Below, piece after piece: positions 1-40,041 of a DNA stretch of 40,041 nucleotides. The notes beneath the pieces were generated by a model. It worked only from the letters and a program-made list of their open reading frames with translations, did not search any database and was not told the origin of the DNA. The stretch is from a virus: positions 1-40,041 of the IMG/VR virus record IMGVR_UViG_3300046390_000025; one strand, written 5' to 3'. Every line of letters starts with the position of its first letter. Position 1 is the stretch's first letter. The position numbers and the translations under genes were made by a program.

Positions 1-127
1 ATTCGGCGTAAGTTTGGAGTTGCAATACAGCGCTAAGCTTGAAGCGGCCGGATCTGATACATCTGGCCGTTTCCTTTTATGGGAAAGCTCCCGATGGCGG
101 AGAACGCATGCTTTTCGGGTGAACTGA
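1..127. repeat. Left copy of an exact 127-bp terminal direct repeat (identical to 39915..40041)
   Basis: Bases 1-127 (attcggcgtaagtttgg...cgggtgaactga) recur base for base at 39915-40041. Compared by eye. Confidence 0.95.
45..78 (+). terminator. Putative intrinsic terminator / stable hairpin inside the terminal repeat (second copy at 39959..39992)
   Basis: 9-bp stem cggccggat/atctggccg (one G-T pair), 7-nt loop ctgatac, followed by tttccttttat. The T-rich tail is only on the plus strand. Confidence 0.4.
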
Positions 128-246
128 GAATCTGTTTCCCATAGTCTAACCTCCTGTTATCGCTAACCGGCACACCAGCCATTAAGTGACGCATTTCTCA
201 CAATCGCAAGAAAAAACTAGGTAATTTGCACAAAATTTTTCTTTTG

Positions 247-292
247 CGTCCAGCCAGCGTATGGACGACATACTTGTACATACCATATATGG
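247..292. promoter_or_regulatory. Two palindromes upstream of the plus-strand RHH gene (candidate operators)
   Basis: CGTCCA-n9-TGGACG at 247-267 and the perfect 10-bp palindrome CCATATATGG at 283-292, 25-70 bp upstream of the 317/341/359 start candidates. Confidence 0.3.
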
Positions 293-316
293 CCCTAAAA
301 CCCCTTTCGTATTACT

Positions 317-604
317 TTGGTACGAACGACTTTAGGGCGAATGAAGGTCGACGTGAAGATGACATTTAAGGTTACCGAAGAAGATCGGGAAAATTTTCGA
401 AAGGATACGCCGATCGCCAGCAAACTTCTGGGCAGAAAGCCGGACGATGAGATAAATAAATCCGTGATCGTGCGCGCGGCGATCCGCAATCTTCACGAAT
501 CTGTTCAACAAGGCTTTGTTCCTAAATGGCTGGTCGATTATTCCGAGACCGAACAGCCAACAACAAACAAAACTAAGCCAAAGACTAAACGGCCAAAGAA
601 ATGA
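317..604 (+). CDS. Small ribbon-helix-helix-like DNA-binding protein (candidate lysogeny regulator). Start uncertain: TTG 317, ATG 341 or ATG 359.
   Basis: MTFKVTEEDRENFRK (beta strand) followed by helices ...SVIVRAAIRNLHES resembles a CopG/Arc/MetJ N-terminus. Lys/Pro-rich basic tail. One of few plus-strand genes, convergent with the integrase. Confidence 0.55.
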   Translation: MVRTTLGRMKVDVKMTFKVTEEDRENFRKDTPIASKLLGRKPDDEINKSVIVRAAIRNLHESVQQGFVPKWLVDYSETEQPTTNKTKPKTKRPKK

Positions 605-617
605 TTTCTGGCGAGAA

Positions 618-1796
618 CTAAGCCACCATCGGCACAATCTTGCGTGCTGAGTCCGGCCGGATCGAGAACCAAGCGCGGCCGAGTTCGGGGTCGTCAATGC
701 CTACATCAACGTAGTACCGTTTCGCAGTGACCTCGGTATCGCCCAATGCCCGAGCTACATCACCCAGAGAACGGAAAGAAGCTCCATAGGACGCATAGGA
801 ATTGCGCAGGGCATTCTCTGGCACCTTGAGGCCAAGCTCATCAAGCAAAACGGCCTTCTCGCGTTGTAGGGTCGATTGTGAAATAGCAATGACCGGTCCT
901 TCGCTCTTAGAGACCAATTGCAACCATTCGCGAGCTGCTGGCTCAAGCGGAATCGTTCGCCGACGATCGTCCGCAAGCGTCTCCTTGGCAACCTCGTGCC
1001 GAATCCGGATCTTGCCGTTTTTGAAATCAACGTCGCGCCATTCGATCCGCGGATCTTGTTCTATTGGCTGTGATGAAATTAGCTCGCATCGACGTAACCC
1101 GGCCAAGCCACCGAGCACAAAATAGGGAAGAAGTCGCGGAAATCTTTCGGCACAAGCGAATAAAATTCGCCGGAAATCCTCGACCGCGAGAAAACCTTTT
1201 TTCGATTTCCATTTATCCAGGCGTTCGGCATTGGCCAAAGGATGAGAACTGACATACCCCTTTTTCATTGCCCACTTGAAAAAGGCGTGCAGATTCGACC
1301 ATTGCGATTTACGGGTGCCACTGGTCTTAAATCGCTTAAAATAAACATCGGTGATCATTTCTTCGGTCACCTCGACGATTGGCAACTTCGGACTTACGTC
1401 GATACAAAAACGGTTCAGGGTTGAACGATATTTTCTTCGGGTCACTGGGTGCTTTCCAGTATCCTCTTGATGCGCCTGAAAGGCCAGACAAGCCTCGTGA
1501 ATGGTTGCACTTGGCTTTTTGAGTGTTGCCATCATTCGCCGATGCTGACTCAAAGATTCAAGCGCCTTATTAAAGTCGCCAGCGTAATCCGTTTTGACCA
1601 ATTGTAAAAAGGCCAAAGCATCATCGCTCAAATCTTCTGCTGGATCGATCCCACGGTTACGGGTGATTTCTGTTGCTTTGGCTTCCGCCGTGCTCTTTGA
1701 ATCAAAAAACCGGACCTGCCTTTTAGCCGTCCCGCTCCATTTTGGCGGAATGATAATGCGATATTTTCCCGATTGTTTGTCTTTGGTTACCTTCAT
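618..1796 (-). CDS. int: Tyrosine recombinase / phage integrase (392 aa)
   Basis: C-terminal catalytic-domain pattern: GLAGLRRCEL (Arg I), NALRNSYASY (box II Arg), LGDTEVTAKRYY (Tyr nucleophile). The N-terminus KYRIIIPPKWSGTAKRQVRFFDSKSTAEA resembles the three-stranded-sheet arm-binding domain. Adjacent to the tRNA fragment. Confidence 0.9.
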   Translation of the reverse strand: MKVTKDKQSGKYRIIIPPKWSGTAKRQVRFFDSKSTAEAKATEITRNRGIDPAEDLSDDALAFLQLVKTDYAGDFNKALESLSQHRRMMATLKKPSATIHEACLAFQAHQEDTGKHPVTRRKYRSTLNRFCIDVSPKLPIVEVTEEMITDVYFKRFKTSGTRKSQWSNLHAFFKWAMKKGYVSSHPLANAERLDKWKSKKGFLAVEDFRRILFACAERFPRLLPYFVLGGLAGLRRCELISSQPIEQDPRIEWRDVDFKNGKIRIRHEVAKETLADDRRRTIPLEPAAREWLQLVSKSEGPVIAISQSTLQREKAVLLDELGLKVPENALRNSYASYGASFRSLGDVARALGDTEVTAKRYYVDVGIDDPELGRAWFSIRPDSARKIVPMVA

Positions 1797-1812
1797 TCGA
1801 TTACCTTCTAAA

Positions 1813-1848
1813 AGTTCAGTACGGCGTTATCTAGTTCATTTACTGAAC
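1813..1848. repeat. Candidate integrase arm-type sites, left of the attP core
   Basis: AGTTCAG at 1813-1819 is the exact reverse complement of CTGAACT. Inverted pair AGTTCAtttacTGAAC at 1833-1848, flanked by direct ATCTAG copies at 1829 and 1851. Confidence 0.4.
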
Positions 1849-1960
1849 AAATCTAGATATTTTTTGACGTTTTTGTCACTATTTGTCTCGCATGGGAAGG
1901 GTTGAAATTCCAAGAGTAGCGCCTTCGGAGATCCTTTACTAGAGCCATTCCTGAGGGAAA

Positions 1961-2006
1961 CTACCGCGCATGGATTCGAACCATGAATAACGCCTCCAAA
2001 GAGCGT
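1961..2006 (-). other. 3-prime half of a tRNA-Gln(UUG)-like gene. Putative attP core, not a complete tRNA.
   Basis: The minus strand reads ACGCT-CTTTGGA-GGCGT (anticodon arm, anticodon TTG), TATT (variable loop), CATGG-TTCGAAT-CCATG (canonical T arm), CGCGGTA (3-prime acceptor strand ending in A72), G (discriminator). No matching 5-prime acceptor or D arm lies upstream. Confidence 0.6.
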
Positions 2007-2054
2007 ACTTCATTTTGCAATCTCCCGAGGAAAAATTAAAAAACCAAAATTTTC

Positions 2055-2072
2055 CTGAACTGATACTGAACT
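2055..2072. repeat. Candidate integrase arm-type sites, right of the attP core
   Basis: Direct repeat CTGAACTgataCTGAACT with 11-bp spacing, about 30 bp upstream of the HNH gene ATG. Confidence 0.4.
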
Positions 2073-2102
2073 TTTCCGTAAAGCTATTTGAGGGAAAAGT
2101 CA

Positions 2103-2798
2103 ATGAAAGTCATATTTATTCAAGGCCACAGGAATCTTCATTGGAGGATTATTATTCCTCCACGGTTGACTGGAACAGGGAAACGCGAATGCAGATTCTT
2201 TGAAACGGAGGAACAAGCAAATGAAGCAATCCAAATGTTGCCCAGAATCAACGCGCTTAAAGAATTGGAAATCGAAGCAAATATCGAATCAATCATGGCA
2301 GCAATTGAGAAACTCAACGGCTTTGAAAGATACAATCTTCTGAGAAGACTTAACCGTTCTGCAGCACGTGAACGACGCCAAACATGTTTAATGAAAGGCA
2401 AAAAAATCACTGTAAATGATCGACCGAAAAGCTCGATCCGTTATCAAACGAATCTCCAATATAAGCTGCGCACTTCCTTAAGTAATCGGCTCAATGAACT
2501 TGTAAAAGCCGGTCAAGCCAATGGCGGTCGCATTATTGATCTTCTTGGCTGCACGATTCCTGAGTTCATGACGTACTTAGAAGGTCAATTCGTGGAAGGA
2601 ATGGCTTGGAATAATTATGGGCCAGTCTGGCATATCGACCATATCCGACCTTGCTCCAGTTTTGACCTGAGAGATCCTGAGCAGCAAAAACGCTGCTTCC
2701 ATTGGACGAATCTCAAAGCCCTTTTGGCAATTGAAAATCTCCGCAAGGGGAAGAATTTAATTTCCTTCGTCGCCGGTCGAAGCAATATTAAACAGTAA
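2103..2798 (+). CDS. HNH endonuclease with an integrase-like (AP2/arm-binding-like) N-terminal domain (231 aa from ATG 2103; the track ORF starts at TTG 2088)
   Basis: HNH core WHIDHIRPCSSF...HWTNLKALLAIENLRKGKN. The N-terminus HWRIIIPPRLTGTGKRECRFFETEEQANEA parallels the integrase N-terminus. GAGGGA lies 8 nt upstream of ATG 2103. Confidence 0.85.
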   Translation: MKVIFIQGHRNLHWRIIIPPRLTGTGKRECRFFETEEQANEAIQMLPRINALKELEIEANIESIMAAIEKLNGFERYNLLRRLNRSAARERRQTCLMKGKKITVNDRPKSSIRYQTNLQYKLRTSLSNRLNELVKAGQANGGRIIDLLGCTIPEFMTYLEGQFVEGMAWNNYGPVWHIDHIRPCSSFDLRDPEQQKRCFHWTNLKALLAIENLRKGKNLISFVAGRSNIKQ

Positions 2799-2806
2799 TA
2801 TTTTTC

Positions 2807-2983
2807 ATGACGCCTGAGCAAGTACACGAAGAACTGCAAACCGCGATGCGCGAACTGCGCCTTGAACTGCGGGAAATGCGCGTTGATATCCGTGAGCAAC
2901 TGCAGCGAATTAAGCTGCTTATTTGGCTGCCGGTCGCAACCGGATTAATTCAAATCATGGTGTCCTTGATAACTCATAAGTAA
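2807..2983 (+). CDS. 58-aa coiled-coil protein with a C-terminal TM segment (below the track cutoff)
   Basis: My translation: MTPEQVHEELQTAMRELRLELREMRVDIREQLQRIKLLIWLPVATGLIQIMVSLITHK. Its TAA stop directly abuts the ATG of the next gene (taaATG at 2981-2986). Confidence 0.5.
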   Translation: MTPEQVHEELQTAMRELRLELREMRVDIREQLQRIKLLIWLPVATGLIQIMVSLITHK

Positions 2984-3274
2984 ATGAACTACGACACCGT
3001 ACTGCCGGATAAAATCCTGCACCGTTACCGCCGCCGTCGCTTCCAGTGGATCAAGCGAAGCCTCGCAATCGGCGCTTTTGCGTTGACCGGTCTAGCGCTT
3101 ATCTGCTTGCTGGCATTGATTAAACCAACCACCCTGCGGCAACGACAGGAAACGCTGCGTAATCAGGAAATCATCCACCAAGCAATCTATGGTGTCAGTC
3201 CCACCCCGCCACAGGCGCCTCGGGCTACTTTGGTAAAATTGCCGGACAATTGGAACAACGTTTGCACTCCTTAA
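2984..3274 (+). CDS. 96-aa single-pass membrane protein, unknown function
   Basis: Hydrophobic span SLAIGAFALTGLALICLLALI after a basic stretch RYRRRRFQWIKR. Tightly packed behind the 58-aa ORF. Confidence 0.6.
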   Translation: MNYDTVLPDKILHRYRRRRFQWIKRSLAIGAFALTGLALICLLALIKPTTLRQRQETLRNQEIIHQAIYGVSPTPPQAPRATLVKLPDNWNNVCTP

Positions 3275-3507
3275 ATAGTGAAAACTAAACGATTAATAAC
3301 ACCGGATAAAGAATACTGGAACCTTTTCCGAAAGCACCAAAGGAAAATAGGTTTATGGGAAGTCCCGCACGTCAAAACTAAAGTTCAGCAAAGTCGGGTC
3401 GTAACAGTTAGCTAGTCTTTAAACAATCTCGCGCGTCACGAGATAGGAAAGCAACGACCGCACGGCGCAGGCAGCGCGCAGTAAAAAGTGAGTCTGCCAG
3501 GATCTTA

Positions 3508-3540
3508 CCGGTTCACCTCAAAGAACCGGCTTTTTTCTTT
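3508..3540 (+). terminator. Rho-independent terminator
   Basis: 7-bp stem ccggttc/gaaccgg, 8-nt loop acctcaaa, then cttttttcttt. It ends 3 nt before ATG 3543. Confidence 0.7.
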
Positions 3541-3542
3541 CA

Positions 3543-4010
3543 ATGCAAAACGAGACTACAATTCAACAAGAATGCTATAACCGATGGCTTGCGCGAAGAA
3601 TGGCCGAGCTTAAGCTCGACAAGCTATCACGGCTTGCCGATCCTGCTCGTAATAACAATCCACATGAGCGTGCTGTCGCGAGCGCCAAGTTCGCCGCACT
3701 CAATGCTAGACTCAATGTGCGATCGCAATCATCTGTGCCACGCGATAACAGAGGTCCGATACAATACTGCTGGGAAGAATCGGAGCTCTATACGAAAATC
3801 TGCCTGATAGTAAGCCCTATAGTGCTTTCGATATGGATTTTCGGCTTTATGAATCCACATCCCACTCCAGATAAACCTCTCACAGCGGAAGAAAAGATTA
3901 AGGCCGAACGCCTCTCTAAAATAGACGCAGCAATGGACGCTCTCCAGAACGAGCGAGACGAAATAGAGCCTCCTCCTGAACCTGAACCACCTGACGTCGA
4001 TTATCCTTAA
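3543..4010 (+). CDS. 155-aa membrane protein, unknown function
   Basis: TM span ICLIVSPIVLSIWIFGFM, acidic Pro-rich C-terminus EIEPPPEPEPPDVDYP. No Shine-Dalgarno. Convergent 4-nt overlap with the 531-aa minus-strand gene. Confidence 0.55.
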   Translation: MQNETTIQQECYNRWLARRMAELKLDKLSRLADPARNNNPHERAVASAKFAALNARLNVRSQSSVPRDNRGPIQYCWEESELYTKICLIVSPIVLSIWIFGFMNPHPTPDKPLTAEEKIKAERLSKIDAAMDALQNERDEIEPPPEPEPPDVDYP

Positions 4011-5602
4011 CGCCCGACCTGCGCATGCCCGTACCGGGTCCGATGCGGCGTAGAGTCCTTAACCGCTTTTGGTCCCTCGCCCGCCGCAAAGGAAATAGCG
4101 CTGACCACGGCAGCCCGTATCCACATCGAAGCGTCTCCAACACTCATCCCGGCTTTACGCAACTGTTCGAAAACGTACTGAGCCCCGGACTCCAGCGGAA
4201 TCGGGGCATGACTCCAGGCGTATTCCCCCCAGGACATACGCGGATGCTTAGCCGCCTCCGCCGGCGTTTGTTTCGCCATGTTCCAAGGTAACGGACGCTC
4301 TGGGAAACCTTTTCCGGTCCACAGTTCCTGCCCTAATTTTATAGCCGGGGTAGCTTTGTTCAAAAAATAGTCCTCAATCTGGCGCAGCCGGTATGCATCC
4401 CTGAGAGACTGTAATTTAGCCGGAGAACCCCCCCCCTTTCCAACCTGCATGCCTTGCGCGGCCAGGTCTTCGGGCGTCATGTTTTGGGCAGCTATGATCT
4501 GGCCGATAAGTTTAATCTCGGCATGCATTGCTCCTGGAATCCCCCAGCGAAAACCCCAACCTTTAAACGCCAGCCAATCACTCTTGGACGGATCGTTCCA
4601 GTTGATCTGATCTTTCTGGCCTGTCGCCGCCAACATTGCCTGGTTAGCATACAGCATCCCCGAATAGGTGACTGCAGCTGCCACGGCACCTTGCAGCCGT
4701 TGCTGGGCCACCGCTTTTTCGCCTGGAGTCGCTTTACTCCAATTAACCCAAGTAGATATCGTTTTGAGCGGGTCACCAACTAACCGGTTCCAGTAGGACT
4801 GCGTAAGTTTCGGCCCGAAAAAAGCTTTGGAAAGGTAGCGACTGGCAGTAAACACACCTTCTCCACTTCCCGTAGCGTGATTGGCCCAGAGCGCCAGTTG
4901 GGTGCCAAGCGAATCGATATCCGCAGTCGACATCCCCGGCTTAGTATGCCGGTCCATCGCTGCTTGCCATAAACGGAATCTGGTTTCAACCAAGGCAGCC
5001 CAGGCTCGGTCGTTTATTTTTCCGCCTCCGCTCTCGTTACCGTGCGTGCTGAAGTCCAGTTTGCTTCTTTGGGCCAACGTAAAGCGCGGATCCCTGGCCA
5101 TTGTGTCCCTCAGTATTTCAGCCTCGCCTTTATTGAAAGCGTTCCTCCACGTATTAAAGACCAACCGGCCGAACGCTTTCCACCTGAGCGGATTAAGCGT
5201 TAACGCGCCCCCGTGTGTAAACGGGAACGCGGCAAAGTGAAAGCCGCCACCAAGTGTAACGTACCTTGGACCAGCGATTACCATATCCGCGGCTTTCGCC
5301 AAGATGTTGGAATTCTGGTTTTTAACTAGCTGCTTGGCTTGCGACTGGATATTGCGCCGATTGGCTTGCGCAGCCCAGGCCGCGTCACTGGCTCGTTTAA
5401 AAGGCGTTTTCCGAGCTGCCAGAAATTCGTTGAGCCACGGTTCTTTAGCGGCTCCCCCGAAGTAGTGGTTATTGAACGTTTCGCGAACCTGCTCAATAGG
5501 CATGCCATGATCGATGGCGTTCTCCTTGACCCATTTCCACATCGCCAGGCGCTCCCGATCGGTCAGCTTACCGATAGGGTTTGGTCCGGAGTAGCAGCTC
5601 AT
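4007..5602 (-). CDS. 531-aa protein, last gene of the late operon (probable virion/ejection-associated protein)
   Basis: Long ORF, ATGA-coupled to the 1575-aa gene (5602/5599). I recognise no family motif. Confidence 0.75.
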   Translation of the reverse strand: MSCYSGPNPIGKLTDRERLAMWKWVKENAIDHGMPIEQVRETFNNHYFGGAAKEPWLNEFLAARKTPFKRASDAAWAAQANRRNIQSQAKQLVKNQNSNILAKAADMVIAGPRYVTLGGGFHFAAFPFTHGGALTLNPLRWKAFGRLVFNTWRNAFNKGEAEILRDTMARDPRFTLAQRSKLDFSTHGNESGGGKINDRAWAALVETRFRLWQAAMDRHTKPGMSTADIDSLGTQLALWANHATGSGEGVFTASRYLSKAFFGPKLTQSYWNRLVGDPLKTISTWVNWSKATPGEKAVAQQRLQGAVAAAVTYSGMLYANQAMLAATGQKDQINWNDPSKSDWLAFKGWGFRWGIPGAMHAEIKLIGQIIAAQNMTPEDLAAQGMQVGKGGGSPAKLQSLRDAYRLRQIEDYFLNKATPAIKLGQELWTGKGFPERPLPWNMAKQTPAEAAKHPRMSWGEYAWSHAPIPLESGAQYVFEQLRKAGMSVGDASMWIRAAVVSAISFAAGEGPKAVKDSTPHRTRYGHAQVGR

Positions 5603-8600
5603 GACGCACCCCCAGGGCAGGGAAGATCTTTCATGATTTCCATTAGCCGGGTACGGATCTGATCGTCAGCCGGCATAACTTTTCCCTGAATCTCTTTTCC
5701 AATCTCTTTGCCCAAATTGTTCAGCGCCACGCGTTCGGCATCCGCGGTTTTGCTTACCACATCAGCCATTTGCTTTAATTTGGGTTCAAGATTAGCCGGC
5801 GCTTCTTTATTGTTGCCCTTTAGATAGGCTTCCTTCATTCCGTTAAAAGTGGTGTAATCAAGTGGAATCTCCCGTTGCAGGGCTCTACCCGAATCGCTCC
5901 AGACCTGTTTAAATTTCTTGATCGGCCCATTGTGAAAAGCGGTCACTGCATCCGCTGCGGCCCTAGCTTGAGCTTGTAGTTGCGGATTAGTCGGATCAGC
6001 GGTTGCCGCCCTGGAAGCGGCTCTGGCCTGCTCACTCAAGAGCGCTTCCTTCGACCTGATTGCAGCGCCTTGCTGGTCAAGATCGCCGCCTTTACCTTTT
6101 ACGAAATTGTCAATCAGCCCCTCCCTTTGCGCCGGGCTCATCTGCAGCCCCTGCTGCACCATATCCTCGGTAGATTGCCCCTGGCTGGGATCAATCTGAC
6201 CAAGCTCACCTGCAGCCATACGTTCTTGAACATATCGGTTGGCAATAGCGCTAGTTATGGGTTCAGCCTCGCTCATGGTCCCCGGTAAAACCGGCTCAGT
6301 CGCCTGGCTGAGTTCTCTTTGGGCTTGAGCCCAATCATCTAGCGCGGTGCCAGGCTCGCCATTTTTGGTACGTTCGTCGTAGATCTCATAAGCGCGCCGC
6401 GCTACATCTTCCTGAGTGACCGCTCGAGCCGGCGGACGAGTTACATCGGTAATCTCATTCCCGAAATGAACCTTACTGCCGCCTTGCCACATTTCGACTG
6501 GCATCAACCCGACCTCTGGCGCAGTGCGTCCGTTTACTACAGTTCTGCGCTCAAATTTGCCTGCATCTGGTCCTTCCACGTATTTGAGGCCAAAACGACC
6601 ATCACCCAAAGGTGCAATAATAGTCTTTGGGCCCCCACGCGCTTGGAACTCCGCAAGCTTTTGGGCATCCTCTGGAGTAACGAAAAATGTCTGTTCGGAA
6701 CGTGGCTGAAGACCTTGATCAGCTACGCCGTGCTCGGGGTGATAAGCTTTATTGCGGGTCGTTGTTCCGTCATCATGAAGAACGTAGGTCGAACCTTTGG
6801 CAGTAGTGAAAGTCGTTCCTCCTTCAACTGGTGCTGACGGAGGTTGTTCTTCCGGTATCCGCGCCTCGACCTCGCGCCACATGATGGGCAGCTTTAACGC
6901 TCCGGGCGCTCTGACCTGCGGGTTACGAACCGCGTTAAACGCATCCTGGGCGCGTTGCAGCTCTAATGCCGTGTAAACCGTTGGTCCATCCTGGAAAGCC
7001 CTGTAAGACTGCATTAAGCGCGTTGTGGAGCCAAATGAATAGGGCAGGCCTTGGGGCAAGAAACGTTCCAACTCGTACCTGAACCGATCAGTCTCAAGAT
7101 TTCTCGCCGTCAAAGCGGCCATCCGATCAGCCACTTGCTTAGCTTCATAATCATTAAGATCCGGGAACACATTATGGGCCACAACCTTCAGAACGTCATC
7201 GGCTTGCTCTGGTGCAATGTTTCGAGGCGGTTCAGGTCCCAGGACATCGATCGCCGATAATGGACGCTTAGTTAACTGGGGCTCTTCAGTGGTAACCAAC
7301 GGCGGCTGCACCGCCTCATCTTTCGGAGCCGGTTTAATTCCCTCAGGCCGGACGCCAGGTTCTCGAGCGCCATGCACGACCCCGCCAACTACTCCTGGCA
7401 CAGCTTGCACCGCTCCCGCCCCAGCAGCTTGCAATACTCCTTCGGCGGTGGGTCTACCTTCGGCAACGTTAATCCCAATCTGCTGCGCGGCTCCTGCCGT
7501 GCCGCCTATGCCAAGATGCGCTAAAGCGCTTAACCCGATTCGTTGAACCGGGTTTTCAATTGCACCGGTCAAACCCCCAAGTTTGCCGCCGGCCAATCGA
7601 TTCAAAACTTCCGCCGGCACGATCTGCGCCATGGTGCTGCCTGCCGCCCTGGCCTTCAGTTCATCCTCGCTCATGCCAGGATTGTCTTGGCGAAGCCGCG
7701 CAACTGTGCCCTGATAAATTTCAGAAAGCATCAATGACTGACCAATTGGCCCGGTAACACCCTCGATAACGTTTTTGGGGAGCTGCGCAAACTGGTCAGC
7801 CCACCAGCCCGCGGCCGTACCCTGCAACCGCGGATCAGGCCGCAACGCCTTCGTGTTGACTTCAACCTGGCGCGCGATCTCTGCCTGCTGGCGTTTTTGA
7901 TACTCCGGGTTCGCCATGCGGCTGGCGCTGTCGGCTATGTCAACCGGGTTCAACGCTGCTAGCGCCGGATTGTTCGGATCCAGAGTCCCGATCAAATGAT
8001 TGATCGTCGCTGCGCGTGTCGGCTCATCTTGAATTGACGTAATCGAATTAATGAACGCTTTGCGTCCTTCTATGGTGGCTTCGGGATGAAGGGCTTTAGC
8101 CAGCATATCGAGCCGGTTCTGATCGATAGTGACCGCCGACTGGTTAAATGCCGTAACCGCCTGATTGAGGTACGGAAGAGCTTTATCCTTTATCTCGCCA
8201 AAGAAAGTGCCGGCGTCTGGCGATGACATAATCTTGGCCAAAGCTTCCTTTGGATCTTTGATCCCGTAATAATCCTGGGCGTACTTGGTAGCTTCATCTT
8301 TGACCGCTTGCTGGTAATTTCGGCGCATTGCATCCGGAACGCCTTCAATCGGTTGATCTAAGCGATTGATTAATGCCGGCAACGATTGGTTTTGTTCGGG
8401 TAACTGCGCAATCGTAGCCCGGAAATTCTGCTGGTTAAATGCGTCGGCTTGCTGGCGTGCTGCGCCTTCTGCGCTGGGTACAACCGGCTTGAAAGTGTAC
8501 CCCAGCTTCGGCACAATCTTCTGCACCCCGGGCTGCAACGTACTGGAATCAAATCCTTGGCGAATTGCCGCTTGTTCATCGGCCCAGAGTTGCGGATTCT

Positions 8601-10326
8601 TGGTCACATCCGGGCCGGCGTTATCCACCAGCTTGACCATCAGGTTCTTGTCGCCGCCGAAATAGCTGCTCAGAGTCGGCGTCATGTCGGTGATCGCCGT
8701 CATATCGCCCCGCGGCCCCAGATCAACTATCGGTACCCTTAAGCGTTTACCGGTCTGCGGATCGACCACATCAACCCGGGCCGTGCGCCAAGCCGCATAA
8801 TTGTTGCCGTACTTGGCCCGTAAAGCTTCTTCGGGGATCGCTACCCCGGCCACGCTCGTCGTATCAAGTTTACCCAGGCGTGGCGCGCCTACCCCGTTAT
8901 CGGCTCCGCTAGCAATATCTTCTGGGGTCGCAAAAGTTGTCGCCTTGCCGGAGAGGAAATCCTGGGGTTTTTCAGACTGGTAGAGCCCATTAGCCTGCTT
9001 GGTCACCGGTTGGGCCTGCGGCGCCGCTCCTGGCGTTCCAACCACTTGCCCAGAGCTTAATTGATCCCGATAGGCCAATGCCGCAGTTTTAGCCGACAAA
9101 CCTTCGTCCGCTTCCTTGTGGCCAGGATTAACTTCACCGTGACCGTAAAGCGGCGTATTCGGGTAACGTGCCGCGATGAACTGGGCGAATGCCTGTTTTT
9201 GGGCCGGTGTCACATCCTTATCGTCCTTGGCGATGATCTCCATGCCGACGATATTTTGGTTTGAGAGACCGGTGCCTTTTGGTCCCCAGCCAGCCAGAAT
9301 GTTTTGCGCACCCGGCCCACCCGTTTGGAAGATGTTACCGTCGCGGTCCATCACGTACTGAACGCCAAGACCGCGCTCTTTTAATGTCGATACGACACCG
9401 TCAACCGTGCCGCGTCCGCTGGTGTGATGAACGATAAAGGCGGCAGGATCATTATTGCCAACAGCTTGCACCCGTTGCGGAAGATCGGACCCATCGGGGT
9501 TCGTCGTAATCGGTTGCGCTGGCTGCACCTTGGGCGGCGCCCCAATCACTTCAGCAGGCTGAACCGCCGGCGCTACCGGCACAAACTTGTAACCTAAAGC
9601 GCGCTGGACTTTCGGCGGAGTAGGCGTGACGTCCAGACCTTCCTCGCCCATAAAAGGCGTTACCGGCACGGCCGGACGCACTTCCGGCGCAGTAGGAATC
9701 GCGGTTGCTCGAGGCGCCGTACCCGGAGGAACCTTAACCAGCTCGCCGCGCTCAACCTGCTCGAGCTGACCCGGCGCTTCAGCCGACGGCTTAACCAACT
9801 CGCCACGTTCAACCTGGGTCAATTGATCCGGCGCTTGACCGGTAACTACTTCCTGCGGCAACCCAACTGCAGCCTTAGGAGGCGGTTGTGCCGCCAAATC
9901 TTCCGGCGTTGCCAGTTGCGCCCGCGGAATCTTTTGCCCGGTATCCCGATCAATAACGTAGGGTTGGTCCCCTTCTTCCGGCGGCGGTGAATAAATCTTT
10001 TGAGTCGTCAGGGCCGGCGAAACATCCAGTCCTTGCTCGCCCATAAATGTTCCTTGTGGAACATTCTGTGGAACATCCTGCGCCAGAGGACTTACCGGCA
10101 CAAACCGGTAGCCTAAAGATGGAGCTTTCTCTTCGGCAACAGGAGAAACCGCCTCTTGATCAATCGCCTCCTCCTCGGCCAGTGTATCCGTTTCTCCGGT
10201 ATCTGAGAGAGTCCCAGCAGCCGCCTCACCGTTTTGAACATCAGAAGTATCCTCCTCGTCGTCTTGCCCGTTTAACGCATCGGCTACTTTGCGTTTACGG
10301 ACCTCATCAGCCAACGTTGCAGCCAT
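5599..10326 (-). CDS. 1575-aa virion-associated multidomain protein with an N-acetylmuramoyl-L-alanine amidase (Amidase_2/PGRP-like) domain and a DPBB/3D-like lytic domain
   Basis: Amidase-like segment AAFIVHHTSGRGTVDGVVSTLKERGLGVQYVMDRDGNIFQ...GMEIIAKDD...LYGHGEVNPGHKEADEG (about nt 9090-9460). RlpA/3D-like segment SGKATTFATPEDIASGADNGVG...RVDVVDPQTGKRLRVPIVDLGPRGD (about 8690-8960). The size and position resemble podovirus internal/ejection proteins. Confidence 0.85.
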   Translation of the reverse strand: MAATLADEVRKRKVADALNGQDDEEDTSDVQNGEAAAGTLSDTGETDTLAEEEAIDQEAVSPVAEEKAPSLGYRFVPVSPLAQDVPQNVPQGTFMGEQGLDVSPALTTQKIYSPPPEEGDQPYVIDRDTGQKIPRAQLATPEDLAAQPPPKAAVGLPQEVVTGQAPDQLTQVERGELVKPSAEAPGQLEQVERGELVKVPPGTAPRATAIPTAPEVRPAVPVTPFMGEEGLDVTPTPPKVQRALGYKFVPVAPAVQPAEVIGAPPKVQPAQPITTNPDGSDLPQRVQAVGNNDPAAFIVHHTSGRGTVDGVVSTLKERGLGVQYVMDRDGNIFQTGGPGAQNILAGWGPKGTGLSNQNIVGMEIIAKDDKDVTPAQKQAFAQFIAARYPNTPLYGHGEVNPGHKEADEGLSAKTAALAYRDQLSSGQVVGTPGAAPQAQPVTKQANGLYQSEKPQDFLSGKATTFATPEDIASGADNGVGAPRLGKLDTTSVAGVAIPEEALRAKYGNNYAAWRTARVDVVDPQTGKRLRVPIVDLGPRGDMTAITDMTPTLSSYFGGDKNLMVKLVDNAGPDVTKNPQLWADEQAAIRQGFDSSTLQPGVQKIVPKLGYTFKPVVPSAEGAARQQADAFNQQNFRATIAQLPEQNQSLPALINRLDQPIEGVPDAMRRNYQQAVKDEATKYAQDYYGIKDPKEALAKIMSSPDAGTFFGEIKDKALPYLNQAVTAFNQSAVTIDQNRLDMLAKALHPEATIEGRKAFINSITSIQDEPTRAATINHLIGTLDPNNPALAALNPVDIADSASRMANPEYQKRQQAEIARQVEVNTKALRPDPRLQGTAAGWWADQFAQLPKNVIEGVTGPIGQSLMLSEIYQGTVARLRQDNPGMSEDELKARAAGSTMAQIVPAEVLNRLAGGKLGGLTGAIENPVQRIGLSALAHLGIGGTAGAAQQIGINVAEGRPTAEGVLQAAGAGAVQAVPGVVGGVVHGAREPGVRPEGIKPAPKDEAVQPPLVTTEEPQLTKRPLSAIDVLGPEPPRNIAPEQADDVLKVVAHNVFPDLNDYEAKQVADRMAALTARNLETDRFRYELERFLPQGLPYSFGSTTRLMQSYRAFQDGPTVYTALELQRAQDAFNAVRNPQVRAPGALKLPIMWREVEARIPEEQPPSAPVEGGTTFTTAKGSTYVLHDDGTTTRNKAYHPEHGVADQGLQPRSEQTFFVTPEDAQKLAEFQARGGPKTIIAPLGDGRFGLKYVEGPDAGKFERRTVVNGRTAPEVGLMPVEMWQGGSKVHFGNEITDVTRPPARAVTQEDVARRAYEIYDERTKNGEPGTALDDWAQAQRELSQATEPVLPGTMSEAEPITSAIANRYVQERMAAGELGQIDPSQGQSTEDMVQQGLQMSPAQREGLIDNFVKGKGGDLDQQGAAIRSKEALLSEQARAASRAATADPTNPQLQAQARAAADAVTAFHNGPIKKFKQVWSDSGRALQREIPLDYTTFNGMKEAYLKGNNKEAPANLEPKLKQMADVVSKTADAERVALNNLGKEIGKEIQGKVMPADDQIRTRLMEIMKDLPCPGGAS

Positions 10327-10329
10327 AGA

Positions 10330-11601
10330 TCATGCCAGGTTTTGCAGTTGATCCTGCGCCCGGGCCCGGGCAATCGCGTCAGCCAACGAGCCCGACCCGA
10401 CATCCGGCACTGCCCCGCCAGTCTGATCCAAGCCAACCCCAGTCGCCATATCCGGCGGTGGTGGCGACCCCGATTGGTCACCAAGAGCCAATTGCCCTCC
10501 CTGGTCACCGGTATCGACCTGGCTCGTTTTCTTTGCTTCCGGCTGCTTTTCTTCCGGCAATTTTTGGCCGACCTGTCCGGAATTTGGATCAATGAAAAAG
10601 GAATTGTACGGCAACGACCTGGCCTCGAGCTGGTTAGTGGGCTTGTAAGGATTAACCTCCGTGCCACCCGGTTGCCCGCTGTTGGGGTTAGCACTCGGGA
10701 ATTTATCGCTAAAAATAGGTTGTTGCCCTGACCTGACGCTCGCCGCGTTATACCGCGAAAGCCAATAATTGGCCTGATCCGCCGGCAGCGTCATAATCGG
10801 CGTCGGCGGATCATCCGGTTTCTTGCCAGGAGCATTAATCGTGTAATTGCCTTTATCGTCCACGGTCGCATTCGCCAAATTCGGCGCAATCCTGGCATAG
10901 GCACCCTTGCCGTACTTCGCGTCGAAATCGGCCTGAACAATCTGAAATTTATCCGCAGCGGGATCCGTATTCGGATCAATCGATCCCGGCTCATACGCCG
11001 CCGGTTTTCCAGCTTTTTTTCCCGCAGCCGCCGAACCGCCATCACCGCCGCCACCCAGATATTGCTGCCATCGGGCTGCGTTACCGGCTCCCGTGCCGCC
11101 TCCTCCGCCACCACCTCCGCCTCCACCTCCGCCACCACCTCCGCCTCCGCGACCCGTGCGTTGTTGAGCCAAGGCAAGCTCCGAGGCAATCTTGGCCCGT
11201 TGCAACGCATCGGCTAAATCCGCCTGGTTCTGCTGTTGACGCATCGCCAGCTCGCCCGTGCCACCCGTCTGCGGCGCCGTGCCGACCGTAGGCGTAATAT
11301 TCGAAGTAATTTGGCCGGTTGTTGGATCCACCACCGGCCCGACCGCCCCGGCTCGTGGCGGGGTCTGCGTGTTCATGATCGCATTAGCTGCCGCGTTCTG
11401 ACGGTTCTGCAGCATCGTGTTGATAACTGCTTTCGCCAGGTCGCCGCCAATGTTGCCGGTGCTCGAGGTGTCAACCCCACCACCAAAGCCACCTTTGGCG
11501 CCACCACCCCGGGGTTGCGCTGCGGCTCTGGATTGTGCTGCGCCTCGCGGCAGATAATAGCGCGGATAATAAGGTCGATTAGGCTGAATTCTGGCTGGCA
11601 T
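10330..11601 (-). CDS. 423-aa Gly/Pro/Gln-rich low-complexity protein with an 18-residue poly-Gly run
   Basis: 18 consecutive Gly codons at 11095-11148 by my count. C-terminal LADAIARARAQDQLQNLA. Sits in the late operon between other low-complexity genes. Confidence 0.75.
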   Translation of the reverse strand: MPARIQPNRPYYPRYYLPRGAAQSRAAAQPRGGGAKGGFGGGVDTSSTGNIGGDLAKAVINTMLQNRQNAAANAIMNTQTPPRAGAVGPVVDPTTGQITSNITPTVGTAPQTGGTGELAMRQQQNQADLADALQRAKIASELALAQQRTGRGGGGGGGGGGGGGGGGGGTGAGNAARWQQYLGGGGDGGSAAAGKKAGKPAAYEPGSIDPNTDPAADKFQIVQADFDAKYGKGAYARIAPNLANATVDDKGNYTINAPGKKPDDPPTPIMTLPADQANYWLSRYNAASVRSGQQPIFSDKFPSANPNSGQPGGTEVNPYKPTNQLEARSLPYNSFFIDPNSGQVGQKLPEEKQPEAKKTSQVDTGDQGGQLALGDQSGSPPPPDMATGVGLDQTGGAVPDVGSGSLADAIARARAQDQLQNLA

Positions 11602-11604
11602 GAC

Positions 11605-11937
11605 TCACCTCGATGGTTGTTGACTTAAAGCATTGGCTGTCTGTGCGCGGCGAATGGCATCTGAGAGATAAGCGATCAGTTCTTGCTCATTGCCGGAATC
11701 CGTAGACGCAACCGGCGCCTGCGGCAACGGCCGGTTAAGTGAGGTTAATGGCATTTGAGCAGGCAGCATCCGGCCACTACCGACTGGAGCGCCAGCGCCA
11801 CCCCCGCCGATACTTTTTCCTAAAAGCTGTGCGGCTTTTGCCCAATCAATGCCGCCGCCAGCTCCTGTACCGGCACCTTGCAGATAGGACGTATCCGGGT
11901 CTGGATCAAACTGGGTATTCAACAGGTCGCCCGGCAT
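11605..11937 (-). CDS. 110-aa Gly-rich protein
   Basis: The ORF has a TGATG overlap with the upstream 53-aa gene. The C-terminal LSDAIRRAQTANAL echoes the C-terminus of the 423-aa protein. Confidence 0.6.
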   Translation of the reverse strand: MPGDLLNTQFDPDPDTSYLQGAGTGAGGGIDWAKAAQLLGKSIGGGGAGAPVGSGRMLPAQMPLTSLNRPLPQAPVASTDSGNEQELIAYLSDAIRRAQTANALSQQPSR

Positions 11938-12098
11938 CAGTAGTAGGAACCTCCTTTTTTCTTGGGAATCTTCGCTCCGCTCCGGCGCGCCGTATCAAGA
12001 GCCGCCGCTACTGCTTGCTTCTGCGGATGGCCGGATTTAATCATCTCGCGGATGTTCGAGCTGATCGTTGCCCGAGAGCTTCCTTTTTTAAGCGGCAT
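11937..12098 (-). CDS. 53-aa basic protein (below the track cutoff)
   Basis: My translation: [53 protein letters not shown]. Its stop overlaps the next ATG (TGATG). Confidence 0.55.
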
Positions 12099-12100
12099 AA

Positions 12101-12277
12101 CTAGGGATGAAGTTTTTTGAGGGTTTGGGCCAGCCGCGCCCGTTTGCCAAGCTTGCCACCCTTACTCGCAGCGGCCGCCAACTTCTTCGCCGGAATTGTC
12201 TCACCTTCTTTAACGCCGAGACTCTTTCGCAAACTTCCAGGTTTCTTGATCGCTCCTTGAATCCAATTCTTTGCCAT
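12101..12277 (-). CDS. 58-aa basic protein (below the track cutoff)
   Basis: My translation: [63 protein letters not shown] lies 7 nt upstream of the ATG. Confidence 0.6.
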
Positions 12278-12287
12278 CTAATTGCTC

Positions 12288-14054
12288 CTATTTGAAATAG
12301 CCAGACGCGGCCCCACCTATAGCTCCTATTCCCGCGCCTACCAACGTGCCAATTCCGGGAATCGCCGAGCCCGCAAGTGCTCCCGAGGCCGCGCCTCCCA
12401 GAGCCCCTATCCCGGCTCCCATCGCGCTGCCACCCCCGCTCCTCTGGCCGTAGGCTTGCTGGAGCCCGTACGCCTGCAGGTTGGCTTGGTTAATGTTGTT
12501 GTACCAGTTGCCGGCCAACTGGCTCATATCCAGGCCGTACTGCGGGAAGCTCGGCGCACCGGCCCCAGTATACTGTTGACCCAGTGCTGCAGGTTGATAT
12601 TGCGGACCGCCTTGAGCCGCCATCCCGGCACGCTGCTCAGCTGCCCCTAAATAACTTGCGCCAGCCTGATACGGAGTTTGCCCGCTCCCAAGGTAGCCCA
12701 AAGCAGCACCTTGTGACTGGAGCCGCGCATTCTGCTGGGCTTGCCAACCCGCAAGTTGCGAGCTGTAACCTTGCAACGCGGCATTGGCTTGCGTGCCGTA
12801 TCCCTGTAGATATCGATTGTAACCCTGATTATAGAGCGCGTTGGCGACATCGCCTAACCCCAAACCACTGCCCAGATAGCTTTGTTGCTGGCCTAGCGCG
12901 CTTTGCAGCATTTGCTGACGTTGGAGCAACCGCTGTTCACCGGCACTCCCGCGGGCCATCGTTTCGGCAACCAGTTGCGGCGTGCCGTACACATTGCCGC
13001 GAGCGATCTGGGCAGCCCTGGTTCCCTGTTCAACCTCGCGAATTGTGCCCGGATCAAGCTGGGCCCCGAGCGCAGCTTGCGCTTGCGCCTGCTGCACGAA
13101 CTTGTCCATACCGCCCGCTAGCGCCACCCGTTGCGCGTACCCTTGCGGATCGATCTGCTTGTACAGGTTCAGATAACTTTGAACATCTCCGGCCGCAGGC
13201 GCCGCTGCGCCTCTTGATAAATCAAGCCCGAATTTCGGCATCCCGCCAAATTGCGGCGCTGCCGGTCCGCCCCCAAGATTGGCTAAATAGCTCGCTCCTA
13301 AACCCCCGCGCAACGCTTCGCTGACCGGATCGATCTGCCGCATCTGCGCCAATGCAGCACTCTCGGGTTGCTGCTGGCCGGGGCCACCGATCGCCTGCGC
13401 CGGCTGTTGCGGACCGGGTGCGGCTCCCCATCCGACCGTATTGGATTGAAAGGCGCTTAAGAGCTGGTCTGGATTGACATCCACTCCGATCGTTACCGGC
13501 TGGCCGTTAACCAACATCGTCTTGCCGACATTGCGTCCGTACCAAGCTTGCCACTGAGGAATCGAAACCGAAGTCGGAATCTGTTCTGCTGTCGTTGTCG
13601 CCATAGAAGTACCACCTCCTTGCGCGCCTGGAGCGCCGGTTGCGCCTGGAGCACCTGCGCTCCCGGCTTGAGCGCCACCAGGCTGCGGCGCTGCGCCCCA
13701 ATAGCTTGGAGCGGCTTGGATACCCGTTCCGGCTGGTGCCGCCTGAGTTCCGGGTGATCCCTGCCCAGCCTGTTGCGCCTGCCGTTGAGCTGCCAGCATT
13801 GACATCGACCTGAGCTGCTCAATGTTAGGCAAAAGAGTTGAGCTGCCGCCAGGCGCAAAGGCGGCAGCATTGGCCCGCATATCAAGCGGTTTGTCGTTCA
13901 GTGTTATACCGCCGGTGTGCGGATCATACTTAATGTTGCCGACATCTTGCCAATTGCCCCGGTTAAACCATTGCGCCTGACCCGTACTCGGGTCCCATCT
14001 TTGCCCTGGTTGCCATTCGAGCCAGTTTGTCTGCGCTGTTGGCTGAGCAGCCAT
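12288..14054 (-). CDS. 588-aa Gln/Ala/Gly-rich low-complexity protein with a C-terminal glycine-zipper segment
   Basis: Long ORF. Gln/Tyr/Gly-rich repeats (LQGYGTQANAALQGYSSQLAGWQAQQ...). The C-terminus GGGSAMGAGIGALGGAASGALAGSAIPGIGTLVGAGIGAIGGAASGYFK is a GxxxG-type zipper. Confidence 0.8.
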   Translation of the reverse strand: MAAQPTAQTNWLEWQPGQRWDPSTGQAQWFNRGNWQDVGNIKYDPHTGGITLNDKPLDMRANAAAFAPGGSSTLLPNIEQLRSMSMLAAQRQAQQAGQGSPGTQAAPAGTGIQAAPSYWGAAPQPGGAQAGSAGAPGATGAPGAQGGGTSMATTTAEQIPTSVSIPQWQAWYGRNVGKTMLVNGQPVTIGVDVNPDQLLSAFQSNTVGWGAAPGPQQPAQAIGGPGQQQPESAALAQMRQIDPVSEALRGGLGASYLANLGGGPAAPQFGGMPKFGLDLSRGAAAPAAGDVQSYLNLYKQIDPQGYAQRVALAGGMDKFVQQAQAQAALGAQLDPGTIREVEQGTRAAQIARGNVYGTPQLVAETMARGSAGEQRLLQRQQMLQSALGQQQSYLGSGLGLGDVANALYNQGYNRYLQGYGTQANAALQGYSSQLAGWQAQQNARLQSQGAALGYLGSGQTPYQAGASYLGAAEQRAGMAAQGGPQYQPAALGQQYTGAGAPSFPQYGLDMSQLAGNWYNNINQANLQAYGLQQAYGQRSGGGSAMGAGIGALGGAASGALAGSAIPGIGTLVGAGIGAIGGAASGYFK

Positions 14055-14056
14055 TT

Positions 14057-14605
14057 TTAAACCGATAAATAACTCGGATAACGTAGTGGCCCAGTTAAAT
14101 TCGGGGCTTGCGCATTACTGGGTCCAACCAGCCGCGGATTAGTCCCGCGGGTATCAACTGCGCCGGTCGATAAATTCGACGCGACCGCTGACCCCTGCGC
14201 CTGCAGATCCGCCAGGCTCGGCACATTGGCCGTTCCCGGCACCGTATAGGCCGTTGGTGCCCGGAAACTGAACGCCGTAGGGTCTTGCCCATAAAGCTGC
14301 CCTAACCGATCCGTAGCGGCTTTTAAACGCATCTGGCGCTGGGCATAGGCCAACGGATCAACGCGCGACTGGATGTCCTGCTGTTGCTGCGCTCCCTGCA
14401 GCGCCGCCTGACCGGCCAGCGCTTGCTGCGTCTGCATCTCTGCCGGCCCAAGCGCTCGAGTAGTCGCCAGCTGGGCGTATTGCTCGATCGGCTGATTAGC
14501 AATACTCATCATCTCGCCGGCTCCGGCTGTACCGACCGCGGCCTGCGCCGCTTCACCCGGATGAATGACCTGTGGTTGTGGTGCGCTACCTCCTCCTGCT
14601 CCCAT
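14057..14605 (-). CDS. 182-aa Gln/Ala-rich protein
   Basis: ORF in the late operon. Composition matches the neighbouring low-complexity genes. Confidence 0.65.
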   Translation of the reverse strand: MGAGGGSAPQPQVIHPGEAAQAAVGTAGAGEMMSIANQPIEQYAQLATTRALGPAEMQTQQALAGQAALQGAQQQQDIQSRVDPLAYAQRQMRLKAATDRLGQLYGQDPTAFSFRAPTAYTVPGTANVPSLADLQAQGSAVASNLSTGAVDTRGTNPRLVGPSNAQAPNLTGPLRYPSYLSV

Positions 14606-15065
14606 AATTTTTCTCCTCTATTTCAGTATTAATTAATCCGTAAGTAAGTCGCCTGGTCAGTTTTTCGTACTGGTCCCAAGTGTACATTCTGGGCGCTCCT
14701 CCCTCGGTCCGCTCACCCCGATCCCATAAAATAATCTCCGGTTTGCCCCAGCGCCCAGTGAGCTCGAAAAACGTGTACGCAATCGCTAACGGATCTTTTG
14801 CCGCCAGCAGCTCAACCATGCAAAACTTGCCGCCAGGCTCGTGCACGAACGGCTCCAGGAACTGTTCCAAGTGACCAAAAAGCTTTACCAGACACACCCC
14901 TCTGGCCTGGCCCTCATCAATCAGGTAACTGATCGTCCCGCGATTCCAAAAATACGCAATCCAATCGCACAATAGACCGTAAGGCATCACGCTGAATTTG
15001 CGCCCCTCGCGAAGGAGCGGCTCTAAGATATCCATCGTTTTGAGATATTCTTTGGCGTGATTCAT
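14586..15065 (-). CDS. 159-aa protein, unknown function
   Basis: ORF, ATGA-coupled to the 515-aa gene (15065/15062). Globular-looking composition with no motif I recognise. Confidence 0.65.
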   Translation of the reverse strand: MNHAKEYLKTMDILEPLLREGRKFSVMPYGLLCDWIAYFWNRGTISYLIDEGQARGVCLVKLFGHLEQFLEPFVHEPGGKFCMVELLAAKDPLAIAYTFFELTGRWGKPEIILWDRGERTEGGAPRMYTWDQYEKLTRRLTYGLINTEIEEKNYGSRRR

Positions 15066-16609
15066 GTCGCCACCAGCGGCATCGATTCAAAGGCCGCCAC
15101 CTTGATCTGGAACAGGGTCCAGTTGCCCGTACCCTCTAATAGAAACTGCAGCTCGGTGCAGATCCCGACACCTAAAAGTCCGAGCGGAACGTTCTTGTAG
15201 CCTTCGCGATCAAGGTCGAACGGGAACCCTGGGATCGGCAGGCTTAATAAGTAATTATTGGTTGCCGTACTGCGCTTAGTCAATTCAATCGTCCGGTCGG
15301 CGATTGTGGTGATATCAACCGGGTCATTACTGTCCAAAAACTGGAACCGCGCCGAGTGCGGCCGGATCTGGTTAATGTTCTCGCCGAACGTGAACGAGCG
15401 ACTCCGCAACCGGCTCCAATAATACTGTTTGGAGTTGTCAATATTCTGATCGTAATACTGGCGTTCAACCGGATAGGTGAAGCGCGAAATAATCCCATCC
15501 CGGGTCGCTACCAGGAGTACCGTATGATTAGGATCAGTCCGATCACGCGCAAAATCGCGTATTGCCACATCGACCCCACCGACATCGAAACACCAGAGCC
15601 CCTGCCATTTGTCCAAGCTAACCGAGTAAATCAGGCAGAAATTATTGAACGTGAAATTGTCCAGCGGCACGCTCAACATATAAAGATCGTTCCAGAATGT
15701 CGCCCGCGCGTTATCACACGCAGCCCAGTTGATCCGGTCAATGTACCCTTGGATATCCGCGCTGACCGGCCGCCAGATCCCCTGCTGATCGCTGGCCGGC
15801 GCCTGGCTGCAGCGATAAACCCCGCGTCCGGTCTCTGAAAGAAAGATTACATCGGTCTCAGTCTGCACAATGGTGCCCTGACACCGTGCCCCGATCGTGC
15901 CGCTAACCCGATTGATCTCCCAATCCGGCACATTCAAGCCAGGCCCGGTCTCGATCACGTAGGTCGCACCGTTACGAAAAACCACAATCCGCTGGGTTTG
16001 CCAAAGGCATTGCCCCGTAATTACATCGCTGGCTATCGGATCGATCGTTACCGACCCCGTCGCGACGTCGAAAACTTCCGGGTTCAGCGCATCACTAACA
16101 ATTAGCGTGTTCTGGTAAGCGTACATTAACCGTTCAACTGCCCAGATCGGATACTTGGCAGTTGGTCCGTTGGTCGGCAACGCCACGGTACCAAAACCGG
16201 CAGCAACCGAATATTTGTTCAAAGTCGTGCCGGAACTGAAATATAAAACGGCATTAGCCAGCGCTGCGTACACCTGTGCCCCGGGCGCATACGCCGGACC
16301 GCCGGTCGCACTTGAAAGCACGTTGCTCCGGTTATCGTACTTGTACCAATTCGAGGCGTCATTAGCCAGAAAGACCCCGGTACCCAGATGATTGATTGAA
16401 TCCAGGCTGCCCGTAGGGCTGCTTTGCTTTAGCCGAATAATGCCTGGCCGCGGCCGGTTTAAACCGTCCCGTTGCGTTAAGCGGTTCTCGGCATCTTCGC
16501 TTGCCGTCCGATCAATCGCGCTCGGCGGCAGACTGTTATTGACCCCCTGGATCGGGACACTCGCATCGAAGAGAACTTCGTCATCAAGCTGGGGGTTGTA
16601 GAGCGGCAT
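15062..16609 (-). CDS. 515-aa virion structural protein (possible tail tube/nozzle-type protein)
   Basis: Long ORF between the fibre genes and the internal-protein block. Beta-rich composition. Function inferred from position only. Confidence 0.7.
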   Translation of the reverse strand: MPLYNPQLDDEVLFDASVPIQGVNNSLPPSAIDRTASEDAENRLTQRDGLNRPRPGIIRLKQSSPTGSLDSINHLGTGVFLANDASNWYKYDNRSNVLSSATGGPAYAPGAQVYAALANAVLYFSSGTTLNKYSVAAGFGTVALPTNGPTAKYPIWAVERLMYAYQNTLIVSDALNPEVFDVATGSVTIDPIASDVITGQCLWQTQRIVVFRNGATYVIETGPGLNVPDWEINRVSGTIGARCQGTIVQTETDVIFLSETGRGVYRCSQAPASDQQGIWRPVSADIQGYIDRINWAACDNARATFWNDLYMLSVPLDNFTFNNFCLIYSVSLDKWQGLWCFDVGGVDVAIRDFARDRTDPNHTVLLVATRDGIISRFTYPVERQYYDQNIDNSKQYYWSRLRSRSFTFGENINQIRPHSARFQFLDSNDPVDITTIADRTIELTKRSTATNNYLLSLPIPGFPFDLDREGYKNVPLGLLGVGICTELQFLLEGTGNWTLFQIKVAAFESMPLVAT

Positions 16610-16612
16610 TTC

Positions 16613-17632
16613 TCACGGCCCCCCGAAAGGATTGTAGCTGGTCGCCCTGTGGTACCAACCGTCGATGTAATAAGGCAACTCGTACACCGTCGGCACAACC
16701 TGTTGCCGGAACTCGCTCTGGTTCTTCTCCACATTGACCGCCGCCTGGATATGCGCCATTGCCTCCTGTTCGGAAACCTGGGCTTTAGAGATCTGCTGCA
16801 GCCGCCGATAAAGCGCCGAGGTCGTAAAACTGATCATTGCATCCCAGATATGGCTGATCCGCGGCACGCTCATATCGTCGTCGAGGCTATCGGGCTTAAG
16901 CTTGACCTGAATCCGCACATAGATCGAGAGCGGCGAGCCGTCCGCAGCGCTAAATTTCGGAGGCGGATAAAGCTTAATCTGGGTAAACACAAGTTCAGTT
17001 ACCGCCGGCGGCATAACCAGCGTTTGCGAGGCAGGGACCGCGGCTCGAATCGATAATGGTGTCTCGGTGACATCTTTCGATAACGCGATCACCAGTTTGT
17101 ACGAATTGACTGTCGAAATACTCATCGGACTGACCGATTGATCCGGGTTAATCGTTCCCTGCAGGATGAAAGATTCGCTGATCGGGAAATCGTTGGCGTC
17201 CCGGCCGGCGATATAGACCTTGAACGGGCTCTTTTCGCTCGAGGTGAACGTGAATATGCCGGGATTAAAATACGGCCATGCCAGGTTCTCAGCCCGATAA
17301 AACCAGGGCGTGTTCCCCGGCAAGGTGAACGTCGGAAAATAAAAGCGCTCAATCCAGTCCCGCTCACGGTAAACCAACCGAACATAGTTTTGCCCGTCAT
17401 AAGAAAGACTGCAAAAAATGACCTCCTCGGCATCGTAAGGCAAAAAGATGATCCCGCCCAGTGTCGGATCAAGCACTATCCCATCAACGGTCCGCATCGC
17501 TTCGCGCCAGCTGTGCGCGTCATAAAGCGTCGCGTACTTGAGCCGAACCGCTTTCTTGGCGTACTCAATCGCATCACTGGAAATATCGCCAGTCGTCTCG
17601 GTAGCGAACTCGGCTATGTCTTTTAACGTCAT
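16613..17632 (-). CDS. 339-aa virion structural protein (possible adaptor/tail protein). Start moved to the internal ATG.
   Basis: The track ORF 16613..17797 overlaps the upstream gene by 169 nt. ATG 17632 (MTLKDIAEFATE...) gives an ATGA overlap with the stop of the 115-aa gene. Confidence 0.7.
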   Translation of the reverse strand: MTLKDIAEFATETTGDISSDAIEYAKKAVRLKYATLYDAHSWREAMRTVDGIVLDPTLGGIIFLPYDAEEVIFCSLSYDGQNYVRLVYRERDWIERFYFPTFTLPGNTPWFYRAENLAWPYFNPGIFTFTSSEKSPFKVYIAGRDANDFPISESFILQGTINPDQSVSPMSISTVNSYKLVIALSKDVTETPLSIRAAVPASQTLVMPPAVTELVFTQIKLYPPPKFSAADGSPLSIYVRIQVKLKPDSLDDDMSVPRISHIWDAMISFTTSALYRRLQQISKAQVSEQEAMAHIQAAVNVEKNQSEFRQQVVPTVYELPYYIDGWYHRATSYNPFGGP

Positions 17633-17976
17633 ACTCCCGGCGGCGGATGGGCGATAAAGTCGGCAATCACTTTCGGTAAGGCCGAGGTCACCACAAACTG
17701 CACGTCGGAATCGGCTACAGTTTGCCCACTCGGGTCGGCCTGGACTGCAGCCTGAATCGTCGGATTCATCGCGACCGGCCAAGCAAACGGGTTCCACGCC
17801 ACGCTTGAGTTCTTGTTAGCCCAGGTTGCCCAGGCGAGCCGGTTGGCGTGATCCGGAGTTGCCGGATCTTCATTAGTGATATCCTCGACGTCATGAACGA
17901 CGGCGACTTCGATCTGTTGTTGCACGCTCGGGATCTGGTACCGGAGCGCATAGGATGCAGTGTAGGGAGTTGCCAT
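17629..17976 (-). CDS. 115-aa protein, unknown function (late operon)
   Basis: ORF packed between the fibre gene and the 339-aa gene. Confidence 0.65.
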   Translation of the reverse strand: MATPYTASYALRYQIPSVQQQIEVAVVHDVEDITNEDPATPDHANRLAWATWANKNSSVAWNPFAWPVAMNPTIQAAVQADPSGQTVADSDVQFVVTSALPKVIADFIAHPPPGV

Positions 17977-17985
17977 AGAATTGTT

Positions 17986-19311
17986 TTACCAGCCGGTGTC
18001 GGCGGTGTAGTTCAAAAACCCAGTATTACCCGCACCTACGGCTGGCATAGTGGAAGTGTTAACGCCTTGACATCCAGCCTTTCCTAAATTGGCAAAGCCA
18101 CTAACCGTATAATCAACACCTGACATTCTAATTGAGTTCATTGCGCCGGTAGCATGATTGTAAGCTATCATCGTTGGGATTTTAGCCATCGGTTTATGAA
18201 AGCGCACTGGTCCATTTAGATTTGTCGTCGTTTGTTGGTAGAGTGGCAGCACTCCGACGGTAGTGATGGTACCTGGAGAAGTTTCAAGATCATAGGATTT
18301 CTGAAAATACCGTAGGCAATCGTCGTAGTTCTGCTGGAACGGGCAATCGATCGGCGTCGTGGATAGCGCGCCGGGCTCTAACTGGATAAAGCCTAGGCGA
18401 AAAACTGTACTTGTCGCCTGCGCGGCAAAGTTATCTTGTCCCTGAGCACCGACGAAACTGCCATTTTGCCACGTATCATTGGCCGGAGCTACTTGCGAAG
18501 ATCCGCTCGCTAGACAAATCCTGATTTCCGCTCCTTCGATTCCAGGGGTTATGTTCCAGTTGCCGCCGGAAGCGAGAACCGGAATATTCGGAAACTGAAA
18601 CAACGTCCAAGTGTTGACGGTGGTAATCGCACAAAGCTTAGAGAGCGATTTGGTTGTTGATGGATTTACGTCCCGAATCGTTACGCCAAATTTAAGTGGC
18701 ACACTGCACGATGCCAGTATGCTCAACGAAAAAACATCGTTAACCAATTCCCGTAATCTCGCACCTTCGATTGTCTGGACGTAATCCCAATGATCACCCG
18801 CAGCAAGACTCGCTTGTTGAGTTGTTAGCTGACACCATAGGTACTTAGCACTGAGCCGAAAATTTGTTCCTGGAACGACTAAGTCAGACGCGGAATTGAC
18901 TTGCTGAACGTTTATCGCCATTGCGCTTGCTGTTCTGCCAACACGGTAACGATCCAGTACAAAATTGCCCGCGGCTGGGTTAAGCGACATGTTACCAACG
19001 TTGCGCTGATCCACCTCAAACGTCGGATTGCCAGCCACATTAAAGCTCCGCAGGCGTACGCTATAAATTTGCGGGGTCGCATCGACCTGGGCGCTTACGC
19101 TCGAGATCAATTGGCTGCCCGTAATCCGCGCGTACGTGCCGGCCCCCTTGACCTCAAGCAGCTGGTCGGTCGGATCAAGGGTCGAGCTGGAGGGTTTAGC
19201 GGTGACAAAATCGGGCTGGATCACCGAGTTGGCAATGATGTTATTCAGCTTGGTCGCCGTGATCCCTTTCTCGCCGTCGCTAAAAATTTGGGTCGTGGTT
19301 ATATCGGGCAT
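17986..19311 (-). CDS. 441-aa tail fibre/spike-like protein. Start moved to the internal ATG.
   Basis: ATG 19311 (MPDITTTQIFSDGEKGITATKLNNIIAN) lies 2 nt after the upstream stop. The GITAxKLN motif is shared with the N-terminus of the preceding fibre protein. Confidence 0.75.
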   Translation of the reverse strand: MPDITTTQIFSDGEKGITATKLNNIIANSVIQPDFVTAKPSSSTLDPTDQLLEVKGAGTYARITGSQLISSVSAQVDATPQIYSVRLRSFNVAGNPTFEVDQRNVGNMSLNPAAGNFVLDRYRVGRTASAMAINVQQVNSASDLVVPGTNFRLSAKYLWCQLTTQQASLAAGDHWDYVQTIEGARLRELVNDVFSLSILASCSVPLKFGVTIRDVNPSTTKSLSKLCAITTVNTWTLFQFPNIPVLASGGNWNITPGIEGAEIRICLASGSSQVAPANDTWQNGSFVGAQGQDNFAAQATSTVFRLGFIQLEPGALSTTPIDCPFQQNYDDCLRYFQKSYDLETSPGTITTVGVLPLYQQTTTNLNGPVRFHKPMAKIPTMIAYNHATGAMNSIRMSGVDYTVSGFANLGKAGCQGVNTSTMPAVGAGNTGFLNYTADTGW

Positions 19312-19313
19312 AA

Positions 19314-20654
19314 CTAGAGAGCAAATGTTAGGTTGTCCAAGTACACGCTGCCGTTGGTCGCACTCGGCCAGGAAAAACTTTGGCGCACCATTGGGACAAT
19401 ATTGACGGCACCCGAAGTCGCCACAGTTGCCTGGAATAGTTGCACATCGCCACTCGAGTCGAAACCCGCCAGCACGCACCCGCGAGCTACGCCTGGCCGC
19501 GCGCCTACCGGAAGCGTGAAAGCCAGCGATGCCGCGCCGCTCGCGTAATTGATAATCCCTTGGGCAATAACTTTTGAAAACGTGCCATTGACCTCAACCC
19601 GGTACTGCGCCGTGGTGTTCTGGGTCCAGCCAGTCCCATACGACAGATTGGTCCAGGTGCCGGGATCGACCAGGCTCCCGGCCGGTTTACCCGTGACACT
19701 GGCCCATGGAATGGCATCAGCCGTATCCACAACACCGTTGCCGTTGGTGTCATAAACGCTTTTAGTCATATCGCCGCTCCCTGAAGGCGACGAATAGGCA
19801 CCCGTGCCGTCCAGATAAGTGCCGGCTATTCCTGAGAGTTTTGGCGCAAGCCCCGTGCGAACAGTGGTAACCACCGCAATAGCATCAGTGCCGTTATCCA
19901 GATGAGTACTTGCATGGGCGCCAGGTGTAAAACTTGCGGGTTTCCCTGTGATTCCCGTCCATGCCACCGCACTCGCGCTATCGGCCAAAGCCGCGTGATC
20001 GCTGATCCCATCGTTGTTTGTGTCATAAACGCTTTTGAGCATCGCGGTGCTGTCAGGCGGAAAAGTGGCAGGCTTCCCGGTTACACCTGTCCAAGGAACG
20101 GCGTCTGATAAAGCTGCATGATCACTGATTCCATCGTTATTGGTGTCATACACGCTCTTGAGCATTGCGGTTGAGTCAGGCGGAAAGGTACTTGGCTTGC
20201 CAGTGACCCCGGTCCAAGGCGCGGCATCAGCCAAAGCGGCATGGTCGCTAACTCCGTCACCGTTGGTGTCGTAGACACTTTTAAGCATTGCCGTTGAATC
20301 CGGCGGGAACGTCGCCGGCTTGCCCGTGATCCCAGCCCAGGGAGCTGTATCGCTCAAGGCTGCATGATCGCTGATCCCATCCCCATTGGTGTCATAAACA
20401 CTTTTAAGCATCGCCGTCGAATCCGGGGGAAATGTGGAAGGAACTCCCGTCAACTTGGCCCAAGCCAGAGAATCGCAGGTATCGACTACATTGTTGGAAT
20501 TTGTGTCGTACACCGCCTTGGTCATGTCACCGGTGCCAGTGCCGCCGCCCGAAATCGCAGTCGAGAGATCATCCCGGAGCTTGTTCAGTTTTCGCGCCGT
20601 GATCCCGCCCTCCCGGGCATTGGTAAACGTGATGTCGGTGTAAGGCGCTGGCAT
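19314..20654 (-). CDS. 446-aa tail fibre protein with tandem 41-aa repeats
   Basis: N-terminus MPAPYTDITFTNAREGGITARKLNKL. Four and a half copies of W(A/T)G(I/V)TGKP(A/S)TFPPDSTAMLKSVYDTN(G/N)DG(I/V)SDHAAL(S/A)D. Confidence 0.85.
   Translation of the reverse strand: MPAPYTDITFTNAREGGITARKLNKLRDDLSTAISGGGTGTGDMTKAVYDTNSNNVVDTCDSLAWAKLTGVPSTFPPDSTAMLKSVYDTNGDGISDHAALSDTAPWAGITGKPATFPPDSTAMLKSVYDTNGDGVSDHAALADAAPWTGVTGKPSTFPPDSTAMLKSVYDTNNDGISDHAALSDAVPWTGVTGKPATFPPDSTAMLKSVYDTNNDGISDHAALADSASAVAWTGITGKPASFTPGAHASTHLDNGTDAIAVVTTVRTGLAPKLSGIAGTYLDGTGAYSSPSGSGDMTKSVYDTNGNGVVDTADAIPWASVTGKPAGSLVDPGTWTNLSYGTGWTQNTTAQYRVEVNGTFSKVIAQGIINYASGAASLAFTLPVGARPGVARGCVLAGFDSSGDVQLFQATVATSGAVNIVPMVRQSFSWPSATNGSVYLDNLTFAL
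19935..20462. repeat. Tandem 123-bp coding repeats (about 4.3 copies) inside the fibre gene
   Basis: The landmark g(c/t)(a/g)tg(a/g)tc(g/a)ct(g/a)a(t/c)(c/t)cc(a/g)tc recurs at 19994, 20117, 20240 and 20363, exactly 123 bp apart. Confidence 0.9.
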
Positions 20655-20675
20655 GGTTCGATCGTCCTAAAAGTG

Positions 20676-20789
20676 CTAAAATCCGGCAAAATAGACTAGC
20701 AAGCATAGCAACAGGAACAGAGCGCCTACGCCGACAGCCAGCAAAAAACAGCCAAACCAAATCGAATGATGATCAAGATAGCCGGTCAT
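20676..20789 (-). CDS. 37-aa single-TM peptide (below the track cutoff); candidate holin-like or membrane component
   Basis: My translation: MTGYLDHHSIWFGCFLLAVGVGALFLLLCLLVYFAGF. ATGA overlap with the stop of the 64-aa gene (20789/20786). Confidence 0.45.
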   Translation of the reverse strand: MTGYLDHHSIWFGCFLLAVGVGALFLLLCLLVYFAGF

Positions 20790-20980
20790 CGGGAACTCTC
20801 TGAAAAAGGCGAACGCATTCTAATGGGCTCTAAGCTCTGCTCGATTGCCTGGTTGCCAGCCCTTGAGAGGAGCGCAAGCGGATCATTGCAGGGAACACAT
20901 TCCATCATGAGCGGTGCCCACACCTGCCCGCATTTTGGGCAAATCCAACCGGTCTGGCCGTTAAAAAGCATTTCGGTCAT
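20786..20980 (-). CDS. 64-aa zinc-ribbon-like protein
   Basis: CPKCGQ...ECVPC (CxxC-n12-CxxC). ATGA overlap with the stop of the GH75-like gene (20980/20977). Confidence 0.5.
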   Translation of the reverse strand: MTEMLFNGQTGWICPKCGQVWAPLMMECVPCNDPLALLSRAGNQAIEQSLEPIRMRSPFSESSR

Positions 20981-21687
20981 AAGCTTTTAGCGATCTCTTT
21001 GAGCCGAGCCAACCCGCCCCACGCCGTCACAAGCGTGTTGGCCGTATCGAACCAGACTTTCGGCGGTTTCCAACTAGCGACTGAGCCGATGAACACCAGA
21101 TAGACAATTGCCTTGGCCGATGTGCCGCCTTTCTTGGGATTGTTATCAATTTTGAGCGCTGTCGCCAGCCGCATCGAGATCTCGCCAATCTTAGTCTGAG
21201 GACCGACATCCGCATAGATCGCGTAACAGTTCTCGCTATTTGCCGTGTTAAGTACCAAGGCGACATCGCCCAGTTTGGCACCACAGCTGTGGTTACCCGG
21301 CATGACCAGAAACGGGATCGACCCGCTATCAATGTAGCGGTACTGCGAGTCCTCGGTGTAGCCTGGGTTAAAATGCGCCGTGGCGCACACGTACATGCCC
21401 GGATACGGATCATAAATCTTCTGAGTCAGCGGTTTGCCGTTACTGCCAACTGGTCCGCCCCACCAGTTGCCGCCTTGGTCATCGCCGCCATTGGCTGTGT
21501 AATCGATCCCGGTGTTATTCGGTCCGTAACAATTAGCCGCGCCATCGGCGTTGATCGCCGCGCCAGCCTTAAACACAATCGCTTTCGGTTCACCCGAAAC
21601 CGAATAAATGGTTACTCCACCAACCGAATCGATCTCTGATAACTCACTCACTGGAAGCAAAACTTCCTTGCACGGGTTGCTCGGCAA
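20977..21687 (-). CDS. GH75 (chitosanase)-like glycoside hydrolase; candidate endolysin. Start uncertain: TTG 21687 or GTG 21651.
   Basis: AINADGAANCYGP..., YRYIDSGSIPFLVMP and LGDVALVLNTANSENCYAIYADVGPQTKIGEISMRLATAL match my recollection of the GH75 pattern (GD.a.V....yaIvgD.GP...iGE.S...A..L). Confidence 0.55.
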   Translation of the reverse strand: MPSNPCKEVLLPVSELSEIDSVGGVTIYSVSGEPKAIVFKAGAAINADGAANCYGPNNTGIDYTANGGDDQGGNWWGGPVGSNGKPLTQKIYDPYPGMYVCATAHFNPGYTEDSQYRYIDSGSIPFLVMPGNHSCGAKLGDVALVLNTANSENCYAIYADVGPQTKIGEISMRLATALKIDNNPKKGGTSAKAIVYLVFIGSVASWKPPKVWFDTANTLVTAWGGLARLKEIAKSL

Positions 21688-21805
21688 TCTGTGCCTTGAT
21701 TAACCCCTGACGCTCGTACATCTCGACCTGGCGCGCCTCAATCCGATTTAACTGCTCCTTGATCGCTCGAAGCAGCGCTCGTGTCTCTTCAGTATCGTCC
21801 GCCAT
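21644..21805 (-). CDS. 53-aa coiled-coil protein (below the track cutoff)
   Basis: My translation: MADDTEETRALLRAIKEQLNRIEARQVEMYERQGLIKAQIAEQPVQGSFASSE. AAGGAG lies 6-7 nt upstream of ATG 21805. Confidence 0.5.
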   Translation of the reverse strand: MADDTEETRALLRAIKEQLNRIEARQVEMYERQGLIKAQIAEQPVQGSFASSE

Positions 21806-21821
21806 CGCTCACTCCTTGGAC

Positions 21822-22295
21822 TTACCACATCTCGAAATCACGGATCCTCCGTTTGTCAGTAGTTCCGCACCAGGTGAACCCGTGCCGGGTAAACACCTTG
21901 ACGACTTCGGTCAATACCTCGCCGCCAACCTGCTGGCTCAACCGCCAGGCTGCCCCGTACCAGAACAGACTCGGCCGCTCGCCGTCTCCAAACGAATAAC
22001 ATTTGCAAAACTGATTTAGCCCGTAAGCCTTACGCGCTTCAGTCGTCCAGCGGGCCGTGATCTCCTCATACGTTAACGCCAAAGGGCCGAAAATCCGCCG
22101 GTTGACCAGCGTCTTTGCCACGTACACATCCGGGAAAAAGGCGAGCTGAAACATCTCCGGCGAACGCCACTTCTTCAGGTTGCGCCCCTGCCAAAGCAGC
22201 GTCGGCTGACCGTCAAGCCCGAGATCGAATCGCCCATAGAGCTTTTCCATTTCAGGAATCGCCTCACTCACCGACGCCATCGGCGCGAATCTCAT
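21822..22295 (-). CDS. 157-aa peptidase M15 (VanY / M15_4)-like protein that appears to lack the zinc ligands
   Basis: CYSFGDGERPSLFWYGAAWRL aligns to the S-x-H-x-x-G-x-A-x-D motif with H to F and D to R. RHGFTWCGTTDKRRIRDFEMW aligns to GF-WGG-W...D-x-M-H-F with H to M. Aligned from memory of the family. Confidence 0.5.
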   Translation of the reverse strand: MRFAPMASVSEAIPEMEKLYGRFDLGLDGQPTLLWQGRNLKKWRSPEMFQLAFFPDVYVAKTLVNRRIFGPLALTYEEITARWTTEARKAYGLNQFCKCYSFGDGERPSLFWYGAAWRLSQQVGGEVLTEVVKVFTRHGFTWCGTTDKRRIRDFEMW

Positions 22296-22456
22296 TCGTA
22301 CACCTTTCGGATTTGAGCCTTAGTTATGTCGCCTTTGGCGCGAAATCGTGAACCATCACGAATCTCGCGACCGTAGTAATGCTTGAGAATCTGGCCGTAG
22401 GCCTCACGCTTCTTACGCTCAGCCTCGGTCCCCTTCTTTGGTACGATGATCTGCAC
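22292..22456 (-). CDS. Possible 54-aa basic protein (GTG start), filling the gap after the 146-aa gene
   Basis: (V/M)QIIVPKKGTEAERKKREAYGQILKHYYGREIRDGSRFRAKGDITKAQIRKVYE. Its stop forms an ATGA overlap with the M15-like gene start. The start codon is weak. Confidence 0.3.
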   Translation of the reverse strand: MQIIVPKKGTEAERKKREAYGQILKHYYGREIRDGSRFRAKGDITKAQIRKVYE

Positions 22457-22461
22457 AGCCT

Positions 22462-22902
22462 TCAGAAGGGCATCGGTCGCCCTCTGGCCCCCTTGCGCAG
22501 CCGGGCGCCCATTCCCTTCAGAGTTTCGCCCGGCAATGTGCCCCCGATCCTGGCTCGGCCTAATCCCAGCCCGGGGCTCGCAGGGCCATTGGCCGCTACA
22601 GGCGGCCCGCCACCAGCCCCACCACCGCCTGCGCCACCGCCTCCCGCAGCCCCGGTCTCGGGTTCAGCACCCTCCTCCTCCGGACTTTCGGAGCTTTCCT
22701 CGCCAATCGGTTCGCCGTTGATCGTGTCAATCGAGACCGTGGCCGTGTTACCGGTAACGCTCTGCACTTTTCCCTCAACGCTGTACTGGACCGTGTCACC
22801 TTCCTCCGGCGGTACACCGCCTTCAGAAATTGCACTGATCGGCACCTTACAGGTGTACCCACCGCCAGCCTTCGGGCTGATTCCTATCGCTATTGTTGCC
22901 AT
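22462..22902 (-). CDS. 146-aa protein downstream of the capsid gene (possible decoration/head protein) with an acidic then Gly-rich tail
   Basis: The ORF starts 10 nt after the MCP stop. Beta-rich N-terminal half, then EESSESPEEEGAEPETGAAGGGGAGGGGAGGG. Confidence 0.6.
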   Translation of the reverse strand: MATIAIGISPKAGGGYTCKVPISAISEGGVPPEEGDTVQYSVEGKVQSVTGNTATVSIDTINGEPIGEESSESPEEEGAEPETGAAGGGGAGGGGAGGGPPVAANGPASPGLGLGRARIGGTLPGETLKGMGARLRKGARGRPMPF

Positions 22903-22911
22903 ATAATCCCT

Positions 22912-23919
22912 TTAGGTTGGCGTATACGCCGTCTTGCTCTGTAGGACTACCCCATTCCAGGCCGAGAGGCACACGGCGTTATAGAAGGTTTTCCAAGCAT
23001 AAGTTATAAACTGATTGAACGGGTTAGCCGAATCCGCTTCCGTAATCGTATTGACCTTCGGGTTGGGCGGGTTTTCGCCCTCCAGATCCGGCACCGCAAA
23101 CGCGTCCTTGCCGAACACCAGCGCCGCGATGATGCCACCCCCAGCCACGTTGACGCCCTCGGTGGTCTGATAGCATGAATTGGTTGTCCGAAGCACCTTG
23201 ATTCCGAACAGCCGCCCAATCTCGCCTTTCCAGATCTGTTCAGGTTTCTGAAACGCGCTCGCATAGGTCCACGCGCTTCCTTGTTCCTCGACCAAGTCGC
23301 GTTCCTGCTCCGGGCTGACCACCGCACAGAAGTAACCGTCATCGAACTCCTTGCCCTTGTTGAGCCGCATCTCGGTGCATACATCGATCAGGTCATCAGT
23401 CGAGAACCTGCCCTGTTGCGCAGTCAACGCACCTAAACTGGCAAAATCTGTTGCCGTGCCCGCGTAGCGCTTGGTGAACTTGGTCGGTTCCTCAGTCGTG
23501 CCGTTAATACAGGCATCCCGGATCAGACCGTCACACCACAGCGCGGCTTCCTCGCCAAACTTGGTCATAAGCGCATCGCCCGTATCCAAAAACTCGGTCT
23601 CATCGATGATATCTGATACCTGCGCGTAGCCGCCATATTGTTGGAGCGTGCGGGTAATAAACTCGAAGATGAGCTTGTAAGGCGCATTAGATGGCGGCGT
23701 GCCCTCAGTCAGCGTGATGACATTGGCAACGTTGGCAACCGGCGGCCGGAACATCCGGATCGTTTTAGAGCCTTGTCCTTGCGGAATAGAGGCTTTGTAC
23801 GCCGGCTGATAAAGCTGCAGCTGATTGATCTGATGAGTCAGTAATTGCTTAGCGAAATAAATGCGGTACTCCGACGCTTTGTCGGTCGTCGTAACCGCTC
23901 CATAGACTGGAGGTGGCAT
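22912..23919 (-). CDS. Major capsid protein (335 aa; resembles the N4-gp56-type capsid family)
   Basis: The pattern ...GSKTIRMFRPP...LTEGTPP...QQYGGYAQVSDIIDE... matches my memory of that MCP family. Follows the scaffold and portal genes. Confidence 0.8.
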   Translation of the reverse strand: MPPPVYGAVTTTDKASEYRIYFAKQLLTHQINQLQLYQPAYKASIPQGQGSKTIRMFRPPVANVANVITLTEGTPPSNAPYKLIFEFITRTLQQYGGYAQVSDIIDETEFLDTGDALMTKFGEEAALWCDGLIRDACINGTTEEPTKFTKRYAGTATDFASLGALTAQQGRFSTDDLIDVCTEMRLNKGKEFDDGYFCAVVSPEQERDLVEEQGSAWTYASAFQKPEQIWKGEIGRLFGIKVLRTTNSCYQTTEGVNVAGGGIIAALVFGKDAFAVPDLEGENPPNPKVNTITEADSANPFNQFITYAWKTFYNAVCLSAWNGVVLQSKTAYTPT

Positions 23920-23944
23920 AAAGAAGAGTTAGGAGTGAGCATTG

Positions 23945-24784
23945 CTAGAACCACGGCACCCCATCGCGCTTGGCGCCTTGTCTCAAGTGTTTGCGCATAT
24001 CGGCCAATGAAAGCTTGGCGAAATCTCTCTCGCCGCTTCCGATTCTGGCCGGCGCACCACCACCGATTGAGGTCAAGCCGGTGTAGCGCTGCAGTTCGTT
24101 TTTAAGTTTGGAGTTCTCTGTCTGGAGCACCTTGTAATCTCCTTCCAGCAACTCCATTTTTGCCCGGTGATATGCGGCAACGATCCCGCGCGGGTGTTGG
24201 CGATAGATGTTGCCATCCTCGCTTCCCATAATCTCACGTAAGCGTTTATCCAGCCTGGTCCCGTCGCGCATAAACTCAGGGTCAACCTGCGCGAGCTCAC
24301 GCTCGGCACTTTCCCACTGCGCCTGATGCTCCGGGGTTCCCATCGGCGGCAACTCAAGGGTCCGGCTTTGCCTTTCGGCTTGAGCCTCAGCCTCCATTGC
24401 CGCAATCTCCTTATCCGCTTTCTCAACGAGCTCGAAGTTGCCTTCCTGCTCCCATTGCCGGCGGTATTTGCGGAGATCATCTAGGGTGTAATCACGTTTC
24501 GGCTTTGCCGCCTCGGCCGCCGCTCGCTGCGCATCAGCAAACTGGCGTTCCCGTTGGGCAATAACCGCCTCGCGTCTGGCTAGTTCAGCCCGCTGACGTT
24601 TGGTCCGTTCGTACCGGCTCAATTCCTTGGGCTTTTGGCCGTTGGGTTGAGCCTTTTGGGCCTGGTCACCGGCAGAGTCAACCGATTCCTGGGCGCCTTC
24701 TCCCTGGCTGCTCTCACCAATCGCAGTTGCGCTCGGTTCTTGAGTGCTCGGAGTTTCTGCCCCTTGGTCGGTTTGCTCTGGCAT
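23945..24784 (-). CDS. Scaffolding protein (279 aa)
   Basis: Highly charged, coiled-coil-rich (RQRAELARREAVIAQRERQFADAQRAAAEAAK...). Located between portal and MCP. Confidence 0.7.
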   Translation of the reverse strand: MPEQTDQGAETPSTQEPSATAIGESSQGEGAQESVDSAGDQAQKAQPNGQKPKELSRYERTKRQRAELARREAVIAQRERQFADAQRAAAEAAKPKRDYTLDDLRKYRRQWEQEGNFELVEKADKEIAAMEAEAQAERQSRTLELPPMGTPEHQAQWESAERELAQVDPEFMRDGTRLDKRLREIMGSEDGNIYRQHPRGIVAAYHRAKMELLEGDYKVLQTENSKLKNELQRYTGLTSIGGGAPARIGSGERDFAKLSLADMRKHLRQGAKRDGVPWF

Positions 24785-24796
24785 ATCTCTCGGGTT

Positions 24797-25174
24797 TTAT
24801 CCGATAGCTCCGCGACCACCTAACCACCGCCAATCATCGGATTGCTTGACGGGACTCCCTCGTGCCGCGGGTTGCGCTCCATCTTCCAGCTCTGTGAAAC
24901 TGCTCTCCTCCAGTGGGAAAACACGCAGTCTGTGAAGCAGTGCTAGGATATCCTGCTGCCCTCGTGCCTGGGCGTTGGCGCTCACATTATTTTTGTAAAC
25001 AGCCTGAAACGTCGTATTGGCAACGATTTGCCGCAGAAATTCGAAAAGTTTTATTCCACAAGAACTCCGACAAAACAAGTCAAATGCGTTGCGCTCTTCT
25101 GGGGTCCAGGCGACCGCACGCACGATCGGCCGGCTTAAAATCACCCGCAGATACCATTTAAGAATCGGGTTCAT
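24797..25174 (-). CDS. 125-aa protein, unknown function. Start moved to ATG 25174.
   Basis: MNPILKWYLRVILSRP... The ATG forms an ATGA overlap with the stop of the 51-aa gene. Confidence 0.6.
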   Translation of the reverse strand: MNPILKWYLRVILSRPIVRAVAWTPEERNAFDLFCRSSCGIKLFEFLRQIVANTTFQAVYKNNVSANAQARGQQDILALLHRLRVFPLEESSFTELEDGAQPAARGSPVKQSDDWRWLGGRGAIG

Positions 25175-25326
25175 AAGGCTATCACCCAAACATCATGCTT
25201 AGGGCAGTAACTGAAGAGTGGATTGCCTTTGTGTCGTGGTCCGCTAATGATTTTACACTCCCGAAGACATTTTCTTCGCCTTCGTTCAACCGGTAAAACG
25301 CTTCTGACCCAGTCGGTGACTTTCAT
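25171..25326 (-). CDS. 51-aa Cys/His zinc-ribbon-like protein (3-prime part of track ORF 25171..25728)
   Basis: MKVTDWVRSVLPVERRRRKCLRECKIISGPRHKGNPLFSYCPKHDVWVIAL (CxxC...CxxH). ATGA overlap with the portal stop (25326/25323). Confidence 0.5.
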   Translation of the reverse strand: MKVTDWVRSVLPVERRRRKCLRECKIISGPRHKGNPLFSYCPKHDVWVIAL

Positions 25327-27371
25327 CCCATTGGTAACCCCCCGCTCCCGTTCGGACTTCCAGTCGGCATTGACGGCCCAGCCCCTGCCGGCATCCCCGG
25401 CACCGGAGGAGCGGGCGGGGCAGCTGCTGCTGGTACCGCCCCGCCACTTGGCATTCCAGGCGGCATTCCACCAGGCGCCCCCCCCATTCCGGGAGGAGGG
25501 CCACCACGTAAATTCGCCATTGCGCCAGCCGCTTGTTGCTGAGCTTGCGCTTGCTGCTGCAGCCCTTTCATAGTCTGGGCGACCTTCACGATAAAAGGTT
25601 GAATCTGGGCCGCGTGCTGCTTCCAGTACTGCGGATCGCTCTTGGCCGCCTGGATATGCATCTGCATATGCTGCATAAAAGTTTGCATGAGCGGCGGCGG
25701 AATCGGGCGCTGATTCTGTTGACTCCACCCGATAAATCCGTCCTCAATCTGGAGATGAAGCAGATGATCATCCCGCGGCTTAACCTGCGGCAGAAACCCG
25801 TCCATCATCAGCGAATTCTCAATCGCCTGCTGCTCGGACTGATCCGCCTGGATGTCCTGCGGTTCCTGGTAAAGATCGCTGACCCATTGCGCATCCATGA
25901 GTTCAATGATCTTGCGATCGATCTCCGGAGTGACGATCCAGGGTGACCCTTGGCTGAGCTGCCGCAGCTGCATCAGTTTCTGGATCTCGCGTTCTCTGCT
26001 GTACCCGTCCACGCTGCCATTAGGTTTCAAGACGTACTTGTTGTCGAACGCCGCGTCCTTGAGCGTCAACCGCTGTTTGCGCCAGAAATAATCGAGACTT
26101 TCCCGGTCGTACTGCTTAAGCAGACTCCAGCCTTGCTCGAAAATCCGTGTCATCGCCCCTTTCAAGATCCGCGCCCGCAGATCGTTATTCTGCTGCATCA
26201 CGTTGGTGATGACATTAGTCTCAGTCGCTGTCTTATTGCCCTGCGGCTGATTGGGGCCAGCCACACCGAAGTCAGGAATCCCCACTCGCTGCTCGGCCAT
26301 CGAGCGGTTCGAATTAATCTCCTCATCAAAGGATACAGGAGGACCGGGTTGCTGGACCAGTTGCAAAACGGAATCGTAAACTGCTCCCGGCTCCCACCGA
26401 ATATTTTGCGCGTTAATCGATCCGCCCTGCGACGAGAGAACCGGCCGGTTGGCAATCGACATGAAATCGAGTTTCTCGTTCCAGGTCTTGCAGGCACTCG
26501 CCTCATACATTTGCACCAATTCACAGACACCCCGCGACGAATAAAACCCGCCATCGGTCAACTCGTACGGAACCAAAGTAAGCGGGACCTCTTTATGCTC
26601 ATAAGGCAACTTGAAATCACCTCGAGCCGGCTCGTCAGGCTGCAACGGACTGAAAGTCTTAACCTGGATCTGGCCGTCACTCTGGCGCAAATACACCTCC
26701 CACACAACAATCAGATCTTTGAGCCGTGAATAGGATAACCCTTCGGCCGTATAGCGATAGCGCTCGTATTTCTTATCCGGTTTGCCCTCGCCCGTAATCG
26801 AGTCGACGTAAGTCTCGTCCGTGTTAAATCCCTTGCCCTCGGCATCGCGCATGTATTCCTCGCGCGAGTACTGCATCACGTGCACGACCCGGTCAGCCTT
26901 CTGAAAATCAAAGGTCGCCCACGGCGGCATAATGATGAAATACGGATGCACGCTGGCAAACGCCAGCCGGTTGGCGGCCACGTCCCAATAGGTCTTGATC
27001 ACCCCCATGCCGTTCTGCAAACAGCTGTCAATTGCGCAGATCGCCTGCTCACTGAAATTGCTGATTTCCCGAACCTTGTAATCGAACCATTGAGCAACCG
27101 AATCGGTGTAACTGTCACCCTGTTCCTCCAGGCTGTAGAACGAAGCCAGGAGTTCCGGCCCGAAGATCCACACCACATAATAAGGCTTAAGCTTGCCGAT
27201 AATCGTATCCGCTACCGGCACATGCACATTGGCGGCTCCCGGCCAGGGCCGATTCGCCCGGCCAACCCCTTGCCCGCGCATCTTAGCCCAGAGAATCTGA
27301 CGCGCTTCCCACTTGGAGCGATCCTGCAGATCGTTGTTGATCTCCTCGTACAGCTCTGAGTTGTCTTCCAT
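25323..27371 (-). CDS. Portal protein (682 aa)
   Basis: RSKWEARQILWAKMRGQG...RPWPGAANVHVPVADTIIGKLKPYY resembles podovirus head-to-tail connector N-terminal motifs. Size and position fit. Pro/Gly/Met-rich C-terminal tail. Confidence 0.85.
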   Translation of the reverse strand: MEDNSELYEEINNDLQDRSKWEARQILWAKMRGQGVGRANRPWPGAANVHVPVADTIIGKLKPYYVVWIFGPELLASFYSLEEQGDSYTDSVAQWFDYKVREISNFSEQAICAIDSCLQNGMGVIKTYWDVAANRLAFASVHPYFIIMPPWATFDFQKADRVVHVMQYSREEYMRDAEGKGFNTDETYVDSITGEGKPDKKYERYRYTAEGLSYSRLKDLIVVWEVYLRQSDGQIQVKTFSPLQPDEPARGDFKLPYEHKEVPLTLVPYELTDGGFYSSRGVCELVQMYEASACKTWNEKLDFMSIANRPVLSSQGGSINAQNIRWEPGAVYDSVLQLVQQPGPPVSFDEEINSNRSMAEQRVGIPDFGVAGPNQPQGNKTATETNVITNVMQQNNDLRARILKGAMTRIFEQGWSLLKQYDRESLDYFWRKQRLTLKDAAFDNKYVLKPNGSVDGYSREREIQKLMQLRQLSQGSPWIVTPEIDRKIIELMDAQWVSDLYQEPQDIQADQSEQQAIENSLMMDGFLPQVKPRDDHLLHLQIEDGFIGWSQQNQRPIPPPLMQTFMQHMQMHIQAAKSDPQYWKQHAAQIQPFIVKVAQTMKGLQQQAQAQQQAAGAMANLRGGPPPGMGGAPGGMPPGMPSGGAVPAAAAPPAPPVPGMPAGAGPSMPTGSPNGSGGLPMG

Positions 27372-27374
27372 AAC

Positions 27375-27671
27375 TCAATGGCTGGAAAACGCTATCGATA
27401 CCTGGGTGTTGCCCTGGCTGCTCATCAGCGTCAGATACGCTCCGCGCCCGACTCCGCCCATCGCTACGTAATCGGTCTTGGCCAGCAAATAATTATTCAC
27501 GCTGCCGATTGACGCCGGATACTGTGGGTCAGCCGAAAGCCACACGTCACCCGGCCCGTAATTGCGAATGAAAATCCCGCCGCCCTCTTGACCGGAATAT
27601 TTTACCGTAGCCAAATCATTGGCCAACAGATTCACCGTGCAATGAACCCTGGGGCTAAGCGTCTGCGGCAT
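27375..27671 (-). CDS. 98-aa protein, paralog of 27919..28209
   Basis: MPQTLSPRVHCTVNLLANDLATVKYSGQEGGGIFIRNYGPGDVWLSADPQYPASIGSVNNYLLA aligns along its length with the 96-aa protein. Confidence 0.7.
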   Translation of the reverse strand: MPQTLSPRVHCTVNLLANDLATVKYSGQEGGGIFIRNYGPGDVWLSADPQYPASIGSVNNYLLAKTDYVAMGGVGRGAYLTLMSSQGNTQVSIAFSSH

Positions 27672-27675
27672 TATC

Positions 27676-27915
27676 TTAACCGGTTACCGTATCGCCCGGT
27701 TTGATAATCAACCGATTTTTACCGCGCGGCATCTGGGTAACCTTGCATTTAAAACAATTATTGGGCAAAACCGTGGTGACGCTCGTTACCAGGTCGCCCG
27801 CTATCGTCAATGCGCTGCCAACCGCTATGCCAGTCGCAGATGCCATCTTGAGATTCGCGGTGCCGTACAGCCGCCGGTTAAAGTCGCCGCGGATAATTGT
27901 CGTTGAAATGGCCAT
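27676..27915 (-). CDS. 79-aa protein, unknown function
   Basis: ORF tightly packed between the two paralogs. Confidence 0.6.
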   Translation of the reverse strand: MAISTTIIRGDFNRRLYGTANLKMASATGIAVGSALTIAGDLVTSVTTVLPNNCFKCKVTQMPRGKNRLIIKPGDTVTG

Positions 27916-27918
27916 AAA

Positions 27919-28209
27919 TTAGTTCTGAGTCAACGTTACAATTGTGCTCGCGGTGTCGGCGTTAGCGGTCAGCACCGAATTACGCGTTATCTTGCGAAAA
28001 ATAATCGAGTCGTTGAGCGCCAAAACCACGTTGTTCACGTCGCCGACTGTTGCCGGCTTAGTCGGATCGAAGCTAAGCCACGCTTTGCCGGGCCCCGTAT
28101 TTTTCACGTATATCTCAGCCCCGTCCTGGTTGCTTAAATTGACCGTGCACAGATCGTTTGCGGCCAGTGTAAGCGTCCGATGCATCCGAACTGTGACTGT
28201 CTGCGGCAT
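27919..28209 (-). CDS. 96-aa protein, paralog of 27375..27671
   Basis: MPQTVTVRMHRTLTLAANDLCTVNLSNQDGAEIYVKNTGPGKAWLSFDPTKPATVGDVNNVVLA. Confidence 0.7.
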   Translation of the reverse strand: MPQTVTVRMHRTLTLAANDLCTVNLSNQDGAEIYVKNTGPGKAWLSFDPTKPATVGDVNNVVLALNDSIIFRKITRNSVLTANADTASTIVTLTQN

Positions 28210-28215
28210 ACAGCA

Positions 28216-28389
28216 TTACCTTTCCTTTCGCACTTTCCTGCTTAGCCATAGAACGCATCCCGTACGCTCGTTTCTGACTATTTGCGTATTCTCGGTATCC
28301 AGCAGCTTAATCCACTTATCGGGATGCTCCCTGATCCAGGCTTTACGCTGCTTTTCAAGATAAGTCTCTGGCGGGTTCGTCTGCGGCAT
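28216..28389 (-). CDS. 57-aa protein (below the track cutoff)
   Basis: My translation: MPQTNPPETYLEKQRKAWIREHPDKWIKLLDTENTQIVRNERTGCVLWLSRKVRKER. Shares the start ATGCCGCAGAC with both paralogs. Confidence 0.5.
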   Translation of the reverse strand: MPQTNPPETYLEKQRKAWIREHPDKWIKLLDTENTQIVRNERTGCVLWLSRKVRKER

Positions 28390-28401
28390 ACGGCCCGAGA
28401 G

Positions 28402-28671
28402 CTAAGGCGCAATTGCGCTCGGCGCATTCGGCCGCGCTTCAAACCGGCAGATCATCATCGACGCGTTTTGCGCCGTGGGTGTAGTCCCTGCCGGGAACGT
28501 GCCAATGATCGAGTTGGGAGTTGCCCAAACGTAACTTGCCGCACCCAGATCACCGCTCCGAGTCGCGAACATCGTGGTAAAAAGCGCATCGATTGTGGTC
28601 GTACCCAAAATCGCCGTACCGGGGGCAGGCGCCGCTTGTGGTTCTGGTGCTTGTTGTTGTCCGTTGCTCAT
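28402..28671 (-). CDS. 89-aa protein. Start moved to the internal ATG 28671.
   Basis: MSNGQQQAPEPQAAPAPG... ATGA overlap with the stop of the 86-aa gene (28671/28668). Confidence 0.55.
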   Translation of the reverse strand: MSNGQQQAPEPQAAPAPGTAILGTTTIDALFTTMFATRSGDLGAASYVWATPNSIIGTFPAGTTPTAQNASMMICRFEARPNAPSAIAP

Positions 28672-28928
28672 ACTTTGATCAGAATGGTTGAGGGCGCCAC
28701 CGGCCGCGCCGTGATTTGGATATCCATGATTGTCTGTGCCTGCGGATCCTCTAACCCGGAGAGTTGCCAATTGACTTGCCAACGATCGGCGTACATCCGA
28801 ATAAATCGCGGCGGCTTTTCCGAATCAGTCAGCTCGGGACTGAAGCTGTACGTATTGTCCAAGAGATCCCGAAGCGTGCTATCCCAGGTCAATTCCTGCG
28901 GCGGGGGAAGTCCATTGCTCATCCGCAT
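28668..28928 (-). CDS. 86-aa protein, unknown function
   Basis: First ORF after TerL. M(RM)SNGLPPPQELTWDSTLRDLL... Confidence 0.6.
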   Translation of the reverse strand: MRMSNGLPPPQELTWDSTLRDLLDNTYSFSPELTDSEKPPRFIRMYADRWQVNWQLSGLEDPQAQTIMDIQITARPVAPSTILIKV

Positions 28929-28967
28929 TATGGAATAACAAATGCTGGCACGTTGCGCAAGCGCGTT

Positions 28968-30407
28968 TTATCCGCCCGTCCACGAACCCATATCCTCCAG
29001 TTGCCGTTCCAGTGCCCGATCACGCAGTTTGCTTCGTTCAAAGCCCTCATAGGCTTCATCAAGCTTTTCCCACGGATCCTGCTTGCGCCCCACGTATGCC
29101 GCAAAGTTCATTACCCCGTGACTGAAAGCGCCGATGACCGCATCAGCCCGATCCGGCGATTTAACCCCGCGAGCCGCCATATCGTCCTTCTTCTCGATTC
29201 CCAACCGGCCCCGGGCGTCCAGCGTGCTCTTGCGGCTGGTTAACTGGCTCACCAGCGTCGGATCATTAAGCAGCACCAGTTCGCCACGAGCTATCCGCTG
29301 GGCGAAACTATGCCAGACCTCGGCGCCGCGGGAAACGTAGTGATCTTCGTCGGTCGGCTTAACGCCAAACGAAAACCGGTTAATCGGCCAACCCGCGTCC
29401 CGGAGCATATCGCACATCGGTAGCCCCAAGCCGCCGGCATCACCCCAGATCTGCTCAGCGCGCAACCCAGCTTTGCGAAATTCCAGCAAGAACCGGCCCA
29501 CAATCGAGATCGCGTTGGTGTCATGCCAGCCAATCAGATCGAGCAACTTGTTACCGCTCCGAATAGCCAGCACGTTCTCATCCCGGCCTTGGGCAAAATC
29601 GCAGAACGCGGCATACTCGTGCCGGCTGATCCGGGCACCAGGCGGATTAGCGATCATCTTACGCAACGGCTCAAATGGCACGATAAAGCTCTCGCCCTCA
29701 GCCAGATCCATAAACTCGCCATAAATGCTTGAGCGAACCAGCGGATGGTTCTCGCCGTAGGTCTCGAGCATGTCGGCGATCTTTTCGGGCGCGATATGCG
29801 GACACTGTTCAAGGCTGATCTCAAAACAGATATGGTTCTGACGGTTCAGGCTGAAACAATCGAAGAACGTACCGGAACGCAAACCAGGTGAGCTGATCAG
29901 CAGCAGCACGGCGTAGCCGCACCGGTCGATTGCCTGGAAGATCTCGGCCGGAATCGACTTGGCTTCGTCCACGATCATTAGTAACGGCGCGCCCTTGGTG
30001 CCGTGATGACCTTCAACCCGGGCAGGTTCATCGGTGGTAAAGGCAATCAGGTTGCCCCCTTGCGGCGTGCGAATCTCGCGTTGTAAAAACTCCCAGTGCA
30101 CCAGATGCGGCGAGCGATATTCGAACAGGGCGCGCATCAATTGGGAATCAAGCTGACGCGAATCCGCACTAGTCAGCACCACTTTGCTTTTCGGGTAACG
30201 ATCAAGCCAGCGGCAGATCGCAAGCGGGATAACAATCGAACTTTTGCCCGAACCGTTTGGTGTCCGGACGGCAATACGTACACGTTCATACTGTGAGCCG
30301 AAATCGACCGCCTCCCCAATCTCGGCTTGCCACCGGTACAGGTCACGGTTCAAGACCATGCGAGCAAAGAGCAGGGGAGAATCGCGGAGACCTTTGGCGA
30401 GCTTCAT
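28968..30407 (-). CDS. terL: Terminase large subunit (479 aa)
   Basis: Walker A RTPNGSGKSS, Walker B LLMIVDEAKS, and a C-terminal RNaseH-like nuclease half (AAFCDFAQGRDE..., SPDRADAVIGAF). Confidence 0.9.
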   Translation of the reverse strand: MKLAKGLRDSPLLFARMVLNRDLYRWQAEIGEAVDFGSQYERVRIAVRTPNGSGKSSIVIPLAICRWLDRYPKSKVVLTSADSRQLDSQLMRALFEYRSPHLVHWEFLQREIRTPQGGNLIAFTTDEPARVEGHHGTKGAPLLMIVDEAKSIPAEIFQAIDRCGYAVLLLISSPGLRSGTFFDCFSLNRQNHICFEISLEQCPHIAPEKIADMLETYGENHPLVRSSIYGEFMDLAEGESFIVPFEPLRKMIANPPGARISRHEYAAFCDFAQGRDENVLAIRSGNKLLDLIGWHDTNAISIVGRFLLEFRKAGLRAEQIWGDAGGLGLPMCDMLRDAGWPINRFSFGVKPTDEDHYVSRGAEVWHSFAQRIARGELVLLNDPTLVSQLTSRKSTLDARGRLGIEKKDDMAARGVKSPDRADAVIGAFSHGVMNFAAYVGRKQDPWEKLDEAYEGFERSKLRDRALERQLEDMGSWTGG

Positions 30408-30799
30408 AAAGTCTGAGCTAATTGGACCGCGAACCGATGATTGCTAAGAGCTGCGGTCATTGTTGGCGCATAAAACACGGCATGAGCTGCCTCCTCAACC
30501 TCATTCACACTGTCAAGGTTAGCATCCTCATGAACAATCGTTGTCTCAAACCAATCGCTATCCGGCTGCTCATCAGCGAAAAGTGCCTGTTGGAAAGATG
30601 TGTCAACTATCCACGGCCCAATAAAATCAAGCGCAATGCTCGGAGTATATCCTTGGCCATCGAGAACTAGCGCGCACTGATCTGCAGTAATTGGCATGAT
30701 GTTTGCCGATTCATCAAGCACGGCATAAATCCCGCCTTCCTCATCCGGTGGGAAAGGATGGTTATTGAGCGCAGCGCGGAGACCTTTAGCCAGTTTCAT
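30404..30799 (-). CDS. 131-aa strongly acidic protein, translationally coupled to TerL
   Basis: About 20 Asp/Glu against 4 Lys/Arg by my count. ATGA overlap with the terL start. Its first 8 residues, MKLAKGLR, are identical to the TerL N-terminus. Confidence 0.7.
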   Translation of the reverse strand: MKLAKGLRAALNNHPFPPDEEGGIYAVLDESANIMPITADQCALVLDGQGYTPSIALDFIGPWIVDTSFQQALFADEQPDSDWFETTIVHEDANLDSVNEVEEAAHAVFYAPTMTAALSNHRFAVQLAQTL

Positions 30800-30814
30800 A
30801 GAACTTCGGACCTA

Positions 30815-30976
30815 TCACTTGGCATTTTCAGTTATGCGGGGGGGGGCTGGTCCCGGGCAAACAAGGGTAGTCTCAATCCCCTGCTTACCAAAACGGGTTG
30901 AAGTCAGTACTAGTAGTTCACCCTTTTCATTGACTGGATGGACTTTACCGCAAGCTGGACATATTTCTTCCGCCAT
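30815..30976 (-). CDS. 53-aa CPxCG zinc-ribbon-like protein (3-prime part of track ORF 30815..31231)
   Basis: MAEEICPACGKVHPVNEKGELLVLTSTRFGKQGIETTLVCPGPAPPRITENAK. Confidence 0.4.
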   Translation of the reverse strand: MAEEICPACGKVHPVNEKGELLVLTSTRFGKQGIETTLVCPGPAPPRITENAK

Positions 30977-31001
30977 GCCGCTAAGTAGAATAAATGAGTT
31001 T

Positions 31002-31361
31002 TCAGTTATGCGTCTGCCGTATTTCAGCCAGGATTCGCCCCTGGTTATCGAGCATCTGTTGCTGGTTGCGCGCGCTCGCCTGCAGCCCCTCAAGCACCGC
31101 TTTCTGCCGCTTTTCGAAATCGTCCAGGGCGTCACGCAGCTCGTGCAGATCCCGAAACGCTTGTTCCCGTGCCACATTGACCTGGGTCCGGGTTTCACTG
31201 GCATTGTTGTTTGTAGCCACCCAATTGCCAAGGCCGCTCAAGCCGACCAGCACCAAAATCCCAAACTGGATCATCTTGTCACCGCTCGTGGCTAGCTGCG
31301 TCAAGAGCGCGACCATCCCGTTCTTGGGTTGCGAATTATTTGGATTTGGTTGACTTGTCAT
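31002..31361 (-). CDS. 119-aa membrane-anchored coiled-coil protein (alternative start ATG 31316)
   Basis: The 3-prime part of track ORF 31002..31652 is plausible: MIQFGILVLVGLSGLGNWVA (TM), then REQAFRDLHELRDALDDFEKRQKAVLEGLQA. The upstream part of that ORF overlaps TerS out of frame. Confidence 0.55.
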   Translation of the reverse strand: MTSQPNPNNSQPKNGMVALLTQLATSGDKMIQFGILVLVGLSGLGNWVATNNNASETRTQVNVAREQAFRDLHELRDALDDFEKRQKAVLEGLQASARNQQQMLDNQGRILAEIRQTHN

Positions 31362-31821
31362 CAATGCTTTGATGCCCGTTGCCGTTGCCGAGCGCCGGCC
31401 GATACTTCTGGAACATTGAGGAGACGGCATCACGGATCGGGTTGGCCTCTTTCTCAATTGCCTTGGCTTCAGCGCTGGAAATCGAAATTGATAAGTTGTT
31501 CTGCGTGTAAGAGTTATTAAAGGACAGCTGGATCTCTGGCTTGGCAAATTGGGTTGGATATTTGCGCTCCAGAAACCAAGCTGCGCCCTGCCAGAAACCT
31601 TTAGCTGCCCAGATTTTCTTGCGGTAAATCGCCTCGCGTTTGAGCTCAGCAATTTTTATCGTTGGACAAAATGTTCCATTCCGCGCCCGTTGGATCGTCT
31701 TAGCGCTGATTCCGACAATTAGAGCTATTTGTTCGTCGGTAAAAGCGAGGAAAAAAAGCTCAGCGATTTGGGCTTGGATCGCAGGGGTTAGCTTAGTTGG
31801 GCGACCGATTTTTGGTTTCAT
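31336..31821 (-). CDS. terS: Terminase small subunit-like HTH protein (161 aa)
   Basis: MKPKIGRPTKLTPAIQAQIAELF...DEQIALIVGISAKTIQRARNG...FLERKYPTQFAKPE matches the common GRPxKxTPE...HTH...LER.xP TerS pattern. Confidence 0.65.
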   Translation of the reverse strand: MKPKIGRPTKLTPAIQAQIAELFFLAFTDEQIALIVGISAKTIQRARNGTFCPTIKIAELKREAIYRKKIWAAKGFWQGAAWFLERKYPTQFAKPEIQLSFNNSYTQNNLSISISSAEAKAIEKEANPIRDAVSSMFQKYRPALGNGNGHQSIDDKSTKSK

Positions 31822-32169
31822 CTAGCTTCCGTCGGGAGCATCTGCGCACCAGATAATTTCAGAAAGGCGAACCTCGATTCCGCGGTCAAAGATAAACGGA
31901 AGGGGCTTGGGTTGATCTACGATAAGGGTGCCCTTATCGTAGCCGCCCATCAACGTGACATAATCGCCATGGATTTTAGCAAAGGCGAACCGAATAATTG
32001 TGCCATCGGAAAGTTTAAGGGCGTAATCAAATTCATCGTAACAGGCTTTAAGGAGTGAAGGTGGATAGGCGCGACGGCAAACAAGGCAAAAATCTGCATC
32101 GTCCGACTGAGGAACGGGATTACAGCCACAGGCTGCGCACACTGGTTTTACATCGGTAGCATTTGTCAT
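31822..32169 (-). CDS. 115-aa CxxC...CxxC zinc-finger protein (candidate late regulator, by position only)
   Basis: N-terminus VCAACGCNPVPQSDDADFCLVCRR. Lies directly between the iteron array and terS. Confidence 0.6.
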   Translation of the reverse strand: MTNATDVKPVCAACGCNPVPQSDDADFCLVCRRAYPPSLLKACYDEFDYALKLSDGTIIRFAFAKIHGDYVTLMGGYDKGTLIVDQPKPLPFIFDRGIEVRLSEIIWCADAPDGS

Positions 32170-32201
32170 ATTGGTTTGAGGTCACATTGCGTTGTCTTAC
32201 A

Positions 32202-32331
32202 GTCCGACAAATCGGTAGTCCGATATCGGACCAAGCCGAGGTCCGATAAATGTCAGTTATTTGGTTTACCAAATAACATTTATCGGACTTGGTCCGATAT
32301 ATATTAATCGGACTTATCGGACTTATCGGAC
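32202..32331. repeat. Iteron / inverted-repeat array (candidate replication origin or regulator binding array)
   Basis: Nine copies of GTCCGA/TCGGAC in 130 bp: GTCCGA at 32202, 32218, 32241 and 32292; TCGGAC at 32226, 32283, 32308, 32317 and 32326. Perfect palindrome GTCCGATATCGGAC at 32218-32231. Nested 48-bp inverted repeat at 32241-32288. Tandem TTATCGGAC with 9-bp period at 32305-32331. Confidence 0.8.
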
Positions 32332-32340
32332 TGGCTCTGG

Positions 32341-33408
32341 TCATTTTTGTACAATTTCCCATTCTTCGGTAGTTGAACTTTTGGAAATAAGGCCGGCTTT
32401 CTCGGCTTTTTTGAGCAGGACAAAGAATGTGCTCCGGGTTACGCCGATTTCCTGGCGGGCACGTTTTTCGAAAGCGTTGGTAATCATGAAACGGTTGCCT
32501 AAGATTCCAACGAGGTCTTCGGGTTTATATCTTGGTTCGCGACCCCGCGGTTTTTTGAGGTCCTGCGGATCCAGGTCACGGCGCGGGACAAAGAGCGGGT
32601 AGTGCCATTCAAGAACGAAGTCAGCGAGCGGAGAGTGGTTGCGCAGGATTGATTCGACAGTGAAACAGTTATCGGTTTCGTGCTTGGTCATGGCCAGGAG
32701 GGTATCGGGGTCGCGCTGGAACACACCCGAGCCGCTGGCCCGGTCAATGGCTTCTTTGTCCGACTGGTTGCCCTTGGTGAAATGGTGCCCGAATGCGTTG
32801 GCGCCCTGGGTGCGCTGGATCAGGTCTTCGAGTTGATCCATCATGACATTGATGTCGCCGGCTGAATTCTCGCTTTTACCGCCGAGCATCTTATAGATCG
32901 GATCGGAGATAACCAAGGGGCACGGGAACCGATCCAGGAGGCTTTCGAGATATTTCAAAAATGCTTCCCAGCGCAGGGGTTCATGGAGTTTGGCTCCGCG
33001 CAGGTGAATGACATGGAAAGCCGAAGGGATAGGGAGGTCTCGGGCCTCGGCGACTTCGACCAGGCGTTGTTCGAAGTAGGGTTTTGAAAGCTCCATGTTG
33101 AGGTAGACCACATGAGTTTGGAAGGTCTGGCGCCCCCACCATCCGGCACCGTTTGAGACCGAGAGCCCCATATCGATGAGGGACCAGGTTTTAAAGCTTT
33201 TGGATCCGCCGGCCAGCTCGAGTTTTTCGGTCAGGGATAAGATGCCGGCAACGATCGGTTCCGGGAGGATTATGTTTGCGCGGCTGATGGTGTTGCCGTC
33301 GATGACCGGGGGAAAACTGTACTGGTCCTGGCCGTTGGTGTTGGGGGAAGAGAGGCCAACGAACCTTTCGGGGTTTTGGGTAAAAGCAGGCATCAGATAA
33401 AAACTCAT
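32341..33408 (-). CDS. RecA-fold ATPase (AAA_25 / DnaB C-terminal-like) with a C-terminal winged-HTH; candidate replicative helicase/initiator
   Basis: LAGGSKSFKTWSLIDMGLSVSNG (P-loop-like, second Gly is Phe), LVISDPIYKML (Walker B-like), FGHHFTKGNQ...RASGSGVFQRDPD. The C-terminus RQEIGVTRSTFFVLLKKAEKAGLI looks like an HTH. ATG 33408 is ATGA-coupled to the upstream gene. Confidence 0.7.
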   Translation of the reverse strand: MSFYLMPAFTQNPERFVGLSSPNTNGQDQYSFPPVIDGNTISRANIILPEPIVAGILSLTEKLELAGGSKSFKTWSLIDMGLSVSNGAGWWGRQTFQTHVVYLNMELSKPYFEQRLVEVAEARDLPIPSAFHVIHLRGAKLHEPLRWEAFLKYLESLLDRFPCPLVISDPIYKMLGGKSENSAGDINVMMDQLEDLIQRTQGANAFGHHFTKGNQSDKEAIDRASGSGVFQRDPDTLLAMTKHETDNCFTVESILRNHSPLADFVLEWHYPLFVPRRDLDPQDLKKPRGREPRYKPEDLVGILGNRFMITNAFEKRARQEIGVTRSTFFVLLKKAEKAGLISKSSTTEEWEIVQK

Positions 33409-33941
33409 TTGGGGATCAGGGAAAGAAAGTGGCCGCCTGAATTGACCCATTCGGCGACACGGTAGGCACGGCCGGCGATCTTGCCTTCGCCGACATAATC
33501 CGGAGCGGACTCGGAGTGCTTGGTTTTATTGGGAACCAGGCGGATATCGCCGCGGTTAAATCGGTAGACGGGCTGATTGGTTTCTCTGCCAAGCGCATAG
33601 GCTTTGAGCATCTCGATGTAGTGGGAGAAAATTTCCTGCTCGGCCTCCGGGCTTGAGCAGCCATAGCGGTATTCCTCGAAGACCTGATTAACGCCCGCCG
33701 CGCCGCCGCAAGCTTCCAGTTGGCCTTGCTCACGCAGGACTGTGACCACGCTGGCAAAATCATGGTCGCCCAGCTCGCGGTATGCCAGGTCGATGGCCGA
33801 GAGAATTTGGCGCAGATGGGGTTGGGTGAAGTGGACGTCTGGATCAAGTTCGCGGTAGACGACGCCGATCCGGTCCGGGTTATAAAAGCAAAGGCTGACC
33901 AGGGCTTGTTCGATTTCCGGGGCGAACGCGAAAGAGTCCAT
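33405..33941 (-). CDS. DnaB N-terminal-domain-like protein (178 aa from ATG 33941)
   Basis: EIEQALVSLCFYNPDRIGVVYRELDPDVHFTQPHLRQILSAIDLAYRELGDHDFASVVTVLREQGQLEACGG follows the DnaB_N pattern. GGAGGA lies 6 nt upstream of ATG 33941. Confidence 0.65.
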   Translation of the reverse strand: MDSFAFAPEIEQALVSLCFYNPDRIGVVYRELDPDVHFTQPHLRQILSAIDLAYRELGDHDFASVVTVLREQGQLEACGGAAGVNQVFEEYRYGCSSPEAEQEIFSHYIEMLKAYALGRETNQPVYRFNRGDIRLVPNKTKHSESAPDYVGEGKIAGRAYRVAEWVNSGGHFLSLIPK

Positions 33942-34176
33942 CTGTATCCTCCGTGCTGATGGTAGAACTTTCCCAGAGTCACTGACCATATTCTTGTTAT
34001 TCCATAGGACGCAATGCCAAAAGAGCCAATTTAAGCCTTCGGGATGCCCGATCCGCTATATCGACCCGTCTTTAGGCTAAAACGCGCTGTAACGGGCGCG
34101 TAGGCACGGGAAAGAGGTGATTTGGCTTGTGCCTGTGCCGGGATTGGGCGAGTATCGGAGCAGTAATCGTTAAAAC

Positions 34177-34356
34177 TCATTGGCCCGTTGCTCCGGTGGC
34201 AGCGGGCTTTTTTTTGGCTCGAGGGGCCAGCGAGCGGACCGGCCGCTCGGGTTTGAGTCCGGCGCGATGCAGCCGGTTGTAATGGGCGTCACAAAGCCCG
34301 CGCGCTTTCATCGGGCGCACGCAGCCGGCCACGCTGCATTTTCGCCATCTAGACAC
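34177..34356 (-). CDS. Possible 59-aa Cys/His zinc-knuckle protein (GTG start; below the track cutoff)
   Basis: My translation: (V/M)SRWRKCSVAGCVRPMKARGLCDAHYNRLHRAGLKPERPVRSLAPRAKKKPAATGATGQ. The CxxxGC-n8-GLCxxHYxR motif is the N-terminal knuckle found in many phage HNH proteins. No HNH core is present. Confidence 0.4.
   Translation of the reverse strand: MSRWRKCSVAGCVRPMKARGLCDAHYNRLHRAGLKPERPVRSLAPRAKKKPAATGATGQ
34183..34215 (+). terminator. Strong plus-strand intrinsic terminator inside a minus-strand region
   Basis: 9-bp stem gcccgttgc/gcagcgggc (one G-T), 7-nt loop tccggtg, then T8. On the minus strand no T-run follows the hairpin. Confidence 0.55.
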
Positions 34357-34534
34357 GTTCTTTCAAAGGCCGGCCGGTGTGATCGCGCTCGACTTGCGGC
34401 AGCTGCTTCCGGCCTTGCGATCGATACAGACCCAGCCAGCAACAGACAAAGTAGACCAGCGCCGCACAGCAAAACAAAATACCGACGCCTAAGCCGATCA
34501 ACAGCAGATCACTGAGCCCGATCTCGGCGTTCAA
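34349..34534 (-). CDS. 61-aa membrane protein
   Basis: LLLIGLGVGILFCCAALVYFVCCWLGL TM span. ATGA-type overlap with the upstream gene. Confidence 0.5.
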   Translation of the reverse strand: MNAEIGLSDLLLIGLGVGILFCCAALVYFVCCWLGLYRSQGRKQLPQVERDHTGRPLKERV

Positions 34535-34719
34535 GACAAATCCTCCAAAAGCTTTTCGCCCAGCGCGATCTTGGCCTGGTGATTGGCCAGGTGCTCGGGC
34601 GTAGCGAACCGCTCCATCAGCTTGGTTCTGGCGCGCAGGTCAGTCTGATATTTGATCAGCGCGCAACAGACATAATCGAGTTCCTCGGGCGTAAACACCG
34701 CGCTTTTAGTGTCTGCCAT
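34531..34719 (-). CDS. 62-aa protein (start moved to ATG 34719; track ORF 34531..34755)
   Basis: MADTKSAVFTPEELDYVCCALIKYQTDLRARTKLMERF... TAATG overlap with the 45-aa ORF upstream. Confidence 0.5.
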   Translation of the reverse strand: MADTKSAVFTPEELDYVCCALIKYQTDLRARTKLMERFATPEHLANHQAKIALGEKLLEDLS

Positions 34720-34856
34720 TATTGGGCCGCCTTTCGCAGTTCGTCGATCTGCCAAGAGAGTTCGTTTAAAAGGTCGTCAAAGCTATCACCGTGCCCGGTG
34801 GCAAAACTGTTCGCAATCATCCAGGCTGCCAACTTCTCAGTTTGATCTTCGCTCAT
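34719..34856 (-). CDS. Possible 45-aa acidic protein (below the track cutoff)
   Basis: My translation: MSEDQTEKLAAWMIANSFATGHGDSFDDLLNELSWQIDELRKAAQ. Fills the gap after the VRR-NUC gene. No clear SD. Confidence 0.4.
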   Translation of the reverse strand: MSEDQTEKLAAWMIANSFATGHGDSFDDLLNELSWQIDELRKAAQ

Positions 34857-34872
34857 ACTTGTAGATTGAATC

Positions 34873-35346
34873 TTATTCGGTCGGTCCATCATTCCACAGT
34901 CGCCAATGCGTCCAGAGCCAGTTCCGGGTTGCCCGGATCCCGACCTCGGCGCTAGACCAGAGTTGCACCTCGGTACCGGTGCGCAGAAACTTTTCTCGCA
35001 TTTCGATCTGCTCCGGCGAGAGCTTGGCGCCGTCCATTTTCATTTCACCCAGCAGCATCCGGCCATCCCGATAAATCCGGAAATCCGGCATTCCTTTGCG
35101 GTTGGTGGTTTTGCGATCGGTCCGGGACCAGTCGAAGGTCAGCTTGCCGGCTTCCTCCTGCAGCATAAGCCAGCTCACCAGCGTTTTCTGTTCGTCGCGT
35201 TCAAGGCGGTGCCAATGCTTGGCTAACGCCTCTTCAGTGGTTAGCCCGGCGTTCGGGTGGCCGATCGAAGCCGCCACAATCTGGCGATCGGCCGGGGCCA
35301 TGCGCTCGAGCTGCTCTTTAGAGAGGCTGGCTGGATCGGTGCCCAT
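34873..35346 (-). CDS. VRR-NUC domain nuclease (157 aa)
   Basis: KGMPDFRIYRDGRMLLGEMKMDGAKLSPEQIEMREKF matches the VRR-NUC core (G.PD...E.K...LS..Q). Confidence 0.75.
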   Translation of the reverse strand: MGTDPASLSKEQLERMAPADRQIVAASIGHPNAGLTTEEALAKHWHRLERDEQKTLVSWLMLQEEAGKLTFDWSRTDRKTTNRKGMPDFRIYRDGRMLLGEMKMDGAKLSPEQIEMREKFLRTGTEVQLWSSAEVGIRATRNWLWTHWRLWNDGPTE

Positions 35347-35546
35347 TAGAGAAGATTCTCCTCCCTGCGCCCGGCGGCTTTAAGCAGGTGCTCGAGGATG
35401 GCCGCCATGAACGCGATTTCCTTATCGGCCTTGTCCTGAGTCATCCGATCATCGGCCACCCACCGCGGATACACCCGTTTGCGCATAAGCAGCTCGCGCT
35501 TGGCGCAGCCGATCATGTCATCCATACTAACGAAGCGTTCGCTCAT
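35346..35546 (-). CDS. 66-aa protein, unknown function
   Basis: ORF packed in the early operon. Confidence 0.55.
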   Translation of the reverse strand: MSERFVSMDDMIGCAKRELLMRKRVYPRWVADDRMTQDKADKEIAFMAAILEHLLKAAGRREENLL

Positions 35547-35548
35547 GG

Positions 35549-35776
35549 CTAGTTATTCTCCGGTGCCGCGCCACCGACCATGTCGGCGTACTTGGCAAAA
35601 AAGCGGTCCTGGCTATGCCTCAGCTCGGAGGAGGCCGCCTCGATCAAAACCCTTTGGGCGGGCGTCGGTTTCGTGTTGCGCAAGGCCAGGATAAGATTGT
35701 ACAGAGTGCCGTGCATCGTGGCCAACTCGGTTGCCAGATCACCGGCCGCCTTCTCGAACAGCTCTTCTTTACTCAT
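35549..35776 (-). CDS. 75-aa helical protein, unknown function
   Basis: ORF packed in the early operon. Confidence 0.55.
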   Translation of the reverse strand: MSKEELFEKAAGDLATELATMHGTLYNLILALRNTKPTPAQRVLIEAASSELRHSQDRFFAKYADMVGGAAPENN

Positions 35777-35846
35777 TGGTGGCCTTCCTTAACGGTACAT
35801 CCCCGACGATCCGGCTATGCGCTTAGTGTGGGAATCTGCAAAATCA

Positions 35847-36983
35847 TCATGGCAAAGTAATTTCAACTAGCGCACGTTTACTCACCCGCTTAAGACTTGG
35901 ATTCGGCATTTTTTCGACCACTACACCTTCCATAATCGCATTAAACTTTTCGCGCAGGTCTTTGCCTTTCAGTCCAACTTTTTTCCCGAATAGCTTTTCT
36001 ACCTGGCCAATCTTGAGATCAATTGCTGCATTCAATTCACCAGGATCCAGGAACTCTGCTAATCGACGCTTTGCTGTCTCGACATCCACGATTTCCCGCC
36101 GTGGCGCATTCGGTATAAGCGCCCATCCCGGCAGATCGTAGGCCGGATCGGCGGTCAATCGTTGAGCATAATGCTCCCGGATTGAATCCAAGTGCTCCTG
36201 AAGCAGTTCGACTTCATCGAGCAGCTTGGCACCCCGCGCGCCATCAGGCAGCGCTGAGACCTGCGTCTTGGCTACTGGGACAATCAAGTTCTTGACCGCT
36301 TGGCAGATATTGATCGCAGGGCAGTAACGACAGGCTTCCGGGCTTGGGGATAGCGGTGCCATCGGGTCCTGGATAGCTCGCAACGTCGCCAGGATCTCGT
36401 TATAGGCCTTGGCCAGCGCAGCCAGGTCATATCTAGCTTCCGTGACGCCGTAGGGCCCAGAAACGATCTGGACAATGACCTCGCGCAACATGCTGGGCAG
36501 GTGCAACGCTACCAGGACCGCCAACATTTTCATTTGGGCGTTTTGCTCGGCTTCAACTGGCTCCCGCCACCCCGTTTTAAAATCCTGCACCAGCGCGACG
36601 GTAGGCGTATAGACGCACCGATCAAATCGGCCGCTGGCCAGCTTCTGACCGTTGACGGTGAGCCATAACCTACGTTCATTAACCTCTAAAGTCGGCTCGT
36701 CCCCGAAAATTCTGCTTATTTGTGATTGGGCCCGCTCCTGCAGAAAATCGGCAGTCTGTTGCTCGGACTCATCAAGCTTGATTTCGGTGCCGTCCTCGTC
36801 GACTTCGCCGGCCAGCCATTTGTGGACCAACTTACCGCGTATAGCTGCAGGCGAACTCACGTGCGCCGATTGGCCCAAAGCCTTAGCCTCGCCCTCAAGC
36901 TGCCAGGAACCCGCGCATAGTTCATACCGGTGCCAGGCTGATGCGCTCGGCAGGCCCAGTCGTTCGTCTGGTGATTCAGTCAT
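35847..36983 (-). CDS. PD-(D/E)XK exonuclease, Cas4/RecB-like with Cys cluster (378 aa)
   Basis: GRFDRCVY...ALVQDFKTGW (D...D-x-K core). One N-terminal Cys (YELCAGSW) plus C-terminal CRYCPAINIC fits the Cas4-type Fe-S arrangement. Confidence 0.75.
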   Translation of the reverse strand: MTESPDERLGLPSASAWHRYELCAGSWQLEGEAKALGQSAHVSSPAAIRGKLVHKWLAGEVDEDGTEIKLDESEQQTADFLQERAQSQISRIFGDEPTLEVNERRLWLTVNGQKLASGRFDRCVYTPTVALVQDFKTGWREPVEAEQNAQMKMLAVLVALHLPSMLREVIVQIVSGPYGVTEARYDLAALAKAYNEILATLRAIQDPMAPLSPSPEACRYCPAINICQAVKNLIVPVAKTQVSALPDGARGAKLLDEVELLQEHLDSIREHYAQRLTADPAYDLPGWALIPNAPRREIVDVETAKRRLAEFLDPGELNAAIDLKIGQVEKLFGKKVGLKGKDLREKFNAIMEGVVVEKMPNPSLKRVSKRALVEITLP

Positions 36984-37060
36984 GATTTTATTTGGTGAAC
37001 CAAGCCCACCAATAGAAGATCGAAAATAAGATAAGAATTGTTAGGTTGAAGAGCATCGCT

Positions 37061-37588
37061 TTAGAAGGGTATATCGTCTGGTTCGACATCCAGATCGGGA
37101 TCTTTACCGGTCAGCGTCTTGCCAATTGCCGCCTGGCTGGCCTTGATCTCACTTTCAGTAAAGCTCTGCCGCGGCGCTTCTGCCGCAGGACCAACCTGTT
37201 TAGGCCGCATGAACCAAGCAACCTTGTTCACCTCTTTGCCGGCCAGCGTTCCCATTTTGGCAATCTCGACTTTGATCCGGCATTTACCTTTAGCCCCGAC
37301 TATCCGATTCCAATCTGGTTCGTCACCAACCTTCGGTGTCCGATTAATCGCTAACAGAAATTCGGCAATGCCGTCCCGGTCCTCGCCGTTCTTATCCGTC
37401 CCGCACCAGGGATTCGCGAATACCGGAACACCCTGTGGCAGAATGGTTAGCTTGACGCCTAAGACAATGTTGCCGCTATCCTTTTCGTAAGGCTCCCCGC
37501 ATTCGGATACCACGAATTGGTAATCGCCTTCCGGCAACGCCCCGAACACCCGAGCCTCCGGTGCACCTTTATATTTGTATATGCTCAT
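37061..37588 (-). CDS. SSB-like / DUF669-like single-strand DNA-binding protein ending in DDIPF (175 aa from ATG 37588)
   Basis: The C-terminus DLDVEPDDIPF matches the bacterial SSB acidic tip. Lies downstream of an AAA_24 ATPase, as DUF669 genes typically do. ATGA overlap at 37588/37585. Confidence 0.65.
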   Translation of the reverse strand: MSIYKYKGAPEARVFGALPEGDYQFVVSECGEPYEKDSGNIVLGVKLTILPQGVPVFANPWCGTDKNGEDRDGIAEFLLAINRTPKVGDEPDWNRIVGAKGKCRIKVEIAKMGTLAGKEVNKVAWFMRPKQVGPAAEAPRQSFTESEIKASQAAIGKTLTGKDPDLDVEPDDIPF

Positions 37589-38421
37589 GAATAGAATTTC
37601 TCGATTCCAGCCTCCAGGGCGGCCCAACTGAATTCCATCGGGCTCTCAAGCTCGTACCGGTTCTTGCTTTCTACCCCGCTCGTTGGCTGAGTGTACATTT
37701 CTCGATCGCCAGAGACTAGCCCACGGCCTTTCTTCGCCTTTGGCGTATCCTTGGCCACGGTGGTTGTCATCCGGGCGAAGAGAATCAAATCAACTGATTG
37801 GCGGATCATTTCCGCTGATTTCGCCTGGATTTTCATTTCCCAGACATCGTAAGCGGTCGCCAACATTGGGTCATTGACTGCGCGCAAATGAGCGTGCCCG
37901 ATTAGCAACACGGTACGGGTCTCGCTGATCACGGTTAAACGCGCTAAAAGCCGATTCCAATATTCTCTACAGCGCAAATTTCCTTTCTGCCAGCCGCCGC
38001 CGTATTCCTCCAACGACTCGACTTTACCTTCCTTACACACCGCATCGGCAATTAAAAGTTCCAAGGCATCCGCCGTATCAATCACCAGCGTCTGGTAATC
38101 GTTCTCTTCCTCCTGAACTGCCTTCAAATAACTGCCAAACTCGGCAAGCGTTTTCGGGGTCGGAAATTTAGCTACTGTGATCTGATCTAACCCACGCTCA
38201 CATGGGATAAAGATCGGGTTAGGGGCTTCGCTAGCAAACGTCGATTTGCCAACCCCAGGCGGTCCGTACAGCACACCAAAGAACGGCCGACGCCGTCTCT
38301 GCTTCGTGATCAGCGAAAGTACGCTGGCTTTCTTCGGCTTAGCCGCCTCGCTCGCCGCCCGCTCGACAAACGGGTTGACCTCTGGCGCTGGTTCAAGCGT
38401 AGTTTGGTTGTCGTTGTTCAT
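37585..38421 (-). CDS. AAA_24 / Sak4-like RecA-fold ATPase (278 aa from ATG 38421)
   Basis: Walker A GVLYGPPGVGKSTFA, Walker B TLVIDTAD. The size and neighbours (SSB-like, nuclease) are typical of Sak4-type recombination modules. Confidence 0.75.
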   Translation of the reverse strand: MNNDNQTTLEPAPEVNPFVERAASEAAKPKKASVLSLITKQRRRRPFFGVLYGPPGVGKSTFASEAPNPIFIPCERGLDQITVAKFPTPKTLAEFGSYLKAVQEEENDYQTLVIDTADALELLIADAVCKEGKVESLEEYGGGWQKGNLRCREYWNRLLARLTVISETRTVLLIGHAHLRAVNDPMLATAYDVWEMKIQAKSAEMIRQSVDLILFARMTTTVAKDTPKAKKGRGLVSGDREMYTQPTSGVESKNRYELESPMEFSWAALEAGIEKFYS

Positions 38422-38423
38422 GG

Positions 38424-38642
38424 TTACTTTATCCAATTGGTCCAGGCTTGGATCTGGGCTTGAGCGCTTTCGGGCGACCAGTAAGGGCCCCAATGCTTTT
38501 GGAAAGCGCCGTCGTGCGATTCATAAATCCAGTGAACCTCGCTCCCGTAAAAGGTGCCTGGAACGATTTGATAAGAGATTGTATGGTGATTTCCGGGATT
38601 GTTGTCCATATTACTCCATAACATCGGATCGTACGGAGTCAA
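38424..38642 (-). CDS. 72-aa Trp-rich protein, first gene after the divergent regulatory region
   Basis: ORF. WIYESHDGAFQKHWGPYWSPESAQAQIQAWTNWIK. Confidence 0.55.
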   Translation of the reverse strand: MTPYDPMLWSNMDNNPGNHHTISYQIVPGTFYGSEVHWIYESHDGAFQKHWGPYWSPESAQAQIQAWTNWIK

Positions 38643-38817
38643 CTTAAGTTTTTTATGAATTTAAACTGACAACCGTGAGATAACGTCGGACCAACCACGT
38701 AATGTGGCTTGACCGAGTGCGTCCTTCTGATGCCGCTTGCCGGTCAATTCGCTCTTTCCAGCCGATCGGCACGGTGATCGAAATGCTTTTTGTCTTTCGT
38801 TTTTTCATTTAATAGCC

Positions 38818-38836
38818 GAATATTATGGAATATTAT
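38818..38836. promoter_or_regulatory. Direct repeat GAATATTAT x2 (10-bp period) just upstream of the RHH gene; candidate operator
   Basis: GAATATTATgGAATATTAT at 38818-38836, 11 nt before ATG 38847. Also palindromes GCCGATCGGC (38761-38770) and CCACgtaatGTGG (38693-38705) in the same 200-bp gap. Confidence 0.3.
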
Positions 38837-38846
38837 TTTTCGCTCT

Positions 38847-39104
38847 ATGACTAAAAAGCTGCCCAAACACCACGCCGGCCAAGTCCGGCGCACGGTAAGC
38901 CTGTCGATCTCGGTCCCGGTCGAGCTGGAAGCTCCGCTGAACCAGGCCGCCGCCCACCGCGGCATGAACCGGAGCCAGTTCGTCTGCTGGCTGGCCACCA
39001 ACTACCTCTACCTGCAACGCGGCCAGTTGCCCCCGGAACCGCTCCCGGCAGAATTGCCGCCACTGCCCAAGGCACCACCACGGGTTCGGCGCAAAGTATC
39101 ATAA
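38847..39104 (+). CDS. Ribbon-helix-helix (CopG/Arc/MetJ-type) regulator (85 aa from ATG 38847)
   Basis: RRTVSLSISVPVELEAPLNQAAAHRGMNRSQFVCWLA is a typical RHH strand-helix-helix. On the opposite strand to the flanking early genes. Confidence 0.7.
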   Translation: MTKKLPKHHAGQVRRTVSLSISVPVELEAPLNQAAAHRGMNRSQFVCWLATNYLYLQRGQLPPEPLPAELPPLPKAPPRVRRKVS

Positions 39105-39326
39105 ACGCTTACCTCCTTTAAGCCCCTGCTTAGCCCACCAGTCTTCCAGGATATCGCGCTTAAATCGCCACTGGCCCCAGGGTTTGCGTTGGAATCCACC
39201 TGGGATCGCGCCCGTTCTGGCATCGCGACGAACCGTTTGTTTATCAAATCCTAGTGCCTCAGCAACCTCGGCAACCGACAGAGTCTTCCGTCGATCAAGC
39301 GGACTGAGTAAAGTATCGGATGTCAT
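39099..39326 (-). CDS. Excisionase-family / MerR-like HTH DNA-binding protein (75 aa)
   Basis: LSVAEVAEALGFDKQTVRRDARTGAIPGGFQ...WRFKRDILEDWW matches the excisionase-type helix-turn-helix pattern. Confidence 0.7.
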   Translation of the reverse strand: MTSDTLLSPLDRRKTLSVAEVAEALGFDKQTVRRDARTGAIPGGFQRKPWGQWRFKRDILEDWWAKQGLKGGKRL

Positions 39327-39441
39327 ATTTCAGCTCTTTTGAGCGCTTTGATCTTTGCACAGAGAATTTGCTGTTTTTCCCTGCGAACGGTTTTGCCCTG
39401 GAGCTGCGAACAGAATCGCCTTCGAGAAAGAAATCTTGACG

Positions 39442-39747
39442 CTATTGGATCGCGTCGTACAGGCACGAAAGCAACAGCACCACCGAAACCAGCCATGCGA
39501 GCATTTTTTCTAGGACGAAATATCTGGCCATAATGCGCTTTTCCGGGGCAATCAGTTTAAGGCGCAATCCTGCTTCGAACGCCCAGCTTTGAGCGATGTG
39601 AATAACTGCCGCGATGAGGTCTTCTGGATATCGTGGCTTGTGCTTCCGATCGAAAAGAACAGTGCCTCTGCCGTACAATCGGCTGAAAGCTAATGCTTCC
39701 GCTTCTGGAAAGCGTTCGCGAATCCGTTCACGAAGCCACGTATCCAT
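39442..39747 (-). CDS. 101-aa protein with a C-terminal hydrophobic segment; first gene of the leftward early transcript
   Basis: ORF. C-terminus MLAWLVSVVLLLSCLY. Confidence 0.5.
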   Translation of the reverse strand: MDTWLRERIRERFPEAEALAFSRLYGRGTVLFDRKHKPRYPEDLIAAVIHIAQSWAFEAGLRLKLIAPEKRIMARYFVLEKMLAWLVSVVLLLSCLYDAIQ

Positions 39748-39914
39748 CAGTAATGCGAAAAAGTATAAACAATTCCGGGATATCCCCTACCCGGACCTAA
39801 GGTGTGAATAACCTTTTCTTACGAATTCGAAAAAAAGATCGATTTCTGGCGGAAAGTTGGCAGAAATCGCTTTACGACTAATGATTTCTTAAGTAGAAAA
39901 CGCAAGACGCCGTT

Positions 39915-40041
39915 ATTCGGCGTAAGTTTGGAGTTGCAATACAGCGCTAAGCTTGAAGCGGCCGGATCTGATACATCTGGCCGTTTCCTTTTATGGGAAA
40001 GCTCCCGATGGCGGAGAACGCATGCTTTTCGGGTGAACTGA
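39915..40041. repeat. Right copy of the exact 127-bp terminal direct repeat
   Basis: Identical to bases 1-127. Confidence 0.95.

Follow-up and report, generated by a model that had tools for sequence, protein, structure and literature searches.

Why would a phage carry, beside its attachment site, a nuclease whose N-terminus resembles that of its own integrase, and to what DNA might such a protein be directed? The question arises in a 40,041-nt stretch of DNA (IMG/VR record IMGVR_UViG_3300046390_000025, positions 1 to 40,041; hereafter the window), which comes from a phage of soil Verrucomicrobia and represents a circular genome, as judged from its 127-nt terminal repeat. The original prediction placed an integrase gene at 618-1796 on the minus strand and an HNH nuclease gene at 2088/2103-2798 on the plus strand, and both gene calls stand. 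Position 2088 is an alternative upstream start of the nuclease reading frame; every homologue begins with MK, and the ATG at 2103 is therefore the likely start. The features of the locus are as follows.

618-1796, minus strand: tyrosine integrase gene, 392 aa, with an N-terminal module (residues 1-45), a SAM-like core-binding domain (about 110-190) and a catalytic domain (about 200-385)
1662-1796, minus strand: N-module of the integrase (residues 1-45), probable arm-type-site-binding domain
1797-2102: attP region (P arm, core, P' arm) between the integrase and nuclease genes
1810-1821, minus strand: putative arm-type repeat TACTGAACTTTT (as read on the minus strand) with a CTGAACT match, in the integrase-proximal arm; partner of 2064-2075
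1841-1849, plus strand: putative arm-type repeat TACTGAACA, in the integrase-proximal arm
1961-2005, minus strand: attP core, the 3' 45 nt of tRNA-Gln(UUG), from anticodon stem to discriminator base
2055-2061, plus strand: putative arm-type repeat CTGAACT, in the nuclease-proximal arm
2064-2075, plus strand: putative arm-type repeat TACTGAACTTTT, nuclease-proximal, 11 nt after the previous copy
2103-2798, plus strand: modular endonuclease gene, 231 aa (integrase-type N-module, helical linker, HNH domain)
2103-2240, plus strand: N-module of the nuclease (residues 1-46)
2241-2459, plus strand: helical linker (residues 47-119), specific to the subfamily with the N-module
2460-2759, plus strand: His-Me finger (HNH) domain (residues 120-219)
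3508-3540, plus strand: terminator-like hairpin with a T-run, from a consensus scan
39102-39329, minus strand: HTH_17 (excisionase/MerR-type) gene (Pfam HTH_17, 1.9e-10, 41.3 bits against a cut-off of 27)

The integrase and its attachment site

The integrase matches the phrog_1 integrase family (8e-25) and Phage_int_SAM_5 (24.1 bits, over the cut-off). Its homologues number 173, and in an alignment of 36 homologues R235, K271, R331 and Y362 are invariant; it is a tyrosine integrase of the heterobivalent type with an N-terminal module. The region between the two genes has a GC content of 39.5%, against 54.5% for the genome, and had been predicted to hold attP together with CTGAACT repeats. This proved correct, and the core can be named: when aligned with complete tRNA-Gln genes from Verrucomicrobiae MAGs and with five related phage attPs, the reverse strand at 1961-2005 is identical, save for one mismatch, to the 3' 45 nt of the MAG tRNA-Gln(UUG) genes. 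ARAGORN detected no whole tRNA in the window, Rfam gave no match there, and in MAG contigs homologous integrase genes lie 200-400 nt downstream of complete tRNA genes. CTGAACT occurs at 1813 (minus strand), 2055 and 2066 (both plus strand), and CTGAAC also at 1843 (plus strand), so that the 306-nt region holds four copies of CTGAAC against 0.21 expected (Poisson P = 7e-5, for a motif chosen post hoc). The segments 1810-1821 and 2064-2075 form an exact 12-nt inverted pair. We regard the repeats that flank the core as putative arm-type sites. The right-hand CTGAACT copies end 31 nt before the nuclease ATG at 2103 and the 12-nt repeat at 2064-2075 ends 28 nt before it, in agreement with the distance of about 30 bp given previously. 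A palindrome at 2070-2100 and the TGAGGGAAA repeats are other conceivable binding places of the nuclease module.

On the far side of the nuclease gene, the hairpin at 3508-3540 would close the rightward unit that this gene opens, and a long minus-strand block follows from 4007 to about 27400, which we take to be structural from the size and order of its genes; no terminase gene was identified in the window. The genes downstream of the nuclease differ among phages, and a search for a conserved two-gene cassette found none. The HTH_17 gene lies downstream of the integrase gene across the circular junction and has homologues in most related loci, and it is a candidate for the real directionality factor.

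A module shared by integrase and nuclease

The first 45 or so residues of the nuclease are an old paralogue of the probable arm-binding domain of the integrase. BLASTP aligned integrase residues 12-60 with nuclease residues 14-59 (18/49 identities, E = 8e-8 as a single comparison), and one module profile recovered both the integrase (7e-20) and the nuclease (3e-19) and no third protein in the window, which confirms the shared module originally proposed. The module is found in all 36 aligned integrase homologues and is kept in 7/7 full-length nuclease homologues, with P19, F33, E37 and A39 unchanged throughout; conservation in the integrase falls on these core positions too. The earlier count of 14 identities across a core of 23 residues was right as to the identities, although the stretch from RIIIPP to the Ala spans 25 residues. 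Over this stretch the two genes are only 55% identical in DNA and 9 of the 14 conserved residues are encoded by different codons, which is why we consider the module an old duplicate and agree that it is not a recent copy.

The fold of the module is less firmly placed. An AlphaFold2 model of the nuclease module has strands at 3-7, 12-18 and 29-33 and a helix at 36-45 (mean pLDDT 76, core blocks 81-89), and the full-length model has the same three strands and helix. Strand-strand-strand-helix is the topology of the arm-binding domains of the lambda and Tn916 integrases and of AP2. When 80 module sequences were compared with Pfam, the families most often touched were Arm-DNA-bind_4, formerly named Integrase_AP2 (10/80, best E 3.9e-4), and AP2 (2/80, best E 1.4e-3), both below threshold. 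Foldseek with the 62-residue module model reached a best E of 2.2 against the PDB, a result that is uninformative rather than negative because the domain is too small; a module-profile HMM search of PDB sequences returned designed-repeat or coiled-coil matches only, which are spurious, and hhalign of the module profile against approximate sequences of the lambda and Tn916 integrase N-domains gave a probability below 1%. Since these comparisons with solved integrase N-domains produced nothing significant, the arm-binding/AP2-type fold that had been suggested is plausible, not proven: it agrees with the predicted topology and the sub-threshold Pfam matches, but found no significant counterpart in structure and profile searches of the PDB. 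Like residues 1-64 of lambda integrase and the N-domain of Tn916 integrase, the module sits at the N-terminus of a tyrosine integrase with a predicted strand-strand-strand-helix order, and repeated arm-type sites lie on both sides of a tRNA-derived core. It differs from them in its sub-threshold matches to Arm-DNA-bind_4, in the lack of a significant match to the solved structures, and in being found as well in proteins other than the integrase, either joined to a nuclease or as a small protein by itself.

As modeled, the remainder of the 231-aa protein makes it a modular His-Me finger (HNH) endonuclease with an intact catalytic motif. H177-I-D179-H180 is encoded at 2631-2642, and N203 and N212 supply the remaining motif residues; together with C150, C184 and C198 these catalytic residues (H177, D179, H180, N203, N212) are invariant in 15 homologues, and the five catalytic residues are also invariant across the seven full-length homologues. 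The full-length AlphaFold2 model (mean pLDDT 82.8, with block values of 94-96 over residues 151-210) contains a beta-beta-alpha metal finger formed by strands 176-180 and 204-208 and helix 209-215. Structure matches to viral proteins in BFVD range from 1e-6 to 1.6e-11, several of them named HNH, HNHc or intron-encoded endonuclease, and there is a match to phrog_1035 endonuclease VII at 1.1e-3. Pfam gave no match for the protein and a match to HNH (E = 0.3) in one of 15 homologues; PADLOC and NCBIfam have no family for it. Against the PDB, Foldseek found nothing significant for the full model (the autotaxin nuclease-like domain and, as the best relevant match, 4h9d at E = 6.3), and when the protein and its family profile were run as HMM queries against PDB sequences, only spurious designed-repeat or coiled-coil matches came back. 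The label HNH, as first given, thus lacks a Pfam match and is carried by the motif, the predicted fold and the BFVD matches.

It had further been proposed that integrase and nuclease probably recognise one and the same DNA motif, and comparison gave no support to this part of the original prediction. Integrase and nuclease modules of the same phage are 27-51% identical. Across 10 pairs and about 110 integrase modules, cognate pairs average 41.6% identity and non-cognate pairs 39.3% (permutation p = 0.09), and many foreign integrase modules are closer to the nuclease module than the cognate one is; an early matrix of four pairs had been block-structured, a signal that disappeared in the larger set. 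In addition, the integrase modules of the window and of phage L001 are 57% identical, yet the arm repeats of the two phages differ (CTGAACT against TCAGTGGAC and TGCACTTT). Because the nuclease module is no closer to its own integrase than to foreign ones, reading of a shared motif is unsupported, and the module may therefore read something other than the integrase arm sites.

Distribution and signs of mobility

At E <= 1e-3 the catalytic domain has 481 homologues, and it belongs to a promiscuous family of viral nucleases that is scattered through phages and giant viruses. Among the aligned homologues, only P0002-P0007 have the module in common with the window protein; the remainder carry other N-termini. 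The match is confined to the C-terminal half in 76 GenBank phage records, where the gene occupies varied positions, and in IMG/VR the C-terminal domain occurs without the module at 59 loci, none of which has this integrase family within 4 kb. The module-bearing nucleases comprise seven distinct versions, including that of the window, and all seven abut a tRNA-derived attP core, so that the association stands at 7/7 against 0/59. In the window, L001 and L114 the nuclease gene is divergent from the integrase gene across attP, and L117 has the same attP-nuclease orientation as the window on a contig that stops before the integrase gene; in L005, L006 and L116 the nuclease gene lies between attP and the integrase gene, directly upstream of the latter. 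The 5' region of all seven nuclease genes holds arm-type repeats, 10-75 nt upstream of the start. They consist of four copies of CTGCTACA in L006, of inverted and direct GTACGAC in L005, and of two copies each of TCAGTGGAC and TGCACTTT in L001; those of L114, L116 and L117 were picked out by eye. The pairing of an integrase with a nuclease that has a homologous N-module therefore recurs in relatives. The nuclease is absent from about 50 related integrase loci with sufficient upstream sequence, including loci whose integrases are 70-72% identical to that of the window. The presence of the gene is thus sporadic, as for a homing gene, with seven carriers against some 50 related loci without it; such genes are rare and seem to be mobile.

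Identity and composition point the same way. Outside the module, the nuclease of the window is 62-75% identical to those of phages with a tRNA-Lys attP, whereas the integrases are 23-41% identical (about 39%, or 23-26% where the integrase is only partial), and its nearest relative, that of L114 (75%), resides in a tRNA-Lys phage with a different attP. In four phages the nuclease genes have a GC content of 42-45%, lower than that of the integrase genes (50-53%) and of the phage sequences (48-55%; in the window, L001 and L005 52-55%); the deficit of the nuclease gene relative to its own phage is 5-10 points, and about 10 in the window. These incongruent identities and the low GC are suggestive of the horizontal movement expected of a homing gene, as a comparison of values and not a formal tree test, and the stronger conservation of the nuclease than of the integrase could partly reflect constraint instead of transfer. 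Near-identical genomes with and without the nuclease were sought, and no clean polymorphism was found, the nearest nuclease-free relative having an integrase of 72% identity. Within the nuclease, the N-module has changed fastest (43-57% identity, against 62-75% elsewhere), a pattern that retargeting would generate.

The slot between attP and the integrase gene, where start and stop overlap, is filled by different genes in different phages. In L005, L006 and L116 the module-HNH gene abuts or overlaps the integrase start codon like an operon partner; L008, L011, L015 and L022 have a classical HTH_17 Xis-like gene there, and L021/L025, L026 and L033 have small proteins consisting of the module only. 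Elsewhere the slot is occupied by unrelated ORFs of 190-250 aa or is empty, and for this reason it looks like a cargo hotspot and not a dedicated xis position. A search of 1.84 billion proteins returned 74 module-only representatives, many of which turned out on inspection to be apparently truncated or frameshifted integrases. We accept as real small proteins only the L026/P0252 and L033/P0278 families, each of which recurs in more than one sample (P0252 is similar to the protein of L026, and P0278 to that of L033); the L026 module is 67% identical to that of the window nuclease (E = 1e-14). The notion that the nuclease is the excisionase of the phage was downgraded, given the conserved HTH_17 gene and the unrelated genes that fill the slot in relatives. 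A directionality factor would be a small winged-helix or HTH protein that bends DNA, binds att arms and promotes excision, and the nuclease protein has 231 aa, a predicted non-HTH fold and a nuclease domain. It resembles lambda Xis and the HTH_17 directionality factors in its position between attP and integrase gene, with overlap or abutment, in three phages, the place that in L008 is held by an HTH_17 Xis-like gene; it differs from them in its fold, in being three times larger with an intact nuclease domain, and in the persistence of a separate HTH_17 gene beside it.

Possible roles of the nuclease

The reading we favor, to which we give somewhat less than an even chance, is that of a horizontally mobile nuclease of the homing or competition type that is directed to the att region. 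Here we infer DNA binding by the module, a target sequence, cleavage and a biological consequence, as follows. The gene acts like a horizontally mobile cassette whose known copies all lie against an attP arm, to one side of the core or the other; the N-module would dock the nuclease on repeat DNA in or near the att arms of this phage group; the helical linker would let the HNH domain nick or cut nearby; and the outcome would be spread into the attP regions of related phages (homing), harm to competitors with recognisable arms, or both. The carrier phage has arm repeats too, and a nuclease aimed at arms would therefore need self-protection. We consider it possible, if rather unlikely, that a mobile HNH gene co-opted a copy of the integrase module that addresses it to attP arms, with the small nuclease-free module proteins at the xis position as a further novel class of recombination regulators that descend from the arm-binding domain of the integrase. 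A nuclease so addressed would cut beside the arms, homing into either arm or disabling rival phages or prophage ends. The overlap with the integrase start and the nuclease-free module proteins in the slot fit a recombination-accessory role better than pure selfishness. On that account, which is likewise rather unlikely, proteins with the module, whether or not a nuclease is attached, would be accessory factors or regulators that bind arm-type or adjacent sites in attP, attL and attR and there compete or cooperate with the integrase (in a directionality-like or anti-integrase manner) or autoregulate the promoter within the arm, the HNH domain being an addition in one lineage. It draws on a slot shared by Xis-like HTH_17 genes, small module-only proteins and module-HNH genes in different phages, on the conservation of the small proteins and the closeness of the L026 module to that of the nuclease, and on the arm repeats in the 5' region of each nuclease gene. 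However, many phages, the window included, keep a separate HTH_17 gene near the integrase gene as a possible directionality factor, the slot may also hold unrelated ORFs or nothing, the catalytic residues are strictly conserved, and the gene looks foreign by its low GC and its incongruent divergence; we know of no directionality factor that needs a nuclease.

Moron and defence cargo genes typically sit at a prophage end, form a separate transcription unit and have low GC. The position by attP, the gene's own unit with its terminator and its composition would fit such cargo, expressed in the lysogen to cut incoming related phages at repeats like those of the att arms, as would a putative DNA-binding module specific to this phage group; in the divergent layout the gene would come to lie at the distal end of the prophage, transcribed inward from attR. 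We judge this improbable, as PADLOC found no family matches, the resident prophage has the same arms and would face self-targeting, and the tandem layout has the gene co-oriented with the integrase gene and not isolated. That the arrangement is an evolutionary relic, in which a nuclease landed in a duplicated integrase 5' end so that the module is baggage and the closeness to attP reflects the integrase gene, is very unlikely. Free-standing nuclease genes do insert at many places and the duplication is old, but the module is retained throughout the seven homologues at 54-70% overall identity with its four invariant residues at the core positions of the integrase, the gene stays against an attP arm even where the integrase gene lies across the core, and none of the 59 module-less loci shows the association. 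In HK97-like phages a terminase-associated HNH protein is needed for cos cleavage, and one module-less homologue adjoins a terminase gene in Verrucomicrobia phage P8625; a role as packaging helper is nevertheless hardly credible for the window gene, which lies by attP at the far end of the presumed structural block, is without an adjoining terminase gene in annotated relatives, and is missing from some 50 relatives of the same integrase family.

The favored reading of a mobile, att-directed nuclease has precedents in part. HNH homing endonucleases with AP2-type DNA-binding domains are a known design (PMC5714182), placed in His-Me finger group 2 (HNH_3/I-HmuI-like) in those passages of PMC5714182 that cite Magnani 2004 and Wessler 2005. 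The original prediction that no such system has been described must be narrowed accordingly, and the new elements are a module paralogous to the integrase family of the phage itself and a gene that lies by attP in every case found; the literature we searched held no account of an integrase-paralogous domain on a nuclease adjoining attP. Both designs are modular, with an HNH domain and a small AP2/integrase-N module of three strands plus a helix (predicted here), and both are patchy in phage genomes. In contrast, the catalytic domain here is of another subfamily that lacks a Pfam HNH or HNH_3 match, the module is N-terminal and a paralogue of the resident integrase family and not a generic AP2 domain, and the gene is beside attP throughout, with homing as a proposal. 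Free-standing phage homing endonucleases also have separable binding and cleavage domains (PMC10448857). The nuclease is like I-TevI and the T4 Seg and Mob proteins in combining a catalytic domain, a long linker and a putative DNA-binding domain, and in being sporadic among relatives, atypical in composition and located at a boundary of genome modules. It is unlike them in that its putative binding domain derives from a site-specific recombinase and is not of the HTH or NUMOD type, and in being known from sequence and models.

If the module directs the nuclease to att-arm DNA, this would be a new kind of link between site-specific recombination and nucleases of the homing or competition type: a selfish or competitive gene would find its targets with a copy of the DNA-reading part of the neighboring recombinase. 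It would also mean that the arm-binding domain of integrases travels as a module in its own right, either attached to a nuclease or on its own in the excisionase slot, possibly as a new class of directionality or regulatory factor in uncultured phages of soil Verrucomicrobia. The paired integrase and nuclease N-modules, with their phage-specific arm repeats, offer a natural set for studying the DNA specificity of this domain.

Integrase, attachment site and adjoining nuclease

The window is a complete phage genome of ~39.9 kb, assembled as a circle with an exact direct terminal repeat, and prophages with homologous integrases occur in soil MAGs of Verrucomicrobiota and Chthoniobacterales.

Features of the window
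1-127 and 39915-40041: direct terminal repeat of 127 nt, exact identity
618-1796, minus strand: tyrosine integrase (Int), 392 aa; phrog_1 match at 8e-25, Phage_int_SAM_5 above cut-off
306 nt between the Int and nuclease genes: attP, placed by a tRNA-derived core and arm repeats
2103 (ATG) to 2798, plus strand: rightward ORF, nuclease of 231 aa
39102-39329, minus strand: HTH_17 gene downstream of int across the circular junction; conserved, in most relatives

Tyrosine recombinases have a canonical HxxR box, and G-H/W usually stands ahead of the catalytic Tyr. Throughout the Int family (173 homologues found; alignment A2) the box is replaced by N328-x-x-R331 and the Tyr is preceded by G352-D353, with R235, K271 and Y362 invariant, so that the catalytic site is an unusual variant. 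The family is evidently active despite this, because its prophages are found at tRNA genes. The HTH_17 gene at 39102-39329 is a candidate true excisionase or early regulator; like the window, many relatives keep such a gene near int, apart from the slot between attP and int.

Apart from one mismatch, the reverse strand of 1961-2005 equals the 3' end (45 nt) of complete tRNA-Gln(UUG) genes found in MAGs of Verrucomicrobiae; the same fragment is seen in five related phage contigs, and ARAGORN found no whole tRNA in the window. Where homologous ints occur on MAG contigs, an intact gene for tRNA-Lys, -Gln, -Glu or -Asn precedes them by 200-400 nt, and in nearly every related locus a tRNA T-arm motif precedes int, in most cases by about 150-750 nt. 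CTGAAC(T), a motif chosen post hoc, occurs four times in the 306-nt attP where 0.21 copies are expected (P=7e-5), two per arm and including an exact 12-nt inverted pair, which bears out the original prediction of an attP with CTGAACT repeats between the two genes. A palindrome, ACTTTTCC..GGGAAAAGT, lies just upstream of the nuclease ATG (2070-2100), and TGAGGGAAA stands both beside the attP core (1952-1960) and at the start of the nuclease gene (2089-2097); these are possibly operators, or sites for a second protein, distinct from the CTGAACT repeats.

Pfam returned no HNH match for the nuclease. Its C-terminal 100 residues nevertheless read W-H-I-D-H-I-x-P ... N-L ... E-N-L-R-K-G, with H177, D179, H180, N203, N212 and three Cys invariant in 15 homologues, and are modelled with a beta-beta-alpha unit (block pLDDT 94-96 over residues 151-210). 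Foldseek against BFVD matched 31 viral proteins at E<=1e-3, among them mimivirus L246 as well as proteins labelled HNH, HNHc or intron-encoded endonuclease. Motif, invariant residues, model and matches together predict an intact His-Me finger nuclease. This catalytic domain is widespread, with 481 homologues at E<=1e-3, 76 GenBank phage records that match solely residues ~101-231, and 59 IMG/VR loci, giant-virus bins included. One of the GenBank matches has tail genes on either side (Pseudomonas phage JBD44), and another is beside the terminase gene of Verrucomicrobia phage P8625.

Beyond the nuclease gene, 3416-3542 is apparently non-coding, gave no Rfam match, and ends in a strong terminator-like hairpin (3508-3529) and a T-run.

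The shared N-terminal module

The nuclease carries the N-terminal module of Int, as originally proposed: BLASTP aligns Int 12-60 with nuclease 14-59 (18/49 identities, E=8e-8), and a module profile scores Int at 7e-20 and the nuclease at 3e-19, with no further match in the genome. The module is N-terminal in 36/36 aligned Int homologues. The 14 core identities counted earlier were recovered, although over 25 residues and not 23. In the shared stretch the DNA is 55% identical, and 9 of the 14 shared amino acids are encoded by different codons. This makes the duplication old, in agreement with the view that this is no recent copy.

AlphaFold2 (80-sequence alignment) predicts strands at 3-7, 12-18 and 29-33 followed by a helix at 36-45 (pLDDT 81-89 in core blocks), and the full-length nuclease model recovers the same elements. 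We take this topology to be that of the arm-binding domains of lambda and Tn916 Int and of AP2. Pfam scans of the 80 module sequences gave, below threshold, Arm-DNA-bind_4 most commonly (10/80, best E 3.9e-4) and AP2 in 2/80 (best E 1.4e-3). The suggested arm-binding/AP2-like fold thus agrees with topology and sub-threshold profiles, but three further comparisons were uninformative: Foldseek against PDB, a search of PDB sequences with the profile, and hhalign with approximate sequences of two Int N-domains. Position, predicted topology, weak profile signal and arm repeats make an arm-binding domain a well-motivated, if unproven, assignment.

Recurrence beside attP and probable movement between phages

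Among aligned homologues of the catalytic domain, only protein clusters P0002-P0007 have the module, the others having unrelated N-termini; these six clusters (54-70% identity) are the only others with the whole architecture. The survey of related phages thus found the pairing to recur, with all six further nucleases adjoining an attP arm. L001 and L114 share the layout of the window, with int and nuclease divergent on either side of the core; L117 agrees in its attP-HNH orientation, on a 1.3-kb contig that stops before any int; and in L005, L006 and L116 the order on one strand is attP, nuclease, int, with a nuclease stop that overlaps the int start or lies directly against it. The core derives from tRNA-Gln in the window, L001 and L117, and from tRNA-Lys in L005, L006, L114 and L116. 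Every phage has its own arm repeat in both arms (CTGCTACA four times in L006, GTACGAC in L005, TCAGTGGAC / TGCACTTT in L001), and copies of it stand 10-75 nt ahead of the start of the nuclease gene. At the 59 IMG/VR loci of module-less homologues, neither the module nor this Int family was found within 4 kb (0/59). Module and closeness to attP therefore go together (7/7 against 0/59).

The prediction that the nuclease reads the DNA motif of Int is not supported. Within a phage, the modules of nuclease and Int share 27-51% identity; the mean is 41.6%, where shuffled pairings average 39.3% (p=0.09), and to every nuclease module several foreign Int modules are much nearer, at 55-66%, than the cognate one. 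The Int modules of the window and L001 are 57% identical and go with different arm repeats, and a paralogue at 39% identity need not have the same specificity. Within the nuclease the module evolves fastest, which is compatible with retargeting.

Some 65 related int loci have 450 nt or more of upstream sequence, and of these only the window, L001/L002 and L005 contain the nuclease; it was by searching with the nuclease that L006, L114, L116 and L117 came to light. Loci whose Ints are 70-72% identical to that of the window lack it, and in L008 a 75-aa HTH_17 gene of classical Xis-like type occupies the slot between attP and int instead. When the window is compared with the tRNA-Lys phages, the nucleases after the module are 62-75% identical and the Ints about 39% (23-26% where Ints are partial); the nearest nuclease is that of L114 (tRNA-Lys, 75%), ahead of the tRNA-Gln phages L001 (68%) and L117 (64%).

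Nuclease genes with low GC (42-45%; GC3 36-48%)
2103-2798: window
9430-10050: L001
1312-1974: L005
602-1258: L116

Neighbouring int genes have 50-53% GC (GC3 52-61%) and the four phage sequences 48-55% (window, L001 and L005 52-55%); the module-coding part of the window gene has 40.6%. Taken together, identity pattern and low GC point to movement of the gene between phages, with the module carried along.

Possible accessory protein or mobile endonuclease

The space between attP and int holds other genes in related phages, and from these gene contents appears to be a variable cargo position. Small module-bearing proteins that have neither nuclease nor recombinase domain lie directly there in L021/L025, L026 and L033; two families, P0252 and P0278, recur in independent samples, and the L026 module is 67% identical to that of the window nuclease. 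Other relatives have HTH_17 genes in this place, unrelated ORFs of 190-250 aa, or no gene at all.

Contents of the attP-int slot
L021 375-902; L025 5682-6004; L026 304-627; L033 544-966: small module proteins, about 105-135 aa, in excisionase position
L008 5777-6004; L010 5414-5986; L019 5255-6004: slot contents, other loci

A search of 1.84 billion proteins also returned P0319 (238 aa), an N-terminal module followed by an ATP-dependent DNA ligase domain fragment (Pfam 1.3e-8), which may be either a further fusion or an artefact of assembly or frameshift.

The main rival reading is that the nuclease is a recombination-accessory or regulatory protein. An operon-like nuclease-int order in three phages favours it, as do the small paralogues without nuclease domain that occupy the xis slot. 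Strict conservation of the catalytic residues, the presence of a separate HTH_17 gene and the foreign composition of the nuclease gene argue against it, and the best-supported explanation is a modular HNH endonuclease that is mobile, has taken on an arm-binding domain of integrase type and resides against attP arms.

Nucleases using AP2-type domains have already been described (PMC5714182), so the original view that no such system is known holds only in part: the idea of joining nuclease and DNA-binding domain is the same, whereas here the module is a paralogue of a domain of the phage's own integrase. Our literature search found no description of a nuclease bearing such a paralogue, nor of obligatory closeness of a nuclease to attP. 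Most likely, the mobile endonuclease would dock at repeats in the att region and cut nearby, and this cutting may serve homing and/or competition.
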